This document shows positions 1 through 64,000 of a stretch of 64,000 nt of DNA, piece after piece (position 1 is the stretch's first letter; each line of letters begins with the position of its first letter). Under the pieces are notes generated by a model that was not told the DNA's origin, ran no database searches, and saw only the letters and a program-made list of their open reading frames with translations. Location of the stretch: the NCBI GenBank assembly GCA_977017645.1, contig OZ360234.1:40052001-40116000 (forward strand), given 5' to 3'. The DNA comes from Torpedo marmorata (lineage: Eukaryota). A program made the translations under genes and the position numbers.

Positions 1-169
1 GTACATGATAGGAACGTTTTTAAGGTGATGTACGTGGTCAGCAGCCCAAAATCCATAAAATACACCCAAACTATTCAGGAAGCAAAATCTTCATTGTCCA
101 GTGTAAGTAAAGATAATTAAAGTCTGCAGAAACTGTGATTGTAGTAAAAACACAAAAATGCTGGTCATG

Positions 170-491
170 NNNNNNNNNNNNNNNNNNNNNNNNNNNNNNN
201 NNNNNNNNNNNNNNNNNNNNNNNNNNNNNNNNNNNNNNNNNNNNNNNNNNNNNNNNNNNNNNNNNNNNNNNNNNNNNNNNNNNNNNNNNNNNNNNNNNNN
301 NNNNNNNNNNNNNNNNNNNNNNNNNNNNNNNNNNNNNNNNNNNNNNNNNNNNNNNNNNNNNNNNNNNNNNNNNNNNNNNNNNNNNNNNNNNNNNNNNNNN
401 NNNNNNNNNNNNNNNNNNNNNNNNNNNNNNNNNNNNNNNNNNNNNNNNNNNNNNNNNNNNNNNNNNNNNNNNNNNNNNNNNNNNNNNNNNN
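170..491. other. Assembly gap (322 N)
   Basis: Run of N from 170 to 491. Confidence 0.99.
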
Positions 492-689
492 GAGGAGGGG
501 GGAGAGGAGGGGGGAGAGGAGGGGGGAGAGGAGGGGGGAGAGGAGGGGGGAGAGGAGGGGGGAGAGGAGGGGGGAGAGGAGGGGGGAGAGGAGGGGGGAG
601 AGGAGGGGGGAGAGGAGGGGGGAGAGGAGGGGGGAGAGGAGGGGGGAGAGGAGGGGGGAGAGGAGGGGGGAGAGGAGGGGGGAGAGGAG
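492..689 (+). repeat. Polypurine 12-bp tandem repeat (GAGGAGGGGGGA)n, about 16 copies
   Basis: Perfect 12-bp periodicity directly after the gap. It explains the Pro-, Glu/Gly- and Gly/Arg-rich ORFs 91-795, 135-695 and 158-733. Confidence 0.95.
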
Positions 690-1734
690 TCATAGGGAGG
701 GGGGAGAGATGGGGGTGGGGTGGGGAGAGGTGAGTAAAGGGAACAGAGAAGTCGATGTCAATGCTATCTGGCCGGTGGGTGCCCAGATGGAACATGAGGT
801 GTTGTTCCTCTCATTTGCGGGAGGCTTCAGTCTGGCAGTGCATGAGATCATGGACAGATAATGCCAGCATGGGCCGGAAATTAGAAGAACAACATCTGAT
901 ATGCTGTCCAACCAGATAGCATTAACATCGACTTCTCCAGTTTCTGTTAGCCTCCCCCCCCACCTCACCCCTTCCCCTATCTCCTTTCCTCCAGCTCTGA
1001 ATTCATAGATCCACCTGCTCCCATGATCAATTCTCACCTTTCCTCTCCTGTGCTCCCATCCATGTCCACTTATGGCTTCTTGGCTTCTTTCCTCTCCTGT
1101 GCTCCGCCCACTGCCATTTCTACCCTCTCCCCCACCTTTTTATTCAGGTGCCTGCCTGCTTTTTGTTCATACCTTGAAGGGCTCAGGCCCGAAACGTTGT
1201 TTATATATCTTTACCTCCTATGGACGCTGTGTGACCTGCTGAGTTCCTCCTTCAAATTTTCCTAGCCTTTTAATCCTTCTTAAATATTCTGTTTCCTTCA
1301 GTAGTTTGGTTGCAATCATTGTACTTATGCCATCCTGCAGCCTTCCTCTGTAATATCCATCAGACCACATTTCTTTCTATTTGTACTCATAATTCGTGTT
1401 TTATTTCAAATGTTCTGTGCCTACAAATGCAGATTCTTTAGTTTTGCCATTTAATTACTTTTGTGACCTCCCTCCTTAGCCACTGATTTACTCCGTCACA
1501 CCATCTCGTACAAAGCATTTAAATAATATTCTCCCTCTATGATGTGTAACAGTGTTTATAGTTTGACATCCAGCTCAGTGACACTATGCTGAATCTCCTT
1601 GAGCTGCTAACACTTACTGTGTATGTCTAGGATCCTACTCATGTCCAAGAGCTTCCACACACTACAGCTATGACACATCACCTGCCTTCCATAATCTGCC
1701 AACTAACGACTTAGTTATTTTATGCAATTAGTTC

Positions 1735-2200
1735 AAGCCAGGATACTGCAGGCCAGTGAGCCTCATGTCAGTGGTGGAAAAGTTATTGGAGGAGATTCTA
1801 GGAGAGATAGGATCTATCTGCATTTGGAAAGGCCAGGGTTGATTAAGGATAGCGTGGCTTTGTGTGTGGGAAATCATGTCTTATAAATTTAATTGAGTTT
1901 TTCAAGAGGTAACAAAGAGGATCGACAAGAGCAGAGCAGTAGAAATTGTCTATGAGGACAAAACTTTTGACAAGGTCCCAGATGGTAGGTTGGTCAAGAA
2001 AGTTAGATCATATGGAATCGAGCGTGAGCCAACCACTTGGATACAAAATTAGCTTGGTGGAAGGAGTGAGAGAATGGTATTGGAGGGTTGTTTGGCAGAT
2101 TGGAAATCCTGTCATGTTCTACAGGGATCACTGATGGGTCACCTGTCATTCATCATCTATATGAACGATTTGGATGAGAGTGTAGATTGCATAATTAGTT
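1735..2200 (+). mobile_element. CR1-type LINE RT fragment, decayed
   Basis: Degenerate NYRPVSLTSVVGKLLE, GFV.GKSCLTNLIEFF, FDKVP and IYMNDLD motifs with frameshifts; resembles the 6141-7821 copy. Confidence 0.7.
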
Positions 2201-3449
2201 AACTTCTTTCCCTGACTTCTGGCATCCTGTTGAAAGCAGGACTCACTTTTACTGATAACCTGTAAGTCAGATATTTCTCAGGAAAGTATCTGAAATATCT
2301 CTCCAGATTCTGGTTCTTAGATCAAATGCAACAGGTGGTCTTTTGGATTCTGCAGCTCCAGAACCAAGTGAACATTATATGAGAGATCACAGGCTTCCCT
2401 AAAAATGAGAGTCCAAAAGAGGAAGCAAACATGTTGAAATGGTGTTTATCTGGTTCAGTCCAGGTACTTTATGCAGAGCCATATTACTTCACCCATCTGC
2501 TTTGGAGGAACAGTTTCACTCCTAATCAAGCTTTAGCAAGCCAGCTGGGCACCAATTCCCAACATTTTCCTTTCAACAAGAAGAAATCAAGTACAAAACC
2601 AAATAAATCGCCACTTATTAACTGAAAGTCTATTTTTTGTTGTTGTCAGAAATGACATATTTCCTGTTTTATTTATCCCTCTCACGTTGACAATGATTAC
2701 TGCACAGAGTGGTTACATATATCTGTGTAAATAAGAATCATGATAAAGGTTAATCCTGACAGATTGAAACCATAAAATAATCATCACAGACAGCAGGAGT
2801 TGGATGATGAATGTGGCAGATTCCAGTTAGTTCAATCAATTCAGTGCAAGAGACGTGGATTAAAAATGTTTGGATTAATTTATTCCTCAGCTGACACTGA
2901 AACATACAGTAAATGCAGTGACAAATCGTGAGTTCCTCCTATCTAATTTTGACTTTTACTCAAATGGCCTCTAAGTGAGCAGATAAGATAATCCAGAAAT
3001 AATGCACTTCATATTGAGAAGTCTACTTATATTTTTCCAGTACCTGTCTGTGTAGCAGATGTCACAACAAGCCACCAATAGCAAGTATATTTTGAGAGGC
3101 ATTCAGATCACATAGGTATCATTTTAATGCCATGACAAGCAGATCGATGCATCTGATGTTTCTATGACTGAGTTGCTGGTATTCATTGAGAAGATCATTA
3201 TGCTATACTTTAAAGGATAACCAATGTCAAATATTCAAATTTTGGATTTAAGTTTTTATAAAAATGTATTCTCATGTAAGATGTAGACTTATTTGGGGAT
3301 ACCAAATCTTAATTTCCAACATTAATTGCCCTTGAAATGGGAAAAGTTGATCACATTCGTGCATCTGGAGTCACATGTAAAACTGATTAGATTTGGATGG
3401 CAGATTAGAGAAACCAGAAATTGCAGATGCTGTAATCTTGAGCAAAGAA

Positions 3450-4168
3450 TGAGCAAACAACCTTGCACTCAACGTTAGCAAAACCAAGGAGATGATTGTG
3501 GACTTCAGGAGGAAGTCAGGAGTACATGAACCAGTCCTCACCGAGGGCTCAGTGGTGGAGAGAGTCAAGAACCAAATTCCTGGCTGTCAACATCTCCGGG
3601 GACCCGACCTGGAGCCTCCATGTTGATGCAATCATGAAGGCGGCTCGCCAACAGCTATACTTTGTGAGGTGTTTGAGAAGATTCGATACGTCACTGAAGA
3701 CTCACAAAAACTTCTACAGGTGTACTGTGGAAAGCATTCTGGCTGGTTGCATCACTGTCTGGTATGGAGGTGCCAACGCTCAGGGCAAGGAAAAGCTCCA
3801 GAGCATTGTTAACTCGGTCTGCAACATCACGGGCACCAGTCTTCACTCCTCAAGGACATCTACGAGAGGCTTAAGAAAGCAGCCTCTATCCTCAAGGACC
3901 CCCACCACCCATACCTTCATGCTACCTTCGGGAAAAAGGTACAGGAGCCTGAAGACGAGCACTCAATGGCACAAGGACAGCTTCTTCCCCACTGCCATCA
4001 GATTCCTGAATATCAATGAACCAAAGACACTGCCTTACTTTGACTTTTCGTGCACTACTTTTATTTATTTTTGTAAGGTGGTTTATATACTGTAAATGTT
4101 TGCACTCTGATGCTGCCGCAAAACAACGAATTTTGTGATTTATTTATGAGAATAAATTCTGATTCTGA
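3450..4168 (+). mobile_element. Rex1/Babar-type LINE 3' fragment
   Basis: NNLALNVSKTKEMIVDFR, ARQQLYFVRCLRRF, LPSGKRYRS motifs; tail AATAAATTCTGATTCTGA. Confidence 0.8.
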
Positions 4169-4169
4169 G

Positions 4170-6080
4170 AAGCTAGAGTGATTCAGTGAGTCAGGCATCA
4201 TCAATGGAGACAAATGGACAGTCAACGTTTCTGGACATGATTCTTTTATGAGACCAAGGTGAAAAGAGGAGATAATGAGCAGAAAAGCAGGGGAGAATGG
4301 CTAGGAGGATCTAAGAGGTAATAGGATACTGAACAGGTGAAGCTGGAAGAGATCAGAGGTAGGGGAATATAGATGGAAACCACTGGGGGAAGGGGGGGTG
4401 AACAACCAGTACTGGAATGGGCTTGGAGAATGGGAACACTGTATTTGACCGCATATAAGACCCCCATTTTTTCCCAAAAAGAAAATCGCCTCAAAAACCA
4501 CCCCGGGTCTTATACGCGAAGGTGACATTTTGGTGCCGCCATTTTGGGCACCGAGTGGAGTCCAGGAAGCGGGCCCGCAGCTTCGCGGACCACCTTCCCT
4601 TGGGTGGCCCGTGCTTTCTGGAGTCGCTGCCACCACTCACTTCCCCCGGTAAGATGGCTCGCTCTCTCCCTCTTTCCCGCCCGCTCTCCCTCCCATTCGC
4701 TCTCCCCGCCCACCCTCGCCCGCTTTATCTCCGCCCTCGCCCCGCTCTCCCCTCACCTGCTCGCTCTCCCCGCCCGCGAGCTCCCCGCCCTTGCTCTCAC
4801 CAACAGTACTTTGAGGGGAGCGCTGGGCCTTGATGATCAGGTTTTGTTCGACGAGCATGGGCCCTCGAGCAAATTGAATGAGGCGCGGGGGCGGGTGGCA
4901 GTGAGCGAGCAGCCTGTCAAGCTCAGTTCAACAGGCCGCTCGCTCACTGCCACCCGTCCCCGCGCCTCATTCAATCTGTTCGGGGGGCCGTGCGCATTGA
5001 ACAAAGGCTCAGCGTGGAGCCTGATCACCGAGACCCAACGCTCCCCTCAAAGCAAAGCAAACGATCGATTGTCTGCTCCCCGCGATGGTGGGCTGGGCCC
5101 TACCCGTTGTCCTGGCTTCTCTCCCTCCCACCTTCGCGCGCCCACAGGTCCTGGCACACCTGTCAATCAATTAGCGTTTGGACGGTGGGGGGAAGCAGCC
5201 TGAGCCTCGACGTGCGGCGGGCAGGAGGACGTGTTGCTGCTGTGAAGGTAAATACACTAAAACAATTTTTTCCTGAAATCTCACGCTAAAAATGGGGGGT
5301 CCTATATGCCAGTGGGTCCTAAATGCCGTCAATTACGGTACATGGAAAACAGATGGAGAACAGTGGAACTGGATTAAGGTGGAGGTTACCTGAAAATTAA
5401 AAAATCAATGTTCATACCATGGAGTTGTAAGCCACACACACACACAATATTATGTGCTTTTTTTATAGTTTGTATGTGGTCTTGCACTGGCAATGCATGA
5501 GGCGGAGAACAGAAATGTCTGCATGGGAATGGGAAGAGGATTTAAAATTGCTGGCAACCTGGAGTTCCAGCTGGCCTATTAGGGCAGAACGCTTTACAAA
5601 GCAGTCACCCAATCTGCAGTTGGTCTCACCAATATAGAGGAGGCCACAAATACAACAGATGAGGTTGGAGGAGGTGCATGTAAAACTTTGCTCACTTCAA
5701 AGGGCTGTTTATATTCTTGGTTAGAGGTGCGGAGGTGGTGCAGTGACGTCTACTATGTTTGCAGTGGGATGTTCCTTGGTGTTGATGGGAAGGGAGAAGA
5801 ACCCGAGGGAGTCATGGAGAGAGTGATCCCTGTGGAAAGCAGAAAAGGGTGGGGAGGGCAAGATGCATCTGGTAGTGAAATCAGATTGTTTTTGTTGTCA
5901 GAAGTGTTGAGGAATGATGTGCTGGTGTGGATACTCATGATGCAAAAAGTTAGGACCGATCTACCTGAAATAGAGGAAATGCAAGTAAGGGCTTTATCAA
6001 TGACTGGAGAGGAAGCCACATTTCTTGAAGGAGGAGACTATTTTGAATGTCCTGGAGTGGAAGTCCTCATTCTGAGAACA
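4170..6080 (-). mobile_element. Old Penelope-like fragment interrupted by a DNA MITE
   Basis: Degenerate PLE tail at 4170-4250 and GIY-YIG/RT remnants at 5390-6075 on the minus strand. Confidence 0.6.
4439..5338. mobile_element. Non-autonomous Tc1/mariner (Tc2/pogo-like) MITE, ~900 bp
   Basis: Imperfect TIRs CTGTATTTGACCGCATATAAGACCC / GGGTCCTAAATGCCGTCAATTACGG, flanked by CA (possibly mutated TA) and TA. CpG-rich interior without a transposase. Confidence 0.75.
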
Positions 6081-6140
6081 TTTTTTATTTATTTAATTTT
6101 TTTTTTTTAAATTTAGACATACAGCACAGTAACAGGCCAG

Positions 6141-7821
6141 AAAAAAGTACCATGCCTGAGGACTGGGAGAAATTCAGAGTCCAGCAGAGGAGGACAAAGG
6201 GCTTAATTAGGAAAGGGAAAAAGATTATGAGAGAAAGCTGGCAGGGAACATAAAAGCTTTTACAGATATGTGAAGAGAAAAAGATTAGTTAAGGCAAATG
6301 TAGGTCCCTTACAGACAGAAATAGGGAATTGATCATGGGGAACAAGGACATGGCAGACCAATTGAATAACTACTTTGGTTCTGTCTTCACTCAGGAGGAC
6401 ATAAATAATATTCCGGAAATAGTAGGGGACCAAAGGTCTAATGGGATGGAGGAACTGAAGGAAATACATGTTAGTCAGGAAGTTGTGTTAGGTAAATTGA
6501 AGGGATTAAAGTCAGATAAATCCCCAGGGCCAGATAGTCTGCATCCCAGAGTGCTTAAGGAAGTAGCCCCAGAAATAGTGGATGCATTAGTGATAATTTT
6601 TCAAAACTCTTTAGATTCTGGAGTAGTTCCTGAGGATTGGAGGGTAGCTAAAGTAACCCCACTTTTCAAAAAGGGAGGGAGAGAGAAAACGGGGAATTAT
6701 AGTCCAGTTAGCCTGACGTCGGTAGTAGGGAAAATGCTAGAGTCAGTTATTAAAGATGTGATAGCAGCACATTTGGAAAGCGGTGAAATCATCGGACAAA
6801 GTCAGCATGGATTTATGAAAGGAAAATCATATCTGACGAGTCTTATAGAATTTTTCGAGGATGTAACTAGTAGAGTAGATAAGGGAGAACCAGTGGATGT
6901 GGTATATTTGGATTTTCAAAAGGCTTTTGATAAGGTCCCATACAAGAGATTAGTGTGCAAACTTAAAGCACACGGTATTGGGGGTATGGTATTGATGTGG
7001 ATAGAGAATTGGTTGGCAGACAGGAGGCAGAGAGTGGGAATAAACGGGTCCTTTTCAGAATGGCGGGCAGTTACTAGCAGGGTACCGTAAGGCTCGGTGA
7101 TTGGACCCGTTATTTACAATATATATTAATGATTTAGACAAGGGGATTGAATGCAACATCTCCAAGTTTGCGGATGACACGAAGCTGTGCGGCAGTATTA
7201 GCTGTGAGGAGGATACTAAGAGGATGCAGGGGGACTTGGATAGGTTGGGTGAGTGGGCAAATGCATGGCAGATGCAGTATAATGTGGATAAATGTGAGGT
7301 TATCCACTTTGGTGGCAAGAACAGGAAAGCAGATTATCTGAATGGTGGCCAATTAGGTAAAGGAGAGGTGCAACGAGACCTGGGTGTCATTGTACACCAG
7401 TCTTTGAAAGTGGGCATGCAGGTAAAGCAGGCAGTGAAAAAGGCGAATGGTATGTTGGCATTTATAGCAAGGGGATTCGAGTACAGGAGCAGGGAGGTTC
7501 TGCTGCAATTGTACAGTGCCTTGGTGAGACCACACCTGGAGTATTGTGTACAGTTTTGGTCTCCTAATCTGAGGAAAGACATTCTTGCCATAGAGGGTGT
7601 GCAGAGAAGATTCACCAGATTGATTCCTGGGATGGCAAGACTTTCATCTGAAGAAAGACTTGGCCGACTAGGCTTACACTTGCTGGAATTTTGAACATTG
7701 AGGGGGGATCTTATTGAAACATATAAAATTCTTAAGGGATTGGATAGGCTAGATGCAGGAGGATTGTTCCCGATGTTGGGAAAGTCTAGAACCAGGCGTC
7801 ACAGTTTAAGGATACAGGGGG
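6141..7821 (+). mobile_element. CR1 LINE ORF2 (RT) fragment, truncated at both ends, pseudogenised
   Basis: ORFs 6329-7090 and 7101-7694: KSPGPD, QHGF.KGKS.LT.LIEFF, YLDFQKAFDKVP, KFADDTK, RPHLEYC.QFWSP. Stop in the VPQGS motif. A SINE tail remnant (6105-6139, minus) abuts its 5' end. Confidence 0.92.
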
Positions 7822-9253
7822 CAACCACTGAACTCTTATTTTCATCACTTTGGGAAATGTGACTGTGCAGAAAACATAGAAATTTAATTATGATTTTGAT
7901 GAAAATCTCTTTCTGCCTAGTAACTTATTATTAAAACTGACTTGAGAGGTTTGAGTAATTTTGTTACTGGCTGTCCTTTATGTTTCCTTGCTTTCCTTCC
8001 GTCCTTCAGCTTTGTACATTCCATCATCTTTGTTCATATTGATAGCATATCAGCATAACATGCTGCATTACCAGCTCCTGCAGATTGAATCCATCCAAAA
8101 ATTACCATGTCATAGCATTTTCCAATCTAGTGCAGATATACAAGCCTCAGCATTATCAAACAATTTATGTGATGAACACCTCAACTAAAAAAAAGTAATC
8201 TTCCCTTGAATATGAAAGCATGCTAGAGTAGAGTCACATTCTGCTTTTGTTATCGTGCACATGCCATTACATTCCAGATGGGAAGGAAATTAAAATGGTA
8301 ACTTTCAATGAGATTACAAAAGTGGTAACGTAATATATACATGGCAATCTAAAAGCAAAATATGGAATTCTAATTGCTTATACATTCCAAGACAAAAATA
8401 GCTTCTGGACAATGAGAATAAATCATGTGGCTATTTTTATTAACCAAATGCATAGTGTTTATTGCAATAGAAATGATATGATACATTGCAGCTGTTGCTG
8501 TAAGTGTATATACCTTCTGAAATTGGGAAGGTATAGAATTAGCTGTTAGAAGTACTGTCTTGCTTCTGTTTCTGCTATTCTTCTCTCTCATCACTGATAG
8601 ACGCAGAGGAAAACATCTATTGCTCGAAATTTAGCCTAATTAGCCTATTATTTACATCAGGAAAAACAATGCATATGACCGCAATACCTCCTTTGCATTT
8701 ATGGGTCAAATTTTGATTCTATAAATGTTCTATGATTTGTGTTTAGTAATAACTAGTTATTCCATTTATGCATCAGTGATTAGCATCCATGATTACTGGA
8801 GGTATGCCTTATGTTGCTTTTAAGATGTCATGCATCATCTACATCTGTTCTCTCACAAAGATTCTGATTTCTCATGAACGCAGTTTTTTTTTTTTTTTTA
8901 CCTTCAATAAGGTAGAGATGCTGCTGCCCAAGCTCGAAAGCATGAATCCTAAAGAATCAGCATTTGTCGAAAAGAACCAGCGCAACTTCACGCTGAGATG
9001 AAGGACGTTGCAGCAGACCTGGTGGAGGAAGTCTTTGTTTTTGTCAAGGCACTGGACATTCTGTAAGGTTGCATTATTGCAACAAATGGTTGAGGGCAAT
9101 GTGCAGCATCACTGACAAGAAGATTCATGAGATACACTAAATCTGGTTTGTATTACTTTGTGTACCACCCAGCCAAAGAACAGCAAAAATTTTGTTATGC
9201 CTTTAATATGTATTCCCATTATGATTTCATTTACAACCCCCTTGCTGTTGCCC

Positions 9254-9515
9254 TGATAGGCCTATCAATAATACTCGAAAGACGATGAGTAGAATACGAA
9301 CAGTCGGCTTTTATTATCTATAATTGAAGCTACAGTTGACCTGCTGATCTATCCCGGACTGAGGGTGGAGCAGTGGCACAAGAGCCTTTATTCGGGGGAG
9401 GAAGGGGGAGCAGTTACCGGGACAGCCAGGAAAGGGGAGGAGCCACCGGGACAGACAGCAGGACATGCCCATACTAATCCCCAGCCCACAATACACATAA
9501 CAGTGGTTTACCACA
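9254..9515 (-). repeat. 3' LTR of the Gypsy element
   Basis: Direct repeat of 11628-11889, preceded on the minus strand by a polypurine-like tract. Confidence 0.93.
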
Positions 9516-9620
9516 TTCACCCATCCTTTTTAAAAAGAGTCCAACGGGGTGACGTGGCCACTGTGATTATTTACAAAATACAAAACGGAAGATATATATA
9601 CAGATATACACATTCAAAAT

Positions 9621-10626
9621 TTACAGGTCGAGCCGATCAGGCGGTCTGATCCGCCGCTGCGACCTGCGCAGTACCCGCGGTGACAGGGCGGGTTGTGGTG
9701 GTGGTGGAGATGGCAGGATGGTCTGCAGGGTTGCCTCCTGCCTGGCTTCTTGTGGCACATTCGGCCCTGGCAAGGGTGCTGGAGCTGCCGTGCTGGGGGG
9801 GGTGGGGAGGGGCTGCGACAAGTGGTCTTCCATGTCGAGGGCTTCTCCCGGCGCTCATGCGGGCGCCAGGTCGCGAATTGACACGGTGTCTTCCCGCCCA
9901 TCAGGGAAGACCACGTAGGCATATTGCGGGTTAGCGTGTGCTAACTGCACCCTCTGGACCATCGGTTCGTACTTGCTGCTCCGAAGGTGCTTGCGGAGCA
10001 GCACAGGTCCCGGGGACGTCAGCTAGGCAGGTAGGGTGGTTCCGGTGGTCAATTTCCTGGGGAAGGCGAAAATTCGTTCGTGAGGGGTTGAATTTGTGGA
10101 CGTGCACAGCAGGGACCGGATAGAGTGGAGGGCTTCGGGGAGGACCTCTTGCCAGCGGGAGACCAGCAGTCCCTTGGACTTGAGAGCCAAGAGCGCGGCC
10201 TTCCAGACAGTGGCGTTCTCCCTTTCCACTTGTCCGTTTCCCCGTGGGTTGTACCCTGTGGTCCTACTAGTGGCGATGCCCCAGGCCTGCAGGTACTGTC
10301 GCAGCTCCTCGCTCATAAAAGCTGATCCCCGGTCGCTATGTATATAGCTCGGGAAACCAAATAGCGTAAATACCTGGCGAAGAGCTTTAATGGCAGAGGT
10401 AGCCGAAGTATCGGGGCAGGGAATGGCAAAGGGGAACCGCGAGTACTCATCAATGATGTTGAGGAAGTACACATTGCGGTCCATGGAGGGAAGTGGGCCC
10501 CTTGAAGTCGATGCTGAGACGTTCAAAAGGGCGGGTGGCTTTGACCAGCTGAGCCTTGTCGGGGCGGTAGAACTGTGGTTTGCACTCCGCGCAGACCCGA
10601 CAACTGCTGGTCATTGTCCTGACCTC
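9621..10626 (-). pseudogene. Gypsy integrase with frameshift and stops
   Basis: CRVCAECKP, PFERLSIDFKGP, IDEYSRFPFA, HSDRGSAF, YNPRGNGQVERENA; C-terminus LRRSQRRIRPPDRLDL; no chromodomain. Confidence 0.88.
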
Positions 10627-11604
10627 TTACAGGGAGTAGGGCAGATTCCTGGCTTTCACAAAGTGGAACAGCCTGGTAACTCCTGGGTGACAGAGGTCAC
10701 ACTGGATGGAGTACAATCGGTTGATCTGCGCGCTGGCGCACGATCCCCGGGATAGAGCATCAGAGGGCTCATTGAGCTTCCCGGGCCGGTACAGGATATC
10801 ATAATTGTAGGTGGAGAGCTCTATTCTCCACCTCATGATCTTATCGTTTTTGATCTTACCCCGCTGCTGGGTGTTAAACATAAACGCAACAGAGCGTTGA
10901 TCTGTCAGCAGGGTAAAATGCTTACCGGCGAGATAGTGCCTCCAGTGCCTAATAGCCTCCACTATGGCCTGGGCCTCTTTCTCAACCGCGGAGTGCCGAA
11001 TTTCGGGGCCTTGGAGGGTCCATGAGAAGAACGCCACCGGTCTTCCCGCCTGGTTGAGGGTAGCAGCCAGCGTGAAGTCCGATGCGTCACTCTCCACCTG
11101 GAAAGGTGTCGATTCATCCACCGCGTGCATTGTTGCTCGGGCAATGTCCCCTTTTATAAGGTCGAAAGCCTTACGCGCCTCTGATGCGAGGGGAAACGTG
11201 GTGGACTTGACAAGGGGTCGGGCTTTATCGGCATAATTAGGGACCTGGCGCCCGCAGGAGCGCCGGGAGAAGCCCTCGACATGGAAGACCACTTGTCGCA
11301 GCCCCTCCCCGGGCCGCTGATGCCGCGTTGATAGCCGGTGCCTTGCATGGACCGCGTTAACTGGCGTTATATAGATTCTTTTCAGGGCGTCCATAGCCTC
11401 CACGTAGGTTTTACAATCCCGAATCGTTGAAAATACCCGAGGGCATACCCTGGACACGAGGACCGTCTGTTTCTCGTCCTCGCTTTCCGCCTTGATCGTC
11501 CTTAAGAAGGACTCAAAACAACGCAGCCAGTGTTCGAATGAATTACCGGCGTCTGGGGCTAGAGGATCGATGTCCAACCTGTCCGATCTCAGGGCGCTCT
11601 CCAT
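10627..11604 (-). pseudogene. Gag N-terminus fused to RNase H and integrase zinc-finger start
   Basis: Gag: RLDIDP...FEHWLRCF...ARHRLSTRHQRPGE. RNase H: ESDAS, GRPVAFFS, EKEAQAIVEAIRHWRHYL, TDQRS, Y.PGK.N..SDALSR. Premature stop after NLPYSL. Confidence 0.88.
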
Positions 11605-11627
11605 CAGATACTTATAGATAATAAAAT

Positions 11628-11889
11628 TGATAGGCCTATCAATAATACTCGAAAGACGATGAGTAGAATACGAACAGTCGGCTTTTATTATCTATAATTG
11701 AAGCTACAGTTGACCTGCTGATCTATCCCGGACTGAGGGCAGAGCAGTGGCACAAGAGCCTTTATTCGGGGGAGGAAGGGGGAGGGGTTACCAGGACAGC
11801 CAGGAAAGGGGAGGAGCCACCGGGACAGACAGCAGGACATGCCCATACTAATCCCCACCCCACAATACACATAACAGTGGTTTACCACA
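11628..11889 (-). repeat. 5' LTR of the Gypsy element
   Basis: Direct repeat of 9254-9515; lies upstream of the gag ATG at 11604. Confidence 0.93.
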
Positions 11890-12720
11890 TGCCGCCAGTA
11901 ATCAGCCACGATTACCCATATGTTCCACTCCTGCAGCCTGGCTCCAGTCACACCCCCAGTTCCTGATTTATGACCCTATCGATTCCTCCTCATCCCAATG
12001 TAAGGTCAAAATCATAACTCTGGGAGCAGATTGCTCTCCCACTCCCAAATATTATCTACCACCTGCCCTGATCCATTGTAATCATAGCACCCCTGAGCTG
12101 AAGATCCAAATCTGAAATATCTGGCTTCTTTGTTCTCGGTGTGCTTGGACCTGGTCCTCTTCCCAGTCTTACATGCTGTTCTCCCATTCAAAAGCTTGTC
12201 CAGAATAAAGTAAGAGCTTTTCAGTAATGCTCAATTGTTTTGAATTGCTGCATGTTTCAGGTGAAAATACTCTATACTATATTGTTGGGTAGTGAGTTCC
12301 AGGATTTAGAACAATCAACAATAATCAAAGACAGAATCTATCTGTTCAGAATTAAGAAACAATAGAAATATGATTACACCACTGGGACTATACTATTGAC
12401 TGCCAATTAGTGGGAAGGATATTAAACAAAGTTGCATGGAAATTGTAGAGGTGTACAAAAGCCAAAGGAAAATGTGAAGAGGGAACTTCAACTATCCAGA
12501 TATGGAATGGAATGGGTAAATAGGTGGAGAAGTTTCTGCTGTGTGTTCAAGAGAGCTTCTAGGATTAGAATGTTCCTGATCCAAGGAGCAATGATCAGTG
12601 GGGATAATCTTGGAAACATCAATCAAAATATCAGAAGTTTTGAAATAGCGATGGAAAGTGATTGTTGTGAGTGAGGAAACATGTTTGGTGGGTCTCAAAG
12701 GACTCTAGACACACAGTTTT

Positions 12721-13557
12721 GGTAGTAAGGGATTTCATTTACAAAAGGCATCCATCGGAAAATGGTAACAGATGCAACACACACACGCACAATTTACAGC
12801 AGCCGTGGGAAAATCGGATCAGCAATAAAACAACGCGGACAATTAACACGGCAATAAGTAATGCACTCAGTTTAATAGCGATCGTGGGAAAAAGTCAGGT
12901 AAGCAATAAAATACACGCGGATGATTAATAGTGAATGTGGGAAAATTGCGTGGGAACAAAGTACACACACACACATACAACCAAGGGAAAAGTCAATACA
13001 ACACCCTCGACTCTGTGCAGGCACGGCTCTGTTCTATTTAGGGACAATAATTAAACACTCCCAACCCTTTTAAACAGTGCATATCTTACCAACAATTTCT
13101 CCAGCGCCCTTCCTCGGTTCTAGGCCTGGAGTGAAGCAGGGTGGTCCCAAGCTGGCAAAGAGGGAGAACAAACAACACGTGGCACCTTTACAGTGCTGGA
13201 GGGCTTGGGGGGGGGGGGTCCAGCCCAGGTCGTTAGGAAGGGGCCAATGGCTTGGTGCCAGGAAGGTTAATCCAATTACAACAGCCAATGGCCCAAGGCC
13301 AAGTACAGGCAGGCTGGAGAGTCCAGCCCAGGTAATTTACTGGGGGCCAATGGCTCAGTGCCAGCAAGGTTAAGCTGATTGCAAAGGCCAATGGCCCAAG
13401 GCCAAATACAAAGGAATTTAAATTGGCCAACGGCAAGGTGTGGACTAATGGGTGGGGTGGGGTGGGGCGGGGCCAAACCTTGATTGGCAGGTGGTGTGTC
13501 CTCCGATGAGGTAGGGGGCAGTGCTGTCACGTGACAGCCACGACCCTTCCCAATACA
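12721..13557 (-). mobile_element. Probable solo LTR (family unassigned)
   Basis: Minus strand begins TGTATTGGG. Internal tandem CCAAT-box repeats (GCCAATGGCCCAAGGCCAA) and a CCTTGATTGGCAGGTG block shared with 32503-32518. No clear TSD. Confidence 0.45.
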
Positions 13558-13659
13558 GTGAAAAAGAGAGCTCTGAGGCAAAAACAATCAAATGCAGGCA
13601 GTCCAATTTCAAAGGGTTGAGAACAGATAAATTGGGTAAATTGTGATCAAAGCTTTGGA

Positions 13660-15431
13660 GGTACACCTCACGGATGCGTGCTTAGCCCACTGCTCTACTC
13701 TCACTTCAACCATGACTGTGTGGCTAGGCACAATTCAAATGCCATCTACAAATTTGCCAATGACACCACGGTCGTCGGCAGAATCACAGATGGCAATGAG
13801 GAAGCGTAGATGAGTGAGATAGATCAGCTCTATCAGCGCTGCCGCTGGTGCAGACCCACGGGGAGCGTGGGAGCGGAGATACAGCGCTCCCGAGGGGTCC
13901 AACTGCCCAGTCGACTGCCGTCGGTTCCGCACGGGCTTTGAACGGCCCGTTAAAGGAGCCGACGGTGGTTTTATTTAAGATCCCGCGACCACGGGGTCCG
14001 CGCCTAATATGGCAGCGCTTTTTAACCGGCAGCAGCCACGAGGGGCTGCAGACTCCGGGGAAGTGGAGGACTGGAGCAGGGCAGCAGAGGATGGGAAGAT
14101 CACCCCCATCTGAGAAGGAGAAGCGGAGGAGATGACCCATGGGACGGTGACCACGGCGGCGGACCGGTGAGGGGCTCTGAGGCTGAAGGACCAGTGCATG
14201 CGGTGGGCTGCTGGCGACTCGAGGCGAGAAACCCGCAGAGGCTGTGGGCTGCTGGAGACTGCGGGCTGCTGGAGACTGCTGTTGGGGGACTCACGCCGGG
14301 CTGCGGACTGCTGGAGACTGGCTTGAACTGGTTTGAGGAGTACCAGGTATCGGAACCAGGATGCGAGGGGGTGCCGAGGGCGCCCTGAACGTGTTGGAGG
14401 TTCGGATCTGGAGCTCGGGTTGCCGATGGTTTGGACCGGACTCTGTGTGGCTGCGGAGGCTGCGGAAGTGCTGGAGGCGAATCTATGGACACTCGGTGAC
14501 TCTGGGGGGACTCTCTTTTGCTTCTCTTTCTCTGACTGTAAGGAATGTTAGAGGCGCTTAGGCAATTTCTGCCGGAGGCGAATCTGTCTGCCTTGCAGCA
14601 GGCAAAAATAAATTTCATGGAATCTGACACTGTCTTATTACTATGACAATAAATTGAATCTTGAATCTTGAATCATTGAGTTGTGTCACAACAACAACCT
14701 TGCACTCAATGTTAGCAAAACTAAGGAACTGATTGCGGACTTCAGGAAGGGGAAACCAGGAGAACACAAACCAGTCCTTATCGAGGGGTCAGCAGTGGTA
14801 AGTGGAAAGATCTTCAAATTCCTGGGTGTCAATATCTCTGATGATCTATTCTGGGGCCTTCATGTTGATGCAATCATTAAGAAGGCTCGCCAGTGACTAT
14901 ACTTCATTAGGAGTTTGAGGAGATTTGGTATGTCACCAAAGACACTTGCAAATTTCTACAGGTGTACCATGGAGAGCATTCTGACTGGTTGCATCACTGT
15001 CTGGTATGGAGGGGCCAATGCACAGGACAGGAAAAGGCTACAGAAAGTTGTGAACCCGGCCAGTGCCATCAGTGGCCATTAGTCTTCACTCTATTAAGGT
15101 CATCTACAAGAGGCAATGTCTAAAGAAAGCAGCTTCTATTATCAAGGGCCCTTACCACCCAGGCCATGCCTTCTTCTCATTGCTACCATCAGGAAGGAGG
15201 TACAGGATCCTGAAAACCCCATGGTACAAAAACAGCTCTTCCCCTCTGCCATCAGAATTCTGAATGGAACATGAACCACAGGCCCTACCTCACCTTTTCT
15301 CTTCTTTTGCATTAATTTATTTTTAAAATGTAATTTATAGCAATTTTTGCACCTGTAGTGCACAATAATGCTGCCGCAAAACAACAAATTTCGTGACACA
15401 TGTTAATGACAATAACCTAATTCTGTTTCTG
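13660..15431 (+). mobile_element. Rex1/Babar-type LINE fragment with nested insertion
   Basis: QGCVLSPLLYS, KFANDTT, then CHNNNLALNVSKTKELIADFR and LLPSGRRYR. The reading frame resumes after the 13830-14674 insert. Confidence 0.82.
13830..14674 (+). mobile_element. Non-coding CpG-rich retroelement with Rex-type (TTGAATC)n tail
   Basis: Cleanly interrupts the Rex RT. Ends ATGACAATAAA(TTGAATC)3. A similar 3' end occurs at ~41175-41272. Confidence 0.55.
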
Positions 15432-18189
15432 AGACAAATCTGCAATGAAATTGTCGTAGAACTGTAATGGGAGATCTTTCAAGTGAATTTGGACAAACAT
15501 GGGTATTTGAGCCACAATATGCTTCGAAACCCAGCTCTGTTAATATTGGTACAGTTATCACATTTCCTGCTGCACACAGCTACAATCGAGGTGTTTCAGC
15601 TCATTTACATTCCCACCTGTCACTTGCATGCTTTCACATAAACTGTTCTCTGAGCAAATAATTGGATACCCACTCAAAGTAAAAGACATGTGACACACAA
15701 GTGCCTGCTACTGAAGTCTGAGATGTCAGAACCAAGTTGTAGAAATGTCTGCAAAGAACTTACATATGAAATACTGCTCCGACTGCTGACAGGCACTTAT
15801 GTTTGATTTTTTTTAAGTTAGATCCTTGAAACTTAAAAAATATAGACATGCTTTTCAAAATCTACTTTTATGAGCATTTCTTTTGAAATATGCATTATTA
15901 GTCAATTATACTTTAAATCAGCTGACCTCATTGAAGTTTTTTAGTACTTTATCTTGTTAGGAATGTGATTAACACTGATATGTGTGATAAAGTTTTTTTC
16001 TCTAATGGCATTGTAACTGATTATTAATTAATAAGAAAAGAGTTGGCAGTATCTTGAATCCCTTCAATGAAAAAAATTAACTTTTAAATAAATATAGATA
16101 GGTTATTAAAACTTACATGTTCACTGATATTCTATATAATTCCTCATAATCTGCAGACTCTACAAAAATGTACATAAATTGGGCAGAAATCTGTTTCTGT
16201 GTGTCATCATTTTTTATTGCATCATTTAAATTTAATTTTTACCTTTTATTTCTTAATTGCTGCAAGAACATTAAAGTTTAATATTATACAATCTTTCTGA
16301 TTATTTTTTAATTGAAGCATTGCAGCACTTGCGGCTATCCTGATGTGAAATGTACAATCTCTACTTTGCTAAAATGTTTATTTCAGTTTCAGATGTTTTT
16401 TTGCAAACAGATGGGACTTCCATGTGCTGAACCAAGCAATTAGTGTGTATTAAAATCTTATTGGATTTGTGATATTCCCAAATGTCTCAGTGTGGATGAG
16501 GTGTCAATATGGGAAATGGGTCGATGCCCTTTTAATAATACTCCCAGAAATACATTTGGTAAAATGAGTTGTGTAACCAATATGCTGAGCCTTAGATAAC
16601 AGTTAAAGAGGAGTACCTGCATCAAATTAATTGACATGAGGCCAATGATTAATAATATATTTTTGTAAACATCAGGGAATGGCACAAAAGACAAAAAGGG
16701 CCATTTAAAAAAATTTTTCAAGAGTTAGTGGAACAGAAATAATTTTGCTCATAACACACCATTCAATAAGATTTCAACTGCTGCTTATGAAAGTCATCAT
16801 CAGATTGTTCGATTCATTATAATATCGAAGACAGTTGACATTAATTATTTAAATATTATAATAATTACATACTCCACATCCAATTAAATGTTGGCAGAGT
16901 ACTTTGTTTCCATTAATCTATTGAAATCTATATTTGAAACGCAGGCAAATATTTTATAACTGCAATTATCCGTTTCATATAGCATATTCAGCATAGTACC
17001 AAACAAAAACACTTAACGGGAATATTATTGAACACATATTCTTGAAGTTGATTTATCATTTAAAATTGTCAAACCTTATTTAATCACATAAAGTTTAAAA
17101 TTCTAAAGGAGAACAATTGTATCTGAGTTGGTCAGATATGAATTAACCAATTTCAACCCGACCCAACACTAGTTCCATGGCCTCCAGGTTACAGCTCTTT
17201 AAATTCACATCCAAAAACTGCTCTAATGTCATGCATGTTTATGTTGGTAACTGGGAATTTAGACAGCGGCTTCCAGTTCACAGATGGTCCAAGTTGGGAG
17301 GGTAATTAGAATTGCAGTGCCAAGTCCAGATGTAACAAGGGAAAGGTTAAGGATAACAGAGGCAGAAGAGCTGATGCGGAGTCTTTTGAGTCAGGCAATG
17401 CAGAGGGAGGTGGAAATACGGGATTTTCACCAATGACATGAATGTATCACCCACAATAGATCTCAGGATCAGATAACATGCCAAAGTTCAGTCTCAGTCA
17501 CAGCAACAGAATGGAATAGCTGGGTGTAAAGAGATTTTGATAGTGACTAAATTTAATGGCTTCATTTTTCCGAAAAGCAAGATGAAAGACATACTTTTCC
17601 AGCACTGAATGTCAGATAAGAAGTCTAACGGTTTGGAGGAGATAAAAGATTCAATAGAGATGCCGATGAGCTGGACATGTTCACCAGGCATACAGAATCA
17701 AAGGAAGTAGTTTTGGATGATGGTACCAAGGAACAGCAGGTAAAGAAGTAGGTGGAGCAGAGATAGATCTTTGGGAGTCAATGTGAAGTAATGTTGCAGG
17801 TGTGGGAATGTAAGGTATTGCACCAACTGCATTCGATGAATTTAAAATGTTACCTGAAAAGAGCCTACAATGATGATGCAAGATTCACCAGCATTTCAAG
17901 GCCCCATGGCCGGTGCATCTCACATGTCATTACATTTGTATTTTTCACATATGTGGGTGTGAATCAGATATCCTGATTATTCAAATAGTCTTCATAGATA
18001 ATTCTAGAAGTGGACACCTCATGGCAAAGCACAAAACTACAACTATTTCCCACCAGTTATGCAGGGAAATACCCCTAAACAACCAGCATCTGTTTAGCTC
18101 AATCACTGAGGGATCTGGATTTCTAATTCTGGAAGGTTATGTCTGCTATAGTAACCTTTCCATCGCTGAGCTGGTCGTTAAACTCACTA

Positions 18190-20740
18190 AGTGAAACACG
18201 AAAGTCTGCAGACGCTGTGATTGTAGTAAAAACACACAAAAATGCAAGAGGAACTCAGCGGGTCTCGCAGCGTCACTAGGAGATAAAGATATCTTGCCGA
18301 CGTTTCGGTCCTGAGCCCTTTTTCAAGGATTAAGCAAAGAATAAGCAAAAAACAGGAAATCTCAGAATACAGACAGTGCTGGCTGGGGGAGGAGTCCAGA
18401 CCAACAAAAGGGGTTAATTGGATATGATAAGGGGAGTTGTGAGAATTGATTTTCTCTGTGTGAAAGGAGACTTTAAACCTTCTTCCTCCTCCTGGACACC
18501 TCGTTTTGGTCTTCTGCCTGCTTTTGACCTTTATATTTCCAATTACCGCCGAGTCATCAACTGTATCGACTTCACTACTCCCCTCACTCATTCCAATCTC
18601 ACCCCCTCGGAACATCTAGCCCTCCACTCTCTCTGCACTAATCCAAACCTCACCATCAAACCCGCAGACAAGGGTGGCACTGTTGTGGTCTGGCGCACTG
18701 ACATCTATCTGGCTGAAGCCAGATGACAACTCTCAGACACCTCCTCTTACTTACCCCTCCAACAGGACCCCACTAAAACTCATCAAACCACTGTATCATG
18801 CACCATCTCTGAACTCGTCATTTCCGGTCATCTCTATAGCATTGCCTCCAACCTTATTGTTTCATGACCCCGCACCACCCGTTTCTACCTCCTACCTAAG
18901 ATCCACAAACCCAATTCTCCCAGCAGACCAATCGTGTCAGTGTGCTCCTGCTTACATCAACACTGTTTTGTCCCCCCTGGTCCAGTCCCTCCCCACCTAC
19001 ATCCGGGACACTTCACATGCCATCCATCACTTCAAAAACTTCCAGTTCCCTGAACTCGATTGCCTCATGTTTATCATGGATATCCAATCCCTGTACACCT
19101 CCATCCCCCATACCGAAGGCCTCAAAGCCCTTTGTTTCTTTCTGGACAATAGACCCAACCAGTCCCCTCCACCATCACCCTCCTCCGGCTGGCAGAACTT
19201 GTCCTCACCCTCATAACTTCTCCTTTGACTCATCCTACTTTCTCCAGGTCAAAAGGGTAGCCATGGGTATCCACATGGGCCCCAGCTATGCCTGCCTTTT
19301 TGTTGGCTACGTGAAGCAATCCATGCTACAAGCCTACACAGGCAAGGCCCCTCAATTCTTCCTGCTCAACATCGACGACTACTTTGATGCTGCCTCATGT
19401 ACCCATGATGAGCTCATTGACTTCTTCCACTTTGATGCCAACTTCCACCCAGACCTCAAATTCACTTGGTCCATCTCTAGCAACACTCTTCCTTTCCTCG
19501 ATCTCTCTGTCTCCATCTCGGGAGACAAACTCTCAACAAACATCTTCTACAGACCCACCTATGCCCACAGCTACCTCGACTACACCTCTTCACACCCTGT
19601 CCCCTGTAAGGATTCCAATCCATTCTCTTAATTCCTCCGTCTCCGTTGCATCTACACCCAAAACGAGGACTTCCATGCCATATCATCAGAGATGTCCTCC
19701 TTCTTCACATAACGTGGCTTTCCCTCTACCACCATCAACTTGGCCCTCACCCACATATCCTCCATTACCCACACATCTGCCCTGGCCCTCTCTGCCCCCA
19801 TGCGCAACAAGGACAGGATTCCTCTTGTCCTCAACTACCACCCCACCAGCCTCCACATCCAACACATCCTCCCCCACCATTTCCGCCACCTACTACGTGA
19901 TCCTACCACTGGACACATATTCCCTTCTCCTTCCCTCTCCACCTTCCGCAGGGACCGCTCCCTCCTTGACTCCCTTGTCCACTCCTCCCTCCCCACCAAT
20001 CGCCCCTTCGTACCTACCCCTGTGACTGCAGGAGAAGCTCCACTTTCACCCACACCTCCTCCCTCACCTCCATTCGGGGCCCCAAACAGTCCTTCCAATT
20101 GAAGCACATTTCACTTGTGAATCTGCAGGGGTCATTTACTGCATCCAGTGCTCCCGTTGTGGTCTCCTCTACATTGGAGAGATTAGGTGCCGAGTGGGAG
20201 AGTGCTTTTTTGAGTATCTTGGCTCTGTCCGCCACAATAGTGTGGATCTCCCAGTGGCCATCCATTTCAATTCCCCATCCCATTCCCTTGCTGTCATGTC
20301 TGTCCATGGTCTCATGCACTGCCAGACTGAGACCACCTGTAAATTGGAGGAACAACACCTCATCTTCCATCTGTGCACCCTCCAACCGGATGGAATTAAC
20401 ATCAACTTCTCTGACTTTCGTTAAACACCCCCTCTCCCCATTTCTTTCCCCTGTCACCTTCCCCCTGCTCTGTCTCTCTCCCTTTTCCCTCTGTCTCCTT
20501 TCACACAGACAAAATCAATTCTAATCTCTCCCCTAATCATATCCAATTAACCCCTTTTGTTGGTCTGGACTCCTCCCCCAGCCAGTACTGTCTCTATTCT
20601 GAGATTTCCTGTTTTATGCTAATTCTTTGCTTATTCCTTGAAGAAGGGCTCAGGACTGAAACGTCGGCAATATATCTTTGACTCCAATAGACGCTGAAAA
20701 ACCGGCTGAGTTCCTCCAGCATTTTGCTGTGATTTTACTT
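18190..20740 (+). mobile_element. Penelope-like element (RT + GIY-YIG, decayed) with inverted 5' pseudo-LTR
   Basis: IKPADKGG, YLLPKIHK, MDIQSLYTSIPH, AMG..MGPSYACLF, IDD, KLEEQHLIF motifs. 18190-18465 is an inverted copy of the 3' end. TSD TAAACTCACTA / TAAAATCACTA. Confidence 0.88.
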
Positions 20741-22142
20741 TAAAATCACTAGTTTACCTTGAATTTTCCTAATCTGTGCAACTCAGCTATTATTATCAAC
20801 TTAATTATCATGGATTAATTTTTTTAAATTCTATTACAAGTACCAGTACTTATTCAAGATTCCCAGTTGCACACAACCACTATTATTCCTTTATGCATTT
20901 TTTAATAGGTCATTCAACCCATATATTTCCAACTTTCTTCCAAATAAAATGAGTAAAGAGACTTCAGAATAATCAAATGTCATCTTTTGGTTAGTTGGAA
21001 AGTGCTTTTAAAAAATATTTTTAACATTAGGATATTTTCAAAGATGACTCCTTTAATATTTAGGGCAACTAGTGTGTACAATAAGTAAAACACGAACATC
21101 TGTGGACACCGTGGTTGAAGTAAAAAACACAAATGCTGGAGAAACTCAGCAGGTCAAACAGTGTCTTTTATGTAGCAAAGGTAGAAATACATAACCAACG
21201 TTTCGGGCTTGAGCCCTTCATCAAAGTATGAGAAAATGCCGGCAGGCGTCCGAACAAAGGAGTGAGGGGGGAAGGGGGATGGCAAAAGCAGGAGATGATA
21301 GGTGGAGAAAGGAGGGAGGGGACAGCAGCAAAGAGGGGGAGGAGGGATGGCAAGGGAGCTGGAGAAAAACAGGAAGGACAGGTGAGGGGGGAGGGGAAGG
21401 GAACGACAAGCAGGTTTAGTGGAAAGCAGAAAAGTCAATGTTAATGCCATCTGGCAGGAGAGTGCCGAGACGGAATATGAGATGTTGTTCCTCCAATTTG
21501 CGGGTAGTCTGGGTGGGATAGTACATGAGGCCATGGACAAACATGTGAGTGTGGGAGTGTGACCCGGAATTGAAATGGATGGCTACTGGGAGGTCGCTGT
21601 TGTTGCGGACGGAGAGGAGTTGCTCAGCAAAGCGGTCTCCCAATCTACGACCAGTCTCTCCAATGTATAGAAAGCCACAAAGGGAGCACCGGATGCAGTA
21701 AATAAGTTCTCTGGATGTACAAGTGAAGTGTAGTTTCACTTGGAAGGCCAGTTTGGGGCCCTTGACCGTGGTGAGGGGGAAGGTGTGGGCGCAGGTGTTG
21801 CACCTCCTGCGGGTACAGGGGAAGGTTCCGGGGGTGTGATGGGTGGGGAGGGATGAGTGCACGAGTGAATTGCGGAGGGAGCGGTCCCTACGGAAGGCCG
21901 AGAGGGGAGGAGAAGGAAAAATGTGTCTGGTGGTGGGATCCTGTAGTAAGTGCCGGAAATTCCGGCGGATAATGTGTTGGATGCGGAGGCTGGTGGGGTG
22001 GTAGGCACTTCGCTTCTTCCTGGACCAAAGACCCGACCAGTCACCCTCTACCACCACCCTCCTCCGCCTGGCAGAACTTGTCTTCACTCTCAATAACTTC
22101 TCCTTCAACTCATCCCACTTCCTCCAAATCAAAGGAGTAGCC

Positions 22143-23303
22143 ATGGGTACCCGCATGGGTCCCAGCTACGCCTGCCTGTTTGTGGGCTTTGTGGAGCAAT
22201 CCATGCTGCAAGCATACACAGGCAAGACCCCTCATCTCTTCCTCCAGTATATCGACGACTACATCGGGGCTGCCTCATGCACCCGCGATGAGCTTGTCAA
22301 CTTCATCCACTTCGCATCCAACTTTCCCCACGATCTCAAACTCACCTGGTCCATCTCCGATAACACTCTCCCCTTCCTGGATCTCTCTGTCTCCATCTCG
22401 GGAGACAAGCTTTCCACCGACATTTACTACAAACCCTCCAACTCCCACAACTATCTGGACTACACATCCTCACACCCTGTCCCCTGCAAGGACTCCATCC
22501 CCTTCTCTCAATTTCTCCGCCTCCGCCGCATCTGTTCCCAAGATGAGGTGTTCCACTCCAGATCTTCTGAAATGTCTGCCTTTTTCCACAAACGTGGCTT
22601 CCCCTCCACCACCATCAACTCAGCCCTCACCCGCATCTCCTCCATTTCCTGCTCATCTGCCCTGGCCCCCTCTGCCCCCAGACGCAACAAACATAGAATC
22701 CCCCTCATCTTCACCTACCACCCCACCAGCCTCCGCATCCAACACATTATCCGCCGGAATTTCCGGCACTTACTACAGGATCCCACCACCAGACACATGT
22801 TTCCTTCTCCTCCCCTCTCGGCCTTCCGTAGGGACTGCTCCCTCCGCGATTCACTCGTGCACTCATCCCTCCCCACCCATCGCACCCCCGGAACCTTCCC
22901 CTGTACCCGCAGGAGGTGCAACACCTGCGCCCACACCTCCCCCCTCACCACGGTCCAGGGCCCCAAACAGGCCTTCCAAGTGAAACTACACTTCACTTTT
23001 ACATCCAGAGAACTTATTTACTGCATCCGGTGCTCCCTTTGTGGCTTTCTATACTTTGGAGAGACCGGTCGTAGATTGGGAGACCGCTTTGCTGAGCACC
23101 TCCTCTCCGTCCGCAACAACAGCGACCTCCCAGTAGCCAACCATTTTAATTCCGGGTCACACTCCCACACTCACATGTCTGTCCATGGCCTCATGTACTA
23201 TCCCACCCAGACTACCCGCAAATTGGAGGAACAACATCTCATATTCCGTCTCGGCACTCTCCAGCCAGATGGCATTAACATTGACTTTTCTGCTTTCCAC
23301 TAA
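22143..23303 (+). CDS. 5'-truncated Penelope-like RT C-terminus, thumb and GIY-YIG endonuclease (uninterrupted 386 aa)
   Basis: MGTRMGPSYACLF, YIDD, LPFLD, C..C...C, LIYCIRC..CG.LY.GETGR...DRF.EH, KLEEQHLIFRLGTLQPDGIN. Confidence 0.88.
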   Translation: MGTRMGPSYACLFVGFVEQSMLQAYTGKTPHLFLQYIDDYIGAASCTRDELVNFIHFASNFPHDLKLTWSISDNTLPFLDLSVSISGDKLSTDIYYKPSNSHNYLDYTSSHPVPCKDSIPFSQFLRLRRICSQDEVFHSRSSEMSAFFHKRGFPSTTINSALTRISSISCSSALAPSAPRRNKHRIPLIFTYHPTSLRIQHIIRRNFRHLLQDPTTRHMFPSPPLSAFRRDCSLRDSLVHSSLPTHRTPGTFPCTRRRCNTCAHTSPLTTVQGPKQAFQVKLHFTFTSRELIYCIRCSLCGFLYFGETGRRLGDRFAEHLLSVRNNSDLPVANHFNSGSHSHTHMSVHGLMYYPTQTTRKLEEQHLIFRLGTLQPDGINIDFSAFH

Positions 23304-23488
23304 ACCTGCTTGTCGTTCCCTTCCCCTCCCCCCTCACCTGTCCTTCCTGTTTTTCTCCAGCTACCAAGCCATCCCTCCTCCCCCTCTTTGCTGCTGTCCC
23401 CTCCCTCCTTTCTCCACCTATCATCTCCTGCCTTTGCCATCCCCCTTCCCCCCTCACTCCTTTGTTCGGACGCCTGCCGGCATTTTCT

Positions 23489-23529
23489 CATACTTTGATG
23501 AAGGGCTCAAGCCCGAAACGTCGGTTATG
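23489..23529 (+). ncRNA. Minimal type I hammerhead-like motif in PLE pseudo-LTR
   Basis: CATACT-TTGATGA-A-GGGC TCAA GCCC-GAAAC-GTC-GGTTATG. Core with C3U, stem II GGGC/GCCC, loopless palindromic ACGT stem III. Confidence 0.6.
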
Positions 23530-24191
23530 TATTTCTACCTTTGCTACATAAAAGACACTGTTTGACCTGCTGAGTTTCTCCAGCATTTGTGTTTTTTAGT
23601 GTGTACAATAGTTCTCATCTTACATCACAGCTGAAGAGACTGAAGTGTATTTGTATCTTTCTGTGAGTTAATCAGGCTCATTGACTGTGATTTTAACTTC
23701 AAATGTAATTGAACCAGCAGTCATATAATTCATGCTATGTTTCCAGTTTGATCACACAGAATGCCACATGCCAATGGCATTAGAAGTCAATTTATACCTG
23801 GGAAAACATGAATCCTTTAACATTTCAAACTTTCAACCAAACTTTCCCAGGAGCTCCCAGACAGGCCAAGATAAAGCAAAACCAATTCTTTTATATTGGC
23901 CAGACTGAGCTCCAAAGTGGGTGGTAACTCTATGGAGAACTGACATCCATCTATCTTTTGATATTCAACACATTGTCAACTTTGTGCACTGCAATGTCAG
24001 AAGAGGAGAGATTCTGGAGATTAGAAGCCAGTGCATCTGAGCCCCTGCCTGCTCCACCACAGGTCTCAGATCTGTGTCTTGCAGAATTACTTTGGGAAAA
24101 CCAAATCTATGCTTTTATTAAAAGTATATAACATATATATGTAATAGACTAGCATAGGTTAACACAAACAGGTCAAAGATGTTGAATTTTT

Positions 24192-26111
24192 GGGAGTATG
24201 GTGAGATATCTGGTTATAAAATAAATTCAGATAAGAGTGAAATAATGGCTTTATCTCAAGGAGATTATACTAAATGTAAAGAAGTTACAGGATTTAAATG
24301 GGCTAAAGAAGCAATTAAATATTTGGGAGTTAAAGTAGATACAAAATTGGAAAATTTATATAAATTAAATTATATACCTCTATTTCAGAAAATAAAGAAA
24401 GATTTGGAAAATTGGAAAGATTTACCTATAACCCTAATGGGAAGAGTGAATTGTATTAAAATGAATATCTTTCCAAGAGTTCAATACCTTTTTCAATCTA
24501 TACCTTTTGGAATTCCTCAAAAATTTTTTAAAGATTTAAAAATCATTGTTAGAAAATTTTTATGGAAAGGAAAATTAGCAAGGGTAAGTATGGATAAATT
24601 AACTTGGGAATATGAGATGGGTGGATTACAACTCCCCAATTTTCAATATTATTATAAGGCAGCACAATTAAAGTTTATTAATGAATTTTTTGATTTAACT
24701 ATATCTACTGCTTGGATTAATATAGAATTGAATAATATAGGGGAAAGATATAAGGAAGATATTATTTAAAAATGGAATTCTAAATTATTATTAGTTAAAA
24801 AGAAAAATTCACCGATTATTAAACATTTACTGGAAATCTGGACTCAGTTAGACAATGAGATAGGACGAAAAGGGTCATTATCTTTGAATATGCCATTGTA
24901 TCAGAATTTATTGTTACCTTTTTCTATTGATAATAAATTTTTAAAACTATGGTTTCAAAAAGGAATTAAGAAGATTAAAGATTGTTTTGAGGCTGGAAGA
25001 TTTGTTACATTCTCTAGGTTGAAAGAAAAATTTGGAATAACGGATAATACAATTTTGGCTTATTATCAGGTTAAAGGATTTTTAGTTGAGAAATTGGGGA
25101 ATCAATTAATAATTCCAAGACATGATGGATTAGAATTATTAATTACTAATGGAAATGTTAACAAGTTTATATCACAAATGTATAGATTACTTCAGAAAAA
25201 GATGCCTAAGGTAGGATTGCATAAATCAAATTTAAATTGGGAATCAGATTTAAATATTAGTATAGATGAAAAACATTGGAAAGAATTATGTAAATTGAGT
25301 ATGACTAAAATTATTAATGTTAGATATAGATTAGTATAATATAATTTTTTTCATCAATTATATTTAACACCTAAAAAATTAAAGAAATTTAATCCGGCAC
25401 TATCAGATATGTGTTTTAGATGTAGGGATGAAATAGGTTCTTTTGTACACTGTACATGGTCATGTTTAAAAATTCAAAATTTTTGGTCTAAAGTTAAGGA
25501 TTTTTTGGATAGAATTTTTAATATTACGGTTCCAATGGACCCTATGTTATTTTTATTTGGAGATATTAAAAAATTTAGTATTAGAAATAGATTGAATATG
25601 TATCAAATAGAATTTTTATGAATTGTTTTAGCGGTTTCAAAAAAATGTATCGCTATTACTTGGAAATCAGATTTAGATTTGAGTTTAGATAGATTACATG
25701 CAGAATTACGTTCTTGTATACCATTGGAAAAATTTACATATAATTTACATGATAAATATCATTTCTTTTTGAAAATTTGGAGCCCATATATGAGAATTAT
25801 GGGTATGAATTAATTCTCTAGAAGTTGGTACCGCTGGCAAAGATAACCTCCAATATATAAATAGAATTAGCTTGTAATTTGTTTTCTCCTCACTTTAACT
25901 CTTTAATTCTTTATTATTCAACTCTTTTCTTTTTTTTTTCTTTATAACTAACATTCTTTTTTTTTCTTCTTTTTTTTTTAGAATAGTGCTAGGGGGGTTG
26001 GGGATGGGAGGGTGGGAGGGGGGGAGGTAATATATCACATGTATTTTAAATGATATACTATTTTTGTTTCATGTATTTTGTGATTTAAAATTTAAATAAA
26101 ATTATTTTTAA
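24192..26111 (+). mobile_element. 5'-truncated L1-clade LINE (ORF2 3' part and 3' UTR)
   Basis: SGYKIN.DKSE, KYLGV, GGLQLPNF, CFRC...GSFVHCTWSC. TSD AAAGATGTTGAATTTTT at 24175-24191 and 26112-26128. G-rich tract and AATAAA in the 3' UTR. Confidence 0.92.
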
Positions 26112-28447
26112 AAAGATGTTGAATTTTTTATGCATCTCAGAACTATGTTTAAGCCACACAATTCAGGGTTTAATGGACATGGAACAAAATTTGACAGTCA
26201 ACCCACTCCCAACGTGCACTTTAGCATTGTAGAAATCACAAACAGATCACCTCTGTTCAGTCTGCAAGAGTGATTCCGAGCTTTCCAGAGCTTGGTGCTT
26301 AATTCTTCACCCTACTCTCATTCTGACCTCTGAATTTTGCTTTCTAAATTCTTCCAAACAAAATTCAACACACACTTGAGTAACATTACTTTATCTTCCA
26401 CCGAGACACATTGCAACTCACAATATTGAATTGAAGAATTTCAGATGACCAGCCTTCCCTGTCTGTCAGAACTAGTGCGTTTAGTGTAAAGTCGTAAACT
26501 TGGAACTTTAACTCAACTTTTCTTCCTTTAGCAATGCCAACTGACCTGCTGAGTATTTTCAGCATATGCTTTTTTCAGATTTCCAACAAATAAACTGATT
26601 GGTAACATATGATTCCAGCATTCATCTCTCTATTTACACCATATAATTTATACTGCCTTTTATTTCCCACTATTTCCCTTTGTGTACAATTTAAAGCACA
26701 CTTGTTTCTACTTATCCTGTTCTGATGAAAGTTCACTTAACTGAAATGTCAACTTTGTTTCCTGCTGCTCTTGTGCTGCCTGATCTGTTGATTATTTCCT
26801 ATATTTTCATTTGAGTAGACATATAACAGTGCTTGAAAGTGTGAGTGCATTTCCAAAACAACCCCACCAAACTCAGACAACACTTAAAATAAATCTTTAT
26901 CAGTGATTAGAGCTCCTGGTGATTTGGGTATACAGTTGGACCCAAACGCTTCCTTGGCTAGCTTGTGTATAATTTCTACTATTGTAGGGCTATAACTAGT
27001 GCCTGAAGTAATTATTATACCAAGCTAGCCACCAACTAACTGTCAGAGAAAATTGACTGAAGGACTCATTTATCATCATGAACATTACTGCTATCAGAAT
27101 CTTACTGGGTTGGATCTGGGTCTGGTATTTATCATTTTTAACTCTTCTGTAAAAATTCTTGATAAGTGTCAGTTTTCTTGAAATGATTGTCCCTGGATGG
27201 AACAAGCATGAAAGAGCCTCAGAGATAGTTCTTGAACTGCAACACCTGTTTAGCCTGCATATAGAACAAGGTGTAATTGGTGAAGGAATTATAATGCATC
27301 TTATGGAAATTGGAGCCCAGACAGTTGTTAAGGGCACAATTGACAATAAATTACCTGCTCGTGTTCATTAATGAGGCTGCATTGCTTCAATTACTAACCT
27401 CTCTTAACAGAAACCAATTGAAGAAGTCACGAGTGAGAATTCTGAATGCTACTTAGAGCTATTCTTAACTTTTGTTGATCGATTGTTACTGCATGTGTTA
27501 TGAGAAGATTTGACATCATCAAAAGATTTTCTGTGACCTTATTATCATTTCATCATTCTGAAAGTTCTTTGAGGAATGCATTCAAAGAGATTGGATGCTG
27601 TGCTATGCCATCAGAGACCTTGCAAGGAACAGAAAAACAGGGAATAGTTGGCCATGTACATCTTGGTTAGGGTCTCCATATGATGCGAAGAGAATGAGGC
27701 CAGGTGGAACAGAACCAAAAGAGAAGTATCATAGGGTAGGTGAACTCCTTACCTCTCTGCCCATGAAGTCCAGACAAAACACCTTCCCTGAAATTCTGTC
27801 ATTAGTACTTCCAGAACTGCCTCTGAGATTGATTGCACAATCTACCTGAGCAATTCTGAAATGCTCTCACATGCATAAGTTAGCCCGGTGAAAGGAGGTT
27901 TGTAGACATTGCATACTGCACTTGAATATGTCTTCAATCACTGCCAATATGGTAAACCTGTATTTGGGCCAAGACATGTTGAACTGTAATTATCAATAAG
28001 CCTCAGAATTGTCAACTTAAACCCGATTTTTGAGGAAGCAGCAAAAGGCAAACTGCTGGAGGAATTGAGTAGGTCGAGCAGCATCTGTGAAGGGAAAGGA
28101 ATAGTTGACATTTGGGATTGAGGCGTGCATCAGGTGCTATGCCTCTCTTTCAAAGGGGAATATTTCATCAGCACAGCATCCATTCAGAACGTTTTTCATC
28201 AAAATAAACTGACTGCCTTTGGTTCCCTAATGACTAATTACATTTGAAAATATTGAAATTGATTCTCTGAAAAGGAGATATAACTTTCATGAGTTTCATC
28301 TCAAACTCATATCCTGTCCACAATTGCAGTGCATTATGATTACCTATTGTTTATTAAGGCTCCTTTATTACTGTGGATTTTTAGAATTGAGCTTTGAATT
28401 ATGCAACATTTTTCATTCACATTGCATCTTTATTTGTTCAATGAAAC

Positions 28448-28808
28448 TGTAGCGGTACCCACTCTGGGCAAGCGAACCGGTGCCCGCAATGGCAGCCGCG
28501 CAAGTACACGTGGCAACAGCAGGGGCCGGCGCAAAGATGGCACCAACCCCCCTACTTCTTCAACCAGGAGAAGAAGGACAGGAGACCCGGGAAAGTTCCC
28601 ATTGTAATGTACAGCTCCCATTGTCATGTAGACGACAGCGATTAAGCAGCAATGGTCATGTAAACGACAGCAATTAAGCGGTACTGGTCATGTAAATGAC
28701 AGCAATTAAGCTCTTAAAAGCCAGGGCTGCGAGACCCGATTAAACAGTCTTGCTTGCAACCCACCGACTGTGTGTTGTTCTTCAGAATTCTGTGTAGCTC
28801 ATGCTACA
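28448..28808 (+). mobile_element. Solo LTR, 361 bp
   Basis: TGTAGC...GCTACA termini; perfect TSD AAAC; internal TCATGTAAACGACAGCAATTAAGC-like repeats; ATTAAA signal. Confidence 0.85.
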
Positions 28809-29951
28809 AAACAATGATTTCTCTTGAATGATCTGTTTCACACCTTATTTATGCTGAATGGGCTCATGAGCAATGTTGAGATGGAAATGATTTTTTTTTC
28901 CAATCAAGAGCTTAAGAATGTGAGAAATGGCAGTGGGAGCATGATATTCTGAATCCTCAGCCTTCCTTATGTTCAAGACTGATTTGATCTTGGCCTCAAC
29001 AACAACTTGCTGACTAATCCCATGATCCTTGAATCTACTTTAGCCTTCACTTCTCTCTGTCATGGAAGTATTTAATGACAGCATTATTAGCTTCTGACAT
29101 AGATATTTTTAGAGATTTATGGCCCTCTGAAAGAAGAAATTCCTTCTCATCTTTATTTTAAATGAACATCCTTCTGTCTGATATTGTGCCCCAAGCTCTG
29201 CATTTGCTCCCTTGGGTAAAAATCTCTGCATTCCCCATGTCAACTCTCCTCAAAATCTCAGATGTTTCAATAAGATCACCTCCCATTCATTTAAACAATC
29301 CCAATCAAATGATAACTGCAATCTGGAAAACCAGTTAATCTGGTGATTTTACTGAAATAACCACGTCTATATTTTCAGTTAATTCGTCAGGATCATCTGA
29401 TGTCCCCAGCTCACAATTTCAACTGATTTGATAATATTGTGCAGTCGATTCAATATGCTAAATGCATCAGGGATTAGGGCCAAGATGTTTAAATATGTTC
29501 GTATTTTTTCAAACTATACTTTCACTGAAGCAACTATAACACATCGAACATGCTTTATTATATTCTCAGAATCCTAAAATATTACAGTTGTCTCATTTCT
29601 TCCCAAAGCTCTACGCATATTCCCAGGATGATGGGGTCATGAAACAAATGCTTGTTCAGAATGAATGATTGGTTCACAGAAATGGAAGCTCATTGATAAG
29701 GGTACAAGAGAAAACAACTCAAAAATTTTGAGCTCACATCCTACCGTTGCAGGTAATGATAAAGGAAATTTAATAAAATGTGGCCAATAGAAGAGTAGCA
29801 ATAAAAAAGTAACAGATTCGTTTAAAAAAAAGCACAATTTATTCCTTCAGCTCAACCGTTTCAGAATCAGAATAAGAATTTATTCTCATGAACAAGTCAT
29901 GAAATTCAGTGTGATGTGATGTCAGTCCTGAATACTAGGTTGAAATAATAC

Positions 29952-30070
29952 TGTTATGGACCATGACTGACAATTTGGACTGCGGACGGTCAGCAGGAAG
30001 GATGAAGTCTTTTGGAGTACACACTGGGGCCAGGTACTGAAAAAGTTAACTTCCCCAGGACTTGGTGTAC

Positions 30071-30105
<35 letters not shown>

Positions 30106-30835
30106 AGAGAGAGACAGACTGTGGAATAGATACATTGTTGCACTTTTGCAAAAAGCAGGGGCAGATCTCTGCAAAGCACACAGTTGTGAGTTGCAAGGCT
30201 ACAGAACATAGCCAGATCCAGGCTTGTGTGCACAGCCAGAGAAAATCACTGGCAGAAGAGCACATGGCCTCCTGTCTCAGAGAAAAATTCTGAGGAAAAG
30301 CAACTTCTGTGGAGAACAGGCGTGAGATCAGCGAGACTAGCTGTGAGATTCAAGCATACGCCTAAATCAGTGGTATACTGATCTGGAACTTGCAATCCTT
30401 ATGAACCTACAAGAAGGGGACGTCATCAGAGAAGAAAACAAGTATTTGTAAGCATAACAGTCATTGTCTCTCTCCAACGTTCATTCAGAAGTACTTCTAC
30501 CAGACCCAGAGCTGAATTGAAGCCTGAACTTAGAGAGTGAATCTTGTGGACTGAATTATTCTTTTGTTTTTTTTACTGACTTGTTTTTTTATGACTGACC
30601 TGGGGTTTTTGGGGAAAGTTTTTCCATTTTTACATAAGGGTTGGGCACAGTCTGTAATGGTCTGGGCTTTACACACACACACACACACCTTTTAGATAAG
30701 AATAGAGTTTATAGACGTTTATAGTGGGGTTAATTGTTGTGAAATTATATGTTTACTTGTGTTTAATAAATAATAATTTCAATTTTACCCCTTTTGCATT
30801 GCGTCTTCTGTCGTTGCTGGTTTGAATATGTAACA
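29952..30835 (+). mobile_element. Solo LTR, family A (same as 48542-49417 and 57949-58819)
   Basis: TGTTA...TAACA termini; perfect TSD ATAC; internal (GA)n and (CA)n tracts. Confidence 0.9.
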
Positions 30836-31074
30836 ATACCGTCAAGCCAATATAAACTTGCCTTGCTATTATTCTTCACATTCCAAGGCCAAATAATTAG
30901 CAAGTCGCTCCTTGAAGTGTATAAGCTGGTTGTGGAGTAATTCACTCACCCTGTAATTAACACAATGGAACTGCACTGCTTCAACTCTATTTTCCGACAT
31001 GTTCTGCAGTGAAGCTCTGGAGGTACTAACAATGGTGTTGTGAAGGAAGGGAAAAGTTCAGTGGGTTCAAAGAA

Positions 31075-32005
31075 TAGCAGGTCTGGACACAGACACTGTA
31101 TAATAGGATCCTGGATTTCCTCACCTCCAGACCACAATCAGTGAGGATCACAATCAGAACATCTCCTCCATAATCTCCATCAGTACCGGAGCACCACAGG
31201 GCTGCGTTCTTAGTCCCCTGCTCCACTCACTTTACACCTACGACTGTGTGGCTCGGTTTGACAATAACACCATCTCCAAATTTTCCGATGATACCTTGGT
31301 AGTGGGTTGTATAAATAAAGGCAATGAGTCAGCATATAGGAGGGAGATTGAAAACTTGGCTGAATGGTGCACAAACAACAACCTTGCAATCAATGTCAAC
31401 AAAACCAAGGAGCTGATTGTTGACTTCAGGAAGGGAAAGCCAGAGGTATACAATCTCTGGGGGATCAGAGGTGGAGAGGGTGAACAATTTTAAGTTCTTG
31501 GGAGTCACTATCTCAGAGGATCTTTCCTGGACCCAACACACTAATGGCATCGTGGAGAAAGCACGTCAGCGCCTCTACTTCGTCAGGAGTTTGCGGAGGT
31601 TTGGCAAGTCATCAGAAACCCTGGCAAATTTCTAAGGATCCACACCACAAAGCACACGCTCTGTTCTCGCTGCTACCATCAGGAAAGATGTATAGGTGCC
31701 ATAAAACTTGCACCACCAGGTTCAGGAACAGCTGCTACCCTCCACCATCAGACTCCTCAACAACAAACTCAATCAGGGACTCATTTAAGGACTCTTATTG
31801 ATTTTTTATTCTCTCTGTATTGCACAGTCATTTTGTTTATATTTGTTATCTGTTTACAGTTTTTTACTTGTTTACATGTGTACGTTGTGTAGTTTTTGTT
31901 TGCACTACCAATAAGTGGTAATTCTGCCTCACCCACAGGAAAAAGAATCTCAGGGTTGTATGTGATGTCATGTATGTACTCTGACAATAAATATGAAATC
32001 TGAAA
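31075..32005 (+). mobile_element. Rex1/Babar-type LINE fragment
   Basis: [47 protein letters not shown]; typical 3' tail ending TGACAATAAATATGAAATCTGAA. Confidence 0.85.
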
Positions 32006-32629
32006 CAATCTTTATTAAAACACACGTAAGGGGACTGCAACAGGGATAACACACGCAAGTATTCTCAATCACACAACACAGTGCAACCAGTCACATCAGA
32101 CTTAGCACTACCGATACCAACAACTGCTTACACTCTTACAAGCATAGTACAACCCAGTCACATCAGACTTAATATTACCTTTACTAGCAACTGTTTATAC
32201 AGACATCACAACCAAGGACTACAATACGTTACCTGCCGTTCCTTGTCTAATGTGGGCATGGCTCAGATGCAACTACAACAGTATACAACAGCCCCGATCC
32301 CTATGTTGTGCACACCTTACCAATGACTCCTCCAGCGTTGTCCACAGCAGGGTTTGTCTCATGGCCGAAGAGCAAAAGAGGAAGAGGTACTGCACGTGGT
32401 GGACTTTATAGTACAGTAAGCTGGAGGGTCTGGCCCAGATCATCGCTAGGTGATTAAAGGGGCCAATGGTTAGGTGTGCACTAATGGGTGGGCAGAGTCG
32501 AACCTTGATTGGCAGGTGATGCGACTTACGACTCGGTTCCAGATGGAGAGGTTAAGTGATCCTCCACAATCCACATTCCCACCAGTTTTCAGATGGAGAG
32601 GTCACATGACCTTCCACAATCATACTACA
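32006..32629 (-). mobile_element. Probable LTR, possibly continuing at 31036-31075 across the Rex insertion
   Basis: Minus strand starts TGTAGTATG; has TATAAAG and AATAAA; shares a CCAAT/GATTGG block with 12721-13557. TSD unconvincing. Confidence 0.45.
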
Positions 32630-34766
32630 CGTGGAGTGAAAAGCTTTCACTGAGATTAAGAGAGTATGATCGAAACCAAATAACCAAGTTTTCATAAAAC
32701 CATGTGGTAGAATTATGCAACTATTCAATAACTAAAATAAAGCATGGACCCTGACAATATCCTGACTGTGATATTGAATCCCAGGGTAACAAACCTATTC
32801 ACTTCCCTATGACATTTGTCCCAGCATAATCATAATACCCTCATCTCTGCATTAATAACAATTAGAGAGGGATGTTGCACACATCAAAGAAAATAGCCGA
32901 TTTCCCATATGATTGCACTCTCCCATCATTACAAAAGTAAGACAAAGATCATTATCAGCAGTAACTACAAATCCATTGAAAGCTGTTCAGTTTGGGATCC
33001 ACTGGAGTTACTCAGCTGTCGGCTTACCAAAGTCTACACCAGAACATGGAGACAGAATTTCCCTGTCTAGATGAGCCAGGAATATTGTTCCATCAAGTCA
33101 TTCTTCCATTGAGTAAATTATTCAACAGAGAACAGCACAAACCATTCTGACAAATATGAGGCCATTGGGATTATTATTGAAAATATTTCAATGGTTGCAG
33201 TCATATCTGGCACATAAAGAACAGTTGTGGAAACAAATCATCATTGCCCCAGGACAACAATACAAGAATTCTTCAGACAAGAATCATTGGCAAAACCATT
33301 GTCAATTGTTGCATCAATAACTTCCCTCTGTCAGAAGGTCAGGTCCATTCCTTATTCCTCCAATATTAATTAGCCAGTTCCAATTTAAGTTATGTGTGTA
33401 TTCTCTGTATAGAGAAGGATGACGTGATTTCATATAGGATTTTATATTTTGAAGTGAATTGTTGGACTTAAAAGAAGGAATCTTTGGCAGAGTAGCATCA
33501 GACAAGGGGCTTTTCCTGAAGATCAAGGCCAGGCTATAGAGGAATGGAAATTCTTCTTCATTGTGAGATGAAGACCTGCCTTCCAAAAAGACCAGTGGAT
33601 GCCAGCTCAATTAACCAGTTTAATGTTAATGGATTAAAACATCAAGAACATTAAACATGCTTCATTACCTTCACTCAATTCTATGTAAACCTAAGGTCAT
33701 CCATATTATCCATATTCAATCTCACTTTAAGTCTGTTAATCCATTATCACTGTGTTTGCTGAACTATGATGGCTTACTTTGTACCTGGCCTTCGGTTTTG
33801 TCAGCCATAGTTCACACTTTTTCCTTGGCCCCACTGTTCCAATGTTGTGGCTAACCTTAACCCTTTGGACTCCGGCCATTTTTAACCTTTCATAATATAT
33901 ACTCCGGATTGGGTCCATGGGTAAACTATAGTACAAACACCAGTACGAACCAGCTGGTTGTTGGGTATAAAACTAGTCCCGGAAAATACTGGCTTGTGCG
34001 CCTTTTGGTAGTCCCTGAAAACAGGGACACGGAATCTAAAGTGTTAACTAAAAAGGTAAGCAGCAATGAGGGGTTTGGTTTAATAAAATAGATGATATTG
34101 TTGTTCAAATTTACAGCGACTGATTGCGTTTTAACAACAAATAGTTAAAGGCCATGAGGATGGTTTATGTTATCTATTGTTGTTTGCAACCTGTTGTTCT
34201 TCATGGAAGAGCCATATCAATGAATCTCCAAAGTTTGGTGAGGCTGGGAAACTGATGCAGGACGTCAGAGTAAAATACAGGCTGCATCCAGCATGATCAA
34301 CCAAGTGTTTTCAGTCATCATCACAAAACCCCATTCATTAGATGCCTGGCATGCTCTGAAGCAGGATACTTACAGACATTTCACTCTATCTGATCCCAAG
34401 TTGAGTTTTGGACCACATATATTATTGATTGGTCTTCCTTATTTAATTCTCACATCCAAAACTGTGCTCCTACCTTAGACCAGGTTTACTTTCCATCACC
34501 ACTGTGTGCTGAACAACACTGGCTCCCACCTCAACAATGTCATGATTTTAAGATCAGTAACCTTGCTTCAATATCCTTCTATGACCTCCTTCACTCAACA
34601 TTTGTAACCCAAGAGAACACTCCTCCAATTTCACTTTCTTGAACATCCTTGAATTTAATCTTGACGCAATGGCAACTGAAATAAAAACAGGAAATGGATG
34701 AGATGCTCAACAAGTCAGACAGCATCTGGGCTCAGGATACAGAGTGAACCAAACTATTAAAAAAAA

Positions 34767-35015
34767 AATTTAGACATACAGCACGGCAACAGGCCATTTC
34801 GGCCCACGAGTCCATGCTGCCCAATTTACACCCAATCAACCTACACCCCCTGTACGTTTTGAAGGGTGGAAGAAAACCGAAGCCCCCGGGGAAAACCCAC
34901 GCAGACGCGGGGAGAACGTATAAACTCCTTACAGACAGCGGGGGATTCGAACCCCGGTCCTGATCACTGGTGCTGTAAAGCCGTTGCGCTAACCGCTTCG
35001 CCAACCGTGTCGCCC
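34767..35015 (-). mobile_element. tRNA-derived V-SINE (HE1-like)
   Basis: Minus strand has A box (TTGGCGAAGCGG), B box (GGTTCGAATCC) and V-core (GAGTTTATACGTTCTCCCCGCGTCTGCGTGGGTTTTCCCCGGG); tail GCTGTATGTCTAAA. Confidence 0.85.
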
Positions 35016-36069
35016 AACTCTGCTCTGAATCAGCTCTGCTTCTATCTCCAACCAACCCCCCTCCCCCCCCCCCCCCAACGACAGATACTTCCTGGGCTGT
35101 TCAGTATCTCCCACATTTTCTGTTTTTTTTTAAATTCTAGCATCTGCAGTTTTTGCTTTCGACCGTCAGCAACAGTGTTTTGTGATCAATGTGAAGACAC
35201 TTTGGACATTTTGCTATGTTAAAGGTGTTATACAAATACAGGAGTTGCTGTTTGTGCTGTCAGTTAAATGTGCAGATATCTGTACTCAATAATTTAGCAG
35301 TCGTAAATTATAATCCCATTCCTTCTGTACATTTCCCACCACATTCCATGAGAACCAGCTGCTTTGAAGAAATGGCAGCTGTAAAGAGTGCCAAGAGATA
35401 CCGACCGAGCTGCAAGACTGTTAAGGATAACAGTTAACAAATTTGTTGCCAAGAATCTCCTGGGCACTGTTACCCATAGATTTAGAGGGACTGGCTGAGC
35501 TTGCAACCAGTAATTCAGTGCCAATCTCTGTGCATATCTAATATCTCTTGCAGTACTTAATTTCTTGCAGAAGGTTTATATCAGCCACTTACATCAGCCT
35601 GTTAAGAAGCCATTGCTGTCTGCCTCAAATCTTACTCTGATATACTAAATTAATTTTGCGTGGAATTTTCTGTCTCTACTAAAACTTAATGTTTTCCAAG
35701 TATAATATTTTAGCTCTGATGATTTACTTATTGCCTCATCAGGTGTGATTATCCAGTTAAACTGATGCAATTCAATGTAAATCAAGAAGATGTGACTGAG
35801 AGAAATAATATTTCTAAATTGCATTTGATTTATGTTGGCATACTTACTGTACAGAAAGGACAAGTGTGAAAAAAATAATAATTCTATTTTTGGCAGAATT
35901 CAAAGACCACGCTGCAAAAATCAAATCCCTCTGTAACATGGATCGGTAACAACATCTCCTCCTCACTGACAATCAACGCAGGCACACCTCAAGTATGCAC
36001 GCTTAGCCCACTGCTCTAAACTCGGCCAGCGCCATCATGAGCATTAGTCATCACTCTATTAAGGTCGTC

Positions 36070-36865
36070 TTTAAGAGGTGGTGACTCAAGAAAGCGGACA
36101 GAGTGAAGTTGCTCACCAAAGCAATCTCCCAGTCTGCGTACAATCTCTCCGAAGTGGAGGAGACCACAACCGGGAGCACCGGATGATGCAGGTGACACCT
36201 GCAGATTCAAAAGTGAAGTGTTGCTTCATTTGGAAGGGCTGATTGGAGCCTGAATGGTGGTGAGGGAGGAGGTGTGGGCGCGAGTCAAGCATTTCAAAAA
36301 TTTCAGAACCTTCGCTTTGTCCGCCGTAATAGCGGGGATCTCCCAGTGGCAACCCATTTCAATTTCCTGCCCCATTCCCATGCCGACATGTCTCGTACAC
36401 TGGCCACTGAGACCACCAGCAAATTGGAGGAACAACGCCTCACATTCTGTCTGGGCATCCTCCAACCAGATGGCATTAACATCGACTTCTCAGGTTTCTA
36501 TTGGCCCCTCCCCCATCTCTCTCTCTCTCTACTGATCCCTATGTCTTCTTTCCTCCAGCTCCTCACCCCTTGTCTCTTTCTCTTTCCCTTTCCTCCAGCT
36601 CTGCATTCACAGAGCTACCCCCTCCCTTGATCAATTCTCAGGTTTTCTCTCCTGCCCTCCTATCAATGTCCACATATAACCTCGGCTGTTGGCCAGTGCT
36701 CCTCCCCCTGCCTCTTCTTCCCTCCTCCCCTACCTTTTTATTCAGGCACCAGCCAGCTTTTTGCTTGATGAAGGGCTCAGGCCTTAAACGTTGATTATAT
36801 ATCTTTGCCTCCTATGGACTCTGAGGGACCTGCTGAATTTCTCCAGCACTTATGTGTATTTTCTA
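36070..36865. mobile_element. Penelope-like remnant, inverted (minus ~36090-36290, plus ~36300-36865)
   Basis: KLEEQRLTFCLGILQPDGINIDF on plus; GIY-YIG remnant on minus; degenerate hammerhead at 36765-36793. Preceded by a Rex fragment at 35925-36070. Confidence 0.75.
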
Positions 36866-37064
36866 GATATATTCATTAAATTGTTTGTATTTTAATAAGT
36901 GTTAAATTCTCTGTGAATTAATTGAGAACTGGAAAAAAATATTTTAACTGCTTCTGGTGCAATTTCTTTTTTTTTATGATTTAAATTTTATTGAGTTCTT
37001 TTAAAAAAAAGTTTCCCCAAACCCTTTAGTCAGTGTTAAAGTTATGTAAATCATAAGTTACAAA

Positions 37065-37474
37065 ACATAAACTCCAGAGGGTTGTTAACTTGGCCTGTGA
37101 CATCACAGGCACCAGACTTCACTCCATCGAGGACATCTACATGAGGCGGTGTCTTAAAAAAGCAGCCTCTATCCTCAAAGACCCCCATCACCAAGGCCAT
37201 GCCCTCTTCACTCTGCTACCATTGGGAAAAAAGTACAGGAGCCTAAAGACAAACAGTCAACAGCACAAGGACAGCTTCTTCCCCACTGCCATCAGATTCT
37301 TGAATAATCAATGAACCATACACTGACTTACTTTTCGTGCACTATTATTATATATTTTTTTATATTTATTGTTGTAAGATGGTTTATAATATGAATGTTT
37401 GCACTATGATGCTGCCGCAAAACACCGAATTTCATGACTTGTTCATGACAGTAAATTCTGATTCTGATTCTGAA
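37065..37474 (+). mobile_element. Rex1/Babar 3' end
   Basis: CLKKAASILKDPHH.GHALFTLLP.GKKYRS; tail (ATTCTG)3. Confidence 0.8.
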
Positions 37475-37689
37475 CAGGCCCTACAGCTCATTGAGTCCAC
37501 TTCAACCATCAAGCACCCATTTAAACCAATTCTACATTAATCCAATTTTATCCTTTCCACATTCCCATCAACTCTCAACAGATACAAACACTATTACATA
37601 CTAGAGGCAATATATCAATTAGCCTACCTGTACATCTTTGGGATGGGGGAAGAAACTGGAGCAGCCAGAAGAAACCCAGGCAGCAATGA

Positions 37690-38130
37690 TGATGATGAAT
37701 TTATTCTCATACACATTTGCAGAATGTACATATGCACCAAAATTCTTACTTGCTGCAGCTGAATAGATACTTGTAAAGAAAACTCTATTGATAAACTAAT
37801 TGAGTTAAATTAAAAGAGACAATAAATACATAAAATAGATATAAATATGCACAGTAATCCTCGTGTCAAAAAAGTGACTTGCAGTAGTGCAAACAGCCCT
37901 TTTGTGCTGTTGGAGCAGTCTATAATTAGTGTACCAAAGGGAGGTTCAAGAATCTGATAGGGTGTTGGAAAGAAATTGTTATTGAACCCAGAGGTGCTGA
38001 TCTTCAGGCTTCTGTACCTTCTGCCCGAAGCTAGCAGTGAGAAGAGGTTGTGGTGTCCTTTATGATGTTACCTTCTCGATGGATGTGGGGTCAGAGCCTG
38101 TGATGGTCCTGGCTATGTTTACTACCTATG
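37690..38130 (-). mobile_element. Rex1/Babar 3' end, decayed
   Basis: Minus strand reads SGRRYRSLKISTSGFNNNFFP followed by a Rex-like 3' UTR. Confidence 0.6.
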
Positions 38131-38503
38131 TGCATACATTCTCTCTATGGTGACAGGAAGGATGTGCAAACTCCACAGAGACAGTGCTCAAGCTCAGGAT
38201 TGAATCTGGGTAACTGGCACAGTGAGGCAGCGGCTCTGCTCAACCCACCACATTGCCATCCCCAAGCCAAACAGCACCATGGCCCAAATCGCTTAGTCAA
38301 ACAGCAGACTTCTGAAACAGATACTCAAGTCCCCAAACTCTATCACGGATGAAAATACTAGGCAGAGAAATAGATTCAAGGACTTGTTCAAAGCTTCGCT
38401 GAGGAAATACAACTGACTCGTGGGAGACTCTGGCCATGCCTTCTCAAATTAGAGAAAGAACATTCAAGATGGCATTGAGTCCATGCACCAGGAGCCTTGT
38501 ATA

Positions 38504-39718
38504 CATAAACTCTTGGACAAAACCATGTAGAATGTACAAAGGAACCTTCCTCTTTATTACATCTAAAACATAAACCTGATAATGCCGGATTAAATTTCTT
38601 TAATTTTTTAGGTGTTAAATATAATTGATGAAAAAAATTATATTGAACTAGTCTATATCTAACATTGATAATCTTCGTCATACTTAATTTACATAATTCT
38701 TTCCAATGATTTTCATCTATATTTACATTCAAATCTAATTCCCATTTTAATCTTGATTTATGCAGTCCTACTTTAGGCATTTTCCTCTGAAACAATTTAT
38801 ACATTTGAGAAATAAATTTATTAACATCTCCATTAGTAACTAATAATTCTAATTCATTTTGTCTTGGTAAAATCAAAGCATAACCTAATTTCTCAATCAA
38901 AAAAGCTCTAATTTGATAATAAGCAAAACGTGTATTATCTAATATATTAAATTTATCTTTCATTCTTTGAAACGTAATAAATTTCCAAGCTTCAAAACAA
39001 TCAATAATCTTCTTAATTCCTTTGTGAAACCAAATTTTAAATAATTGATTATTAATAGTAAATGGAATAAGTCCATTTTGATATAAAGGCATCTTTGAAG
39101 AAATCAATCCTTTTCCTCTTATTTCCTTGTCTGTCTTATTCCATATTTCTAACAGATGTTTAAAAATAGGTGAATTTTTCTTTTTTGTTGATATTAATTT
39201 AGAATCCCATTTATAAATAATTTCTTCTTTGGAATCATCACCTATATTATTTAATTCTATTTTAATCCAAGCAGGAAATTTAGTTGAATCAAAAAATTCA
39301 TTAACAAATTTCAATTGAGCTGCTTTATAATAATTTTGAAAATTAGGAAGTTGTAAGCCACCCATTTCATAATTCCAAGTTAATTTTTCCATACCTACTC
39401 TTGCTAACTTTCCTTTCCATAAAAATTTCCTAATAATTGAGTTTAAATCTTTAAAAAATTTTTTTAGGAATTCCATAAGGAATTGATTGAAAAAGATACT
39501 GAATTCTTGGAAAAATAATTTTAATTTCATCTTAATACTAAATTTTCTAATATCTCCAAACAAAAATATCATAGGATCCATTGGAAATGTAATCTTAAAT
39601 ACTTTATCTCAAAAATTTTTAACTTTCAACCAAAAATCATAAACTTTTGGACAAAACCATGTAGAATATACAAAAGACCCTTCCTCTTTATTACATCTAA
39701 AACATAAACCTGATAATG
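38504..39718 (-). mobile_element. Rearranged L1-clade ORF2 fragment
   Basis: ORF 38388-39581 resembles the other L1 copies (GGLQLPNF, RYRLVQYNFFHQLYLTP, CFRC). An ~81-bp direct repeat sits at both ends. Confidence 0.85.
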
Positions 39719-39719
39719 A

Positions 39720-39840
39720 AACATTTGACTAACTGACGCTAAATAAAAACTGTATGTACGTGTTCCGACTTATCTTCAAATTCGACTTAAAGACAGACGT
39801 AGGAACGGATCTCGTTCTTAACCCGGGGACTCCCAATATA
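39720..39840. mobile_element. One end of a Tigger/pogo-like DNA transposon
   Basis: TTCGACTTA repeats and terminal TAACCCGGGGACTCCC resemble Tigger-type ends; partner end not found. Confidence 0.5.
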
Positions 39841-40039
39841 TACAACTATGAGAGGCTTAGATAGTGTGGACAGCCAGCACCCTTTTCCTGTGGTGACAAT
39901 AGCAAATACCAGAGGGCATTGATGAGTGGAGGAAAGTTCAGGGGTGATGTCAGAGGTATATTTGTACTCAAATGGGTGTGAGGTAGGGAAGAATTAGATT
40001 GTTGTGGAACAGGTTTCCATAGGTTGGCATAACATTGAT

Positions 40040-41690
40040 TTTTTTTAACCAAAAATAGACATTTTCAAAATGAAAACCATTCAACGTCTCTTCCCACCAT
40101 TAGTTTTGTATCCATACATTTCCATCACTGTACATTGTTACATTCATTTCTATTTACACCATTACCACCACTGTGGCACCTTGTCATTACTTCTCCCCCC
40201 TCCTATTGTTGTGGGGCTTCCCCTCAGTCTCAGCCCCCCAATGCCCAGTAATGGAAGGACTCTAGACTGTGGTCCTTCCCCACAGCGCCCTTGCATTGGC
40301 TGTGCAAACCTCAGCACATACTCCTGCAGCCTGGAATGTGCCAGTCAGCAGCATTCCCTCACCGACATCGCCGTGTGCTGAAATATCAACAGATTTCGGG
40401 CAGACTAAAGTCCGAAGTGGAGTTGATGGTCTTCCAGCAGTTCTGGGTGTCTGACTCAGTGTGTGTCCCCGGGAACAGCTCGTAAATCAGTCCTCCATCA
40501 TGCTGGGTATGAACCATTACCCTTGCATCCTTCTCCACACTCTGAGTGAATCTGCATTCTGCAAAGAAGTGCGTGAAACTCTCCACTCCACCATAGTAAT
40601 CTTGGAGACAATGTGCATTGTGGGTCATGTTCCAATTGTACAGGAAGGAATCTGACTGCAAGGACTCCTCTCACCACCAGCCAGGCCAAGTCCTGGTGCT
40701 TGTTTGCCAGATGACCTAGACAGTCTGCTCCCAGAAGCACCCCACCGTATCCATCGAGTCCTCATCTCTGCAGATAATTCCATGGTGAATACTGCGTTAT
40801 AGCCTTGTGGTCAAAGGAAAAAAAAAACGTTTCCATGAAGAACATGTGGTGTGGCAAAGTCCAGCTGTCTGGGACATTGCGTGGCACCGGGGCCAGGCCC
40901 ATCCTTCGCAACAACTGAGACAGGTAGAAGCTCAATACATAGCAGCACTTGGTGCCCTTGTACTTTGGTTCCATGCACAACCTGATGCAGCCACATACGA
41001 AGGTGTCATCAGGTTGAGGGCTACGTTGGGTATGCCCTTTCCCCATTATCTGGTGACTTGTACATGGCGCCCTTTGGACCCTTTCCATCTTGGATCCCTA
41101 TATGAACCAGAAGACTGCTCTGGTGACCACCAGGGATGAGGTGTGGGGAAAGGGCCCCATATGTGTCAGGTACAGCAGTGTCTGCCTTACGGTAGACAAA
41201 AAAATTAAAGAATTTCATGTATGTTGCATTCTAAATGTAATATTACATGACAATAATGGAACCTTTAACTTTACCGAGAGCACCTCGCACCTAATGACCA
41301 GGTTCTTCCCTGTTATTGAGAGGGAACGCCGCGCCTACAGACCCAATTGCTCGTGGACCTTTGCGATCCGTTCCGACTAATTTTGTTGAGTGCCTCAGCC
41401 CCTCAAAACCAGATCTCCAACACCTTCAGGTAGTTAGATCTGACTGTGAAGGGGATGGTGGACCTGTCAGACCAGTTACCGAAGAGCATTGCCTCGCTCT
41501 TCTTCCGGTTTACCCTGGCGCCTGATACAGACTCAAAGTGGCCGCAGATGCTGATCAGTCTGTGGACTGATCATGAGTCTGAACAGATGACAGTGATGTC
41601 GTCACTGTGCAGGGAGGCCATGATCTGAGTGCCTCCGCTGCCTGGTAACATTGCTCCTCTTATGCCCTCGTCCTTCCTGATGGATTCAGC
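40040..41690 (-). mobile_element. Tx1-type L1-clade ORF2 3' fragment, decayed
   Basis: Minus-strand remnants FVCGCIRLC..P...GTKCCYVLSFYLS, HQDLAWLVVRGVL, ES.THFFAEC, QNCWKTINS; heavily frameshifted. Confidence 0.65.
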
Positions 41691-42399
41691 AAAGGGCTTT
41701 ATGCAGCACACAAATAACACTGGAGAGTGCGCTGTAGGACCTGTATCATGTTGTAATGCTCTATGTTCTTTGTAAATGGAAGCCCAGTTCCATTTTTTTT
41801 ATCACGCACTTGCAATGTCATTCAATGTTTATTCCTCTGGAATTATTCATTTTGTATTTCATTCTTTGAGAATTTTGTAAACTACTGTTATAATTAGTTT
41901 AAAATCCTGTATTTTGTTTAGCATGATAAGTCTATGATAAGATGAGGTAACATCAGGTATTTACTTCTCAGCTTAGCTTGAATATGGCCCTTAATTTTGG
42001 ATTAAAAGATCAAAGGGTAAAGAGTGAACATAATTGAATTTTCGATTCTTTTAACTCTACCAATTTTCAAGTAATGTGAATTTGAGCTCATGTTTACCAG
42101 AGGGTGGGTTGTTAGAAAATGAAGGATCCTGAAATGAACGGTATTTTTTGGGAAGAGACAAGCGGAGGGGTTTCTATCATCAAAAGTATTTTTTTCATAA
42201 TTTAGAGATGTTTCAATGCTCCAAATCTACCTCAAACTCCCAATTTCCTCTCAGCTGCTTTGGTTTCTGGTCATTCGGTACCTCTCCATTAAATCACACA
42301 CGGAACTGGTTCCCCAGCAGAAACCTCAGCAAACCAACTCCAAGATGACTGGTGAGACATTGAGCAACACAATGTCTCCTGTTCCTCAATTCCACCAAA

Positions 42400-43589
42400 A
42401 TGATTTGATCAAACCGCTCCACAGATGATGCCATCATTACCACCCTCCATCTTGCCCTCACCCACCTGGAAAATAACGACGCGTATGTTCGAATGCTGTT
42501 TATTGACTTCAGCTCGGCATTCAACACGATCATACCTCAGTACCTGATAGTGAAGTTGAGGGGGCTGGGCCTAATCTACACCCTCTGTAATTGGATCCTA
42601 GACTTCCTGACGGGAAGACCTCAGGCAGACCGGATTGGAAACAGCACTTCTAAGGTCATTACATTGAGCACGGGGGCTCCCCAGGGCTGTGTGCTTAGTC
42701 CATTTCTGTTCAGCCTGCTGACTCATGACTGTGCAGCAAAACACAGCTCAAATCACATCATAAAGTTTGCTGATGATACAATCGTGGTGGGTCTTATCAG
42801 TAAGAGCGATGAGTCAGCATACAGAGATGAGGTGCAGTCGCTAATGGAATGGTGCGGAACCAACAACCTGCATCTGAATGTAAACAAAACAAAAGAGTTG
42901 GTTGTCGACTTTAGAAGGGCCCGGGGGGATCATTCTCCTTTGACCATGGACGTCTCTACCGTTGAGGTCGTAAAGAGTACCAAGTTTCTTGGAGTGCACT
43001 TGGCGGAGAGTCTCAGCTGGTCCCTAAACACCAGTTCCATAGTCAAGAAAGCCCAGCAGCGTCTTTACTTCCTGCAAAGGCTGAGGAAAGTTCATCTTCC
43101 ACCCTCTATCCTTACTACATTCTACAGGGGATGCATTGAGAGTATTCTGAGCAATTGCATCACCGCTTGGTTTGGTAACTGTACCACCTCGGACCGAAAG
43201 ACCCTGCAGAGGATAGTGAGGGCAGCGGAGAAAATTATTGGAGTCTCTCTCCCCACCATGACAGACATCTACAACACACGATGCATGAGGAAGGCTAATA
43301 ACATTGTGAAGGACTTCTCACACCCCTTTGGTAAACTGTTTCCCCTTTTGCCATCTGGAAGGAGGTACCGAAGCACTCGGGCTCATACGTCCAGATTGTG
43401 CAACAGTTTTTTCCCCCAAGCCATCAGGCTCCTCAATTCCTAGATATATATGTGTATTAGCATGTTATAGTTTTTTTTCTATTGTATTATGATATTTATG
43501 TACATCTGCCCATGGTCCTAGAGAAACGTTATCTTGTCTTACTGTGTATATGGTAATGAACGACAAATAAAGGTGACTTGACTTGACTT
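42400..43589 (+). mobile_element. Rex1/Babar LINE, 5'-truncated, intact 316-aa RT C-terminal ORF (42493-43443)
   Basis: [55 protein letters not shown]; tail (GACTT)n. Confidence 0.92.
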
Positions 43590-44490
43590 GTACCCCCAGG
43601 TTGAACCAGCTGTCAAAAAGATCAAGGATGAACACAAAATGGTGGAAACACCCAACGGTCAGGCGACACTTGAGGAAAGAGAAGGAAAACCAATGGTCAA
43701 AGCTCTGACCATTCTCTTTCCTGATGCTGCCTGGTCTGCTGAGTGTTTTCTATCAGATTTCCAGCTTCAACTGTGTAAATTTTATTTTCAAATTTCAAGT
43801 TCTTGATCATTTATTGTTCAAGCACTTTATAATTATAAATAAAATAAATTATTATCCCAGAGCACACCTCCTCTCATCGTTTGGTTACAAACAATTGATA
43901 AGAAGGTCCAATGTTATATGCTCATCTCTGGTTCTGATATAATTGATCCTCCTCTCTGCCCACACATTCAGAGTTTTGTATTTGGTCCCTCAGCTTTTTG
44001 CCTACCATGGTGAGAGTGTATGGTCCGTCCCGATACCTATTGTCTGCGTTTGGGCTGAGTGATCCTGGTGGATTAAATCTAGTCAGTACTCACAGACCAG
44101 CATAAATCTGAACTCTTCAAACATTTATTGTAACAATCTCTACAACAAATATAAAGTAAAATGCGGCAAATAATATAATATAAAAATATTGCAAACAACT
44201 GGAAAAGGATAATATGAAGTAAGTACTGTAAATGTGAATGTGGCTGAGGTTCCTCTATCACATCTGTCTCTTTTAAAATGTAAAGAAATCTCACCTCACA
44301 ACTCAAATCTCAAAAGAGAAAGCAGATGTATAATTTGTGTCCATGACTAAGTCTTGTATGTGAGAAAATGGATTTTCTGCAGCTTCAAGCTTGTGTGATA
44401 TGCAAATAACTTTACAAAGGACCTGCAATTTCTCATGGCAAAATGGAACAGAATTTTTGGCTGCTTGTAACAACTGTCGGGTTGAAAATC

Positions 44491-45343
44491 TGATAGTATG
44501 ACCAATACTATTAATGTAAGATATAGATTAGTACAGTGTAATTTTTTACATCAACTATATCTTACACCACAGAAAGTGAATAAGATAAAATCTACATTAT
44601 CAAATAAGTGTTTTAGATGTGGTGAAGAGGTGGGAACCTTTCTACATTCAACATGGTTATGCCCTAAAGTAAAATGTTTTTGGACAGAGTTAGGGAACCG
44701 GTTAAAACAAATTACAGGTGTTACATAGAACGAGACCAAAGTTGAGGTTATCTACATATCAATTGAAATTTGTAAAAATTGCTTTAGCAGTAGCAAGGAA
44801 GTGTATAGCAGTAACTTGGAAATCAGATACAAATTTAGGCATGGATAGATGGAATATAGAGATGCGGAGCTGTATTCCATTGGAAAATATAACATATAAC
44901 ATGAGAAACAAATATGGGATATTTTTGCAAATTTGGCGTCCATATATCCAATCATTAGGTATGAATATTTAAATGTGTTGCTCTACATCCTAGACCCTGT
45001 TGACTCTCTCAAAGTTAAAGAAGAAATATTGTTGAATGCCACGCGTCGAATCGTGGACCCAGCAGCGATCCGTGCAGATGGGTTTTTTTTGGTTTTTTTT
45101 AATAAGTAATACCAATGCCTTCCTTTCCTTTCTTTTCTTTTAGTTTTTAGTAAGGGGAGGGAATTAAAGGGAGGGGAAGGGTGGAGGGTGGGGTAGAAAC
45201 ATTATAGAGGGTGGGTTAAGGGATGGGTTAGATACACTGTAATACAAATTATGTTTTTTTATTTACTGGAATTAATAATGTATATTACGTATGTTGTACT
45301 ACTGTGAGAAAATTCAAAATTTAAAATAAAATATTTAAAAAAA
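44491..45343 (+). mobile_element. L1-clade 3' end (subfamily distinct from the other copies)
   Basis: INVRYRLVQCNFLHQLYLTP, CFRCGEEVGTFLH; TSD GAAAATC at 44484-44490 and 45344-45350; G-rich 3' UTR. Confidence 0.85.
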
Positions 45344-45679
45344 GAAAATCCCAGTGTGAAACAGTCTGATAACTGAAGAATTAGAGGGAAAGTGAAAATG
45401 GTTGTAGAGAGGACAAAGACAGCATATGAGAAAAGACTAGTTGCTAATGTAAATTTGAAGCAAAAACTGTTTAAAAGGCATTAAAATGTTACAAGGAGGA
45501 TTGGGGCCATCAAGGACATGAATGTGAACTTGCATGTGGGTGCCGAAGGCAGTAAAATAGTACTTTACATTGATATTCATCAAGGAAAAGAGTGCTTCCA
45601 AAGTAGAAAAAAGATGATAATGAACATATTAGATATGTTAAAATAGATATCATGGAGTTATTACAGAAGTTGGTCAGCG

Positions 45680-46045
45680 AGTGAAACACGAAAGTCTGCA
45701 GACACACAGAAATTCTGGAGAAACTTAGGCTGTCTCGCAGCATCCATAGGAGGTAAAGATATATTACCGACATTTTGGGCCTGAGCCCTTCTTCAAGGAA
45801 TAAGCAAAGAACAGGAAGGCTAAAGAGACTGAAGACTGGCCGGGGGAGGAGTCCAGACCAACAAAAGGTGTTAATTGGATGTGATAAGAGGAAAGGTGAG
45901 AAATGATTTTGGCTCTGTGAAAGAAGACAGAGGGAAAAGAGAGAGAGAGAGAGAGATGGGTGAAAGTCCACGGGGGAAGAAGGGGGGGGGGAGGGTTAAC
46001 AGAAACCGGAGAAGTTGATGTTCATGCCATCTGGTTACCAGGAAT
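45680..46045 (-). mobile_element. Penelope-like pseudo-LTR fragment inserted in old CR1 remnants (45360-46730)
   Basis: Same terminus as 18190-18465, including the hammerhead-like motif at 45768-45797. Confidence 0.75.
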
Positions 46046-47989
46046 GGATGGGATGCAGCAAGCACTGGAGAAAATTAAATGGCAATATTTATAATCTTTC
46101 AGGGCTCTGTGGATATAGAAGTGCTGCTAAAAGACTGGAGGATAGCAATTTGTACTTCCTGTTGAGGAAATGTGTAAAGATCAACTACATAATTCTAGAC
46201 CAATTAGTTTGATGTCAGTGATGGACAGGTGTTAGAAACAACATTCCAGGGTGGATTAGTCATCATTTCGAGGAAAACTAAACAATTAAGGCTAACCAGT
46301 AAACATGTTTTCAGAGCAAATCATGTTTCATCATGTTGATGGACTCTGTTTGATGAGGTAGTGAATAGAATTGATAAGTGTACTGCAATCAATGTGGTGA
46401 TCAAGTTCAAGTTTATTTATCATACAATTGTACAAGTACAACCTGACAAAACAGCGTTCTCCGGTCCTCGGTGCAAAACACTGCAAACACACATACAGAC
46501 AAATGATACATATGCACAGAACATATCTACAACCATTAAAATACATAGTGCACATTGATAAGGCTTTTGATAAGGTGACTCACATCAGTAACTTGAAGCA
46601 CATGGCTAAAAGGGACATTGATAATGTGAAAATAAAGTTGGCAAAGTGGCAGACATCAAATTGCCATGTTGAATGGTGTTTTTTTCCAATGAGAGGAAGC
46701 AATCTAGTGATGTTCTCCAAGGATCAGTGATGTGGGAGGAAATTAAGGGGAACCTATGTGGTCACAGGGAGAACGTGCAGGCTCCACACAGACAGCACTG
46801 AGGTCTGAATTGAACTGGAGCTGTGAGGCAGTGGCTCCAGTTGCTGTGCCACTCTTTCACAGTTCATGTCTTTGCCTTGGCTGAAGTATGCCAGGGCTTC
46901 CTTTTGATTGGCTAACTCAAAGAGTCATGGAGTGACAGAGCATGCAAACAGGCCCTTCGGCCCACTGTCCATGCTGACCATCTACTACCAGTTTACACCA
47001 ATCCTACATACAACCTTTCCTTTTATTAATTCTTAAGTTTTCAGAGGAACAAAATCATGAATGGGAGTGTACATAATCAATCAGACACTGCTGTAAGAAC
47101 TCTCAATGGTTGGGACTTAATTGAGACCTCACAAGAGATAACATCAGCAGGATGATCAACATTTGGTCTTTATTCATGGTGGGAAAAATCAGTTGATTGC
47201 TGCAGTACCACATAAATTTGCTCTTGCACTTTCACAAAACTACAATTTCTTCCCGTTTAAAAGAATTCATGAGATGTGATTGCGTTCATGGTTATTCTAC
47301 TCAAACTACTCAGGACAATGCAATCAATTTTCAACCAGCCAGGAGTAAAATTGGTGATGCATATCTGCCATCCTTTACAAAACCCTTTGATTTTCACTTT
47401 CACTAAAATCAATAGAAATTATATTCAGACTGCTTTGAGCATGGAATATAGCGAGTGTGCAACATCACTATTGTACCTGGGTAAGAGTCATAAAATGTAG
47501 CCTGGAGGGCAGAGAATAATGTTATTATGTACTACAATGGCATTCAAAGCAGAACAGGTGTTTAAGCCATTAAAGTCTACAGTGATCATAACATTATGTT
47601 CAGTGGTCATGACATTATGCTGTTATAAATCCTGTACAAGTATACACATCAGGGAAACAGTGCTGAATGAGCATTGATTAAACATCATCATAAATATTTT
47701 AGCATGCTGACATGAAATATTTGTTTGCAGAGTATGGATCAACTCTAGTTACCTACATGTGGTTCGAAGTAAAGGATGTTTACTGTACAGAGACTTGTAC
47801 CTGTTGAATATTGAATCCGTGCACAGTTGTCATGCTATGCTAGCATGTCTGCTTTGGTTCCAGGAATCTTGGCACTGCTGTTCAAAAGAAAGTACAACGA
47901 TGAAGCAAGACAGCAGGATCATTTCTTGTGGTCTATTAATGGATACTGGATGCTTCCTGGTTCATTTCCTCGTGATAAATATTTTCAGC

Positions 47990-49417
47990 AATTCACTTGA
48001 TGGAAAACAATTTTCTGACCTTCTTGATAACCTGCTGCCATATCATCTCTTCATGTTCTCAAGTTTCAATTTGGCTACCTCCAAGTCTAATTACTTTTGT
48101 TCCAATTCCCTGTCTAATTTCTTTTGTTCCAATTCCAATTTCTTTAATTACAATTCCCTGTCTAATCTCTTTTGTTCCAACTGTATGTTTTCAGAAAGTT
48201 TACCCTTGGGAAACTGCTCTAACATGCTCTCCTCAAACTTTTTTCCTTTTATATAGTATTTGGTAATTTTTCTCCCAATCTCCGCCTTTTTCATTGATGG
48301 TTTTACAGAAACAATGCCCAACTCTGTTGCTATAGCCACTAACTGTTCCTTTTTTGCCTTTTTTAAAGTATCAAGTTCAGGTGATTCCAAAAAAATTTCT
48401 ACATCCATTGTTGCTGGTTTTTTTTGTTACACACACACTAGCTTATAATTAGCTTTACAAAAGGAATGTCTTAAACCAGACTGGGATTCCTTCAATTACC
48501 AAGATGGATCTTGATTCAAATCCTAGGACGAGCCCCCAATTTGTTACAAATTCAAGCCAGCAACGACAGAAGACGCCAAAAGGGGTAAAATTGAAATTTA
48601 TATTTATTAAAGACAATTAAACATTTAATTTCACAACAATTAACCCCACTATAAACGTCTATAAACACTATTCTTATCTAAAGAGAGAGAGAGTGTGTGT
48701 GTGTGTGTAAAGCCCAGACCATTACAGTCTGTGCCCAACCCTCATGTAAAAATGGAAAACATTCCCCAAAACCCCAGGTCAGTCATAAAAATAAGTCAGT
48801 CCCAAAAATACAGTCCACAAAAATTCACCCTCTATGTTCAGGGTCCAAATTCAGCTCTGTGTGCTGGCAAGAAGGACTTCTTAATGAACTTTGGAGAGAG
48901 AGACAATGACTGTTTAAGCTTACGAATGCTTGGCCTGCTTTTCTTCTCTGATGACTTTCCCTTTTGGTAGATACACGAGGATTGCGATTCCAAATCGGTT
49001 TTGGATTGAGGCGTGTACTTGGATCTCACAGCCGGTCTCGCTGATCTCACGCCTTTTCTCCACAAAAGTTGTTTTAACTCAGGATTTTGCTGATACAGGA
49101 GGCCACGTGCTATTTTCCCAGCCTTTTCCCCTGGGATGCACAAGCCTGGATTTTGCTGTGTTCTCCAGCCTTTGCAACTCCAAACAACAACTGAATCTGA
49201 ATGCTTTTTGCAGAGGTTTGCACCTGCTTTTGCAAAAGTGCAACAAAGTATCTTTTCCACAGCCTGTCTCTCTCTGGTGTCTCTCTCTCTCTCTCTGAGT
49301 ACAGCAAGTCCTGGGCAAGTTAACTCTTTCAGTACCAGGTCCCAGTGTGTACTCCAAAAGACTTCATCCTTCCTGCTGACCGTCCGCAGTCCAAATGGTC
49401 ATTCATGGTCCATAACA
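47990..49417 (-). mobile_element. Gypsy-type element 5' end: LTR (49417-48542), tRNA-Pro PBS, gag N-terminus
   Basis: LTR of family A; PBS TGGGGGCTCGTCC at 48538-48526; ORF 48408-48148 MDVEIFLESPELDTLKKAKKEQLVAIA followed by coiled-coil repeats; truncated downstream. Confidence 0.85.
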
Positions 49418-49621
49418 ATAGACATATGTGAGCTATTGAGTGATTGAAGTTGAGAAATGAGCCAGTCATGCACATCTTTTCAATCTGGTTCATTATCCCT
49501 GTGGCAGTGGTCAGCATCTCTCTTATCTCTCTCTGGCATTGGGAAATATCATTAGACAGACACTGTTTGAATGATCAAAAGGGAAGAATCAGTAATTGTT
49601 TTTGGATCAAGAAATGAAAAG

Positions 49622-52600
49622 TAAGACTTTAATTGTTGTTTAAATGCGAGCATGGATAGGACTACTAGAACACTTGCTAGACCTAAAATAGTTAAAAGAA
49701 TTATTAATTTAATGGAAGATTTGAATCTGGTAGATATTTGGAGGAAATTAAACCCTAGAGAAAAAGATTATTCATTTTATTCTTTTAGACATAATTCATT
49801 TTCTAGGATTGATTTGTTTTTGATATCTTCACAAATTCAAGATAGAGTAACTCAAATATCTTAAAGCAAGAATAATTTCAGACCATTCACCTTTATTGAT
49901 GACGTGTATAATTCCAGAGAAAGAAAAAACTGTATATAATTGGAGATTTGATTCTTCTTTATTGAAAAGGAAAGATTTTTGTGAATATATGAGAAAAGAA
50001 ATCCAGGAATTTTTAAGAATAAATAATAATTCGATTAATGATAAATTTATAATTTGGGAATCTTTAAAAGCTTACTTAAGAGGTTTGATAATAAGTTTTT
50101 CGGCAAAAATTAGAAAAGATTATTTGAAAGAAGAAGGAAAATTGGAAAGGGAGATTGAATTTATGGAGAAAGATTTTCAAAAAAATAAAACCATTTTTAG
50201 GAGGCAACGTTTAATTAGGAAGAAACTGCATTATAATATATTACAAACTCGAAAAATAGAAAAATTAATTGACAGAACGAAACAAAGATATTATGAATTA
50301 GGAGAAAGAGCACATAAAGTTTTAGCATGGCAATTAAAAAAAGAACAAGTTTCTAAAACTATAAACGCTATAAAAAAAAGTACTGGTGAAATAACTTATA
50401 AACCTCAGAAAATAAATGAATCTTTTAGAGAATATTATCAGAATTTATATACCTCTCAGATTGATCATGTTGATACAAAAATTAATAGATTTTTATCCAA
50501 AATTACATTACCTAGACTAAATAATTTTAACAGAGATATGTTAGATTTACCTATTACATTGAGAGAAGTAGTTGAAGCTTTATCGACATTGAAAAGTGGT
50601 AAATCTCCTGGTGATGATGGATTTCCGATAGAATTTTATAAAGAGTTTAAAGATTTATTGATACCTATATATATGGAAGTATTGAGTCAAATTAAGGAAA
50701 CTCATTTATTACCGAAAACTTTTTTGAATGCTATTATTACAGTTATACCAAAGAAAGATAGAGATGTATTAAAAACTGAGTCATACAGACCTATATCATT
50801 GTTGAATGTAGATTATAAAATAATGGCAAAAATGTTGACAGACAAATTAGCTAAGTATTTACCGATTTTAATACATTCAGATCAAGCAGGATTTATTAAA
50901 AATAGATATTCGAAAGATAATATAGCAAGATTAATAAGTTTAATTAATTTGCAAAAAAGGAAACAAGATTTGCCGTTGGTGATAACATTAGACGCGGAAA
51001 AAGCATTTGATAGATTAGAATGGAATTTTTTATTTAAGGTCTTAGAGAAATATGGATTTGGGAATACTTTTATAAATTGGATTAAAACTATATATAAAGA
51101 ACCTACAGCTAGAGTAATTACAAATGGTCAAATATCATCTAAATTCCCCCTGATGAGGTCAACAAGACAAGGGTGTCCTTTATCACCTGCTTTATTTGTA
51201 TTGGCAATAGAACCGTTGGCTGAAATGGTTAGGAAAGATATTAATATAAATGGGATTAAAGTAGGTACAGAAGAGCATAAAATTAGTTTATTTGCAGATG
51301 ATGTATTAATATATATGACGAAATCTATTGTATCACTTCAACAATTAGCTAAGATATTGAGGGAGTATGGTGAGATATCTGGTTATAAAATAAATTCGGA
51401 TAAGAGTGAGATAATGGCTTTATCTCAAGGAGATTATACTAAATGTAAAGAAGTTACAGGATTTAAATGGGCTAAAGAAGGAATTAAATATTTGGGAGTT
51501 AAAGTAGATACAAAATTGGAAAATTTATATAAATTAAATTATATACCTTTATTTCAGAAAATAAAGAAAGATTTGGACAATTGGAAAGATTTACCTATAA
51601 CTTTAATGGGAAGAGTAAATTGTATTAAAATGAATATTTTTCCAAGAGTTCAATACCTTTTTTCAATCTATTCCTTTTGGAATTCCTCAAATTTTTTTTA
51701 AAGATTTAAAAATTATTATTAGAAAATTTTTATGGAAGGGAAAATTAGCGAGCGTAAGTATGGATAAATTAACTTGGAATTATGAGATGGGTGGATTACA
51801 ACTCCCCAATTTTACACATTATTATAAGGCAGCTCAATTGAAGTTTATTAATGAATTTTTTGATTTAACTAAATCTACTGCTTGGATTAATATAGAATTA
51901 AATAATATAGGGGAGAGATATTAAGAAGATATTATTTATAAATGGAATTCTAAATTATTATTAGTTAAAAAGAAAAATTCACCGATTATTAAACATTTGT
52001 TGGAAATTTGGACACAGTTAGACAATGAGATAGGACGAAAAGGGTTATTATCTCCAAATACGCCATTGTATCAGAATTTACTATTACCTTTTTCTATTGA
52101 TAATCAATTTTTAAAAATATGGTTTCAAAAAGGAATTAAGAAGATTAAAGATTGTTTTGAAGGATTTTTGGTCTAAGGTTAAAGATTTTTTGGATAGAAT
52201 TTTTAATATTACGGTTCCAATGGATCCTATGTTATTTTTATTTGGAGATATTAAAAAATTTAGTATTAGAAATAGATTAAATATGTATCAAATAGAATTT
52301 TTGCGAATTGTTTTAGCAGTTTCAAAAAAATGTATTGCTATTACTTGGAAATCAGATTTAGATTTGAATTTAGATAGATTACATGCAGAATTACGTTCAT
52401 GTATACCATTGGAAAAGATTACATATAATTTACGTAATAAATATCATTTCTTTTTGAAAATTTGGAGCCCATATATGAGAATTATGGGTATGAATTAATT
52501 CTCTAGAAGTCGGCCCCACTGGCGAAATTAACCTCCAATATATAAATACAATTAGCTTGTAATTTGTTTTCTCCTCACTTTAATTCTTCAATTCTTTATT

Positions 52601-52788
52601 ATTCAACATTTATCTTTTTTTTTATATAATCTTTTTTTTTCTTTTTTTAGAGTAGCGGTGGGGGATTGGGGAGGGGAGGGTGGGAGGGGGGGAGGAAATA
52701 TATCACATGTACTTGGAATGATATATTATTTTTGATCTATGTATTTTGTGATTTAAAAAATTTAAATAAAATTATATAAAAAAAAAAA
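49622..52788 (+). mobile_element. L1-clade LINE ORF2 (partial APE endonuclease, RT) with poly(A)
   Basis: DIWR..NP..KDYSF.S...SRIDLF, SDHSP, KSPG.DGFP.EFY, YRPISLLNVDYK, LDAEKAFD, RQGCPLSP, LFADD. Poly(A) then TSD AAGAAATGAAAAG (49609-49621 and 52789-52801). About 0.5 kb deleted internally near 52160. Confidence 0.93.
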
Positions 52789-54032
52789 AAGAAATGAAAA
52801 GCAGAGAAGTAAAGAGAAAGGGGTGCTTGAAATAAACTAGAAATGCTCATGTTTCCAAATACCATGCTTTGGATTAAAACATTCTGATTTGATCACAGTA
52901 TCAAAGACAATACAAGGTCTGTCCAACAGTGGATGTTCTTTTAAAATAAAGATTACTTAGAACTCTTGAAGTTATACCTCACACAGTGATTTAAAAAAAG
53001 AATGTTGCAGAAATCTCACCATTTTCTTTCGCTCTATTATTTGACAATATGGCTTTCATTAAAAACACACGGTTATAGCAATTTGATTCACTCTTAAATG
53101 GTCATTTCCAACTTTGTGGTGTGCAACCAGTACAAAGTAAAATAATGTTGAATGAGGTCAATATTGCACTCAAATCTGTTCATTTCACTTAGCCCCAAAA
53201 CAACCTCCTCGAGACCTCCAGCACTCCTAACAAGGCTGTTAGCATAAAAGGCAGAAATATAATTTTATTGCCCCTCATAAAAATCTTACTCATTAATTTT
53301 GCACTGTTACGCTAAAGTTTACTTGCTAATATTTTCTGCTCACGCTGTTTGTAAAAGTTGACAATAATATTATCAAGGAAATTCTGTTTCAGTTATTCAA
53401 GAGTTAAAGGTATGTCACTGGATCTTAAAAATAATTGAAGAAAGCTTTAACTGGTCCATTTAGTGTGCTCCATCTTCTATAACAATCATGATTTGCATCA
53501 GTATGTGTAGTACCCACATACAGGTATTTAATCGCCTGAGGGCTTTATTGTCATGATAAAACTTCCCAGAATTTAAAGTTTTATGAATCTTCTTTTTGTC
53601 CCTGAAATATTTGAATGACATTTCCAGGATATCAAAATAAGTTATCCACCTCAGCATAAAATAAGCATCTATATTAGCTTGGAGGAATGTAGTGCAGATT
53701 TTCCCAAATAGAACCTAGGCTCCAAGGAATAAATGATGAGAAGTGATCAGAAAACCTAACATTTCCTCCACTGGAATTCAATATATTTGAATTGATTTAA
53801 CTTTCTATAATTTTAAGGTTAGCCTCCAGTATAGATGGGAATCATTTATGCTGATTTATTAGTTTAACATAACTGTCAAGAGATTTGGGGCAAAGTGTAA
53901 TGCATGGAGGAAAAAGAAAACTCCTGGTCCTATGCACCTCTGAGTAGTATAGCTCCAAGTGATGGAAGTTCCTATTGATCTGGCTTAGAACACATTTGCC
54001 ATTTCCATCTTCAACCACATTATGGAGGTAGG

Positions 54033-54431
54033 AAAGTAAACACGAAAATCTGTAGACACCGTGGTTGAAGTAAAAAACACAAATGCTGGAGAACTCAGCA
54101 GGTCAAACAGTGTCTTTTATGTAGCAAAGGTAGAAATACATAACCGACTTTTCGGGCTTGAGCCCTTCATCAAAGTATGAGAAAATGCCGGCAGGCGTCC
54201 GAACAAAGGAGTGAGGGGGGAAGGGGGGTGGCAAAGGCAGGAGATGATAGGTGGAGAAAGGAGGGAGGGGACAGCAGCAAAGAGGGGGAGGAGGGATGGC
54301 TGGGTGGGTGGAAAAAACAACATCTCATATTCCGTCTCGGCACTCTCCAGCCAGATGGCATTAACATTGACTTTTCTGCTTTCCACTAAACCTGCTTGTC
54401 GTTCCCTTCCCCTTCCCCCTCACCTTTTTCC
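54033..54431. mobile_element. Short inverted Penelope-like insertion in the ERV 5' LTR
   Basis: TSD AGGTAGG at 54026-54032 and 54432-54438; minus-strand pseudo-LTR joined to a plus-strand QHLIFRLGTLQPDGINIDFSAFH segment; same family as 21084-23596. Confidence 0.85.
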
Positions 54432-55009
54432 AGGTAGGGGTCTGTCTAGTTTAGACTGATGCTGATTAATACAACTTGATTAATCCTTAAATGCAGCAGG
54501 TGCCTTGTGGAGGAGTGCTGAAACGGTTGCAGGTACAGTACCCAAGGACAGTGGGGCCCTATGACGTGTGCTACCTGGCAACAACAGCCGAGCTGATAAA
54601 TTTCTACTAAGCCCCAAAATGATGTGACTTACTAGGGGAGACAAAACTGTAAACAATACCTGAGGGGAGGGATATACATCTATGTGAATGGTTCACAATA
54701 AAGTGCATCATGTAGATGGACATTGCATAGCTTAATGCCGATGGGATAATGCTTGCCGCCGAGGAGGAGACTGTTTTGAGATTGGTTAGTGTCAGACAGC
54801 ATTGGAGTATACAAACCCATGCATGTGTATGTTCGTGGAGCCTCTCGATCCTCAATGGAGGTGACAGACCTCCCACAGGCCTGTGTACAGAATAAAGGGA
54901 ATTGGCTGAAGAAGACGAGTGAGTCCTTCATTCCTCAGGAGAGTAAACTCCTGATTGAGATCTCACCCCAGAACCTGGATGAGGTATCGATGCTGATCCT
55001 CCACAAATT

Positions 55010-55027
55010 TGGCAAGCCAGCCAGTAG
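55010..55027 (+). promoter_or_regulatory. Primer-binding site, tRNA-Arg(ACG)-like
   Basis: TGGCAAGCCAGCCAGTAG lies 4 nt after the LTR end; 16/18 match to TGGCGAGCCAGCCAGGAG, the complement of the vertebrate tRNA-Arg(ACG) 3' end as recalled. Confidence 0.75.
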
Positions 55028-55831
55028 CCCAACATCTCGACGGGACCGTGAAAGGAGGCCGATGGACTGTGGGTTTCCTCCGGTAGATAACTGGCAAAAT
55101 TACAATAAACAGACACTTTTTTCATAAAAGTCTGTGAAGGAGGCTCTACGTGGTGCAGCAGTTCTGGGTGCGGTATTGTGCGAGTGACGGACTCCCGTGG
55201 ACGAGTGTAAATTAAGAATTTAAAAATCAGGAGTCAACTTGAGAAATGATCGGCTGAGAGACATCATTAAAATTTAGGGGGTTTTATCATGAAAAGTGGA
55301 AAAATATGTGATGTGACCAAAGAGATGATGTAGAGAATAAGTGAATTAGTAAGACAATAAGAGAATAAAAGAAAAGAGATTTATAAGGAAAATTTAAATC
55401 GGGTGAATCATGAGCTGTGGCCAACATTGAACTAGCCCCGCGAAGGGTGAATCCTGAGTCATGACTTCTGAATTCACCCCAAGCAGGGTGAATCGTGCGG
55501 TGTGCCCGCTGCTAAACTAGCCTTAGAAAAGTGGTGAATCGTGGGCCGTGTAGAAACTGTGAGCAAGGAGATGTCCTCCCCAGAACCATCCGCAACTGAA
55601 CTAACCTAAAAAAAACATAAAAAAGGAGTAGAAATGAGAAAAAGAAAAAAAAAGAAAGTAAAATAAAAGAGAACACAGAGCAAGAAAGAGTTAAGGGGAA
55701 TTTTTTGGGGGATGAATTACTTCGGAACGCCTCGAGGAGTTGAGAGTGGGTAAGGGCTGATAACCTTTGTACATGATTTCAGCGCCTAAGAAGTGAGTCT
55801 GTGCCACAAAGCCTTGCAAAAATTAATTGGT

Positions 55832-57260
55832 ATGGAAGGAATTCAGGAAAAGACAGAACCGTTAACTACTGCCGAGCACATGAAGAGTTTATTCCAGACA
55901 AACTATGGCCAGACAATGAATAAGTGGAGGAAATGAATAGAGAAAGGTCCAAACACCTGGCCAGAGAACAGCAATTAGACCGATACATACTCAGTGTGTC
56001 GACATCATCCTCTACAACATGGAAGCCAATGCCAGAATAGGACAGAAAGGCAAATTAAAGGCACACAGAGCACACCTGAATCATTGGAAGAGTGAGTGTG
56101 CGAGGTATGTGGAGGGCAGGCAGGGCAATGAGTCCAGATGATGGAATACCCGTAAACAACGAGGAGAAACAAATACCACCATCTCCCTCGGCCCCTGCCT
56201 TCACATTGGATCCAGAGCGACCACCATCCTACACCATGCCGGCGACATCGGTCAAACCATGCACAACCTCAGGAGTTTATGTAGCCCAAGGAGAACAGGC
56301 ATCAAGGACCAGTCAAGCTAAACCACCAACAAAATGAGGAAAGAGCAAGTTCAAGTGAGAGGTGTACTGAAAGTTACAGGGCAGCTAGGCCCAACCCTGT
56401 TAAAACCTTCAGATGGAGCAGGAGAAACTGAACATTGATCAGTGCACCGAGGACAAGCTCCTGAACTCACCTGCAGAGAAATAAAGCAAGAAGTCCGTGC
56501 CAATGATGGAGAGTAAAAACACAATACTGGAGAAACTTCATATCGCAAAGATAAAGATACATAACTGACGTTTCGGGCTTGAGTCCTTCATCAGGGTATG
56601 GAAAAATGTCGGCAGGCGTCCGAACAAAAAGGTAATGGGGGGAAGGGGTGGGGAGAGGAGCATGGTCGCAAAGGCAGGAGGTAGTAGGTAGAGAAGGGAG
56701 GGAGGGCACAGCAGCAAGCAGGGGGAGGAGGGGTGGCTCGGTGAATAGAGAGGGAAGGGGGTGGAGAGCTGAGGGAAAGAAGACAGGAGGAAGAGAAGGG
56801 AGGGAGAAAGGAGAGCAGGTTAGCAGAATCCGGAGAAGTCGATGTTAATGCCATCCGGCTGGAGAGTGCCCAGACGGAAAATCAGGTGTTGTTCCTCCAA
56901 TTTACGGGTGGTCTTGGTGTGATACTACATGAGGCAATGGACAGATGGAGAGACCAGTAAAGAAGATGACGGGAGTCTCAGACTGTCTCTGAGAGATCGT
57001 GACACTGGTAGCGCAATGAGTTACAGGGAGCTGCTTGAGGAACTGGAAAGAGTAGTGAAGCGAGAAGCTCTGAGGAGAGCGGAAAGGACGTGTACAAAAA
57101 AGAAGAAAGAAAAGGAAACTGAGTGTGAACAGAAAGTTGGAAAGTGGTGCTGACGCAGTACTGTAATCCTTCAGCCATTGAAGAGGCAGTTTGATATTGA
57201 GACAGGTGAGACTGTATCATCACAAACGAGAAATGAGAGTAGGTGCAGATGAAGTGAGAC
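55832..57260 (+). pseudogene. gag: ERV gag remnant
   Basis: MA-like ..KW.....NTWPEN; PSAP and PPSY late-domain motifs in ORF 56092-56337; capsid mostly absent; many stops. Confidence 0.65.
56512..56943 (-). mobile_element. Penelope-like 3' fragment inserted in gag
   Basis: TSD GATGGAGA(G) at 56505 and 56944; carries a hammerhead with canonical CTGATGA core at ~56560-56600 (minus). Confidence 0.82.
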
Positions 57261-57269
57261 AAATGATTT

Positions 57270-57694
57270 CAGTAAAAAACACAAATGCTGGAGAAACTCA
57301 GCAGGTCAAACAGTGTCCTTTATATAGCAAAGGTAAAAATACATAACCGACGTTTCGAGCTGAGCCCTTCATCAAGGTATGGAAAAATGTCGGCAGGCGT
57401 TCAAACAAAAGAGTAATGGGGGAGGTGTGGTCGCAAAGGCAGGAGGTGAAAGGGGGAGAAGGGAGGGAGGGGACAGCAGCGATCAAGGGGAGGAGGGATG
57501 GCTAGGTGAATAGCGAGGGAAGGGTGGGAGGAGAACTGGAAAGGGGAAGGGATTGATGAAGGGCTCAAGCGCGAAATGTCGGTTATGTATTTTTACCTTT
57601 GCAATATAAAGGTCACTGTTTGGACCTGCTGAGTTTCTCCTGCATTGTGTGTGTTTTACTTCAACCACGGTGTCCACAGATTCTCGTGTTTTAC
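57270..57694. mobile_element. Short inverted Penelope-like pseudo-LTR pair
   Basis: TSD CAAATGATT at 57260-57268 and 57695-57703; hammerhead-like motif on each strand. Confidence 0.82.
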
Positions 57695-57948
57695 CAAATG
57701 ATTCAGTTGTGTCGCCACATCCATTGACTGAACTGAGGATTGACATTGAAATTGGAGGAAAGAAGTGTAGTTTCTTACTGATACCAGAACTCAATGGTGT
57801 GAATGGGATGGGACTGCAGCTTACATCAAAATACATTACGATGAGAGTATTTTCTGGGGTAACACAAACTGTTACCTCAGAAACAGCTGTCCTGTGGTGC
57901 ATTATATAACATGCATGGAGAGAGGATTGCATCCATGTGAGAGAGGAT

Positions 57949-58092
57949 TGTTACAAATTCAAACCAGCAACGACAGAAGACGCAATGCAAAAGGGGTAAA
58001 ATTGAAATTTATATTTATTAAAGACAATTCAGCAGATAATTTCACAACAATTAACCCCACTATAAACGTCTATAAACACTATTCTTATCTAA

Positions 58093-58142
<50 letters not shown>

Positions 58143-58819
58143 GCCCAGACCATTACAGTCTGTGCCCAACCCTTATGTAAAAATGGAAAACCTTCCCCAA
58201 AACCCCAGGTCAGTCATAAAAATAAGTCAGTCCCAAAAATACAGTCCACAAAAATTCACTCTCTATGTTCAGGGTCCAAATTCAGCTCTGTGTGCTGGCA
58301 AGAAGGACTTCTTAATGAACGTTAGAGAGAGAGACAATGACTGTTTAAGCTTACGAATGCTTGGCCTGCTTTTCTTCTCTGATGACTTTCCCTTTTGGTA
58401 GATTCACAAGGATTGCGACTCCAAATCAGTATACCACTCACAGCCGGTCTCGCTGATCTCACGCCTGTTCTTCACAAAAGTTGTTTTTTAACTCAGGATT
58501 TTGCTGATACAGGAGGCCATGTGCTATTCTCCCAGCCTTTTCCCCTGGGATGCACAAGCCTGGATTTTGATGTGTTCTCCAGCCTTTGCAACTCCAAAAC
58601 AACTGAACCTCAATGCTTTTTGCAGAGGTTTGCACCTGCTTTTGCAAAAGTGCAACAAAATATCTCTCCACAGTCTGTCTCTTTCTGGTGTCTCTCTCTC
58701 TGTGAGTACAGGTCCTGGGCAAGTTAACTCTTACAGTACCAGGTCCCAGTGTGTACTCCAAAAGACCATCCTTCCTGCTGACCGTCCGCAGTCCAAATGG
58801 TCAGTCATGGTCCATAACA
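57949..58819 (-). mobile_element. Solo LTR, family A, inserted in ERV pol
   Basis: Perfect TSD GGAT; similar to 48542-49417; contains a (GT)~22 tract at 58095-58139. Confidence 0.9.
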
Positions 58820-60466
58820 GGATTCATATCAGCGGCATTTTCTGTGGACAAGGCCACTCCAATACAGACATGAATTGACTCTGTCTGTATTACACACAGT
58901 AGAAACACTATTGAGCAGAGGAAAGTCATTTCTCACTCACAAGAGAGTAACGAGCTACGAGGTACTGCTGACACAAACAGGGATGACAATTGTGAGGTGT
59001 AAGACTGTCAGCCCGGCAGAATTGATGATGACACCAGACGATGGGGTAGAGCATGAGTGCCAGGCCATTGTGGAACAAGATTCCCAAGCCAGAGATGACC
59101 TGCATGCAGACCCTCTGCCAAGTCCAGGGCAGAGTGCTACTTGTTGATAGATCACTTTTTATCGACTAAGGGGCAGGGTTGAGAAAGGCTGGATATGCAA
59201 TCGTCGAACAGTCACCGGGGATTACCGGATTGTTGAAGAAAAGGCACTCAACTCAGGCAACAGCGCACAACAAGCCAGACTCTTAGTATTGGCGGAGGCA
59301 TGCAGACTGTGCGAAGGGCAAACAGCCAACATCTATACCGATTCCGCATATGCCTGGGGTGGGAGGGGGGTATGGGGGGCGTAGTTCATAGCAGGGGGAT
59401 GGTTTGGGCTAGGAGAGAGTTCCACACTGCATGAGGAAACCCTGTTAGAAACATGCATGAAATTAGAGAAATTAGAGGCCATGAAACTACCATCCAAATT
59501 GGCAGTGATAAAATGTGCAGCCCACAAACGAGGCACTGATCCAGTCTCCATTGGTAATGACCATGCTGACAATGCCGCAAAAACCGCAGCCAACAGCTTT
59601 GAACACTGGCAGGAGTACCGGCCTCAGGCAAATCAAGCAGATTGGTAGAAGTAAAAGAGGTACCTCTGCAGGATTTGATTGAAGCACAACAGGCCACAAC
59701 AGTTAGTGAGAAAAAAGATTGGGAATGGAAAGGCTGCACCCTGGACAAATCAGTGGGCAATGGAGACAAATTATTGTGGCGCCGAGCTCGTTAACACAGG
59801 AAATTTGCAGAGCAGCTCATGGAGTGAGTCACTCTGCAAGGGGGGAGATAATGAACACAATTCAGAACCATTGTTTTATACTGAAATTATTTGAACATGT
59901 GAACAATACAATTTTGAGATGCCAAACATAAAACAAACATAAAAAAGGAATTCCTAGCACACCAGGTTCTACGCCACCACCAGTAGGTCAATTTACTCAC
60001 ATTGTAATGGGCAACATAGACATGGTCAACTGTGCAGAAGGAAACCACTACTGCCTGATAAATATTGATAGGTTCCAGAGGAGGGTTGAAGCATTTCCCA
60101 CCACGCATGCAGACGCCAAAACAGTAACAAAAGCGCTTGCAAAAGAAATCTTCCTTTAAGTTTGGAGTGTGTCAGACACTAGAGCAGTGATAATGGACCT
60201 CATTTTGCAAATGAACTTACAGACACACTGTGTAAAGTTGTGGGAATTAGACAGAAATTCTCTTGTATATATCACCCACAATCAGTTGACATAGTAGAAA
60301 GGTGCACTGGTAGCCTGAAAGCCAAATTGACAAAAGTATGCAGACGATCAGGTGTGAACTGGGTACAATGCTTACTGATAGCACTCATGGCCATGAGAAA
60401 CAGTAGAAATAGATGTACCCATTTAACTCAGCATGAAATGCTTACTGAAGGTTGATGTCAATATTA

Positions 60467-60810
60467 GGCCTTTTCACACCGCCGAATTCTGCCAACCCTC
60501 CTAGGAACCGGGTAAAGTTCCCGGGAAGGCTGCACCTCTGGGGCCTTTCACACTGCAGCATGAATTACCTGGTAAATCGGCAACCGGGGATTTTAAGCTC
60601 CAGCGGTGACAATGCGAGAGCAGGTTGTGCTTTCACACCGCCAGAAGGTGATTGGCGGGTTAACTCAGCCGGGTTCCGAGAGTACCCCGCCCCATGTCTC
60701 CGAGCCCGGTTGAATTTGACCTGCCCTGCCCGGTTGGGACGTTTCACACCGCACGATTACCGGGTAAGTTGCCCGGTTAACCCACATGTACTCGGCGGTG
60801 TGAAAGGGCC
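60467..60810. mobile_element. PIF/Harbinger-like MITE inserted in ERV integrase
   Basis: TIRs GGCCTTTTCACACCGCCGA / TCGGCGGTGTGAAAGGGCC; flanks TTA and TAA; internal TTTCACACYGC repeats. Confidence 0.75.
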
Positions 60811-60939
60811 TAATGCCAATGACTAAGCCCAGTAGTAATGAGGTAAGTTTAGAAGTGTTGGAAGAAGAACTCGAAAAGTACTTAAAAGTACTAACTTTGG
60901 TGATCAGATCTGTTTATACCTGTTTATATAGGTTAATAT

Positions 60940-62115
60940 ATTATGAAACAGAAAATGTGATGTCATGTATCAATATAGCCTGCACCAGAGCCCAACCCAT
61001 GATAGAACCTGACGATAATGAGTAAGATGTACTTGCCGAATTCTTGGAAAAACAAGCACCCAATACTCTATGTTTCCACATTGCATATGTAACAATGGCA
61101 GTAGAATGCATAAGGGCATGTCCACTTGCCTGCATAGGTCTGCTAAAATAGGGTATAGTACTACAGGGATGGGAGAAACAATAGACCATGATAAAAGGAG
61201 GAAAGGTGTTGGTAAACCAAACATATACGGGTGGCATACATGGTATTCATCTTGGTTGGGGAATGCCAGTTGATGAATCGGGACTCTGGGTCTGCGGAGA
61301 GCGAGGTTACTGGTTCCTGCCAACGAATTAGTCAGGGTGTTGCAGACAAGTAGATTTCACAGTCATTAAATTAAGGGTCACACCAATCTCACAGATAAAG
61401 GAACACTTGACATCAGGACTGTCACGAAAAAAGAAGGAGATGGCTCAATTCCATAATATTGAATGATTTCACTGGAGAATATCCTTAGGAAAAAATGGGG
61501 AACACCCCATGAAGCATGAGATGGCTCTAGACCAGTGGTTCTCATCCTTTTTTTTCCACTCACCTACCACCTTAAGTAATGCCTTACTAACCAGAGCACC
61601 TATGGCATCCTATGTGGTATCTGAGTGGAAAAAAAAGGTTGAGAACCATTGCACTGGACTATATTTTGGCAAGACAAGGTGGACTCTGTGTTGCACTAAA
61701 TTTGAAAGACGATGCATGCGTCACCTTCATTCCAGACTCAGAAGATAACATGACCAATGTTATTGATGAACTGAGAATAATTAGATATGCATTTGGCCCT
61801 CTAAAAAAACAAGAAAATAATTCTCGTGGTGGATCACCGATCATTTAGGACCCTGGGGAGATATGCTAGTACAAATCCTGATCCCCATAGCTGTAGTCTT
61901 GGGGATTGCTGTTTGTGGATGTACCATGGTGCTGACATGTGCAAAAGCCATGGTGGCCCGCTGGGTAGGAACAATGTTAGGAGGAAAGGGTATGATGATT
62001 CAACAGGACGAAGGTATAGGGGAGCGTGTCCGCATGTGTAATGATACGAACAGAAGAAAGAAGTCCATGCCCATGTTCAGGAATGCAGTAGACCTGATAC
62101 CATTAGACCCAGAAT
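60940..62115 (+). pseudogene. env: ERV env remnant (gamma-type SU C-terminus and TM)
   Basis: LWVCGERGYWFLPTN*SGCC at ~61284-61343; HEMALD|YILARQGGLCVALNLKDDACVTFIPD (ISD-like); hydrophobic anchor LVQILIPIAVVLGIAVCGC. Confidence 0.8.
61533..61651. mobile_element. hAT (Charlie-like) MITE, 119 bp
   Basis: Long TIRs CAGTGGTTCTCATCCTTTTTTTTCCACTCA / TGAGTGGAAAAAAAAGGTTGAGAACCATTG; 8-bp TSD CTCTAGAC / CACTGGAC. Confidence 0.85.
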
Positions 62116-62117
62116 CT

Positions 62118-62410
62118 TTAAATTTAAAATTTAAATTTAGACATACAGCACAGTAACAGGCCATCTTGGCCAATGAGCCTATGCCACCCAATTACACCCA
62201 ATTAACCTACAACCTACAATTACACCCAATTAACCTACAACCCCCGGTACGTTTCAAATGATGGGAGGAAACCGGAGCACCTGGAGGAAACCCATGCAGA
62301 CACGGGGAGAATGTACAAACTCCTTACAGATAGCGCGAGATTTGAACCCCAGTCCCGATTGCTTGCGCTGTAATGGCATTGCACTAACCGCTACGCCAAC
62401 CGTGCTGCCC
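62118..62410 (-). mobile_element. tRNA-derived V-SINE (HE1-like)
   Basis: Same family as 34767-35015: A/B boxes, V-core, (TTTAAA)n tail; short internal tandem duplication at ~62190-62240. Confidence 0.85.
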
Positions 62411-62616
62411 CACAATCTGTTTTCAGCATTTGCAGCTTAGATTTAATTAAACCATTTATTTGTTTTTAATACTGTAAAGATAACCTCTCCCTGACCTGAG
62501 GAGTTCAAGGGAATGCACCTCTCCGGAAGGAGATGGTTGACTGCTTGTAACGCTTAATGTTTAACATATCTGCATGAGATTGTATTGTGAGACTGTAAAA
62601 GTCTCAAATGGGGAAA

Positions 62617-63174
62617 TGTGGAAGAATAGGTCTGTCTAGTTTAGACTGATGTTGATTAATAAAACTTTATTAATACTTAAATGTGCCAGATGCGTTGTGA
62701 AGGAGTGCTGAGATGGTTGCAGATACCCAAGGACAGTGGGGGCCCTATGAAGTGTGTTGCCTGCCAACAACAGCCGAGCTGATAAATTTCCACTAGTTCC
62801 CAAAATCATGTGACTTATAAGAGCTAGGGAGCCAAGGGGAGTGGGACACGTCTCTGTAATTGGTCCACAATATGGTGAAACATGTAGATGGACATCGCAT
62901 TGCTTAATGCTGATGGATAATGATTTCTGGCTAGGAGACTGTTTTGAGATTGGTTAGTGTCGGATTGCATTGGAGTATACAAACCCATGCATTTGTATGA
63001 TCGGGGACCTCCTCGATCCTGTACGGAGGAACGGACCTCCCACAGGCTTGTGTATCGAATTATGGGAACTGGCTGAAGAAGACGAGTCCGAGTTCTTCAC
63101 TCCTCAAGGGGGTCAACTGCTGATTGAGATCTCACCTCAGAACCTGGACGAGGTATCAATACTGATCCTCCACG
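62617..63174 (+). repeat. ERV 3' LTR
   Basis: TGTGGA...TCCACG, colinear with 54021-54032 plus 54439-55005, clearly diverged (old insertion). Confidence 0.85.
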
Positions 63175-64000
63175 ACATGCTCTTTTGGACAAAAGCAATG
63201 TATACTTCAAGGATTGAAAGTTCATGGACTTTGACTGGAAAACTACCTTCCAGTTTTGTTTGCTGATTCTGAAAAGAACATTTGGGAAGAATGAAGGAGG
63301 AGGAATTGTAAATTAGCTGACAGCATAAGAAACAAATTTCACCTTTGTTGTACATTTCCAACTACTCACAGTCAAAAGGAAGCTGCAGTTCTCAGCAGAA
63401 ACTTGGATCCCATTGCCGATTTTTAACATATCTATCTGTAGAAATATAGAAATTGGGCTTACAAACTTAGAAAGTATGTTTTAAAATTACCTCACAGAAA
63501 TTGTTGCAAGTAAGGCTCAACTTAAGTTATTCAGTCAAGAAGCTTCCAGGGAGCAGGGTACAAGCTTGAGGCTATCAAACTCTCAGATAAGGAAACAATT
63601 CTCACCTCTTCTACAAAGCCATATCCTGATATCTGCTCAATCCTTTTAACACAATAGCACTAACTGGCTTTCATAACTGGCTTCCCGCACAAACGCAGCT
63701 GATTGAACTTTACAAACTCAATCACGATTAAGTTTATCAATGACTTTAGGAGCAAACAGCTACACTCAAGGTGCCACTTCAGTTTCGATCTAATATTGTT
63801 TCTGCCTAGAAGTTTCTTTCCCCATTGTTAACATTGATGGCTTGATATTATTGTGAGACTGACAATTTGCATGTGATAATTAAAGACTAAATATCAGGCA
63901 TACAGAATGCAGATGTTACTGTGTATTGGAAGCAATGTTTCCAGACTTCTGCCTGTTTCATATGCAAGAAATTATATCTTTTAATTATGACTTGTACATG

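What the first reader, a model, noticed from the sequence alone, without database searches (positions are those of the whole stretch)
11612..11697. Gypsy element with a self-complementary PBS instead of a tRNA site: candidate self-priming lineage
Seen: on the element (minus) strand, 1 nt after the 5' LTR end, there is no TGG-type tRNA PBS but TTTTATTATCTATAA (11626-11612). This is the perfect 15-nt complement of TTATAGATAATAAAA inside the LTR (11697-11683; also 9323-9309 in the 3' LTR). The polarity puts the 3' end of the LTR segment next to U5, as priming requires. The LTR/PBS junction is also an 18-bp palindrome, ATTGATAGGCCTATCAAT (11626-11643). Established: Tf1/sushi-group chromoviruses self-prime this way. 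Inference: this element has no chromodomain, so it may be a separate self-priming lineage. The putative primer contains the AATAAA signal and lies ~65 nt past the TATA-like box, so the primer might come from the 3' end of the RNA rather than the capped 5' end as in Tf1.
Basis: partly seen in the sequence, partly recalled or inferred. Interest (0 to 1): 0.72.

Follow-up and report, generated by a model that had tools for sequence, protein, structure and literature searches.

The report
Animal Gypsy clade priming on itself
This jumping gene and dozens of distant relatives carry, where a host tRNA would normally dock, a short sequence that pairs perfectly with a stretch of their own end-repeat, so the whole group likely starts copying itself with a piece of its own RNA, a trick so far shown only in an unrelated-looking yeast group.

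Summary
Observation confirmed. The window holds a deleted copy of a young Gypsy family (1,204 exact LTR-segment/PBS junctions in the genome). The 15 nt after the 5' LTR pair perfectly with LTR 11697-11683; there is no TGG site. The pairing is conserved by covariation: in 29 families (2 own, 27 metagenomic; 3 further families showed no clear helix) 372 of 377 cells at helix positions 1-13 are Watson-Crick, with no G-U and 28 different PBS 13-mers. The helix starts 1 nt after the LTR end; its LTR arm ends in AAA before RCC and holds AWTAAA in 19 of 29. The elements form a long-stemmed, chromodomain-less clade outside chromoviruses (100/100 in RT-RH and IN trees; AU against joining Tf1/sushi-like rows p=0.079 and 0.029) and lack the Tf1 'pretzel' side stems. 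Best reading: self-priming after a cut at AAA|RCC, probably from the 5' LTR copy; cut, primer and start site are untested. The 18-bp palindrome is limited to the host's families; a 3'-end primer is possible but less likely. Nine literature searches found no description. This scan's earlier notes report the same clade on other DNA.

The parts
11628..11889 (-). 5' LTR, 262 nt, TG...CA
   Evidence: 6 differences from the 3' LTR
11683..11697 (-). LTR segment complementary to the PBS (predicted self-primer arm); predicted cut between 11683 and 11682
   Evidence: register conserved in 29 families; cut is inferred
11684..11689 (-). AATAAA hexamer inside the pairing segment (predicted poly(A) signal)
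   Evidence: AWTAAA in the helix in 19 of 29 families
11612..11626 (-). Primer-binding position: 15 nt complementary to own LTR, 1 nt after the LTR end, 7 nt before the Gag ATG
11759..11766 (-). TATA-like AATAAAGG box, conserved in this genome's families only
11732..11736 (-). Initiator-like TCAGT, about 30 nt after the TATA-like box: candidate upstream start (A at 11734)
   Evidence: initiator consensus recalled; start not measured
11696..11701 (-). Second initiator-like TCAATT directly before the pairing segment: candidate downstream start
   Evidence: similar motif in four families of this genome; inference
11626..11643 (.). 18-nt palindrome over the LTR end; host-family-specific
11305..11604 (-). 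Gag 5' remnant
11235..11310 (.). 76-nt inverted copy of 9804-9879 at the junction of a ~2 kb internal deletion
9637..11244 (-). RT tail, RNase H and integrase remnant (frameshifted), no chromodomain
9516..9531 (-). Polypurine tract
9254..9515 (-). 3' LTR
9309..9323 (-). 3' LTR copy of the pairing segment with its AATAAA
9249..9253 (+). Target-site duplication, left copy (TGCCC)
11890..11894 (+). Target-site duplication, right copy (TGCCG, one mismatch)

Best explanation
This is a deleted copy of a Gypsy retrotransposon from a widespread chromodomain-less animal clade whose primer-binding position pairs with a segment of its own LTR, and which likely primes reverse transcription with its own RNA instead of a tRNA. 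Shown: the 13-19-bp helix between the PBS and the LTR segment, its fixed register (1 nt after the LTR end; LTR arm ending in AAA before RCC), strict Watson-Crick covariation, and a separate clade. Inferred: the 5' LTR copy of the segment folds onto the PBS in cis; an endonucleolytic cut at AAA|RCC (by analogy with Tf1, the element's RNase H) frees a 3'-OH; minus-strand DNA copies U5 and the R remainder and jumps to the 3' end, where the same segment, now unpaired, supplies the poly(A) signal so that R runs 10-30 nt past the cut; plus-strand synthesis then recopies the primer into the PBS, which keeps the two arms exactly complementary. The helix would also hide the 5' poly(A) signal. The primer's 5' end is open: at or just before the helix, or in this host about 37 nt upstream.
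For: No TGG within reach of the LTR end in 0 of 29 families; 28 distinct PBS 13-mers, each matching its own LTR. Helix positions 1-13: 372 of 377 cells Watson-Crick, no G-U at positions 1-14; cross-family pairing is complete at positions 6-13 in only 2 of 812 combinations. 41 of 51 metagenomic loci with a Gag start in view have a perfect helix of 11 nt or more. Own genome: 1,204 exact junctions, control 0; by subtraction 981 junctions vary in both arms against about 3 expected if arms varied independently, mostly a few amplified sister subfamilies (40 of the 100 listed vary in both arms; in 38 the compensating PBS change is visible in the printed part). Among copies under 1.2% apart, L079 has one change in both LTRs and the matching change in the PBS, and L083 has a change in both LTRs with an unchanged PBS, the two states expected from templated recopying. 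L105 lost the hexamer but kept pairing. The helix has mean pair probability over 0.5 in 29 of 29 local folds. A short hairpin starts exactly at the predicted cut (mean stem 4.1 vs 2.7 shuffled) and, unlike the main helix, tolerates G-U. Other Gypsy elements of the same genome carry TGG-type sites and no such helix (7 of 20 regions had the 5' LTR end resolved).
Against: No RNA, cut site, primer or start site was observed. The Tf1 'pretzel' side stems are not above chance. In this host's families a conserved TATA-like box plus initiator points to a start about 37 nt upstream of the helix, which would give a long primer unlike Tf1's. Three metagenomic families (L089, L117, L127) showed no helix in register and were left out of the 29; the 27 representatives were hand-picked. 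Families and subfamilies are related, so counts are not independent events; L079 and L083 are single cases. The 11-bp core of this family's helix is weak (-7.9 kcal/mol). Complementarity could also be kept by selection for hiding the poly(A) signal. The RT-RH AU test does not reject a tree joining the clade with Tf1/sushi-like rows (p=0.0785).
Confidence: 0.72

Rival explanations
1. Self-priming, but the primer is the 3' LTR copy of the segment (the RNA's 3' end after the same cut), so the genome RNA is circularised on the PBS; the first reader's variant.
For: The segment is in both LTRs. Covariation extends to positions 12-14 and beyond an initiator-like TAGTT at positions 12-8, which a start at position 11 would leave out of the 5' copy but not the 3' copy. 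The upstream promoter signature in this host leaves an R region 5' of the cut for strand transfer. The inheritance patterns of L079 and L083 fit either copy.
Against: The 5' copy is 21-69 nt from the PBS and folds on it in every local fold. The hexamer inside the segment puts the native 3' end downstream, so the 3' end is not a ready primer. Masking the 3' hexamer would hinder polyadenylation. Tf1 uses the 5' copy (PMC4600332, passages).
Confidence: 0.12
2. The helix only hides the 5' poly(A) signal (or gates Gag translation); priming uses some other RNA or site.
For: AWTAAA lies in the helix in 19 of 29 families; in several families the PBS arm reaches or overlaps the Gag ATG (L081, L082, L137, L142, L148).
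Against: An occlusion helix need not start exactly 1 nt after the LTR end nor exclude G-U; it does both. It persists in 10 of 29 families without AWTAAA in it, including L105. No alternative primer site is seen next to the LTR end, where minus-strand synthesis must start (0 of 29 with TGG).
Confidence: 0.09
3. The PBS is read by a host tRNA fragment or other small RNA, and the match to the LTR is secondary.
For: Half-tRNA primers exist in Copia lineages (PMC6317226, passages). Host tRNAs were not searched directly.
Against: 28 different PBS 13-mers in 29 families, and several variants within one genome, each tracking its own LTR; no Rfam match at E<=1 over 11500-11950.
Confidence: 0.04
4. Chance or a one-off inverted duplication in this copy.
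For: The segment is AT-rich.
Against: Best of 2000 shuffles 10 nt; 1,204 exact copies; conserved by covariation across families whose RT-RH regions are 40-68% identical to the query in best segments.
Confidence: 0.01

Closest known systems
Tf1/Tf2/Tj1 of fission yeasts and the Tf1/sushi group of chromoviruses
   Same: PBS just after the 5' LTR is complementary to a segment of the element's own 5' LTR; no tRNA site (PMC4600332, PMC5341516, bioRxiv 10.1101/2022.12.06.519325, passages read).
   Different: No chromodomain (none among the 120 listed homologues); outside the chromovirus branch in RT-RH and IN trees; no 'pretzel' side duplexes, instead a small hairpin at the cut; helix 13-19 bp and usually covering the poly(A) hexamer; priming untested here.
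Copia TAR lineage (Houba, Osr-1) and Tcn1 chromoviruses of plants, predicted self-primers
   Same: Self-priming predicted from LTR/PBS complementarity of 10 bp or more by the same criterion (PMC6317226, passages); shows the trait is already proposed outside Tf1/sushi.
   Different: TAR is Ty1/copia and in plants; Tcn1 is a chromovirus. This clade is a metazoan non-chromovirus Gypsy.
Mag lineage and unnamed MolGy/PolGy Gypsy clades of molluscs and annelids
   Same: Single gag-pol frame, short LTRs, tandem CCHC Gag knuckles (Mag trait recalled from memory; knuckles seen); large unplaced marine Gypsy clades exist (PMC6238403, PMC8556966, passages).
   Different: Those papers contain no mention of PBS or self-priming; I could not map this clade onto their names (no sequences in the 4 of 6 supplements that could be searched). 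One Mag-like row (my label, by recalled motif) does not group with the clade.

Membership tests
Ty3/Gypsy LTR retrotransposons | Domain order Gag-PR-RT-RNase H-IN between LTRs | tested here: met
   on a full-length family copy; the window copy is internally deleted
Ty3/Gypsy LTR retrotransposons | TG...CA LTRs, short target duplication, polypurine tract | tested here: met
Tf1/sushi group (chromoviruses) | PBS complementary to own 5' LTR instead of a tRNA | tested here: met
Tf1/sushi group (chromoviruses) | Chromodomain at the integrase C-terminus | tested here: not met
   PF00385 in 0 of 120 listed homologues
Tf1/sushi group (chromoviruses) | RT-RH and IN fall inside the chromovirus branch | tested here: not met
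   chromovirus branch 100/99 excludes the clade; AU for joining with fungal/vertebrate chromovirus rows p=0.0785 (RT-RH), p=0.0286 (IN). Named elements (Tf1, sushi-ichi) were not in the trees; rows were chosen by Pfam chromodomain and host
Tf1/sushi group (chromoviruses) | Three-duplex 'pretzel' structure around the PBS | tested here: not met
   flanking stems 5.1 vs 5.0 and 4.7 vs 4.7 bp against shuffles in 29 families
Tf1/sushi group (chromoviruses) | [quoted passage not shown] | tested here: inconclusive
   initiator-like motifs at and inside the helix, but also a TATA-like box plus initiator 37 nt upstream in this host's families
Tf1/sushi group (chromoviruses) | RNase H-dependent cleavage releases the primer | not testable with these tools
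   needs biochemistry or RNA-end data
tRNA-primed Gypsy elements | TGG-starting PBS complementary to a tRNA 3' end | tested here: not met
   0 of 29 families; present in other Gypsy elements of the same genome
Mag lineage | Tandem CCHC knuckles in Gag (trait recalled) | tested here: met
   seen in the translation
Mag lineage | Groups with Mag/SURL references in RT phylogeny | tested here: inconclusive
   only one Mag-like row, unresolved base of tree; no named references available

The most novel reading that the evidence does not exclude
A large, undescribed animal Gypsy clade evolved self-priming independently of Tf1/sushi, with its own architecture: one LTR segment acts as primer at the 5' end and as poly(A) signal at the 3' end, the priming helix doubling as the switch that hides the 5' signal, without a pretzel fold and, in this host, with a primer that may be cut from inside the transcript rather than being its first 11 nt.
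Probability: 0.45. Interest if true: 0.75.

Novelty: new variant of a known kind. Interest (0 to 1): 0.6.

Why it matters
Self-primed reverse transcription has been demonstrated for Tf1 and assigned mainly to its chromovirus relatives. A second, very common Gypsy clade across cartilaginous fishes, nematodes, a sea anemone, an insect and marine metagenomes would mean tRNA-independent priming arose more than once in Gypsy elements or is older than chromoviruses, would put these elements out of reach of tRNA-fragment silencing (inference), and offers a simple one-helix substrate with a sharply predicted cut site for testing how RNase H cleaves RNA-RNA duplexes. It also explains why PBS-by-tRNA annotation would miss these elements.

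Tried and rejected
RNA evidence: no RNA holder listed; the one run laid gave only contigs and nothing on starts or ends. Viral-contig scans for the clade found no relative. No chromodomain retrotransposon among 15 chromodomain hits in the own genome, so chromovirus rows came from protein searches. The 40 own-genome outgroup candidates examined through 20 fetched regions were all integrase-before-RT elements (Gmr1-type by recalled definition). PDB search gave Ty3 as best match, no closer structure. The protein atlas gave no answer. Palindrome as a clade feature: rejected (2 of 29). Pretzel side stems: rejected. A clade-wide TATA box at fixed distance: not found. The excess of LTR-only (96) over PBS-only (36) variants was probed at two positions (6 and 7 copies; none compensated at the position tested) and remains unexplained, so it is not used as evidence. 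I recall, unverified, a Repbase-style label 'Selfy' for self-primed Gypsy elements; 'Selfy'+'Gypsy' returned 0 papers and 'Smaug' nothing relevant. Four primary or review papers on Tf1 priming and Repbase classification were not held. Rows dropped from trees: short fragments, near-duplicates and two long-branch rows; nine rows lacked a usable IN.

Full report
Observation. The element lies on the minus strand at 9254-11889, with 262-nt LTRs differing at 6 sites, TG...CA ends, a polypurine tract and a 5-bp target duplication with one mismatch. One nucleotide after the 5' LTR come 15 nt that are the exact reverse complement of LTR positions 193-207, which contain AATAAA; the best match in 2000 dinucleotide shuffles was 10 nt. 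The window copy has lost about 2 kb from Gag to RT, with a 76-nt inverted piece of the integrase tail at the junction. Full-length family copies are 4.4-4.6 kb (one of 11 measured is 3.8 kb), with one gag-pol frame in the order Gag, PR, RT, RNase H, IN and no chromodomain by Pfam. The nearest named proteins are from rays and a catshark (75-84% over RT-RH), so the host is probably a cartilaginous fish (inference).

Same genome. The junction was found in 29 of 30 close copies; the PBS was identical in all 29 and the LTR arm in 25. A second family, about 72% identical in LTR and 73% inside, has a different 14-nt helix in all 16 of 30 loci that showed a 5' junction. Whole-genome pattern counts: 1,204 exact junctions (control 0); 1,300 with seven LTR-arm positions free; 1,240 with the seven PBS positions free; 2,317 with both free. 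So 981 vary in both arms against about 3 under independence. These are mostly amplified sister subfamilies, not 981 events: of the 100 listed, 40 vary in both arms in four types, and in 38 the matching PBS change is visible (one of these has an extra mismatch; 2 are cut off in the display). Other Gypsy elements of this genome, used as controls, have TGG-type sites and at most 8-9 nt of off-register self-match (7 of 20 regions had the 5' LTR end resolved).

Relatives elsewhere. An alignment of 47 homologues retrieved 80 metagenome loci (best 80 of 478) and 9 genome-bin loci. Of these 89, 36 lacked the Gag start and 2 lacked upstream DNA; of the 51 left, 41 had a perfect helix of 11-19 nt, 6 of 8-10 nt and 4 none; three of those four are damaged copies of families whose other copies have it. 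I hand-picked one representative for each of 27 families, leaving out three with no helix in register (L089, L117, L127), and added the two own families. Anchored only on the LTR-end CA, positions 1-13 were Watson-Crick in 372 of 377 cells, with no G-U through position 14 and background by position 17; all four pair types occur at positions 7-9 and 11; arms swapped between families paired fully at positions 6-13 in 2 of 812 cases. There are 28 distinct PBS 13-mers and no TGG. The LTR arm ends in AAA (28 of 29 at each of the last three positions) followed by R-C-C; AWTAAA is in the helix in 19 of 29; several families without it have a hexamer further on in the loop; a 4-bp hairpin that tolerates G-U starts at the helix end; G is kept at position 10 in 26 of 29 within a TAGTT motif that resembles an initiator (consensus recalled). 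Among near-identical copies, L079 carries one change in both LTRs and the compensating change in its PBS, and L083 a change in both LTRs with an unchanged PBS; L032 and L038 have changes in the 5' LTR only, as expected after insertion.

Mechanism. Minus-strand synthesis must start next to the LTR end, and the only conserved partner for that site is the element's own LTR segment. The fixed register, the absence of wobble in a helix whose neighbouring hairpin allows it, and the single-step compensation in L079 fit a primer that is recopied into the PBS each cycle. I therefore infer self-priming after a cut at AAA|RCC, with the 5' copy folded in cis (pair probability over 0.5 in 29 of 29 local folds) and the 3' copy acting as poly(A) signal, leaving R past the cut for strand transfer. 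None of these steps was observed. The primer's 5' end is unresolved: four families of this genome share both a TATA-like box with an initiator-like motif 30 nt later (start about 37 nt before the helix) and a second initiator-like motif just before the helix, while no TATA at fixed distance is seen in the other families. Covariation at positions 12-13 shows the pairing RNA includes more than 11 nt.

Placement. In RT-RH (58 rows) and IN (48 rows) trees the clade is one branch (100/100, stem 0.9-1.2 changes per column) and chromodomain-bearing fungal, fish, amphibian, algal and plant-type rows form a separate branch (100/99) (one chromodomain row fell outside it in RT-RH). The base of the tree is unresolved. 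Forcing the clade together with the fungal/vertebrate chromovirus rows is rejected for IN (p=0.029) but not for RT-RH (p=0.079), so it is not a member of Tf1/sushi by tree, chromodomain or pretzel, but independent origin of the trait is supported only moderately. No named reference element was available. Named hosts of clade proteins include Hypanus, Mobula, Narcine, Scyliorhinus, Trichuris, Trichinella, Actinostola and Periplaneta; their junctions were not examined.

Literature. Nine searches found no description of self-priming in a metazoan non-chromovirus Gypsy clade. I read passages only of PMC6934838, PMC3601003, PMC6317226, PMC6238403 (plus a term search of its supplements, one PDF and one slide file unreadable), PMC4600332, PMC5443660, PMC5341516, PMC2836005, PMC8556966 and bioRxiv 10.1101/2022.12.06.519325. 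They tie self-priming to Tf1/sushi, Tcn1 and the Copia TAR lineage. Subscription journals and Repbase Reports are not held, and prior naming there is plausible. The scan's own notes (consulted after the analysis; by sequence showed nothing) report what appears to be the same clade six times on other genomes; they are unchecked AI notes and are not counted as support.

Verdict. Real, conserved and clade-wide; most likely a self-priming signal; a new variant of a known mechanism in a lineage apart from chromoviruses. Interest 0.6.

Noticed in passing
window 11235-11310: The internal deletion of this copy is bridged by a 76-nt inverted copy of the integrase tail (9804-9879), suggesting a double template switch; none of the 12 full-length copies has it.
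   Followed up: partly
G000 genome-wide: LTR-arm-only variants (96) outnumber PBS-only variants (36), yet none of the former appears among the first 100 listed; unexplained. A few junctions pair one subfamily's LTR arm with another's PBS (5 of 7), like recombinants or intermediates.
   Followed up: partly
L080, L088, L110, L125, L136 versus L082, L083: Near-identical copies differ at PBS position 14: a mismatch in five, a match extending the helix to 19 bp in two; bears on primer length.
   Followed up: partly
window 21121-23598: An 885-nt inverted repeat, 98% complementary, arms 708 nt apart, made of repeat-derived sequence.
   Followed up: no
L222-L241 (own genome): A very abundant Gypsy group with integrase before RT and a TGG-type PBS; the chromodomain search found only host-gene-like hits, so chromodomain-bearing retrotransposons seem scarce or absent in this genome.
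   Followed up: partly
L153-L161: Several bacterial genome bins contain contigs with these animal-type retrotransposons, i.e. probable host contamination.
   Followed up: no
G000:C11:204290058-204502635: Three family-2 elements about 100 kb apart share identical 3' flanks (L052, L054, L056), indicating a segmental or tandem duplication.
   Followed up: no
window 6293-7694: A decayed non-LTR (CR1-like by recall) reverse transcriptase remnant lies 1.6 kb from the element.
   Followed up: no
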